IMG/VR virus record: IMGVR_UViG_3300030392_000196
Location: 1-28,114 of that record
Source of the DNA: a virus
Taxonomy: Duplodnaviria; Caudoviricetes
DNA: 28,114 bases
Reading direction: 5' to 3' (one strand)
This document shows, piece after piece, positions 1 through 28,114 of this stretch. Position numbers and translations under genes: made by a program. How positions within the stretch are numbered: position 1 is the stretch's first letter; every line of letters starts with the position of its first letter. The notes beneath the pieces are model-generated. The model saw nothing but the letters and a program-made list of their open reading frames with translations, did not search any database and was not told the DNA's origin.

Positions 1-1
1 T

Positions 2-289
2 TGTGGTCGGCTCGGGGGTCGGCTCGGGGGTCGGCTCGGGGGTCGGCTCACTTATGACCTGGAGTTGGATGCGGCTGATGTAGGAACCGTTCTTGTATCC
101 GCCGTTCTCGTTGCCAGGGACGTTCATATGGAAGCAAGTGTGCTTCCCCATTGCTTCCCAGGAACCAGAGTACGCTGGGTCGTAGTTGTAAATGAATCCC
201 CCGTTCCGTTCGATGATTCGGCGATTGTTTCCCTGGCGTGAGCAGTTGCCGCAAGGGCGGCTATTAGTCTGACCCTTTACTCGTGGCAT
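2..289 (-). CDS. Partial hypothetical protein (runs off left edge) with N-terminal CxxC and an EPTP-repeat linker
   Basis: Not in ORF track. ATG at 289 preceded by AAGGAG RBS; reads MPRVKGQTNSRPCGNCSRQG...QVISEPTPEPTPEPTPEPTT with no stop to the window edge. Confidence 0.75.
   Translation of the reverse strand, partial: MPRVKGQTNSRPCGNCSRQGNNRRIIERNGGFIYNYDPAYSGSWEAMGKHTCFHMNVPGNENGGYKNGSYISRIQLQVISEPTPEPTPEPTPEPTT
5..49. repeat. 12-bp tandem repeat (GGTCGGCTCGGG x3.75) encoding EPTP on the - strand
   Basis: Units at 5-16, 17-28, 29-40, partial 41-49. Confidence 0.95.
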
Positions 290-299
290 CGTGTCTCCT

Positions 300-816
300 T
301 TTATTCAACCCTTGATTTTGCCTGGCTTTGGCACCCAGGCTAGGGCTTAAGGGAGCGACTGTTTTCGTTTGCCGCTCCCTGCCTCACCGTTAATCCGTGA
401 ACAACTCAACTCAATATGTAGCGGTGCGTTTTACTAAACAGCTGATTGACCCGAAGGCCGTGCTGCCCGATTTTCGTCGGCTATTGAGGGGCTAGTAGAG
501 ACACCCACCGTTTGTGGAACCGTCGTCCGAAACGTATCTCGGCTGACCTATGGTCTTCCCGCTTCTGCTCGTCACAGTCGCTAGTGGATGTGTCTGCGTC
601 CGCTTGGTTCGTGGTTGTGTTCGTCGCCTGGTCTTTGAGCAGCCCAGCCTGCTGGCGGATTTGTCGGCTCATCGTGGCGGCTCTTAAGCTAGCCCTGGAT
701 GCCTTTGCAGTACCTGTCCTTACTGCGTTCCCGCTTTCGGGAGTCTTGCGACTCAGCGGTTTGGGTGTGCGTATTCGATTTTTAAGGTGCCTGTTTCGTG
801 TCTGTTCTCTTGAACT
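300..816 (-). ncRNA. Candidate long structured leader or ncRNA between the leftward promoter and the CDS at 289
   Basis: Multiple hairpins on - strand: GAGUC-GCAA-GACUC (741-754), CCCG-AAAG-CGGG (730-741), GCAGUA..UACUGC (707-726), GGCC-UUCG-GGUC (448-459), GGGAGCG..CGCUCCC (351-379), GCCUGG..CCAGGC (320-340); no convincing ORF. Confidence 0.5.
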
Positions 817-822
817 AAAGGA

Positions 823-851
823 AGCATACCTAACGTATTGTTATATGTCAA
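823..851 (-). promoter_or_regulatory. Sigma70-type promoter (leftward) with a palindromic operator in the spacer
   Basis: - strand TTGACA (851-846), 17-bp spacer, TATGCT (828-823). Confidence 0.75.
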
Positions 852-959
852 GTGTTATTTCAAGCAATTTTAGAATTGATATTCCGGCGTTTAATAATAT
901 GTTGCTCAGTCCCTCGCATGTGCGCCTATATAATAGGTAGGGCTATTAAATAGGTAAGA

Positions 960-988
960 GTGACGGCTTGGGGCAGCCGGAGTATGAT
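960..988 (+). promoter_or_regulatory. Possible sigma70 promoter for the HTH gene
   Basis: GTGACG-17 bp-TATGAT upstream of the RBS at about 1017-1027. Confidence 0.35.
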
Positions 989-1030
989 TATGGCAAGCGA
1001 GTCTTGCATGTTGTAAGGAAGGAGGGAGAT

Positions 1031-1381
1031 ATGGTGACGTTTCGAAGTAGGGACGGTAAAGGAATGACAGTGACCTACCCAGAGGGACTGGACGTCACTG
1101 GCTGGACAGACGCCGAGGTGATGGAACTGGTCAAGAAGCAGAATGCCCAGGCACTTGAGGACTACATGGCATCGCCGGATACGACACCCGAATTACTGCG
1201 TCAGTTGCATGATGCCAAGGTAACCTATCAGGCCATAGCCAGCGAAGTCGGCGTTTCGTACATGACAATCTATCGCTGGTCACGGGGATTTTCGAAGCCC
1301 CGTCCTGCCAAGCCAGTCAATGAAACTTTGATGTTTATGTGCAATTTTGAGTCCATCAAACGAGGCCATTTCATACGGTAA
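1031..1381 (+). CDS. Cro/XRE-like helix-turn-helix regulator
   Basis: C-terminal HTH pattern VTYQAIASEVGVSYMTIYRWSRG; ATG 1031 follows strong AAGGAGGG RBS (ORF track starts at 968). Confidence 0.75.
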   Translation: MVTFRSRDGKGMTVTYPEGLDVTGWTDAEVMELVKKQNAQALEDYMASPDTTPELLRQLHDAKVTYQAIASEVGVSYMTIYRWSRGFSKPRPAKPVNETLMFMCNFESIKRGHFIR

Positions 1382-1435
1382 AAGAGGGGTCAGATAAGGC
1401 CAAAATCAGGCTTTTTCTGGCGTATGCTAGATAAT

Positions 1436-1640
1436 ACTATATATTCTGTTACAGAATGGGTTCGTGCCTGAGAGAAAAAGAGGAGCGAGAGAGCACGTTG
1501 CCACACCTTGGTTAGCAAAAATAAATCCCCCCGAGAAAACGGCTCTGAGGACGTTCTGAGGGATTTATTTTTTGGAGTAGAAGAATACTATATATCACAT
1601 TTTGTTATATATACCAAAAGTTAAATCCTGATTTTCGGCC
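1436..1640. repeat. ~200-bp non-coding element, copy 1 (diverged copy at 24765-24970)
   Basis: Colinear shared blocks GGTTCGTGCCT, CGGCT..GAG..CGTTCTGA.GGATTT and exact ATATATACCAAAAGTTAAAT; offset 23329-23330 across the element. Confidence 0.8.
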
Positions 1641-1730
1641 CTAAATCGCCCAATTTAATACAGCAATTTAACGTGTTAAAACCACATTTTTAATCTTAAT
1701 TTAACTAAGGGAAAAGGGGTATTAAATTAA

Positions 1731-2099
1731 ATGGCTAGTCCTCAAAGTAAGACATCGGAGGGGCAGAAAGGCGCACACTTAGAGAGTGTGCTTCTGGTCT
1801 ACTGGGAGTCCACTTGTTCAGCGAATAAGAGGGATGTGATATCGACGCATTGGGCTGACAGCCTGCCAAAATTCCAAACCATATGGGTAGACTGCCTTGG
1901 TGTCGTAGGGACGAAAGGGAATGATGCCTTTCATGTGGAGGGCATAACTCCGCAAGCCCTCATGCCCAATATGAATGCCTTCGAAAAGCTGGTGTTCCTA
2001 CGTGCGTTGGAGAGAAAGCTGGCCCTACAGACCGGCTGGGATATCAGCGGTGTGACTCGGGAGGTGGTAGACTGGCTTGGCGAAGAGGTCTTAGAGTAG
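1731..2099 (+). CDS. Hypothetical protein
   Basis: 122-aa ORF after an AT-rich region, ends 7 nt before the ParB-like gene. Confidence 0.55.
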   Translation: MASPQSKTSEGQKGAHLESVLLVYWESTCSANKRDVISTHWADSLPKFQTIWVDCLGVVGTKGNDAFHVEGITPQALMPNMNAFEKLVFLRALERKLALQTGWDISGVTREVVDWLGEEVLE

Positions 2100-2106
2100 G
2101 AGAATC

Positions 2107-2790
2107 ATGGTTACGTTTCGAGATAGGATTACTGAACTGCGGCGTGTGCCAGCGAGTGAATTGCAGGGCAATCCGAAGAACTGGCGGCGACATCCCGTCC
2201 ACCAGCGTGAAGGATTAACGACCATGCTGGAGCGTATAGGCTATGCGGATGCCGTGATAGCACGGGAAACAGAGGATGGCTTAGTGCTTGTTGACGGCCA
2301 CCTCCGGGTAGACATATCGCCCGAAGCTGTTATCCCGGTATTGGTGGTTGATTTATCCGATGCCGAAGCTGACGAGGTGCTGGCAACCCTAGACCCACTG
2401 ACATCCCTGGCGGAGCCGGACGCTGGTTTATTGCAGGGTTTATTGGAAGGTTTAGAGACAGATGACACCCTCCAGGTATTGCTCCAAGATATAAGCGATA
2501 GCTATAACGTCAGTTTGACTGAGTTATTGGAGCAATCCACAGAGGCCGCCTACACAGAGTTGCCAGAACAGTGGGGCGGCCACGAATTAACTCCTGGAGC
2601 CGTGTTGCCAGTGGCGGCGCACGAAGGGAGGGCGAACCTGAAGGCGTTTATGTTCTATATAGAGCAGGATAAATATGAGACGCTCATGGAAACCTTGTTC
2701 ACCCTCGGCGAAGCCTGGGACATTGATACGATAGCCGATGTGGTATTTGAAGCTGTACGGAGGGCCGGAGACGATGCAGCAACTGGCTGA
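2107..2790 (+). CDS. ParB/Srx N-terminal domain protein (phage, terminase/modification-associated type)
   Basis: NPKNWRRHP and LVDGHLR motifs, then IPVLVVDLSDAEADEVLATLDP; AGGAG RBS. Confidence 0.85.
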   Translation: MVTFRDRITELRRVPASELQGNPKNWRRHPVHQREGLTTMLERIGYADAVIARETEDGLVLVDGHLRVDISPEAVIPVLVVDLSDAEADEVLATLDPLTSLAEPDAGLLQGLLEGLETDDTLQVLLQDISDSYNVSLTELLEQSTEAAYTELPEQWGGHELTPGAVLPVAAHEGRANLKAFMFYIEQDKYETLMETLFTLGEAWDIDTIADVVFEAVRRAGDDAATG

Positions 2791-3715
2791 GATACGAGTA
2801 CGCACCAAAACACCGAAAGCAGAGCTAGAGCAGAAGGTAGGGAAAGTGCTGCGGGAGTCCGACTATAATATCCGCTGCACTGGCCCAACGAAGGTGGCAA
2901 TGCCGGACGGGAAGCCTTTATTGGTCTATCTGCCTGGAATGCTGTCAGGCCAATCCCACGCCGATGCCTATGATGTCCTGCACACTATCCGAGGCGAAGG
3001 GAACCGCAACCTGGCAAGCGGCGCACCCAGCTTCCAGACAGGCAACCGCACACGCTTCAAACCAGTTAAGAGCAGCATTATCGGCAATATTGACCCACTC
3101 ACTTCGGTGCCGTATTGCCGCACTACCGCTTGGACGGGCCGTAACGCTGAGTCATTTACCTCGTTATTCCCGTTCTTCAGGGAGGTGGAGGCCCAGTTTG
3201 CCCATTATGTGCCGGATAGATACGCTGCGCAGAAGGCTCGTGCTGATAGCACTCACCCTGATTGGATGGTGGGAGGGACGGTATTTACGACGCTTACGGT
3301 AAATAACACTTATCCAACAGGCGTTCACACCGATAAGGGGGATTTGGATGCCGGTTTTTCCTGTTTAACGACCTGGCGACGAGGAGATTACACTGGCGGC
3401 CACTTAACATTCCCTGAATGGCGAGTTTCTATAGATTTACAAGATGGCGACCTGTTATTGATGGATGCCCATCAATGGCATGGCAATACCGTTCTGGACT
3501 TACACTCAGAGGACGCTGAGCGGATATCCCTGGTCTTGTACTACCGCACCAAAATGCTGAACTGCGGCTCGCCCGAAGAAGAAATAGACAAAGAGGTAAC
3601 AGCTAAGAAACGCCTGCTTGGGAAGCCTGCTGTGTGGCTTGGCACCAGTGGGCCAGCGGAGTTCCCCCGTATGGATACGGAGGCACTGGGCGAAGCAGTT
3701 ACCTCGGTGGAATAG
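2774..3715 (+). CDS. TET/JBP-family 2OG-Fe(II) dioxygenase (5-methylpyrimidine dioxygenase)
   Basis: YCRTTAW, FTTLTVN, HxD (GVHTDKGD), distal His (HQWHGNT) and 2OG-binding RxS (ERISLVLYYR); probable ATG 2774 after GGAG. Confidence 0.85.
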   Translation: MQQLAEIRVRTKTPKAELEQKVGKVLRESDYNIRCTGPTKVAMPDGKPLLVYLPGMLSGQSHADAYDVLHTIRGEGNRNLASGAPSFQTGNRTRFKPVKSSIIGNIDPLTSVPYCRTTAWTGRNAESFTSLFPFFREVEAQFAHYVPDRYAAQKARADSTHPDWMVGGTVFTTLTVNNTYPTGVHTDKGDLDAGFSCLTTWRRGDYTGGHLTFPEWRVSIDLQDGDLLLMDAHQWHGNTVLDLHSEDAERISLVLYYRTKMLNCGSPEEEIDKEVTAKKRLLGKPAVWLGTSGPAEFPRMDTEALGEAVTSVE

Positions 3716-3736
3716 CCGGAAACGCAAAACAGCGTG

Positions 3737-3795
3737 TCTCTAAGCCGTTTTCAGGAGGTGCGAGAGGTTTTTCCGTGTGATAGTGTGGGGCAGCC
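3737..3795 (-). repeat. Copy of the dispersed CCTGAAAACGGCTTAGA motif, between the TET and PLP genes
   Basis: Reverse complement of 3739-3755 is identical to 20567-20583; flanks resemble 24828-24882. Confidence 0.7.
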
Positions 3796-3826
3796 TGAAA
3801 GGGCAAGAGAAAGGGAGGAGAACGCC

Positions 3827-4885
3827 TTGTCCGTTTCAAGTAAGCCTCATGTAGTAAACCTTGGCAGGGCTGAGAGCCATTGGGAAGATACCCTCCTTGA
3901 CCTGACTCCGGTGGAAGAAATTGATGGCCTGGTGTTCAAGCGTGAAGATAAATATGCGCCACTTGGCTACGGGTGCATCAATGGCTCGAAACTACGACAG
4001 CTAATCTGGCTGGTCAAACAATACATAGAGGGTGGAGGCAGGCGTGGATTGATTTCCGGTGCCAGCGTCCACAGCCCACAGCTATCGATGGGGACTGCCG
4101 TCGCCAATCACTTTGGCCTCCCTAGCACTCACGTGATAGGAGCCACAACGCCTGAAGCCTCACTCAAGCATGTCGATGTCGAAATGGCTACGCTCATGGG
4201 AGCCGAGTTCCAGTATTCCAGAGTCGCCTACAACAAAGCCCTACAAACCAAGGTTCAATCCCTATTGCAAGAGCCGGAATATCGAGGCTATTTTTATCTG
4301 GAGTATGGTGTATCGCTTGACCATTGGAACCATCCATCCAGGGAAATTGAGGCCTTCCACCGCATAGGGGCGGAACAGGTTAAGAATATCCCTGAGTGTG
4401 ATAGTCTAATCATCCCGGCTGGTAGCTGTAACAGCCTTGTCTCTATCCTGTATGGCCTGGCTATATATAAGCCCAAGGTGCGCAACCTTGTGCTGATAGA
4501 AATCGGGCCAAATAAACGGGACTGGGTTCATGACAGGATGATAGCCTTACAGTCAACTCTCTATAGCGGCACATGGAGGACTGGTAAGCCGTTTGGACAG
4601 ACTCATCCCCCGGCTCGAATACTCGACGGCTCGCTATATTCTGTGGAATACCACGACTTACATCGCACTGGCTATGTAAGTTATCAAGACATGATGACAT
4701 ACCAGCATGGCAGCATCGAGTTCCATCCACGCTATGAGGGGAAGGTCATGACTTACCTGGCAGACCAGCGGCCCGACCTACTTAGCCCGGACAATGTCAT
4801 CTGGGTTATAGCCGGAGAAGGGAAGCGAGAGAAATTCATGCGAGTTATCGCCCGTGAGACTATGGCCCGGAACAATACGCTATGA
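3827..4885 (+). CDS. Fold-type II PLP-dependent enzyme (ACC deaminase/D-Cys desulfhydrase-like; phage base-modification type)
   Basis: LTPVEE..FKREDK..NGSKLRQ PLP-lysine motif, IPAGSCNS phosphate loop, FHPRYEGK; probable TTG start 3827 after GGGAGGAG (ORF track starts at 3734). Confidence 0.8.
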   Translation: MSVSSKPHVVNLGRAESHWEDTLLDLTPVEEIDGLVFKREDKYAPLGYGCINGSKLRQLIWLVKQYIEGGGRRGLISGASVHSPQLSMGTAVANHFGLPSTHVIGATTPEASLKHVDVEMATLMGAEFQYSRVAYNKALQTKVQSLLQEPEYRGYFYLEYGVSLDHWNHPSREIEAFHRIGAEQVKNIPECDSLIIPAGSCNSLVSILYGLAIYKPKVRNLVLIEIGPNKRDWVHDRMIALQSTLYSGTWRTGKPFGQTHPPARILDGSLYSVEYHDLHRTGYVSYQDMMTYQHGSIEFHPRYEGKVMTYLADQRPDLLSPDNVIWVIAGEGKREKFMRVIARETMARNNTL

Positions 4886-5670
4886 GATTGCTGGTGAATC
4901 AGGCTTGGGCTGTGTCCTTTGACGAATATGGGATTGACGACGTGAAAGACGGCAAGATGTCGTTCCTGTATTGGGTTAAAGAACACTTCCCCGCTGTGCA
5001 AGTACACGGGGCCGGTCAGCTTTACGTTTACAAGGCACTCAAACGCTATATTGAAATCTATCCACAATCCATTGACCGTGTCTATGAGTATTTTGGTGGT
5101 AGTGGCATAGGCTCATCAATAATCCAAGGACTGTTCCGGCCTGTCTACCATGCGGTATATGATATTGACCCGCTATGCGTAGAGCATCTACGCAGACAGA
5201 AATTCTCCTGCAAGCTGCATATCCGCCAGGCAGACGCAAAGGTCGCCATGCTGGAGGATATGCACGACCCAGCGATTGCGCCTGACCTGGTAGCCTGGGA
5301 TTCCGGCAATTCCACGGCTTTGTATATGGGCCAATGGCAGGAGCAGTTGGACGGGGTATTCGCCCAGCATCCGAAGGCTGTCCAGATGACGGATATCAGC
5401 CTTGCTAGACTGCACCTGCAACGCAAGCGATACAGCGAGATATTAGGGCGAGATTTCAAGAACGGGCCGGAATACCTTCTAGCTTTGGCTGACTGGGTAT
5501 ACGAGCGTTATCAGTATCGCCCACTGGCTATGGCCTACCGAGAGTTCGCCTGTATGATGTATGTCCCCACGACGGTGCCGTGGTCTGCTGACCGCCAGGC
5601 ACGAGCTTGGGAGCCAGAAATGTATCACCTAACTAAATCAGACGGTGAGGTAGCGGTGATGGCATGGTGA
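4882..5670 (+). CDS. Class I SAM-dependent methyltransferase-like protein
   Basis: Motif I VYEYFGGSGIGS, acidic beta2 end (VYDID), QADA, DLVAWD; no C5 PC motif or DPPY/NPPY; ATGA overlap with the PLP gene. Confidence 0.65.
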   Translation: MRLLVNQAWAVSFDEYGIDDVKDGKMSFLYWVKEHFPAVQVHGAGQLYVYKALKRYIEIYPQSIDRVYEYFGGSGIGSSIIQGLFRPVYHAVYDIDPLCVEHLRRQKFSCKLHIRQADAKVAMLEDMHDPAIAPDLVAWDSGNSTALYMGQWQEQLDGVFAQHPKAVQMTDISLARLHLQRKRYSEILGRDFKNGPEYLLALADWVYERYQYRPLAMAYREFACMMYVPTTVPWSADRQARAWEPEMYHLTKSDGEVAVMAW

Positions 5671-6761
5671 CGATTAGCCCACTATTGACGGCAGGGCTGG
5701 ACTTCCGGCTTCCTGAATACCGCTCCGAAGTCTTCCAAAGATTCTATACGTTCCATCTGAAGTATCAGAGCCATCCAGGATGCGTGTATTACCTAATGCC
5801 CTATCTAGCTGAAACCGAAGGATGGTCGCCTGAGCAAAGGCTGTGGTTCGCCTTCTTGAATGGCAACACGCAGAACCCAGTCACGTCCTATATCATCTTC
5901 CATAAATTCCCAGACTTCGAGAACTTGGACATAGTTGCGCTGGCAGATTGGTTCAACGACCCACGCATCTATCAAAACCTGGCATGGGATACAGACCGCC
6001 GCCATCATAAGGTTATGTTCATTAGGGCTGTTGATTCGTACCAGTCCAACCTATACGGCAAGACCCAATGGGAATTCTTTAGCGACCTATGCACCCACGA
6101 CGAGTATTCGAACTTCCGCCGTGTGTGGGACTTTGTATCGGAAAGATTCCTGTCGTTTGGCAGGCTATCGACATTCAGCTACCTCGAATACCTTCGCATC
6201 ATGGGGGCTGACCTTGATTGCGACCAGTTGTTCCTAGAGGACAGGGAAGGCTCACGCAGTCACCGGAATGGCATCTGCAAGGTGATAGGCCGTGACGACC
6301 TGGACTGGCACTCGTCCAACCCTGGCTTCGATGGGCGATACTCCCCAGACTTGATTAAACAGCTAGAAAACGCCGGAGAAACGCTTCTCGCTGACGCTAA
6401 GGTACGCAATGAAGGGATGCCTTGGGCCAATGATGTGAGTTACTTCACATTGGAAAGCGCACTCTGCACATACAAGTCCTGGCACCGTAAAAACCGACGT
6501 TATCCCAATGTGTACAATGACCTTCTATTCAATCGTATTGAGCACGCCGAAGCACGTTGGATTCGGCCCAAGTTGGACATATTTTGGGATGCTCGGCAGC
6601 TATTGCTTCCCCCCAATCTGTTGATGGAAGAAAACCCGTTGGACGTGGGATGTGTGCCGTTGAAACAGAACCACTACCTCAGCACCGGCGAAGTCATTAT
6701 GATGGAACGGGATTGGAAGTGCTTCGATAACGAATACGCACGTGCGAGGATAAGCGCATGA
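5664..6761 (+). CDS. Amino acid:DNA transferase (aGPT-Pplase family, HhH-glycosylase-like fold)
   Basis: WDTDRR, FGRLSTFSYLEYL HhH-like segment, GSRSHRNG, catalytic-type TLESALCTYKSW and RYP motifs; sits next to a P-loop kinase. Confidence 0.8.
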   Translation: MVTISPLLTAGLDFRLPEYRSEVFQRFYTFHLKYQSHPGCVYYLMPYLAETEGWSPEQRLWFAFLNGNTQNPVTSYIIFHKFPDFENLDIVALADWFNDPRIYQNLAWDTDRRHHKVMFIRAVDSYQSNLYGKTQWEFFSDLCTHDEYSNFRRVWDFVSERFLSFGRLSTFSYLEYLRIMGADLDCDQLFLEDREGSRSHRNGICKVIGRDDLDWHSSNPGFDGRYSPDLIKQLENAGETLLADAKVRNEGMPWANDVSYFTLESALCTYKSWHRKNRRYPNVYNDLLFNRIEHAEARWIRPKLDIFWDARQLLLPPNLLMEENPLDVGCVPLKQNHYLSTGEVIMMERDWKCFDNEYARARISA

Positions 6762-7429
6762 TGGATTGGTTAGTGTATGTAGTTGGATACCCTGGCAGCG
6801 GCAAGACCACGGCGATGCAGAAAGCCATAGGCATGGAGGACGTATTAGAACAGGATGGGTTAGTGCAGACTGTGCCGTTTGTTCACACGGTGTATCCCAG
6901 TGGCATCGTAGAATTAGGCCGCCAGAGGGATACTTATGGCGGCACGGATTCCCTCGCCCTGAACGCCCAGCCAGTGGTGGAGAAATGGTTGAGTGAAATA
7001 GATGTGCCAGTGGTAGTCGCAGAGGGCGATAGGCTGGCTAATCGTAAGTTCTTCGACGCAGCCTGTGAATACAACAATGAACTCCAGGAGTGCCTCTCCC
7101 GTTACCTGTGTTTCGTGCATATCAAATGCCCCGAACTAACCGCTCGTAAACGTGCCTGGGAGCGTGGCTCACGATTCAACGAGTCGTGGCTGAAGGGCCG
7201 CATCAGCAAGGTGGATAGCCTGGTTAGGCTGGCTTCTAGGTCTCATATCACCGTCTCAGAGGGTACGTGGAATACGAGTTCTTATAAATCATGGAAGGAG
7301 CCTGTTGACCTTACTATGAACGTGTTTGGCACGATGGAGGGGGAGTTCCATGAAATAGATGGGACACAGTCACCAGACGCCGTTGCAATGGAATTACGCT
7401 CAATCATCGAGACATTGAACGATGACTAA
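6758..7429 (+). CDS. P-loop nucleotide kinase, putative 5-hydroxymethyluracil DNA kinase
   Basis: Walker A GYPGSGKTT, LG..GGTDSL, EGDRL, and lid R..RGS motifs; ATGA overlap with the transferase. Confidence 0.75.
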   Translation: MMDWLVYVVGYPGSGKTTAMQKAIGMEDVLEQDGLVQTVPFVHTVYPSGIVELGRQRDTYGGTDSLALNAQPVVEKWLSEIDVPVVVAEGDRLANRKFFDAACEYNNELQECLSRYLCFVHIKCPELTARKRAWERGSRFNESWLKGRISKVDSLVRLASRSHITVSEGTWNTSSYKSWKEPVDLTMNVFGTMEGEFHEIDGTQSPDAVAMELRSIIETLNDD

Positions 7430-7946
7430 TCGTGCCGGCGAGAGCAAGTTATCCCAGCGGCGTATAGACGCAAGGAACAGGCAGCAGCAAGCCCTGGAGC
7501 TGCGGATGGCTGGCCGGACATGGCAAGAGATTGCTGACCACCTTGGTTATGCAGGCCATACCGGTGCCTATGAAGCTGTCAAAGTAGCACTCTCACGCTC
7601 GAATCACGAGGCGGTTGAGGACTATCGCAGTTTGACACTAGGGCGATTGACAAAGATACTACAAGTCCACTGGCCTATCATGCTCCAAGGGGACGGGAAT
7701 GCGACCCGTTATTGTTTGCAAACCATCAAGGATATGCGAGACCTATTGGGCCTGGATTCCCCGTCCAAGTTTGAACACACTGGAGCCGATGGCGCACCTA
7801 TTCGGCATGAGGTGATAACACTAGACATTGGAGACATTGCAGAAGCCATCTCTGTCTTGCGAGATGCTGGGGCCGTCCGGTTGGAAAGCAATGGGTACGC
7901 TCCGGCTACCGTGGACGCAGTACATTCCCCACAAGCCGACTCCTAA
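7422..7946 (+). CDS. terS: Terminase small subunit
   Basis: N-terminal HTH (ALELRMAGRTWQEIADHLGY), LLGLD..KFEHTGADGAPI C-terminal motif, directly upstream of terL. Confidence 0.8.
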   Translation: MTNRAGESKLSQRRIDARNRQQQALELRMAGRTWQEIADHLGYAGHTGAYEAVKVALSRSNHEAVEDYRSLTLGRLTKILQVHWPIMLQGDGNATRYCLQTIKDMRDLLGLDSPSKFEHTGADGAPIRHEVITLDIGDIAEAISVLRDAGAVRLESNGYAPATVDAVHSPQADS

Positions 7947-9234
7947 ACAGCTGGCATTCCTGTTACTGGATAACCAGGAAGCCCTCTATGGAGGCGCAGC
8001 CGGAGGAGGCAAGAGTGATGCGCTGCTTATGGCCGCCTTGCAGTATGTTGATTACCCTAGCTATTCAGCCCTGCTCCTGAGACGGGCATACACCGACCTA
8101 TCCTTGCCAGGCGCACTAATGGATAGAGCGAGAGCATGGCTCATGCCTACACAGGCCCGATGGCGAGACCACCTGAAGACATGGGAGTTCCCCAGTGGCG
8201 CAACCCTAACCTTCGGCTATCTCGAAAAGCCAGGTGATGAATATCGCTATCAGTCCACCGAATTTCAGATGATAGGATTTGATGAATTAACACAGTTCAC
8301 CGAGAACCAATACCGCTATTTATTCAGCCGCCTCCGCCGTCCTCAAGACGCTGGCATCCCGCTGCGGATGCGGTCTGCTAGTAATCCAGGTGGAGTTGGA
8401 CATGAGTGGGTACGTGAGCGATTCATAGATGCCGAAGGCTCGATTGATACACGTATATTCATTCCGGCCTCGCTGCCGGACAACCCTTATCTAGACCAAG
8501 TAGCCTATCTGGAATCCCTTAACCAACTCGACCCAGTTACCCGTCAGCAGCTATTGGTCGGTGACTGGACGGCACGGCAGCCTGGAAACCTGTTCAAGCG
8601 AGAATGGTTCCCGATAGTTGAGGAACTTCCTGTGATGCGGAATAGAAGTGTCCGCTATTGGGACTTGGCTGCAACGCCACTGAGGGCCGGAACAGACCCC
8701 GACTGGACGGCTGGGGTACGAGTCGATTATGGCTCAGATGGCCTCTATTACGTGGTGGATGTACAGCGAATGCGGGGGACTCCGGGCGAGGTGGAATCCC
8801 TCATCAAACAGACAGCCATGATAGATGGTAGTAGTACTCAGATATATATCGAACAAGAGCCAGGAGCGAGCGGCGTCAATACGATTTACCACTACGTGAC
8901 CAGGGTGTTGCCGGAGTACACGGTGCGAGGCCAAAGAGCTACAGGCTCCAAGGTGGAAAGGGCTGGGCCTGTGAGTAGCCAATCGGAAGTTGGCAACGTG
9001 AGACTGGTACGAGGAGCGTGGTTAGGGCCGTTCTTGGATGAAGTTGAGGCTTTCCCCCTAGGAGGGCATGACGACCAGGTAGACGGCCTCTCAGGGGCGT
9101 TTATGCGGCTTCGAAGTATGCACTCGCCCGAACCCTTGGTGCATCAGTTGGTCGGAGCAAGACGCATCAGCCCAGCAAACAATCCGCTCGGACTCGACCC
9201 TGACAACCCTATATACTGGGATTCGGATAGGTAA
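7891..9234 (+). CDS. terL: Terminase large subunit
   Basis: PTPKQ, Walker A YGGAAGGGKS, Walker B IGFDELTQF, SASNPGG, nuclease WDLA..D and HDDQVD; start at 7891 or slightly upstream. Confidence 0.95.
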   Translation: MGTLRLPWTQYIPHKPTPKQLAFLLLDNQEALYGGAAGGGKSDALLMAALQYVDYPSYSALLLRRAYTDLSLPGALMDRARAWLMPTQARWRDHLKTWEFPSGATLTFGYLEKPGDEYRYQSTEFQMIGFDELTQFTENQYRYLFSRLRRPQDAGIPLRMRSASNPGGVGHEWVRERFIDAEGSIDTRIFIPASLPDNPYLDQVAYLESLNQLDPVTRQQLLVGDWTARQPGNLFKREWFPIVEELPVMRNRSVRYWDLAATPLRAGTDPDWTAGVRVDYGSDGLYYVVDVQRMRGTPGEVESLIKQTAMIDGSSTQIYIEQEPGASGVNTIYHYVTRVLPEYTVRGQRATGSKVERAGPVSSQSEVGNVRLVRGAWLGPFLDEVEAFPLGGHDDQVDGLSGAFMRLRSMHSPEPLVHQLVGARRISPANNPLGLDPDNPIYWDSDR

Positions 9235-9263
9235 TAGGCATCCCGAGATGTTCGGAGGCGTTA

Positions 9264-9434
9264 ATGACTGGCTGGAGCGAAACATACTACAAGGGCTTGC
9301 CCCAATGGCAACACGAGGCGAACAATGCCTGGTTCAAGCGTGCGCTCGAACTCCTAGCGGACACTGGAATCCTGGCAGTTCCCAATCTTCGGAAAACCTT
9401 CAATAAACGTGGTGAGGAGGTCAGAGGGACTTAA
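9264..9434 (+). CDS. Small hypothetical protein (56 aa)
   Basis: Not in ORF track. GGAGG RBS, MTGWSETYYKGLPQWQHEAN...GEEVRGT; stop abuts the portal ATG. Confidence 0.65.
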   Translation: MTGWSETYYKGLPQWQHEANNAWFKRALELLADTGILAVPNLRKTFNKRGEEVRGT

Positions 9435-10817
9435 ATGGTGCTCTTTACGAATGGGTTAGACCCAGTTTCGGAATCGTTAATGCGGTGGATACAACAGCAG
9501 GCCGACGACAGGCGTGTGGATTACGAGTTGGCACGTCGATACTATGGAGGTGACCACGACACCGCCATAACCGACAGGCTGAAGAAATTCCTTCCTCCTC
9601 GCTTGCAGTTTAGGGATAACTTTATGAACGTGGTGGTGGACAGCCTATCTGAGCGACTGACAGTAATGGGCTTTGAGGTGGAGAATGAGGCTGTGGCTGA
9701 ATGGGCCTGGGACTTGTGGAACCGTAATCGGATGGACTATACGCAGAACGTAGTCCATGCCGAGACCATAATGCTGGGCGATAGCTACTTGCTATGCGAT
9801 TGGGATGATGGGCATGAGCGGCCTCGTTGGACGCACCAGATGGCCGAGATGATTGTGCCGCACTACGACGAAAATACACGTGAGATAGACTGGGCCAGCA
9901 AGAAATGGATACAGCGACCCCATATCGGCGAGGAGCCGGAAACCCGATTGAACCTGTATTACCCAGACCGTGTTGAGAAATATGTGGCGCATGGAGGCGT
10001 ATGGCGGCAATACCAGGACGAACTTGACGAGACCTGGCCTGTCGCATGGCTAAACCGTGCTGGGGAACCCTTAGGGGTGCCGCTCGTTCACTTTCGCAAT
10101 CGGCCTATGGGGGCAGATTTTGGGCAGTCAGAGATAATCAACGTCATACCCATGCAAGATTTACTGAACAAGAGCCTGATTGACCTGACGATGATATTGG
10201 ATACCCTTGCCTTTCCACAGCGATATACCCTGAATGTGAACCACGGGTCGAGTCGGCTGGATATCTTGCCTGGCAGCGTCACAGAGTTCCACAGCGAGTA
10301 CGATGGTGGGTCAGTCGGGCAGTGGAGCGCAGCTAACGTAGACAGCCCTCTCAGGGCCATCGAGGCGTTAGTTCAGCACATCGCCGGAACTACTCGTACC
10401 CCTCAACACCTTTTCCAGATTATGGGCGGTGCCCCTAGTGGCGAGGCATTAAAGACAGCGGAGTCCGGCCTGGTTAACAAGGCCCGTCAGCGCATGGTGA
10501 ATTTCGGCAACTCCTGGGAGGATTGCATCATGATGGCGATGCGCATCCAGGCAGCCTTCGGGCAGGCCCAGCCGGAGATAGATGAAGGCTCCATTCGCAC
10601 TACCTGGGACGACCCGGAGACCCGAAATGAACTGAGCCACCTGGAATCCCTGCGCACCAAGATGGATTTGGGCATCACCAAGCATCAGATTTGGAGGGAG
10701 ATGGGGTATAACCAGGAGCAGATAGACGAGATGGAGCAAGACGCTACAGCGGAGCGTGTAGCGGAGACCAATATAGGGGCGGAGATACTGCGCAACTTCC
10801 AAGCCGGAACGATTTAA
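9435..10817 (+). CDS. Portal protein (SPP1 gp6-like)
   Basis: 460 aa after terL; YYGGDH, NFMNVVVDSLSERL, VPLVHFRN, GQSEI, FPQRY, PSGEALK motifs. Confidence 0.92.
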   Translation: MVLFTNGLDPVSESLMRWIQQQADDRRVDYELARRYYGGDHDTAITDRLKKFLPPRLQFRDNFMNVVVDSLSERLTVMGFEVENEAVAEWAWDLWNRNRMDYTQNVVHAETIMLGDSYLLCDWDDGHERPRWTHQMAEMIVPHYDENTREIDWASKKWIQRPHIGEEPETRLNLYYPDRVEKYVAHGGVWRQYQDELDETWPVAWLNRAGEPLGVPLVHFRNRPMGADFGQSEIINVIPMQDLLNKSLIDLTMILDTLAFPQRYTLNVNHGSSRLDILPGSVTEFHSEYDGGSVGQWSAANVDSPLRAIEALVQHIAGTTRTPQHLFQIMGGAPSGEALKTAESGLVNKARQRMVNFGNSWEDCIMMAMRIQAAFGQAQPEIDEGSIRTTWDDPETRNELSHLESLRTKMDLGITKHQIWREMGYNQEQIDEMEQDATAERVAETNIGAEILRNFQAGTI

Positions 10818-10819
10818 TC

Positions 10820-11851
10820 ATGCCTCCAGCTGATGCGCAGAAAGCCGTCGAAGAGTTAGCCCGTCAGGTTGCCGCACTAGATAGGGCCACAGCCGCACGT
10901 ATCATTAATGAATACGCCGTGGTATATGCCCAGTTGCAAGACCAAGCAGCCGGAGTGGTAAGAGTGGCCCAGCAGCGAAACCTGAAGCCCTGGGAAGTCA
11001 ATCGCATGAATCGCCTGAACGAGCTAGAGGGGCAATTGGTCAAAAACGTCGGGCAGTTTAGCCGTGTAGCTGGGGAGACAGTGACCGCTGGGCAACGTGC
11101 GGCGGTTGGTCTATCCGTCCAAGGTGCGCCTGTGGTGGCGAATGCAAGCCTTCCCACCGGCATCACGCTGGGCAACCTGGCCAATGTGGGAATAGGATGG
11201 AATCAGCTGCCAGCAGAGGCCTTTCAGGCTTTCGTGGGCATCAGTGGTGATGGTGCGCCTGTGGGGAATCTACTCGCAAACCTTGGGCCACAAGCCGCCA
11301 CTGGCGTGAAGCAGGGCATTCGCACAGGAATAGCAACAGGCCAAAGCCCACGTGAGATAGCGAATGTGGTGCGCCAGGCCGCAGGCATGCCACTATCCAA
11401 GGCGTTGACTATCAGCCGTACAGAAGTGAACCGTGCGCATCGGGAAGCGACAAGGCTTAATTATGCAGCGAATAGTAACGTGGTTAAGGGCTACCGGCGA
11501 TTGGCGACTAAGGATGAAAATACGTGCATGGCTTGCATTGCCTTAGATAACACGGTTTATGAGACTAATGAACCACTAGATGCTCACCCGAACTGTAGAT
11601 GCGCAATGGTGCCAGACACCCTAACCTATCAAGACCTAGGGCTGGATATCCCAGAAGAACCCAGGCCGCAGACGGGGCAAGAATGGTTTGGGCAACAAGA
11701 CCGCAAGACCCAGGAAAACATGATGGGGACGAAGGTATTTACGGCCTATCAGGGAGGGCGTGTAGGATTAAACGACTTGGTCACTACTTCCACCAGTAGC
11801 GTTTGGGGCAAGAGTTCCACGGTTAAATCGAACAGAGCATTAGGTCTTTAG
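10820..11851 (+). CDS. Head morphogenesis / minor capsid protein (SPP1 gp7 / Mu gpF-like)
   Basis: ISRTEVNRA, TCMACIALD and HPNCRC motifs; follows the portal. Confidence 0.9.
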   Translation: MPPADAQKAVEELARQVAALDRATAARIINEYAVVYAQLQDQAAGVVRVAQQRNLKPWEVNRMNRLNELEGQLVKNVGQFSRVAGETVTAGQRAAVGLSVQGAPVVANASLPTGITLGNLANVGIGWNQLPAEAFQAFVGISGDGAPVGNLLANLGPQAATGVKQGIRTGIATGQSPREIANVVRQAAGMPLSKALTISRTEVNRAHREATRLNYAANSNVVKGYRRLATKDENTCMACIALDNTVYETNEPLDAHPNCRCAMVPDTLTYQDLGLDIPEEPRPQTGQEWFGQQDRKTQENMMGTKVFTAYQGGRVGLNDLVTTSTSSVWGKSSTVKSNRALGL

Positions 11852-11858
11852 GAGTATT

Positions 11859-12071
11859 ATGAAAGCAGAACTGGAAGGTGAGATACGGCCCGTAATCCGG
11901 CATCGGCGTGGAGTCCTTTGGTGTCCATTCTGTGACCGTAGCCGCCAGGACGAAGGTATGGATATGTGGTGCGATGGGTGCCATGCTCGATACACAGACG
12001 AAGTTATCCAGGATTCTCGTCGCCGTTCCCGTCGTCAGCCCGTAGCCGAAGCCGATAATGAAGTGCTATAG
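11859..12071 (+). CDS. Small zinc-ribbon protein
   Basis: CPFC...CDGC; AGGAG RBS. Confidence 0.65.
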   Translation: MKAELEGEIRPVIRHRRGVLWCPFCDRSRQDEGMDMWCDGCHARYTDEVIQDSRRRSRRQPVAEADNEVL

Positions 12072-12249
12072 ATGTGAATCGGATAGGCTAGAACTCGCAA
12101 CCCTGTGGCCTGCTGAGCGCACAAACTATGCGATGGCTGGCCTGGTGTTGCGCCTCTGCACTAATTGTGGGTTAGAGCAGAGCCACATAGGCGACGACGA
12201 GATTCTTGAACCGGCCCAGGCTGCCGAATTCGCTCCACCAAAGACATAA
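12058..12249 (+). CDS. Small zinc-ribbon protein
   Basis: MKCYRC...CTNC; overlaps the previous ORF and ends at a hairpin. Confidence 0.6.
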   Translation: MKCYRCESDRLELATLWPAERTNYAMAGLVLRLCTNCGLEQSHIGDDEILEPAQAAEFAPPKT

Positions 12250-12280
12250 AAAAAGCCCCTCTCGTTTGAGAGGGGCTTAA
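12248..12280 (-). terminator. Rho-independent terminator (- strand, possibly bidirectional)
   Basis: AAGCCCCTCTC-GTTT-GAGAGGGGCTT perfect stem with an A-run on the left (U-tract on - strand). Confidence 0.85.
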
Positions 12281-12334
12281 CCTATTCGTGATGCGCTTGG
12301 TTACTTACTGCACTGATTGTCATGATTGGACTCC

Positions 12335-12514
12335 TTATTCCTCTTCATCTGAATGGACTTGAAATTCTGGAGTCGCTAATGCTTTTTTCAACTCTTTAGC
12401 TGCCTGCTCTCCCATTTTGATTACGGGCCGTCTATGGGTAGCAAAACACCAACATTCACCAGGGAAGATATGCTCTCGATTGGTGTCTATCGTTTTTAAA
12501 TTGATTCGTGCCAT
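12335..12514 (-). CDS. Small hypothetical protein (59 aa) in the antisense cassette
   Basis: ATG 12514 after AAGGAGAG RBS; MARINLKTIDTNREHIFPGECWC... Confidence 0.6.
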   Translation of the reverse strand: MARINLKTIDTNREHIFPGECWCFATHRRPVIKMGEQAAKELKKALATPEFQVHSDEEE

Positions 12515-12551
12515 TTTCTTACTCTCCTTTTGATTTGGTTGCCTGGCCTGG

Positions 12552-12782
12552 TTATTTGCCGCAATAATGTCGGCCTGGCGTGTCATGAATTGTGGTCACT
12601 AAGCATCCACACTCTTGCTTTGGACTGCACTTAAAGCAAGGATGGCTGGCGGCCCGTGCCACGTTAGCCCTACTTTTTTCGCCGCCCCGTCCGGTAGTGG
12701 AAGGGTAGATTTCGCAGTTGGTCTCATGTCCGCAATTTGCTGTCACCGTTGCTAGTCTCATGCTGTGTCGTGTTCCAGCCAT
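12552..12782 (-). CDS. Small Cys/His-rich hypothetical protein in the antisense cassette
   Basis: ATG after AGGAGGG RBS, just downstream of a near-consensus promoter; CGH...CFKC...CGC...HYC. Confidence 0.7.
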   Translation of the reverse strand: MAGTRHSMRLATVTANCGHETNCEIYPSTTGRGGEKSRANVARAASHPCFKCSPKQECGCLVTTIHDTPGRHYCGK

Positions 12783-12818
12783 CTTGTTCCCTCCTGTGGT
12801 TTACTTGGTCTACGACCA

Positions 12819-12847
12819 AGTATATATAACAATATGTTAGATGTCAA
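12819..12847 (-). promoter_or_regulatory. Near-consensus sigma70 promoter with a palindromic operator in the spacer
   Basis: - strand TTGACA (12847-12842), 17 bp, TATACT (12824-12819); spacer overlaps ATATAACAATATGTTAGAT. Confidence 0.8.
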
Positions 12848-12960
12848 CCCTTATTTCACACGAATATTAAGGCACTTTTAACAGCGGCCCTATTGTTTTA
12901 TGAATTGGCATGGGGTAGTCTAATGATATTCGGTAATGGGGCAAGTAGTGGTGATTGATT

Positions 12961-13086
12961 ATGCCAGGTGGTAAAGGAAAGGGTGGAGGGCGTAGCTCCT
13001 ATGGGCCGAAAGGACGGGTGAAATCCGGGCCTCCACGAGACCGGCGATTACGAGGGAGCCGTGCTGGCGGAAGGAAGGGTAAATAA
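12961..13086 (+). CDS. 41-aa Gly/Arg/Lys-rich basic peptide
   Basis: Not in ORF track. MPGGKGKGGGRSSYGPKGRVKSGPPRDRRLRGSRAGGRKGK; RBS weak; followed by a strong hairpin. Confidence 0.55.
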   Translation: MPGGKGKGGGRSSYGPKGRVKSGPPRDRRLRGSRAGGRKGK

Positions 13087-13087
13087 A

Positions 13088-13120
13088 ATGCTCCGCAGAG
13101 GGATAAAAACTGCGGAGCAT
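13088..13120 (+). other. Stem-loop upstream of the scaffold gene
   Basis: ATGCTCCGCAG-N11-CTGCGGAGCAT perfect 11-bp inverted repeat with no U-tract. Confidence 0.65.
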
Positions 13121-13202
13121 CGGACGTGGAGGTAAATCGGTGTAGAACCGGAGTGTATCATAGCACTCACATTACCGCAACCCTGCGGGTTAAATAGGGG
13201 AG

Positions 13203-13811
13203 TTGATGGTTACAGAAAATGTGGAACCCATAGGAGATGAGGCGGCCCAGGCGACTCCGGCCACTGAGCCGGAGCCGGAGGGTCAACGCCCAGAGCGAAA
13301 ATTTAGCCAAGATGATGTTAATCGCATGCAGGCGCAGACCCGGAAAGAGGTTCGTAATCAGTTTGCTGATTACGGCCAATTAAAAGAAAGAGCAGCCAAA
13401 GCAGATGAACTGGAGCAAGCACAGCTTTCTGAGGCAGAGAAGTTAGAGGCTAGGGCGTTAGAGGCTGAACGTAAAGCCGCCACAGCGGCAGACCAGATAG
13501 CCAATGCCATGATAGCCTCCGATGTGAAAGTGCGAGCCAGCCAGTTGGGAATCATCGACCCAGATGCTGCGTTGCTACTCGTTGACCGCACCAATGTTCG
13601 GTACAGCGAGGACAGCGGTGTTACTGGTGTTGATGCAGCCCTCACTCAACTCCTAGAAGATAAACCGTATCTCAAAGGTCAGCCCAATCGTGCGCCGAAT
13701 CTTAACCCACAAAGTGGGGAACCGGCCCCAACCTTACGGCTATCGGACGACCAACGTGAGGCGGCTCGGCTAATGGGCATGACTGAGGAAGATTACGCAC
13801 AGGGAATCTAA
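13203..13811 (+). CDS. Capsid scaffolding protein
   Basis: Acidic Pro-rich N-terminus, FSQDDVNR, coiled coil, KPYL motif; located upstream of the capsid genes. Confidence 0.8.
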   Translation: MMVTENVEPIGDEAAQATPATEPEPEGQRPERKFSQDDVNRMQAQTRKEVRNQFADYGQLKERAAKADELEQAQLSEAEKLEARALEAERKAATAADQIANAMIASDVKVRASQLGIIDPDAALLLVDRTNVRYSEDSGVTGVDAALTQLLEDKPYLKGQPNRAPNLNPQSGEPAPTLRLSDDQREAARLMGMTEEDYAQGI

Positions 13812-13847
13812 CTTCTGAGTCACGGATAGAACGTGTAAGGAGATACC

Positions 13848-14315
13848 ATGGCAGCTAATGGATTTGAATGGCGATACAACATAGGTGGGGGACGCCCACT
13901 AATTTTAACCTTCCTCATGAAGGACACGGAGACTCTCACACGTGGCGACATGTTAAACCTTGAGTCTGGTGAAGTAGACCTGATGGCGACTGGTGACCTG
14001 GCCGCTGTTGGTATCTTCGTCGGGCCTGAGAATCCCACTGATGCCGTAGACGGGAAGCCTGGCACGGTATCCGGGACTGACAGCACCACGGTAGTGAAGG
14101 CTATCGTGAATCCCGACGCAGTGTACGCAGACCCCAATGACACCAGCGCACGGCTGGCTGGGGCATTGCTGGATATTTCCGGTGCTACCGGAGCGCAAAC
14201 CATCGCCGCCGCATCGAATAATGAGTTCGTAGTGGTGGAGCGCAAGCGTCAATCCAGCGACGAAACTCGTGTCCAGTTCACGGCTCCGACCCATTATTTG
14301 AGTAAGGTTCAGTAG
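13848..14315 (+). CDS. Head decoration / capsid cement protein
   Basis: 155-aa beta-rich ORF between scaffold and capsid genes; AAGGAG RBS. Confidence 0.6.
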   Translation: MAANGFEWRYNIGGGRPLILTFLMKDTETLTRGDMLNLESGEVDLMATGDLAAVGIFVGPENPTDAVDGKPGTVSGTDSTTVVKAIVNPDAVYADPNDTSARLAGALLDISGATGAQTIAAASNNEFVVVERKRQSSDETRVQFTAPTHYLSKVQ

Positions 14316-14325
14316 GAGTTAAGAG

Positions 14326-15252
14326 ATGCCTTTAACAGCTGGCAATTTTGCCGACCTGTTGAAACCTGGCCTGAAGCGGATATTCGATGTAGGGGTATCC
14401 CGTCCACGTCCAATGATGGAAATGCTTTTCGGGGTCGAATCATCAACTCGCTCCGAAGAACAATATCAAGGCATGGGGTCGCAGGGCTTGGTTCCACCCT
14501 TTGATGGAACCGTTCCTTATGCCGATTTCGATGCCGGATACCGCACCGACATTCGCAACTACGAATTCGCACAGGGCATTCAGGTGGAACGACGGCTTGT
14601 CGATGACGACCAATACAACCAGATTCGTCGCCGTGCTTCCAATATGTCGGACTCTTTCAGTACCACGATTGAGACCGATGCCGCCAACGTGTTTATCAAT
14701 GGCTTCACGGACAGCGGCACCAATCGGATGGGCGCATCCACCAATGGCGCAGACGGCGTGGGCTTGCTTAGCACGGCTCATCCCTTCAGCCCAGCGGATA
14801 CCGGAACGACCCAAGCGAATGAAGCCACCTTGGCCTTGACTATCGACAACTTGGACACGACTCGCCAGGCGATGCGCAACTTTACCGACGATGCCGGTCA
14901 GCTTATGGGTGTAAACCCTAATATGCTCCTCGTCCCACCGGAACTGGAGCGGACAGCGACCCAGTTGGTCAGCGAGCGTGCGCTTTATGAGCCAGGTTCA
15001 GCCCAGTACGACGTCAATATGTTCTCTGGCCGGTTTCAGCCCGTGGTTTGGGACAGGCTGACCGATTCCAATGCGTGGTTCTTAATCGACTCTGTGATGA
15101 TGAAACAGCACCTGATTTGGCAATGGAGGATTCGCCCTGAGTTCGCTCAGTCCGATGACTTTGACGGTTTAACGGCCAAATTCCGGGGCTATATGCGCTA
15201 CGGTATCGGCTGGACTGACTGGCGGTGGATATACGGTCAAAATCCTAGCTAA
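14326..15252 (+). CDS. Major capsid protein (HK97 fold, Mu gpT-like)
   Basis: LLKPGL, DGVGLLSTAHP, LLVPPELE, LTDSNAWFL, RYGIGWTDWRWIYG. Confidence 0.9.
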   Translation: MPLTAGNFADLLKPGLKRIFDVGVSRPRPMMEMLFGVESSTRSEEQYQGMGSQGLVPPFDGTVPYADFDAGYRTDIRNYEFAQGIQVERRLVDDDQYNQIRRRASNMSDSFSTTIETDAANVFINGFTDSGTNRMGASTNGADGVGLLSTAHPFSPADTGTTQANEATLALTIDNLDTTRQAMRNFTDDAGQLMGVNPNMLLVPPELERTATQLVSERALYEPGSAQYDVNMFSGRFQPVVWDRLTDSNAWFLIDSVMMKQHLIWQWRIRPEFAQSDDFDGLTAKFRGYMRYGIGWTDWRWIYGQNPS

Positions 15253-15269
15253 ATCTATCTAGGTACGCT

Positions 15270-15291
15270 GGTGGGGGCGGAAGCCCCCACT
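15270..15291 (+). terminator. GC-rich hairpin after the capsid gene (attenuator or stabiliser)
   Basis: GTGGGGGC-GGAA-GCCCCCAC; lacks a clear U-tract. Confidence 0.5.
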
Positions 15292-15313
15292 GGTTCCTGA
15301 GGAGGAACTGGTT

Positions 15314-16255
15314 ATGCCTACTAATTTTCCATCGGGTGTGAAATCTCGTGGAGTCCCAGTTGAGGGACTCGGTGGGATTGGAAGCCCGCTGCTCACAACC
15401 GGCAATGTTTACCATGTGGATTCAGGCGCAGATGCCGCAAGCAATAACAATGCGGCAACTAATCCAAAACAGCCAGCGGCCACACTTGATGGCGCAGTTG
15501 GCAAATGCACCGCCAACAATGGCGATGTAATTCTCGTCGCTCCAGGCCATTCAGAAACATTCTCAGCCGCCGCCGGTATCACGTTTGATATAGCCGGTGT
15601 CACGGTCATTGGCATGGGAGTGGGTGGGAGTCGTCCCACATTTACCTTTGACACAGCCACAACCACCGATATAAATGTCACAGCCGCTGATGTGCAACTG
15701 CACAACATGATTTTCAGCATGAATTACGCTGATATCGCAGAAGTATTCGACCTCAGTGCGGCTGGTTTCGTGGTAAATAAATGTCGGTTTGTTGATACTG
15801 CGGCCAGCATGAATTTCGTTGACTTAATTGTCACCACCACGACTGATAATCAGGCTGACCGCCTAGAATTTACCAATAACGTAATAATCAGTCCGGACAC
15901 TGGAAACAATGGCGTAATCAGTGTTTTAGGCGACCTCGACGGGCTGGTATTCAATAACAATTACATCAGCATGGGAGTGGCGAACTCGGAGGCTATAGTG
16001 TCGGTGGCCACCGGAAAAGACGTTACGAACTGCGAAATCACATATAACAATATTTACCGGCTGAACACCGCAGGCGACCTGTTGATTGACAGCGACACAA
16101 CCGCCAACAGCGGCATCATCGCTCACAACCGTATAGGCCACGCCGACACCGCTTCAGAAGTCCTGATTGATGCTGATGGAGTCCGGCAATTTGATAACCT
16201 GGGAAGTGCAACCGACACCGCTTCTGGCTACGTCCTGCCAGCTATCGACAGTTAG
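15314..16255 (+). CDS. Virion structural protein with beta-helix-like repeats (head fibre/spike candidate)
   Basis: MPTNFPSGVKSRGVP N-terminus, VYHVDS, GDVILVAPGHSET, recurring (I/F)xNNxI repeats. Confidence 0.6.
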   Translation: MPTNFPSGVKSRGVPVEGLGGIGSPLLTTGNVYHVDSGADAASNNNAATNPKQPAATLDGAVGKCTANNGDVILVAPGHSETFSAAAGITFDIAGVTVIGMGVGGSRPTFTFDTATTTDINVTAADVQLHNMIFSMNYADIAEVFDLSAAGFVVNKCRFVDTAASMNFVDLIVTTTTDNQADRLEFTNNVIISPDTGNNGVISVLGDLDGLVFNNNYISMGVANSEAIVSVATGKDVTNCEITYNNIYRLNTAGDLLIDSDTTANSGIIAHNRIGHADTASEVLIDADGVRQFDNLGSATDTASGYVLPAIDS

Positions 16256-16264
16256 GAGGGCTAG

Positions 16265-16669
16265 ATGTCATACGGTTACGAATCGGTCACAATCAACAGC
16301 GGAGCCGCCGTTGGTGGCGACGGCTCCGCTACAGCGAACAATACCAGCAGCCACGTTATCACTGGGCAGATATGCTCCGTCGGCGTGACCTATGGTGATT
16401 CGCCACCTAGCACAACTGACGTCACCATAGCCACCGCAGGGAATAATGGGCCTGCTGTAACTATCCTGACGCTCACAAATGCGAATACGAGCGGCTGGTT
16501 CCATCCACGCCATGTCGTGGATAACAATGCTGGCGCAGATATTGAATATGCTGATGGCTATTCAGTCTATGACAAGATTTGCGTGGCAGATAATATCAAA
16601 GTGACCATCGCTCAGGCTAACAGCCCTGATACCGCTGAAGTCGTAGTCGTATACTACGCTGGACGCTGA
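16265..16669 (+). CDS. Small virion structural protein (paralog A)
   Basis: AGGAGGG RBS; Ser/Thr/Gly-rich beta protein resembling the next ORF. Confidence 0.6.
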   Translation: MSYGYESVTINSGAAVGGDGSATANNTSSHVITGQICSVGVTYGDSPPSTTDVTIATAGNNGPAVTILTLTNANTSGWFHPRHVVDNNAGADIEYADGYSVYDKICVADNIKVTIAQANSPDTAEVVVVYYAGR

Positions 16670-17040
16670 TGGCTATTGATAAGTACACCATCAAGGTGTC
16701 CACCACTGGGTCTGACGCATCGGCGACTGGAAGCCTCGTCACCGCTTTACCCTACTGCGAACTTCTTGCGGTGCGGATGGATTTTCACGCTTCCGCACCG
16801 GCATCCACCGACACTACGCTCTCCTCTCCAGGAGGGCCGGTGTCGGTCACATTGCTGACCATCACCAACTCTGCTACCGATGCTTGGTATTATCCCGGTA
16901 TCCAGCTAGACGATAGCAGTGGCTCAGCGATAACGGGCGCATATATCCCAGCCATCATTCATGGCAACCTCTTAACTGAATTGGCCGGTTGCGATGCGCT
17001 TACCGATGCGCTCACAATGACTGTATTTGTGAGGACATAA
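16669..17040 (+). CDS. Small virion structural protein (paralog B)
   Basis: TGATG overlap; shares GSDASATG, STDTTL and TLLTITNS..WYYP pattern with 16265-16669. Confidence 0.6.
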   Translation: MAIDKYTIKVSTTGSDASATGSLVTALPYCELLAVRMDFHASAPASTDTTLSSPGGPVSVTLLTITNSATDAWYYPGIQLDDSSGSAITGAYIPAIIHGNLLTELAGCDALTDALTMTVFVRT

Positions 17041-17459
17041 TGGCATTTTCATACACGCCTGGCAGCACCGCCGAGAGGGACAGAGTTCGGCTCGAAATCG
17101 GGGACACTGACGCAGACCGTGCGCTGTTTCAAGATGCTGAGATAGATGATTTCCTTGCCCAAGAAGGGGACAGCGTCCTAAAATCAGCGGCCAGAGCGTG
17201 TGAAACCTTGGCAGTGCGATTCGCCAGGGATTTCACATTTTCAGCGGACGGGGCCAGCTTCCAGAAAGGCAGCGTGACCCAAATGTTCATGGCGCAGGCT
17301 AAGCGACTACGCCGCAAGGCAACGGCTACCACGACGGTTATGCCCCGACGTAAAGATGGTTACAGTGTGTACACAGATAGTGACGACGTGACGGGTTTGA
17401 ATATCCTAGATTCAGGCACGGGCCTCGGATACCCCCACCGCCCATATGCGGATAGCTAA
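17040..17459 (+). CDS. Head-tail adaptor (connector) protein
   Basis: DRVRLEIGDTD..FQDAEIDDFL motif; TAATG overlap, start at 17040 (ORF track starts at 16989). Confidence 0.75.
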   Translation: MAFSYTPGSTAERDRVRLEIGDTDADRALFQDAEIDDFLAQEGDSVLKSAARACETLAVRFARDFTFSADGASFQKGSVTQMFMAQAKRLRRKATATTTVMPRRKDGYSVYTDSDDVTGLNILDSGTGLGYPHRPYADS

Positions 17460-17824
17460 TGACAGACAAGCTATTGCAAGGCTTGGATTTAGACTATATG
17501 AGAACAGAGGCAGTTCGGGCCATGCCCGACACTGTTGACATTCAACGGCAGTCTAAGGAGCTTGACGGACAAGGTGGATTCATTGTTAGTTGGAGCGAGG
17601 CGTACCAGAATATCCCGGCACGGCTAACCTCACGTGGAGGAAGTGAATCAACCGATACTGGCCGCCTGGATACGCAATTAAGTTTCACCCTGACTCTTGC
17701 CTACGACCAATCTATCGAGGCCGACGACAGGGTGCTTCATTCCAGTGGTACTTATGAGGTACAATCGGTGGACACAGGCAAATCTTGGACGCTGTCGAAG
17801 CGATGCCAGATGCGCCAAATCTAG
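17459..17824 (+). CDS. Head closure / stopper protein (SPP1 gp16-like)
   Basis: VDIQR..LDGQGG..W, DDRVLH..YEVQSVD; position in the neck module. Confidence 0.75.
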   Translation: MTDKLLQGLDLDYMRTEAVRAMPDTVDIQRQSKELDGQGGFIVSWSEAYQNIPARLTSRGGSESTDTGRLDTQLSFTLTLAYDQSIEADDRVLHSSGTYEVQSVDTGKSWTLSKRCQMRQI

Positions 17825-18021
17825 GGCTGCAAGAGGCTCGGTGCAGGCGCACAGAATGTCGTAGCCTATTGGCCCGAATCAGATTAGATGGGAGTAGCCT
17901 AGTAGAAATTAAGTGCCGCCGATGCCAGGCTGTTACAACCTTTGCGCCAGATACGTCGAAGGTTAAGTTAAAGACCGATGGGCAAGGTGGCTATGTCCGT
18001 GTACCAGTGGGTGATAAGTAA
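17803..18021 (+). CDS. com: Mu Com-like zinc-finger translational regulator
   Basis: ARCRRTECRSLLARI...VEIKCRRC matches the Com pattern RC..C.(R/K)LLA....IEIKC.RC; followed by repeated GAGGCT-N3-GAAGCC motifs. Confidence 0.7.
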   Translation: MPDAPNLGLQEARCRRTECRSLLARIRLDGSSLVEIKCRRCQAVTTFAPDTSKVKLKTDGQGGYVRVPVGDK

Positions 18022-18036
18022 ATAAGCCCCGTCCTA

Positions 18037-18165
18037 GAGGCTCTCGAAGCCCGATAAACGGCTTGGACGTTTGAGTGGGGCGTAGTCATTGGGGAGGCTC
18101 ATGAAGCCCTTGAATATTGTCGTGGTACGGCACGGTATCGCCAACAAATTCGAGGGCTTTTTTAT
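18037..18165 (+). promoter_or_regulatory. Putative Com-responsive RNA element with an RBS-sequestering hairpin
   Basis: GAGGCTC(TC/AT)GAAGCCC at 18037-18052 and 18094-18109; stem 18104-18120 pairs with 18144-18159 and covers GAGGG (18152-18156) before ATG 18166. Confidence 0.65.
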
Positions 18166-18504
18166 ATGGCTAGTATAGATTTCAACGCCAAGGTGGAAAT
18201 CAAGCTCAATCCCAAGTGGGAGCGAGTTGAAGAATTGCTTGCCCAGGCAATTCAGGTTGCCGCTCGGAATATTGAGACCGGAGCCAAACGGGACGTCGCT
18301 GTGGACACAGGGGCCACTCGTAACAGCATCATGGCTAGAGAAACGGGGCGATTGGAGTGGACTGTAGGGGCATCCACCCACTATGCTCCTCACATAGAGT
18401 TTGGCACCATACACATGACTGCACGTCCTTTCATGAATACAAACCTTGAGAAAGAACGGCCAAGAGTCCTCGAAGCAGTCAGGCAGATTACACGAGATTT
18501 GTAG
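18166..18504 (+). CDS. HK97 gp10-like neck/tail-completion protein
   Basis: AVDTGATRNSI, YAPHIEFGT..M.ARPFM motifs. Confidence 0.85.
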   Translation: MASIDFNAKVEIKLNPKWERVEELLAQAIQVAARNIETGAKRDVAVDTGATRNSIMARETGRLEWTVGASTHYAPHIEFGTIHMTARPFMNTNLEKERPRVLEAVRQITRDL

Positions 18505-18918
18505 ATGGCAAACTTACGAGTCAATCTCGATACCGCCGTGTTCACCGTCCTGAACATAGCCGCTGTGACCAACGAGGCCACAGGCGGCGTGTTCAATCAA
18601 CTGGCCCCTGCTGGGACGGCACCGCCTTACGTTGTCTTTCAGGCGATGTCTAAGGTTGACGAGTATTGGAGTTTTACCGGCCGAGGTGGGGCGGCTGTGT
18701 ACATGATTAAAGCCATAGACCGGAGTCCCTGGCCGAAGGGAGCCGGAGACATAGACACCCAAATAGATTCAGCAATGCAAGATGCGTCGCTAAGCATCAC
18801 GGGGCATGCTCTCCTGCAATGCAGGAGGGAATCTGATATCTATCTTGTTGAGGATTTGGATGGAGTCGTATACCAACACATCGGAGGATTGTATCGCATC
18901 CTCGCAGACCAAAGCTGA
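18505..18918 (+). CDS. Tail terminator / completion protein (SPP1 gp17-like)
   Basis: GGVFNQLAP...PPYVVF, C-terminal YQHIGGLYRI; position before the tail tube genes. Confidence 0.75.
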   Translation: MANLRVNLDTAVFTVLNIAAVTNEATGGVFNQLAPAGTAPPYVVFQAMSKVDEYWSFTGRGGAAVYMIKAIDRSPWPKGAGDIDTQIDSAMQDASLSITGHALLQCRRESDIYLVEDLDGVVYQHIGGLYRILADQS

Positions 18919-19117
18919 TGAATGTGTCCACCATTGGGATATCGCAACAGCTGAAGGCCCAGTCAGCCAGGGGCAATGCCAAAAATGTGATGCTGTCAGG
19001 GAATTCAGCAACAGCTTCGGCTACATACCTAAATACTATGCAAGATTTATTGTAGACCCTCCGACAAACCGTTATGCCACAGTCAAATATCCAAAACTCT
19101 ACACCAACGACCCATAA
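18860..19117 (+). CDS. Small zinc-binding protein (CxHHW...CxxC...EFxNS)
   Basis: CVHHWDIATAEGPVSQGQCQKCDAVREFSNS; start uncertain, overlaps the upstream gene. Confidence 0.55.
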   Translation: MESYTNTSEDCIASSQTKADECVHHWDIATAEGPVSQGQCQKCDAVREFSNSFGYIPKYYARFIVDPPTNRYATVKYPKLYTNDP

Positions 19118-19358
19118 TGATGATATTTGGTATGTTGCCCTGAAGAAGCTGTTGATGGCACAGGGGCCAGGAGCGACGCCATCCTCTATCCGTATAGCCA
19201 AGGGCCAGCGGTTTGCCCTGGATGGGAATGAACCCGTTGATGTTGAGGAATTGATACGGCTGAAAGCCGTGAAGATATACGAGGAATCCGATGCAGTGTG
19301 GGCACAGCCTGCATTAGCCAACGCACGCAAGCCCAGAAGGAGAAGAAACCGTGGCTAG
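19074..19358 (+). CDS. Hypothetical protein with basic C-terminus
   Basis: 94 aa; overlaps the neighbours on both sides. Confidence 0.6.
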   Translation: MPQSNIQNSTPTTHNDDIWYVALKKLLMAQGPGATPSSIRIAKGQRFALDGNEPVDVEELIRLKAVKIYEESDAVWAQPALANARKPRRRRNRG

Positions 19359-20112
19359 AGTTCATGCTAAAAGCGCAGGGTTACTGGTCGACGAGTTTGA
19401 TTTCAGTGGCGTGAGTAACTCCATGACATTGAATTTCGCCGAGGCACCAGCAGACGTCACAGCGTTTGCCGATACTGACATGACTTATATCCAGGGCAAG
19501 CCGACATTCACATTCGATGTAAATGGCTTGTGGAGTACGGCCAGCCCTAACTACGACGGGGAGATGTTTACCGACCTCACTGCCACCGCAAGGCGAGTGG
19601 GCATCTATCCCGGTGGCCTGGACGAAGGCACCGTCGGCTATGAGGGAGCGACCTTAATCAGCGCATCGCCAAGGGTGTCCACGGTAGGTGATGCCATCGC
19701 CTGCAACGTCACCTGGCAGGGCGCATCGGCCCCGTTCCGTTCCCGAATCATCGAGGCCAATACCATAACGTGCAACGGCTCGACGGTTGTCGCCAATGGG
19801 ACTGGCTACAACCTGGGAACGATTGCGGCGACCAATACGATTTTCGGTGTCTGGCGCATGGTGGAGATGGGCGGCTCCGGCAGTAACACGATTGCCCTCG
19901 AAATCCAGAGCGAAAATAATGACACCTGGGGAAGCCCCACCACGGCAATCAACTTCGGCACGATAACGCATAGCACTGGAGTTTCGTTTCTTACTGCGTC
20001 TGCCACCGGCCAAGCGGGAGTTGAGTCTTGGTTTCGAGTGCAAATCCAGTCGTCCGGTTCAGGGAGCCGGACGTTCAAGAATTACGTCAGTTTCGGCTAT
20101 TTCGTTACTTAA
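19351..20112 (+). CDS. Tail tube-like protein 1 (with C-terminal extension)
   Basis: MARVHAK..NSMTLNF..ADVTAFAD..YIQGK..FDVNG; homologous to the next two ORFs plus an extra beta domain. Confidence 0.75.
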   Translation: MARVHAKSAGLLVDEFDFSGVSNSMTLNFAEAPADVTAFADTDMTYIQGKPTFTFDVNGLWSTASPNYDGEMFTDLTATARRVGIYPGGLDEGTVGYEGATLISASPRVSTVGDAIACNVTWQGASAPFRSRIIEANTITCNGSTVVANGTGYNLGTIAATNTIFGVWRMVEMGGSGSNTIALEIQSENNDTWGSPTTAINFGTITHSTGVSFLTASATGQAGVESWFRVQIQSSGSGSRTFKNYVSFGYFVT

Positions 20113-20127
20113 TAGGAGGGTAGGCTA

Positions 20128-20562
20128 ATGGCTAGAACTCACGGCAAGGATTCCAATTTTAGCTTCAACAGCGTGGCAATTGAGGATGAACTCAACAGCA
20201 TCACCATGAACGCCACAGTGACGGAGGGAGACATTACGGCCTTTGGGGATGCTTATCAAAACTTCCTGGCTGGCAAGAAGAATGTCTCATTTGATGTGAG
20301 CGGTGCGCTCGACGCTGACTTTGCCAGTGATGGAGATGCCACGATATTCGACCACATCACGCTGACGAGCGGCCCCAAAACATTGGTTTACGACCCAGAC
20401 GGTGCAGGGCCAGATACCAACAGCCCAGAGTACACCTGTACCTCGTCGGGGCTGACCGGGGCATTGGTGTCCAGCTACACCATCAATTTGCCCGTAGGCG
20501 ACGCAGCAAGCTACTCAGCAAGTTTCCAATGTTCCGGGTCAACTACCCGAGCGGTATCGTAA
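20128..20562 (+). CDS. Tail tube-like protein 2
   Basis: MARTHGKDSNFSF..IEDELNSITMN..DITAFGDAYQNFLAGK; AGGAGGG RBS. Confidence 0.8.
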   Translation: MARTHGKDSNFSFNSVAIEDELNSITMNATVTEGDITAFGDAYQNFLAGKKNVSFDVSGALDADFASDGDATIFDHITLTSGPKTLVYDPDGAGPDTNSPEYTCTSSGLTGALVSSYTINLPVGDAASYSASFQCSGSTTRAVS

Positions 20563-20566
20563 AGCC

Positions 20567-20590
20567 CCTGAAAACGGCTTAGAACGCCGT
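20567..20590 (+). repeat. Copy of the dispersed CCTGAAAACGGCTTAGA motif
   Basis: 17-bp exact match to the reverse complement of 3739-3755; intergenic. Confidence 0.7.
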
Positions 20591-20617
20591 ATAAGACTAT
20601 TCTAGGAGGAACTTGAC

Positions 20618-21025
20618 ATGGCACGAACCCACGGCAAGGATGCTGACTTTTCATTTGATGGCGTAGCCATCGAAGATGAATTAAATTCAGTAACTCTTAA
20701 TTTCACGGTGCCGGAGGCTGACATCACAGCTTTCGGTGACAGCTATCAAAATTTCCTGGCAGGGAAACCCACGGCGACCATCGACATAGCTGGGTTCGCC
20801 GATTTGGCATCGTCACAAGGGGACGTAACCATCTTCGGGGAACTGGGCCTGGAAGGCGAGGAATGGGATTTCGAGCCTGATGGAACCACCGGCTATAACG
20901 GTTTCGCCATCGTCACTAGCTATTCCATTAACTCAACTGTTGGTGGGCCGATAACGTATTCGGCCAGCTTCCGCCATAACGGTGGCAGCGCAGCCGCCGA
21001 TGCCGCAGCACCCACCAGGGGATAA
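20618..21025 (+). CDS. Tail tube-like protein 3
   Basis: MARTHGKDADFSF..IEDELNSVTLNF..DITAFGDSYQNFLAGK; AGGAGGG RBS. Confidence 0.8.
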   Translation: MARTHGKDADFSFDGVAIEDELNSVTLNFTVPEADITAFGDSYQNFLAGKPTATIDIAGFADLASSQGDVTIFGELGLEGEEWDFEPDGTTGYNGFAIVTSYSINSTVGGPITYSASFRHNGGSAAADAAAPTRG

Positions 21026-21090
21026 ATAACGTATCTCCCTCCTCCCTTCCCCCTTAGGGAAGGGGAGGGGGGAAGAAGAAGGAGAGGCTC

Positions 21091-21543
21091 ATGAAGCCCA
21101 AGATACCAACTGTCAAAATCAAGAGCGATGAGTGCTTTATCAGCATTGGGCAGATTATCGAGGATGGAGCAATTACGCATCCCGGTGTCCCTCACTACGT
21201 ACATGAAGGCGAATGGGTGGAGATAATGCCAGTGATGGCGGTGCGTGAGGTGATGCAGCTTAGCCGTCTTCAGAGAGGCGGCGAAGATACGTCGGGCCTA
21301 GGGGAAAACCTTTCCCAGTTATGCAAGGAACTGTCCAAGCGCATCATCAAATGGAACTGGACGAACTTAATGGGTGAACCTATGCAGCAACCCTATGACC
21401 GTCCCGAAGTGCTTGAATCGTTATCGTCGGACGAACTGCTATGGTTAGTAAATGCCTCATCAGCCCAGGAGGCACCGGAAGCCCGAAAAAAAGACTCCGC
21501 CACCTCGGCGAATATATCCTCGGCGACGGCCCTCAGCCCGTAG
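21091..21543 (+). CDS. Tail assembly chaperone (G)
   Basis: Between tube and tape-measure genes; IIKWNWTN motif; ends near a slippery site. Confidence 0.8.
   Translation: MKPKIPTVKIKSDECFISIGQIIEDGAITHPGVPHYVHEGEWVEIMPVMAVREVMQLSRLQRGGEDTSGLGENLSQLCKELSKRIIKWNWTNLMGEPMQQPYDRPEVLESLSSDELLWLVNASSAQEAPEARKKDSATSANISSATALSP
21486..21492 (+). promoter_or_regulatory. -1 programmed ribosomal frameshift site (A AAA AAA)
   Basis: CGA AAA AAA GAC in frame 0; the -1 frame stays open to 21749. Confidence 0.8.
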
Positions 21544-21749
21544 CAGTGACAGTCAGTGTGATATGCGAGAGTTTTGAGTGCTTGCCCAGTGAAGTGATGG
21601 ACGAAGACTGGCAATTAGTGCGGGATATATTGGACTACAGGTTGCTGATGAGTGCGAAAGACCAGCACAATCGAGATGCTAGTCAGATGCACCCGTCACA
21701 GATAGAAATGTGGAAGGAAATGGTCGAGGCAGTAGAGAGCGATGGCTGA
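21486..21749 (+). CDS. Frameshift extension of the tail assembly chaperone (GT)
   Basis: -1 frame KRLRHLGEYILG..ICESFECLPSEV..; overlaps the tape measure start. Confidence 0.75.
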   Translation, partial: KKRLRHLGEYILGDGPQPVAVTVSVICESFECLPSEVMDEDWQLVRDILDYRLLMSAKDQHNRDASQMHPSQIEMWKEMVEAVESDG

Positions 21750-24240
21750 AGCAACAACCGTAGCAATTCTTTTACAGGCTAAAGATAACGCTTCTGATGC
21801 CTTGAATAAGGTGAAGCAAAATGCCCAAGGGTTATCGGATAGCTTTGGCAGGCATCGTGTCAAGATAGGCATGGCGGCGGCTGGTATCGGTGCGGCCATC
21901 ACGGGTATTGGCGTAATGTCTGTTAAATCATCCTTAGACCAACAGCTAGGCATCAATCAACTTGATGTCGCACTTAAGAACATCGGGACAAGCTACGAAG
22001 CGAACAAGAAACAGATTGAGGACTTAGCCTCGGCGCAACAAGCGAAGACGAACTTCGGTGACGAGGAACAACGGAAGGCATTACAGAAGCTGGTGCAAGT
22101 GACAGGGGATTACGACCTGTCGATGCAAGCGATGATTCCGTTGATGGATATGTCAGCGGCGACAGGGATGAAGTTAGAGGGCGCAGCCGTGCTGGTCGCT
22201 CGTGCTGTGAGCGGAGAGGCAACGGCCCTCAAGCGGTACGGCATTGAGCTAGATGCAAGCACTGAACCACAGGAAGTCTTGAATGCGTTAATGGAAAAAT
22301 TTGCCGGACAAGCGGAAGCCGCTGCTGACCCCATGACCCAACTGAAGAACCGTGTGGGTGATTTGTTCCAAGTGTTCGGTGATTTACTCTTGCCTGTCAT
22401 TGAAAAGTTATTACCCAAGATAGAATCATTCGTGCGTGGCGTTATTGACTGGGCAGATGCGCATCCTGAGTTAGTTAAGTGGCTGGGGCTTGCTGGGGCG
22501 GCGTTAGGTGTAGTACTGGGGGTAGCTGGGCCACTGCTGTTGCTATTGCCGGGGCTAATCGCTGCCTTTGGCTTGTTATCAATAGCGATGGGGCCGATTG
22601 GGCTTCTTATTATTGGCATCGGTGCCGCCATTGCCGGGGGCATCATTGTCTGGCAAAAGTGGGAGGAAATTATAGATTTCCTCAAACGGGATTTGGCTGA
22701 CTTTGCCAAAAAGTTTATTGATATGGCAATCCAAATCTCGAAAGCCGGGAGTTTCTTACTTGGCTGGATGCCTAAAATCGGCGAAGATATTAAAGCAGGC
22801 ATCGCTATCGCTGTAGATAGCTTAGAAGGCATGAAAAGAAGCTTGGACGATTGGTCGGGTGTAACCCAGCGAGAAGCCAAGAAAGTGTCCCAAGCCTATG
22901 GTGACGTGGAAGATGTGCAGACGGAGATGGCAAAGACAGCACGGAAAGCTGAGTTAGAAATGTCTGGTTCAGCTATGGAGATGGCACGAAATGTCGGTGG
23001 GTCGGCTAACAAAGTTGTTGAGGCACTTGAAGAAGTGAAGTTGTCGAAGGTAGAGATGTATCTTGCGGCGAAGGAGGCCGTTATTCAAACATCTTTGGCC
23101 TACGGCGAGTTGGAAGATGCGGTTGGGCTTGCAACGGGCGGTGTAATAAGAAGCATCGACGAACTGGCGAGAGAGCAGGCAGATGCAGCCAGGGAGACAG
23201 AACGGATACTACAAGCTGAGTTGGATGCTAGGCAAGACATTGCGAATAAGATGTCTAGCTTGTTAAGCCGCCAACTTAGTGACCAACGCACGGCAAATGA
23301 AACTCTGCGAGATTACTGGCGGGAAACTAGCCAAGCGTACCAGAAAGAAACGCAAGCGCAGGCGGATACCGCTGCCAGAGAAACTCAGAGAATCTCTGAT
23401 TCATGGACTGGTTTCCGAAACGACCAAGACACCACCATGCAAGCCTTGGAAGATTCCGGTATTGGCTTTGAACAAGCGGTGAAACTGCTAGCGCAACGGC
23501 ACGGCATAAGCGTGATGCAAATGACCGACGACCTCGCAGCGGGTGAGGTTAAATATCGGGACACATTTGCGCTGATGGAATTTGCTGGCAGAGAGTCCAT
23601 AAATGGGATAATTGGAGATTATAAAAGGCTTGAGACAGAAAAAGCGTCACTGGACGCAGCTCTTTTATTGGGACAACAAGAAAGGGAAAGAAGGGTGGCA
23701 GCACAGGCTGAGGTCTTTACAGCAGAACGGCCTGAATTAAATGTGGGTCAAATGAACCGGCTGATAAACGTGGGAGGACTTGGGGCCGGAAAGGATACTA
23801 GCTTTGGGACAGGTCGGTCAACAATCGCTGGGGCATTTGCGGCCATACAGGGACACCGTGGTGGAATGATGCAAGGTGGCCTGAGTGATGAAGCACTTCT
23901 AGGAGAGATACTGAAAGCAGCCCCAGATGCCGCCTGGGGCAATCTTCCAGAAGGACTGCAAGAGATAAGAGATAGAGTAATCGCTGGCGTAAATGGCAAG
24001 GCTGGCGGTGGTTGGGCTGGTGGCAGAACGCTGGTGGGTGAACGTGGCCCTGAGATTGTCAATCTACCGACTGGGTCATACGTCAATCCGCACGGCAGCG
24101 GTAGCATGGGTGGTGGCTCTAATACGTTCCATTTCCACGGGGCTGTCTATGGCCTGGAAGACTTACGGCGTGTAGTGGTGGAAGCCGTGCGTGACCACGC
24201 TATCAGCGGTGGATTCCGTGGGGTATTCGGAGAGGCGTAA
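21742..24240 (+). CDS. Tape measure protein
   Basis: 832 aa, Ala/Leu-rich helical, N-terminal LQAKDNAS, central hydrophobic segment, C-terminal AGGG..LVGERGPE. Confidence 0.92.
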   Translation: MAEATTVAILLQAKDNASDALNKVKQNAQGLSDSFGRHRVKIGMAAAGIGAAITGIGVMSVKSSLDQQLGINQLDVALKNIGTSYEANKKQIEDLASAQQAKTNFGDEEQRKALQKLVQVTGDYDLSMQAMIPLMDMSAATGMKLEGAAVLVARAVSGEATALKRYGIELDASTEPQEVLNALMEKFAGQAEAAADPMTQLKNRVGDLFQVFGDLLLPVIEKLLPKIESFVRGVIDWADAHPELVKWLGLAGAALGVVLGVAGPLLLLLPGLIAAFGLLSIAMGPIGLLIIGIGAAIAGGIIVWQKWEEIIDFLKRDLADFAKKFIDMAIQISKAGSFLLGWMPKIGEDIKAGIAIAVDSLEGMKRSLDDWSGVTQREAKKVSQAYGDVEDVQTEMAKTARKAELEMSGSAMEMARNVGGSANKVVEALEEVKLSKVEMYLAAKEAVIQTSLAYGELEDAVGLATGGVIRSIDELAREQADAARETERILQAELDARQDIANKMSSLLSRQLSDQRTANETLRDYWRETSQAYQKETQAQADTAARETQRISDSWTGFRNDQDTTMQALEDSGIGFEQAVKLLAQRHGISVMQMTDDLAAGEVKYRDTFALMEFAGRESINGIIGDYKRLETEKASLDAALLLGQQERERRVAAQAEVFTAERPELNVGQMNRLINVGGLGAGKDTSFGTGRSTIAGAFAAIQGHRGGMMQGGLSDEALLGEILKAAPDAAWGNLPEGLQEIRDRVIAGVNGKAGGGWAGGRTLVGERGPEIVNLPTGSYVNPHGSGSMGGGSNTFHFHGAVYGLEDLRRVVVEAVRDHAISGGFRGVFGEA

Positions 24241-24608
24241 TGTTCGATTACAGATGCAAACTTCTAAGGGTCGTAGACGGCGATACCATCGATGTCAATC
24301 TTGACCTAGGTTTCAATGTCTGGCACAAGGCCAGAGTGCGAATGTTGGGGATAGATACGCCCGAATCACGAACCAGGAATTTAGAGGAGAAGGCTATGGG
24401 GCTGGCATCGAAAGCCAGACTCAAGGAACTTCTCAAAGGAAGCCAAGTAGAGATTGAATGTTCAAAAGAGAAAGGAAAATTTGGCAGGGTTCTTGGCATC
24501 GTGTGGGCGACTGACAAGGAAGGCAATCGCACCAACTGCAATAACCAACTCTGTGAAGAGGGCCATGCTCGCTCCTATTTTGGTGGCAAAAAGGAATCGT
24601 GGACGTAG
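24240..24608 (+). CDS. Thermonuclease (SNase-like) family protein
   Basis: [36 protein letters not shown]; TAATG overlap with the tape measure gene; no signal peptide. Confidence 0.88.
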
Positions 24609-24610
24609 CA

Positions 24611-24751
24611 ATGCCGCTGAAGAAAGGGAAAACGAAAAGAACGGTCAGCAGTAATATTGGCGAACTACGCAAGGCCGGTTATCCGCAAAAACAGGCCGTT
24701 GCCATTGCCGTTTCAACCGCACGAGGTGGGCGAAAACGGGGGAAAAAATGA
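24611..24751 (+). CDS. 46-aa basic phage protein ([14 protein letters not shown] type)
   Basis: Not in ORF track. [46 protein letters not shown]. Confidence 0.75.
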
Positions 24752-24764
24752 GAACACTAACGAA

Positions 24765-24970
24765 TATAGTATATTACATATTGTGATGGTTCGTGCCTAG
24801 AAAAAACAGTGTAAAGAGAGACAGTATGGTTACCCCTACTATGGCTTGCATGGCGCACCACCAGAGAAGCGGCTTAGAGACCGTTCTGAAGGATTTCAAA
24901 ATCTAGGGTCAAAAATACTTTATATTACATATTGTGATATATACCAAAAGTTAAATTCAGGAAATAGGCC
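24765..24970. repeat. ~200-bp non-coding element, copy 2, with an internal 18-bp direct repeat
   Basis: Homologous to 1436-1640; TATATTACATATTGTGAT at 24770-24787 and 24921-24938. Confidence 0.8.
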
Positions 24971-24976
24971 AAATAA

Positions 24977-26545
24977 ATGGCTCGTGGCACCTACGTTTTA
25001 GCGGTAGATTGGAACAACGACGGTGACTTCTCGGATTCAGGAGAAGACCTGACGGCCCGGACTTTGTCCGTAGAATGGCGGCGTGGAAATGATTACGCCA
25101 GCCAATTAGTGGGCAAGGCCGTCGCCGGTTCTTTGGTCGCCGAATTAAATAATGAATCGGGCGATTACAGCACATTCAATACCAGTTCATCGCTGACGGG
25201 AAACCTTGTGCCAGGGCGGAAAGTGAAGTTAACGGGTAACGATGGCAGCACCACGGCCACGCTATGGGTGGGCTTCTTAGATAGCATCGAGCCTGTGCCT
25301 TCCCTTGGGCCGAATAAGGCCAGGTTGAAGGCTATTGGGGCATTGGGTTACCTGAACAAGTTTGAGGTCAGCACCACGATGTTCGCCAACAAGAAAGCTG
25401 GGGCATTGGTGGGTGAAGTATTGGATGCGGCTGGCTGGCCTGAAGACGACAGGGACTTGGATACTGGCATCGTGACCTTCCCACGGTTCTGGACGGAACG
25501 GCTAAAGACCTTCGATGCCCTGCGGATAATAGAGGAAACGGAAACCGGCTTGCTGGAAGAATCAGCGGCTGGGAATATCGTATACCGTGACCGCCACGCC
25601 CGAAGCAAGGACACCCGTTCTACGGCCTCACAAGCCACGTACAGCGATGCCAGCGGTGCGGCCCTATCATACAGCCACATTGAACAAATAGACCCACTGA
25701 AATTCATCTTCAATGAATTACGGGCCAGGGTGCAGTTGCACAGTGGGGCTTGGATTCTGGATAGTTCGGCCTTGGGTACTCAAACAGAGTTGGCCGATGA
25801 TGCTGAAGTCCTATGGACGCACCCAGAGGTCAATCAGTTATCGCCCAGCATATCCGCTGGGGCGACACGGACATTCACTGCGGCGTATCCCACAGGTGGA
25901 ACGGCCAGCACTTCAGCCGCTGTGGACTTCTGGACGAACCTGACCGCCTCCACGGATTACCTGGCTAATGATAGTGCTGATGGCACTGGCACGAACCGCA
26001 CCAGCGACATCACGGTGACCCTGACCAAACGGGCACAATCAATGGATATTGCGCTGGCTAACGGGCACAGTGGCACGGTCTATATCACCAAGCTACAAGC
26101 ACAGGGACACAAGGTGACGGTGCAAGACCCAGTGGAGATTTCCGCTATTGATTCCACTAGCCAGACCGCATTCGGGAAGCGCACTTATCCTCATCCAGGC
26201 AAGTTCGTTCCTGATTCAGCGGAGGCCCAGAACTGGGCCGATTTTCATGTGGCTACGTGGAAAGACCCTGTGCCGCTACTGCGGTTGACGATGGTGGGCA
26301 ATCGTTCCACGGCGACGCTGACGGATATACATGCCAGGGAGATAAGCGACTTAGTGACCGTGGTAGCCACCAACGATGCAGGGCTGGGCATCAATGAGGA
26401 TTTCTTTGTCGAGCAAGTCCATCATCAGCTTGATGCGCAACTGAACCATCGGGCTACGTTCACGCTGTCGCAGGCATCAGGCTATGCTGGGTTCTTTGTG
26501 CTAGGCACATCGTCGTTAGGTAACTCGACACGGTTAGCTTACTAG
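24977..26545 (+). CDS. Minor tail / baseplate hub-like protein
   Basis: 522 aa after the tape measure; WRRG, LNNESGDYS, ETETGLL..GNIVYRDR, EISDLVTV..FFVEQVHH pattern. Confidence 0.7.
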   Translation: MARGTYVLAVDWNNDGDFSDSGEDLTARTLSVEWRRGNDYASQLVGKAVAGSLVAELNNESGDYSTFNTSSSLTGNLVPGRKVKLTGNDGSTTATLWVGFLDSIEPVPSLGPNKARLKAIGALGYLNKFEVSTTMFANKKAGALVGEVLDAAGWPEDDRDLDTGIVTFPRFWTERLKTFDALRIIEETETGLLEESAAGNIVYRDRHARSKDTRSTASQATYSDASGAALSYSHIEQIDPLKFIFNELRARVQLHSGAWILDSSALGTQTELADDAEVLWTHPEVNQLSPSISAGATRTFTAAYPTGGTASTSAAVDFWTNLTASTDYLANDSADGTGTNRTSDITVTLTKRAQSMDIALANGHSGTVYITKLQAQGHKVTVQDPVEISAIDSTSQTAFGKRTYPHPGKFVPDSAEAQNWADFHVATWKDPVPLLRLTMVGNRSTATLTDIHAREISDLVTVVATNDAGLGINEDFFVEQVHHQLDAQLNHRATFTLSQASGYAGFFVLGTSSLGNSTRLAY

Positions 26546-26554
26546 GAGGCATCT

Positions 26555-28114
26555 ATGGCTTGGACTACACCCAGGTGCTGGACGACAGGCGAAGTGGTCA
26601 CAGCGGCGTTATTGAATGCTCAGATAAAAGGAAACATGGACGTTACCAGCGCAGGCGTGGTCACAGCGGCTGGAGATATTGCCTACGCTAGTGCGGCCCA
26701 CACAATGGCCCGTGTTGGCAAAGGCACGAATGGCAATATTCTCCATCAAGCCAGTTGCGCCCCAGCGTGGACAGCCAGCCCCAGCTTTACGGGGCTGACT
26801 CTCAGTGGAGCCTTGGACGTTAACGGCACGATTGATTACGATGGCACCGATGTTGATATGCTGTCTAGCGGCGACATTGACTTGGTATCCAGTGCCAACG
26901 CCGCCGCCGCCATTTACATCGCCCAGTCCACCGGCACCAGCGGCACCGTTAAGATTCACGCCGACACTGGAACGTCCGTGACCGAAGGCGCAGAGTCCAT
27001 CAATATCCTGTCTGATGTTGGGGGCGTTGGCATTCGCTCGACAGCGAACTTAGCCAACGCAATCAACCTGACCGTCGATGGCGGAACGACCAGTTCAATG
27101 ACTCTGTTTAACGACCAAGGAACGAGTGTAACTGAGGGAAGCGCATCTATCGCCTTGGTATCCGATGCTGGTGGCGTGGAATTAAGGTCTACCGCAAACC
27201 TAGTAAACGCTATCAACATCACCAATGACGGTGGAAGCACGGGCACGATTAACATCTTCAATGACCAAGGCACAAGCGTCACTGAAGGGGCCGCTTCAAT
27301 CGCTATCGTGTCCGATGCTGGTGGAGTTGAACTCAGAAGTACAGCCAACCTCGCCAATGCCATTAACATCACCAATGATGGTGGAACGACTGGAACAATC
27401 TCCATCTTCAATGACCTGGGCAGTAGCGTCACAGAGGGCGCAGAAAGTATCAGCCTGCTATCCGACGCTGGTGGGGTGGGCATACGTTCCACCGCCAACC
27501 TTGCCAATGCTGTGAACATCACGGCTGACGGGGGAACGACTAGCACCATTCAGATATTCAACGACCAAGGTACGGCAGTGAATGAAGGCGTGGCATCCAT
27601 TCAAGTGCTATCAGATGTTGGCGGTATCGGCATCAAGTCTGGCCTCAACGCCGCTGGCGCAATACGCCTGACCGCTGACGCTGGCACCAGTGAAACGATT
27701 ATCCTCCACGCTGACCAGGGAAACGGCACCGGGTCGATTTGCCTAACGTCGGATGTTGGTGGAATCACGTTGAACCCAGCAACCTTCGTGACCGTGGGCG
27801 GCAACGCTACCAATGCTGGTGAGATTCGCATCATGGAAGATAGCGATGATGGAACGAACTACGTGGCTATTAAGGCGCAGGCTATGGGTGCCAGTTACAC
27901 GTTGACCCTACCCGCCGACGACGGCTGTAATGAGGAAGTTTTGACCACGAATGGTTCGGGTGTCCTGACGTGGGAAGCGGCTGGCGGCGGTGGCGTTGTA
28001 TCTGGTGGCACTGACGACGCAATCCTTCGGGCCAACGGCACAGGAGGGTCTACCTCGCAGGGGTCAGGAGTAATCCTGACTGATGCTAATGACATCAATG
28101 CTGGAAACGGTACT
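26555..28114 (+). CDS. Tail fibre / receptor-binding protein (partial, runs off right edge)
   Basis: Not in ORF track. AGGAGG RBS, MAWTTPRCWTTGEVVTAALLN, 50-aa repeats, YTLTLPADDG..VLTTNGSGVLTW fibre motif; open to the end of the window. Confidence 0.85.
   Translation, partial: MAWTTPRCWTTGEVVTAALLNAQIKGNMDVTSAGVVTAAGDIAYASAAHTMARVGKGTNGNILHQASCAPAWTASPSFTGLTLSGALDVNGTIDYDGTDVDMLSSGDIDLVSSANAAAAIYIAQSTGTSGTVKIHADTGTSVTEGAESINILSDVGGVGIRSTANLANAINLTVDGGTTSSMTLFNDQGTSVTEGSASIALVSDAGGVELRSTANLVNAINITNDGGSTGTINIFNDQGTSVTEGAASIAIVSDAGGVELRSTANLANAINITNDGGTTGTISIFNDLGSSVTEGAESISLLSDAGGVGIRSTANLANAVNITADGGTTSTIQIFNDQGTAVNEGVASIQVLSDVGGIGIKSGLNAAGAIRLTADAGTSETIILHADQGNGTGSICLTSDVGGITLNPATFVTVGGNATNAGEIRIMEDSDDGTNYVAIKAQAMGASYTLTLPADDGCNEEVLTTNGSGVLTWEAAGGGGVVSGGTDDAILRANGTGGSTSQGSGVILTDANDINAGNGT
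26969..27770 (+). repeat. 150-bp (50-aa) tandem repeats in the tail fibre
   Basis: Units start at 26969, 27119, 27269, 27419, 27569, partial 27719; consensus GTSVTEGAxSIxxxSDAGGVxIRSTANLANAINITxDGGTTxTIxIFNDQ. Confidence 0.9.

Follow-up and report, generated by a model that had tools for sequence, protein, structure and literature searches.

A TET/JBP dioxygenase next to a ParB-like gene in a marine phage fragment is a likely thymine hydroxylase of a predicted DNA hypermodification cassette

Gene organization of the locus

The window analysed here, that is, the whole of the 28,114-nucleotide IMG/VR record IMGVR_UViG_3300030392_000196, is a fragment of a marine siphovirus-like phage, estimated by CheckV to be ~70% complete. 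Upstream of the terminase genes lies a cassette of overlapping and co-oriented genes that encode, in this order, a ParB-like protein, a TET/JBP dioxygenase, a PLP-dependent enzyme, a methyltransferase-like protein, an amino acid:DNA transferase (AADT, formerly aGPT-Pplase2) and a P-loop kinase. These six genes form a compact, tightly coupled set.

The modification genes end at the gene at 7422–7946 (+ strand), which encodes a helix-turn-helix (HTH) protein of 174 aa that is probably the small terminase subunit (phrog_645, 3e-27; weak HTH_23 match); in one relative (L007) the homolog, with an HTH_23 match at 3.6e-9, is encoded ahead of the large terminase. In the window the large terminase gene is at 7828–9234 (+; Terminase_6C/6N; phrog_979, 3e-118). 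Within positions 1–9500, neither promoter-like sites (12 versus 9.0 ± 3.3 in shuffles) nor terminator-like sites (4 versus 7.5 in shuffles) were above shuffled sequence, and a scan of the window found no tRNA genes.

The dioxygenase gene and its catalytic residues

The dioxygenase gene is intact and is contained in an open reading frame spanning 2738–3715 (+; 325 aa). The sequence-only reading of this DNA had placed the start at 2774, and this start (2774–3715, +) is the better one because it gives a product of 313 aa, as long as the four closest homologs (P0007–P0010; 85–92% identity), and because the alignment of 30 sequences (A2) begins there; the motif GAGGG lies 9 nt upstream, and the start overlaps the end of the ParB-like gene by 17 nt. 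The product is a TET/JBP Fe(II)/2-oxoglutarate dioxygenase, predicted to be a thymine dioxygenase of the 5mYOX clade C1 type: Tet_JBP (PF12851) matches residues 126–270 of the 325-aa frame at 79.1 bits (cut-off 34.9; E 3e-22). The name ‘queuine tRNA-ribosyltransferase' that a database gives to the protein is misleading.

The earlier description of intact HxD...H...RxS motifs was borne out, as the codons were read in the DNA and H185, D187, H233, H236, R250, S252 and C264 (313-aa numbering) are invariant throughout A2. The iron-binding HxD (H185-T-D187) is encoded at 3326–3334 (+; CAC at 3326–3328, GAT at 3332–3334), the distal iron-binding histidine H236, within HQWHGN, at 3479–3481 (+; CAT) and the 2-oxoglutarate-binding RxS (R250-I-S252) at 3521–3529 (+; CGG at 3521–3523, TCC at 3527–3529). 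Beyond the conserved Cys264, A2 delimits a C-terminal extension of 49 aa (3566–3712, +). In O'Toole et al. 2026 (PNAS, PMC13229309), an extension past the last conserved Cys is reported only for ParB-dependent 5mYOXs. The clade C2 sequences of its Dataset S11 stop 1–3 residues past the conserved Cys.

Among 2479 candidates scored, 1254 homologs of the dioxygenase were found at E≤0.001. Identity to 5mYOX176 is 35% over 282 aa (E 7e-64), the reference being a protein (P0127, from L214 and L203) that by eye is letter-for-letter identical to the 5mYOX176 of Dataset S11, and identity to the product of the 5mYOX183 gene is 37% over 302 aa. When the dioxygenase, the PLP enzyme, the AADT and the kinase were each searched as single sequences against PDB sequences, no usable match was obtained.

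A ParB-like gene directly upstream of the dioxygenase

The gene at 2107–2790 (+) encodes a ParB-like protein of 227 aa (phrog_620 ParB-like, 1.6e-8) that is predicted to be an activator of the dioxygenase. In this protein an acidic linker joins an N-terminal domain of the ParB nucleotide-binding type to a short strand-helix-helix domain at the C-terminus. The latter is conserved as a block in the alignment of the homologs (A1), where N25 and G64 are invariant. The profile built from A1 (21 homologs) matches only the N-terminal domain of Spo0J/ParB/Noc proteins (1vz0, 1.4e-14), with matches of this type covering profile positions 2–87 to 2–90. No DNA-binding HTH was matched, and the protein had no Pfam hits at E≤0.01. 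This architecture resembles that of the published ParB activators, which combine a nucleotide-binding domain and a C-terminal domain without an obvious DNA-binding domain (PMC13229309). A scan of viral contigs with the protein itself as query found no relative; the relatives used here were obtained with profiles from open reading frames adjoining the dioxygenase relatives. The closest tested ParB relative is ParB183, the partner in the pair 5mYOX183/ParB183, to whose gene product (L131, IMG/VR contig 3300033233_000141, the accession being taken from Dataset S11 of PMC13229309) the window protein is 45% identical over 154 aa (E 3e-33). The sequence-only reading made no mention of this gene.

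According to O'Toole et al., experiments show that phage 5mYOXs of clade C1 make 5-hydroxymethyluracil (5hmU), many of them only with an adjacent ParB-like activator, and the usual neighbours are a ParB, a kinase and an AADT (PMC13229309). For example, 5mYOX176 yielded ~25–35% 5hmU in E. coli, only when accompanied by ParB176, and oxidised T in vitro, while the rows of 5mYOX183/ParB183 in Dataset S2 (three alone, one with ParB) all give 0% 5hmU (PMC13229309).

For 134 distinct dioxygenase relatives, same-strand genes up to 6.5 kb away were surveyed. A ParB-like gene was found for 113 of them (directly upstream in 68), a kinase for 89 and an AADT for 91, with all three together in 77. The PLP enzyme is near 17 of the 134, in each case (17 of 17) with an AADT.

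These data bear on whether the window enzyme depends on the ParB-like protein. The enzyme could be a thymine dioxygenase that works independently, with the ParB-like protein serving in timing, targeting or packaging-linked DNA handling; we regard this as unlikely. The ParB-like gene is not directly upstream in 45 of the 113 relatives that have one, many of these showing the order ParB-AADT-(PLP/MT)-kinase-dioxygenase; moreover, some clade C1 members have no ParB, a complex of 5mYOX176 and ParB176 was not trapped, and mutations of ParB nucleotide-binding residues were without effect (PMC13229309). However, the two genes overlap in the window, a ParB-like gene accompanies most of the relatives, the dioxygenase has the extended C-terminus that is typical of ParB-dependent enzymes, and all tested ParB-associated enzymes produced no more than ~1% 5hmU when alone (PMC13229309). 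Activation of the dioxygenase by the ParB-like protein is thus the preferred reading.

Enzymes encoded downstream of the dioxygenase

The two genes that follow the dioxygenase and precede the transferase had been left unnamed by the sequence-only reading. The first (3734–4885, +) encodes a PLP-dependent enzyme of fold type II (383 aa), a homolog of the decarboxylase gp226 of Salmonella phage ViI (YP_004327553) with 41% identity over 365 aa (E 3e-84), nearly end to end. Its K86 aligns with K92, the aldimine lysine of gp226, which is named in PMC8989533 together with the roles of the ViI enzymes. In NCBIfam the protein has a weak match to the ACC-deaminase model TIGR01274 (4e-5), and in a protein atlas it falls into PALP-type phage clusters, some of which are fused to ADDT.

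The second (4882–5670, +) encodes a protein of 262 aa that is predicted, from its fold and a structure match, to be a class I SAM-dependent methyltransferase-like protein. The AF2 model (pLDDT 93.4) has Trm1 (3axs) as its best PDB match (E 1.6e-8; TMq 0.57), and the profile gives a weak match to KsgA (7e-5); 196 representatives were found at E≤0.001. The gene was considered as the missing C5-cytosine methyltransferase (C5-MTase) and rejected, with Trm1 as best structural match and no DNA C5-MTase among the structural matches listed. Pfam, PF00145 included, gives no hit for the protein, and in an alignment of 41 homologs no Cys occupies a column that is invariant or nearly so; the protein is thus no canonical C5-pyrimidine methyltransferase.

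The AADT (5664–6761, +; 365 aa) matches PF18724 at 1.3e-16. It is 44% identical to gp3 of Mycobacterium phage Prince and 29% identical (E 4e-28) to the serine:DNA transferase gp247 of ViI, a similarity that does not fix the amino-acid specificity; no BLAST hit at E≤0.01 to the glycine transferase gp51 of M6 was obtained. The kinase (6758–7429, +; 223 aa), a P-loop nucleotide kinase of family 3 (PF18751, 4.4e-18) and predicted 5hmU-DNA kinase, is 29% identical to Prince gp4 and has no BLAST similarity to ViI gp243. With the PF18751 and PF18724 genes 3–4 kb downstream of the dioxygenase on the same strand, the earlier statement that the neighbours belong to 5hmU-acting families is supported. In databases the kinase bears the name ‘terminase small subunit' and the transferase the name ‘DNA glycosylase'; both names are misleading and, like that of the dioxygenase, should not be propagated.

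Serine is the best guess for the amino acid attached by the transferase, given that gp247 and gp226 of ViI are the pair to which the transferase and the PLP enzyme come closest. It is possible, if rather doubtful, that the pathway is the same through the transferase but attaches an amino acid or amine other than serine, and that the PLP enzyme performs chemistry other than decarboxylation. PLP enzymes of fold type II carry out many different reactions, the identity of the AADT to gp247 is low, and its closest AADTs, those of mycobacteriophages, have no PLP partner. On the other hand, the PLP enzyme resembles gp226, a demonstrated O-SerT decarboxylase, with the lysine aligned; it occurs with this type of AADT in all 17 relatives that have it, and homologs of the PLP enzyme and of the AADT occur in the same ViI-like phage groups. 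Furthermore, the glycine route requires a radical-SAM isomerase before the PLP chemistry (PMC8989533), and Pfam scans of the open reading frames of the window found none. Serine with subsequent decarboxylation is retained as the tentative assignment.

Position of the dioxygenase among tested enzymes

A tree was built quickly from 139 distinct sequences, with SH-aLRT as its only measure of support and without the 5mC-specific clades A/B, clade D and the eukaryotic TET/JBPs. The six C2-type rows, including the 5mYOX98 gene, separate on a branch of length 2.42 with support 100. The window dioxygenase falls among the other 133 rows, on the side of the tested C1 enzymes, together with the genes of 5mYOX176, 174 and 183. 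Within that side it belongs to a subclade of 66 rows that includes none of the three tested enzymes that could be placed, and the signature of the subclade, YPTGVH, is found in none of the constructs tested in Dataset S11 (PMC13229309).

Absence of C5-MTase and dUMP hydroxymethylase genes

Six-frame searches of the whole record gave 0 matches to PF00145 (C5-MTase), PF00303 (thymidylate synthase/dUMP hydroxymethylase) and PF00383 (dCMP deaminase); the same searches were positive in 9, 10 and 12, respectively, of 14 known genomes used as controls. A glycosyltransferase was likewise not found in Pfam scans of the window, open reading frame by open reading frame. The earlier observation that the window has no C5-MTase, thymidylate-synthase-like or glycosyltransferase gene thus stands. 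The sequence-only reading had also proposed a search of the rest of the genome for a dUMP hydroxymethylase, a dCMP deaminase or a C5-MTase; the absence of these genes is shown for the 28-kb fragment only, because the record is ~70% complete and the remainder of the genome could encode a C5-MTase or a dUMP hydroxymethylase.

Records of 25 relatives, 10 of them at least 90% complete, were examined in the same respect. A thymidylate-synthase-like gene was present in 0 of the 25, including 0 of the 10. PF00145-type matches occurred in five of the 25, all five being among the 10; four of these are over the cut-off and, by coordinate arithmetic, 41–78 kb from the dioxygenase. The fifth (relative L058), 5.5 kb from the dioxygenase, was not counted as a C5-MTase, its 19.4 bits being below the cut-off of 22.

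These results concern the substrate. Oxidation of 5mC supplied by a C5-MTase that is encoded by the host or by the ~30% of the genome outside the record, with the kinase and transferase elaborating 5hmC, appears improbable. A C5-MTase in the part outside the record would agree with its incompleteness and with the PF00145-type matches somewhere in half of the near-complete relatives. Both 5mYOX97 and 5mYOX176 oxidise 5mC as well as T in vitro (PMC13229309), and since characterised phage enzymes thus act on either base, the substrate is not fixed by the protein alone. In addition, Burke et al. (PNAS 2021, PMC8256090) described contigs with a C5-MT, a TET and a P-loop kinase, some also with an aGPT-Pplase, and suggested phosphorylation of 5hmC; this anticipates, for contigs with a C5-MT, the 5hmC-directed kinase and transferase that the sequence-only reading had offered as a new alternative. 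The clade A/B 5mC dioxygenases of that study, compared here by description, have the TET/JBP domain and post-replicative action in common with the window enzyme and likewise may neighbour a P-loop kinase and an aGPT-Pplase.

Yet the 5mC-active phage TETs of clades A/B come paired with their C5-MTs (PMC8256090), whereas the window record has no C5-MTase, the adjacent methyltransferase-like gene has neither the conserved Cys nor a PF00145 signal, and the four over-cut-off matches in relatives are distant from the dioxygenase. Apart from TET40 and TET89, the TETs of clades C1, C2 and D showed no activity on 5mC when efficient heterologous MTases provided it (PMC8256090). Moreover, the window enzyme groups with tested T-dioxygenases, has a ParB partner and carries the C-terminal extension.

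Taken with the gene neighbours, the 35% identity to 5mYOX176 and the position on the C1 side of the tree, thymine hydroxylation is the best reading: the enzyme encoded at 2774–3715 likely hydroxylates thymine in replicated phage DNA to 5hmU, which would feed its cassette neighbours. While this part of the sequence-only reading holds, the novelty that it implied does not, as the pathway kind was published between 2021 and 2026. Lee et al. 2021 (PMC8989533) already noted that TET_JBP contigs beside T-hypermodification genes, without a dUMP hydroxymethylase, probably convert thymine to 5hmU. The window is therefore a further example and not a discovery, namely one more natural instance of a predicted, fully post-replicative thymine hypermodification cassette.

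Proposed pathway

In the proposed scheme, in which substrate, dependence on ParB and end product are all inferred, the dioxygenase is likely activated on double-stranded DNA by the ParB-like protein encoded upstream, as was shown for 5mYOX176/ParB176, and it would convert thymine to 5hmU in phage DNA that is already replicated. The kinase would then phosphorylate the new hydroxyl, and the transferase would replace the phosphate with an amino acid, putatively serine. Decarboxylation of the attached amino acid by the PLP enzyme would leave a 5-(2-aminoethoxy)methyl-uracil-like base, which the methyltransferase-like protein may then methylate. By analogy with MnmC2, which methylates nm5U in tRNA, one could imagine a post-replicative 5-(2-aminoethoxy)methyl-uracil of the ViI type that is then methylated by the Trm1/KsgA-like enzyme, a speculative product that we hold to be unlikely as a whole. 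If true, methylated aminoethoxymethyl-uracil would be an addition to the catalogue of DNA bases, and its first step would be the work of a subclade of predicted ParB-assisted thymine dioxygenases. The cassette would join the front end of a ParB-assisted thymine dioxygenase to the back end of a ViI-type PLP decarboxylase, a combination that was not found in the texts consulted, figures aside.

Comparison with known systems

The window shares with the 5mYOX clade C1 systems, as typified by 5mYOX176/ParB176, the catalytic residues, an upstream ParB-like gene, the extension following the Cys, the neighbouring P-loop kinase and AADT, and the lack of a neighbouring C5-MT (PMC13229309). It differs in that the enzyme belongs to the separate 66-row subclade and has a tail of 49 aa versus ~21 aa in 5mYOX176, and in that its neighbours include a gp226-like PLP enzyme and a methyltransferase-like protein, whereas the text of PMC13229309 names GATases for this subclass.

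The 5-NeOmdU pathway of Salmonella phage ViI (Lee et al. 2018 and 2021) comprises the kinases gp67 and gp243, the serine:DNA transferase gp247 and the PLP decarboxylase gp226. Homologs of gp226 and gp247 and a P-loop kinase of the 5hmU-DNA kinase family are found in the window as well, although this kinase is not BLAST-similar to gp243, and the window has the additional methyltransferase-like gene. In ViI, 5hmU is made before replication via the dUMP hydroxymethylase route (a general statement in PMC8989533); the window fragment has a dioxygenase instead.

Kinetoplastid JBP1/2, likened here by their published description, belong to the same superfamily and convert T in DNA to 5hmU, the reaction predicted for the window enzyme. 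They act without a partner and are followed by glucosylation (PMC13229309); in the similarity network of that paper JBPs are only distantly linked to the phage enzymes.

The cultured Mycobacterium phage Prince carries, as genes 1–5, a ParB-like gene, a ‘thymidine hydroxylase', an AADT, a kinase and a terminase, in the order seen in the window. A literature search returned nothing on the modified base of Prince and its relatives among its 10 best-ranked matches. Prince and its relatives represent a minimal four-gene version without the PLP and methyltransferase-like genes, and the window dioxygenase is distant from that of Prince (28% identity over 170 aa).

In a metagenome scan, the HTH protein encoded at 968–1381 matched a 2793-base TARA contig (99% identity) and, weakly, a 2.3-kb sequence. 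A contig of 43,236 bases is also on record as a carrier of the same methyltransferase-like protein (4882–5670).

A TET/JBP dioxygenase within a run of predicted DNA-modification genes

The record is linear (28,114 bases; ~70% complete by CheckV), and all of its relevant genes lie on the + strand. Upstream of the large terminase gene stands a series of genes, each overlapping or almost touching the next, which encode, in order, a ParB-like protein (2107-2790), the TET/JBP dioxygenase (2774-3715), a 383-aa PLP-dependent protein (3734-4885), a 262-aa class I SAM methyltransferase-like protein (4882-5670), an amino acid:DNA transferase (AADT; 5664-6761; PF18724), a P-loop kinase (6758-7429; PF18751) and an HTH protein, probably the small terminase (7422-7946). 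Head and tail genes fill the remainder. Such systems were reportedly predicted by Iyer et al. in 2013.

The dioxygenase gene is real. ORF 2738..3715 contains a Tet_JBP domain (PF12851) that scores 79.1 bits, where the cut-off is 34.9. The start at 2774 chosen in the sequence-only reading is preferable: the resulting protein has 313 aa, as do the four closest homologs (85-92% identity), and the dioxygenase alignment begins there. Invariant among the 30 aligned homologs are H185, D187, H233, H236, R250, S252 and C264, whose codons were confirmed directly in the window DNA. The family is sizeable: of the 2479 candidates scored, 1254 match at E≤0.001.

A predicted ParB-like partner

Phage thymine dioxygenases form two subclasses according to O'Toole et al. 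(PNAS 2026; PMC13229309): clade C2 acts alone, and many members of clade C1 adjoin a ParB homolog and require it. There, the C1 enzyme 5mYOX176 together with ParB176 is reported to give ~25-35% 5hmU in E. coli, versus ≤~1% alone; in vitro, ParB was required on dsDNA only, and the two enzymes studied in reconstituted form (5mYOX97 and 5mYOX176) acted on 5mC as well.

The ParB-like protein of the window is 45% identical to ParB183, the partner of 5mYOX183 (154 aa; E 3e-33). Alone it had no Pfam match, and the profile of its 21-homolog alignment matched the Spo0J/ParB/Noc N-terminal domain in PDB (best 1.4e-14), with no match past position ~90 in ParB, Spo0J and Noc chains; the homologs also share a conserved block at the C-terminus. 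Such an architecture fits the description of the partners in PMC13229309 as an NBD plus a CTD with no obvious DNA-binding domain. The dioxygenase alignment places 49 residues beyond the conserved Cys264, and the C2 sequences in Dataset S11 of that study stop 1-3 residues past this cysteine; the study describes a C-terminal extension solely for ParB-dependent enzymes.

The final ~20 dioxygenase residues form an acidic tail (3650-3712; FPRMDTEALGEAVTSVE), the M-D-x-[ED]-A-[ML] core of which is found again at the end of many close homologs. This tail might serve the enzyme for docking onto ParB or some other partner. The ParB183 construct (Dataset S11; contig L131) carries ~150 extra N-terminal residues relative to homologs, rich in Arg, Gly and Ala, which may stem from a wrongly assigned start codon in a GC-rich contig. 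Such an error, if real, would be a possible reason for the 0% activity measured for the 5mYOX183/ParB183 pair.

Placement relative to tested enzymes

IMG/VR contigs retrieved by short motif patterns were matched to Dataset S11 accessions, identifying L131, L217 and L239 as the sources of 5mYOX183/ParB183, 5mYOX174 and the C2 enzyme 5mYOX98, respectively. Protein P0127, encoded by L214 and L203, matches 5mYOX176 letter for letter (compared by eye). The window dioxygenase is 35% identical to P0127 (282 aa; E 7e-64) and 37% identical to the 5mYOX183 gene product (302 aa).

A quick maximum-likelihood tree was built from 186 rows (185 loci plus the window; matches of ≥200 profile positions), which after removal of duplicates gave 139 distinct dioxygenase sequences; the length filter left out the protein of Mycobacterium phage Prince. 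A branch 2.42 long (support 100) separates the six C2-type rows from the remaining 133, among which are the window and the genes for 5mYOX176, 174 and 183. The tree spans phage sequences outside clades A/B and D, excludes eukaryotic enzymes, carries SH-aLRT support only and has several long branches. The window falls in a 66-row clade (support 100; neighbour L003, 69% identity) that contains none of these three placed enzymes and whose signature, YPTGVH, has no occurrence in the Dataset S11 constructs. The gene is filed here as a further, predicted ParB-associated clade C1 thymine dioxygenase.

Conservation of the module

At the 62 loci fetched as dioxygenase relatives (tblastn, E≤1e-5), the kinase was found at 51, the AADT at 25, the 383-aa protein at 18, the ParB-like protein at 13 and the 262-aa protein at nine. 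Iterated profiles, run over all loci with three cultured-phage loci excluded, gave 134 distinct dioxygenase sequences (184 loci). Within 6.5 kb and on the dioxygenase's own strand, 113 of the 134 have a ParB-like gene (directly upstream in 68), 91 the AADT, 89 the kinase and 77 all three; these are lower bounds, because many contigs are incomplete, and come from a non-random sample selected by likeness either to the window protein or to a motif, using profiles that can drift. By the same count, the 383-aa protein is near 17 dioxygenases, with the AADT present every time, and the 262-aa protein near seven.

Two layouts recur, ParB-dioxygenase-...-AADT-kinase (the window's own) and ParB-AADT-(PLP/MT)-kinase-dioxygenase. 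In the cultured Mycobacterium phage Prince the genes run ParB-like, ‘thymidine hydroxylase', AADT, kinase, terminase. Among the relatives, the central genes of the cassette vary. One locus has a dual-specificity-phosphatase-like gene (L007 9126-9680) with the AADT on one side and the kinase on the other. In another, a 572-aa protein (L058 7708-9426), near which the profile search put an AADT match, ends in an FAD oxidoreductase (DAO) domain; its likeness to the PaMx11 flavin lyase points to a putative glycine route in L058.

Sources of 5hmU or 5mC

The sequence-only reading noted a TET/JBP gene with no C5-MTase, thymidylate-synthase-like gene or glycosyltransferase in the window. This stands, because six-frame searches of the whole ~70%-complete record found no C5-MTase, thymidylate-synthase-like gene or dCMP deaminase (controls positive in 9 of 14 known genomes for C5-MTase, 10 for thymidylate synthase and 12 for dCMP deaminase), and ORF-wise Pfam scans of the window found no glycosyltransferase; ~30% of the genome lies outside the record. 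None of 25 relatives' records, including 10 that are ≥90% complete, has a thymidylate-synthase-like gene. PF00145-type matches occur in five of the 25, all among the near-complete ones: four are above cut-off and 41-78 kb from the dioxygenase (coordinate arithmetic), and the fifth lies 5.5 kb away and, at 19.4 bits, falls short of the cut-off (22). With only ~50% identity and far bigger genomes, these relatives reveal little of the part of the genome missing from the window.

The proposed conversion of T to 5hmU is probably right in substance, yet it is not new, having been printed as an inference in 2021 and as an experiment in 2026. Lee et al. (2021; PMC8989533) describe contigs without a dUMP hydroxymethylase in which a TET_JBP protein lies beside thymidine-hypermodification genes, and propose that such proteins probably convert thymine to 5hmU. 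In Burke et al. (2021; PMC8256090), 5mC-active phage TETs come paired with C5-MTs, and one clade C2 enzyme oxidised ~10% of T. The alternative that the kinase acts on 5hmC, which the earlier reading also held to be new, is likewise raised there.

Downstream enzymes

Salmonella phage ViI gp226 (YP_004327553), for which decarboxylation of O-seryl-thymidine to 5-NeOmdU has been demonstrated (PMC8989533), shares 41% identity with the 383-aa protein across 365 aa (E 3e-84). K86 of the latter aligns with gp226 K92, the lysine proposed by Lee et al. (PMC8989533) for the PLP aldimine. The AADT matches the ViI serine:DNA transferase gp247 (29%; E 4e-28). Neither the AADT nor the PLP enzyme matched its M6 counterpart (glycine transferase gp51 and gp52, respectively), and no radical-SAM enzyme, a prerequisite of the glycine route ahead of PLP chemistry (PMC8989533), turned up in Pfam scans of the window ORFs. 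On these grounds the serine route is favoured, with modest confidence, as the best guess for this cassette.

The model of the 262-aa protein has a class I SAM methyltransferase fold (pLDDT 93.4), with Trm1 as best PDB match (E 1.6e-8; TMq 0.57); its profile weakly matches KsgA (7e-5). A role as C5-pyrimidine methyltransferase was rejected, since no cysteine is among the residues that are nearly invariant across 41 homologs. An analogy with tRNA MnmC, touched on by Lee et al. (PMC8989533), suggests that the protein might add a further methyl to the appended group. Only the pairing of a ViI-type PLP decarboxylase with this unstudied methyltransferase-like protein might lead to something as yet undescribed.

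Pfam lacks a model for the 262-aa family, of which 196 representatives were found at E≤0.001; its nearly invariant residues are E69, F71, G73, G75, H90, D140, P164, D171, Y198 and Y212. In the seven relatives the gene lies between dioxygenase and AADT or between AADT and kinase. An identical copy is recorded on three contigs, the longest of 43,236 bases; a fuller assembly of the phage therefore exists.

Annotation and other genes

The window kinase matches phrog_800, labelled ‘terminase small subunit', which is also the RefSeq name of M6 gp54 (L233 13686-14249), a shown 5hmU-DNA kinase. Dioxygenase relatives are labelled ‘queuine tRNA-ribosyltransferase', ‘SNF2 DNA repair protein' or ‘DnaJ', and the AADT ‘DNA glycosylase' or ‘nucleotide pyrophosphohydrolase' in phage records. 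These labels are an annotation error that has spread.

Immediately upstream of the ParB-like gene is a 122-aa ORF (1731-2099) with a weak, sub-threshold match to the immunity protein Imm8 (E 0.0037). A staphylococcal-nuclease-like gene (24240-24608; PF00565, 9e-13), in the tail gene block, an unusual location for a nuclease, directly follows an 832-aa gene (21742-24240) without Pfam family that is taken as the tape-measure gene from its size and position. An HTH protein encoded at 968-1381 is 99% identical to one on a 2793-base Tara Oceans contig (L234), so the phage is probably marine.
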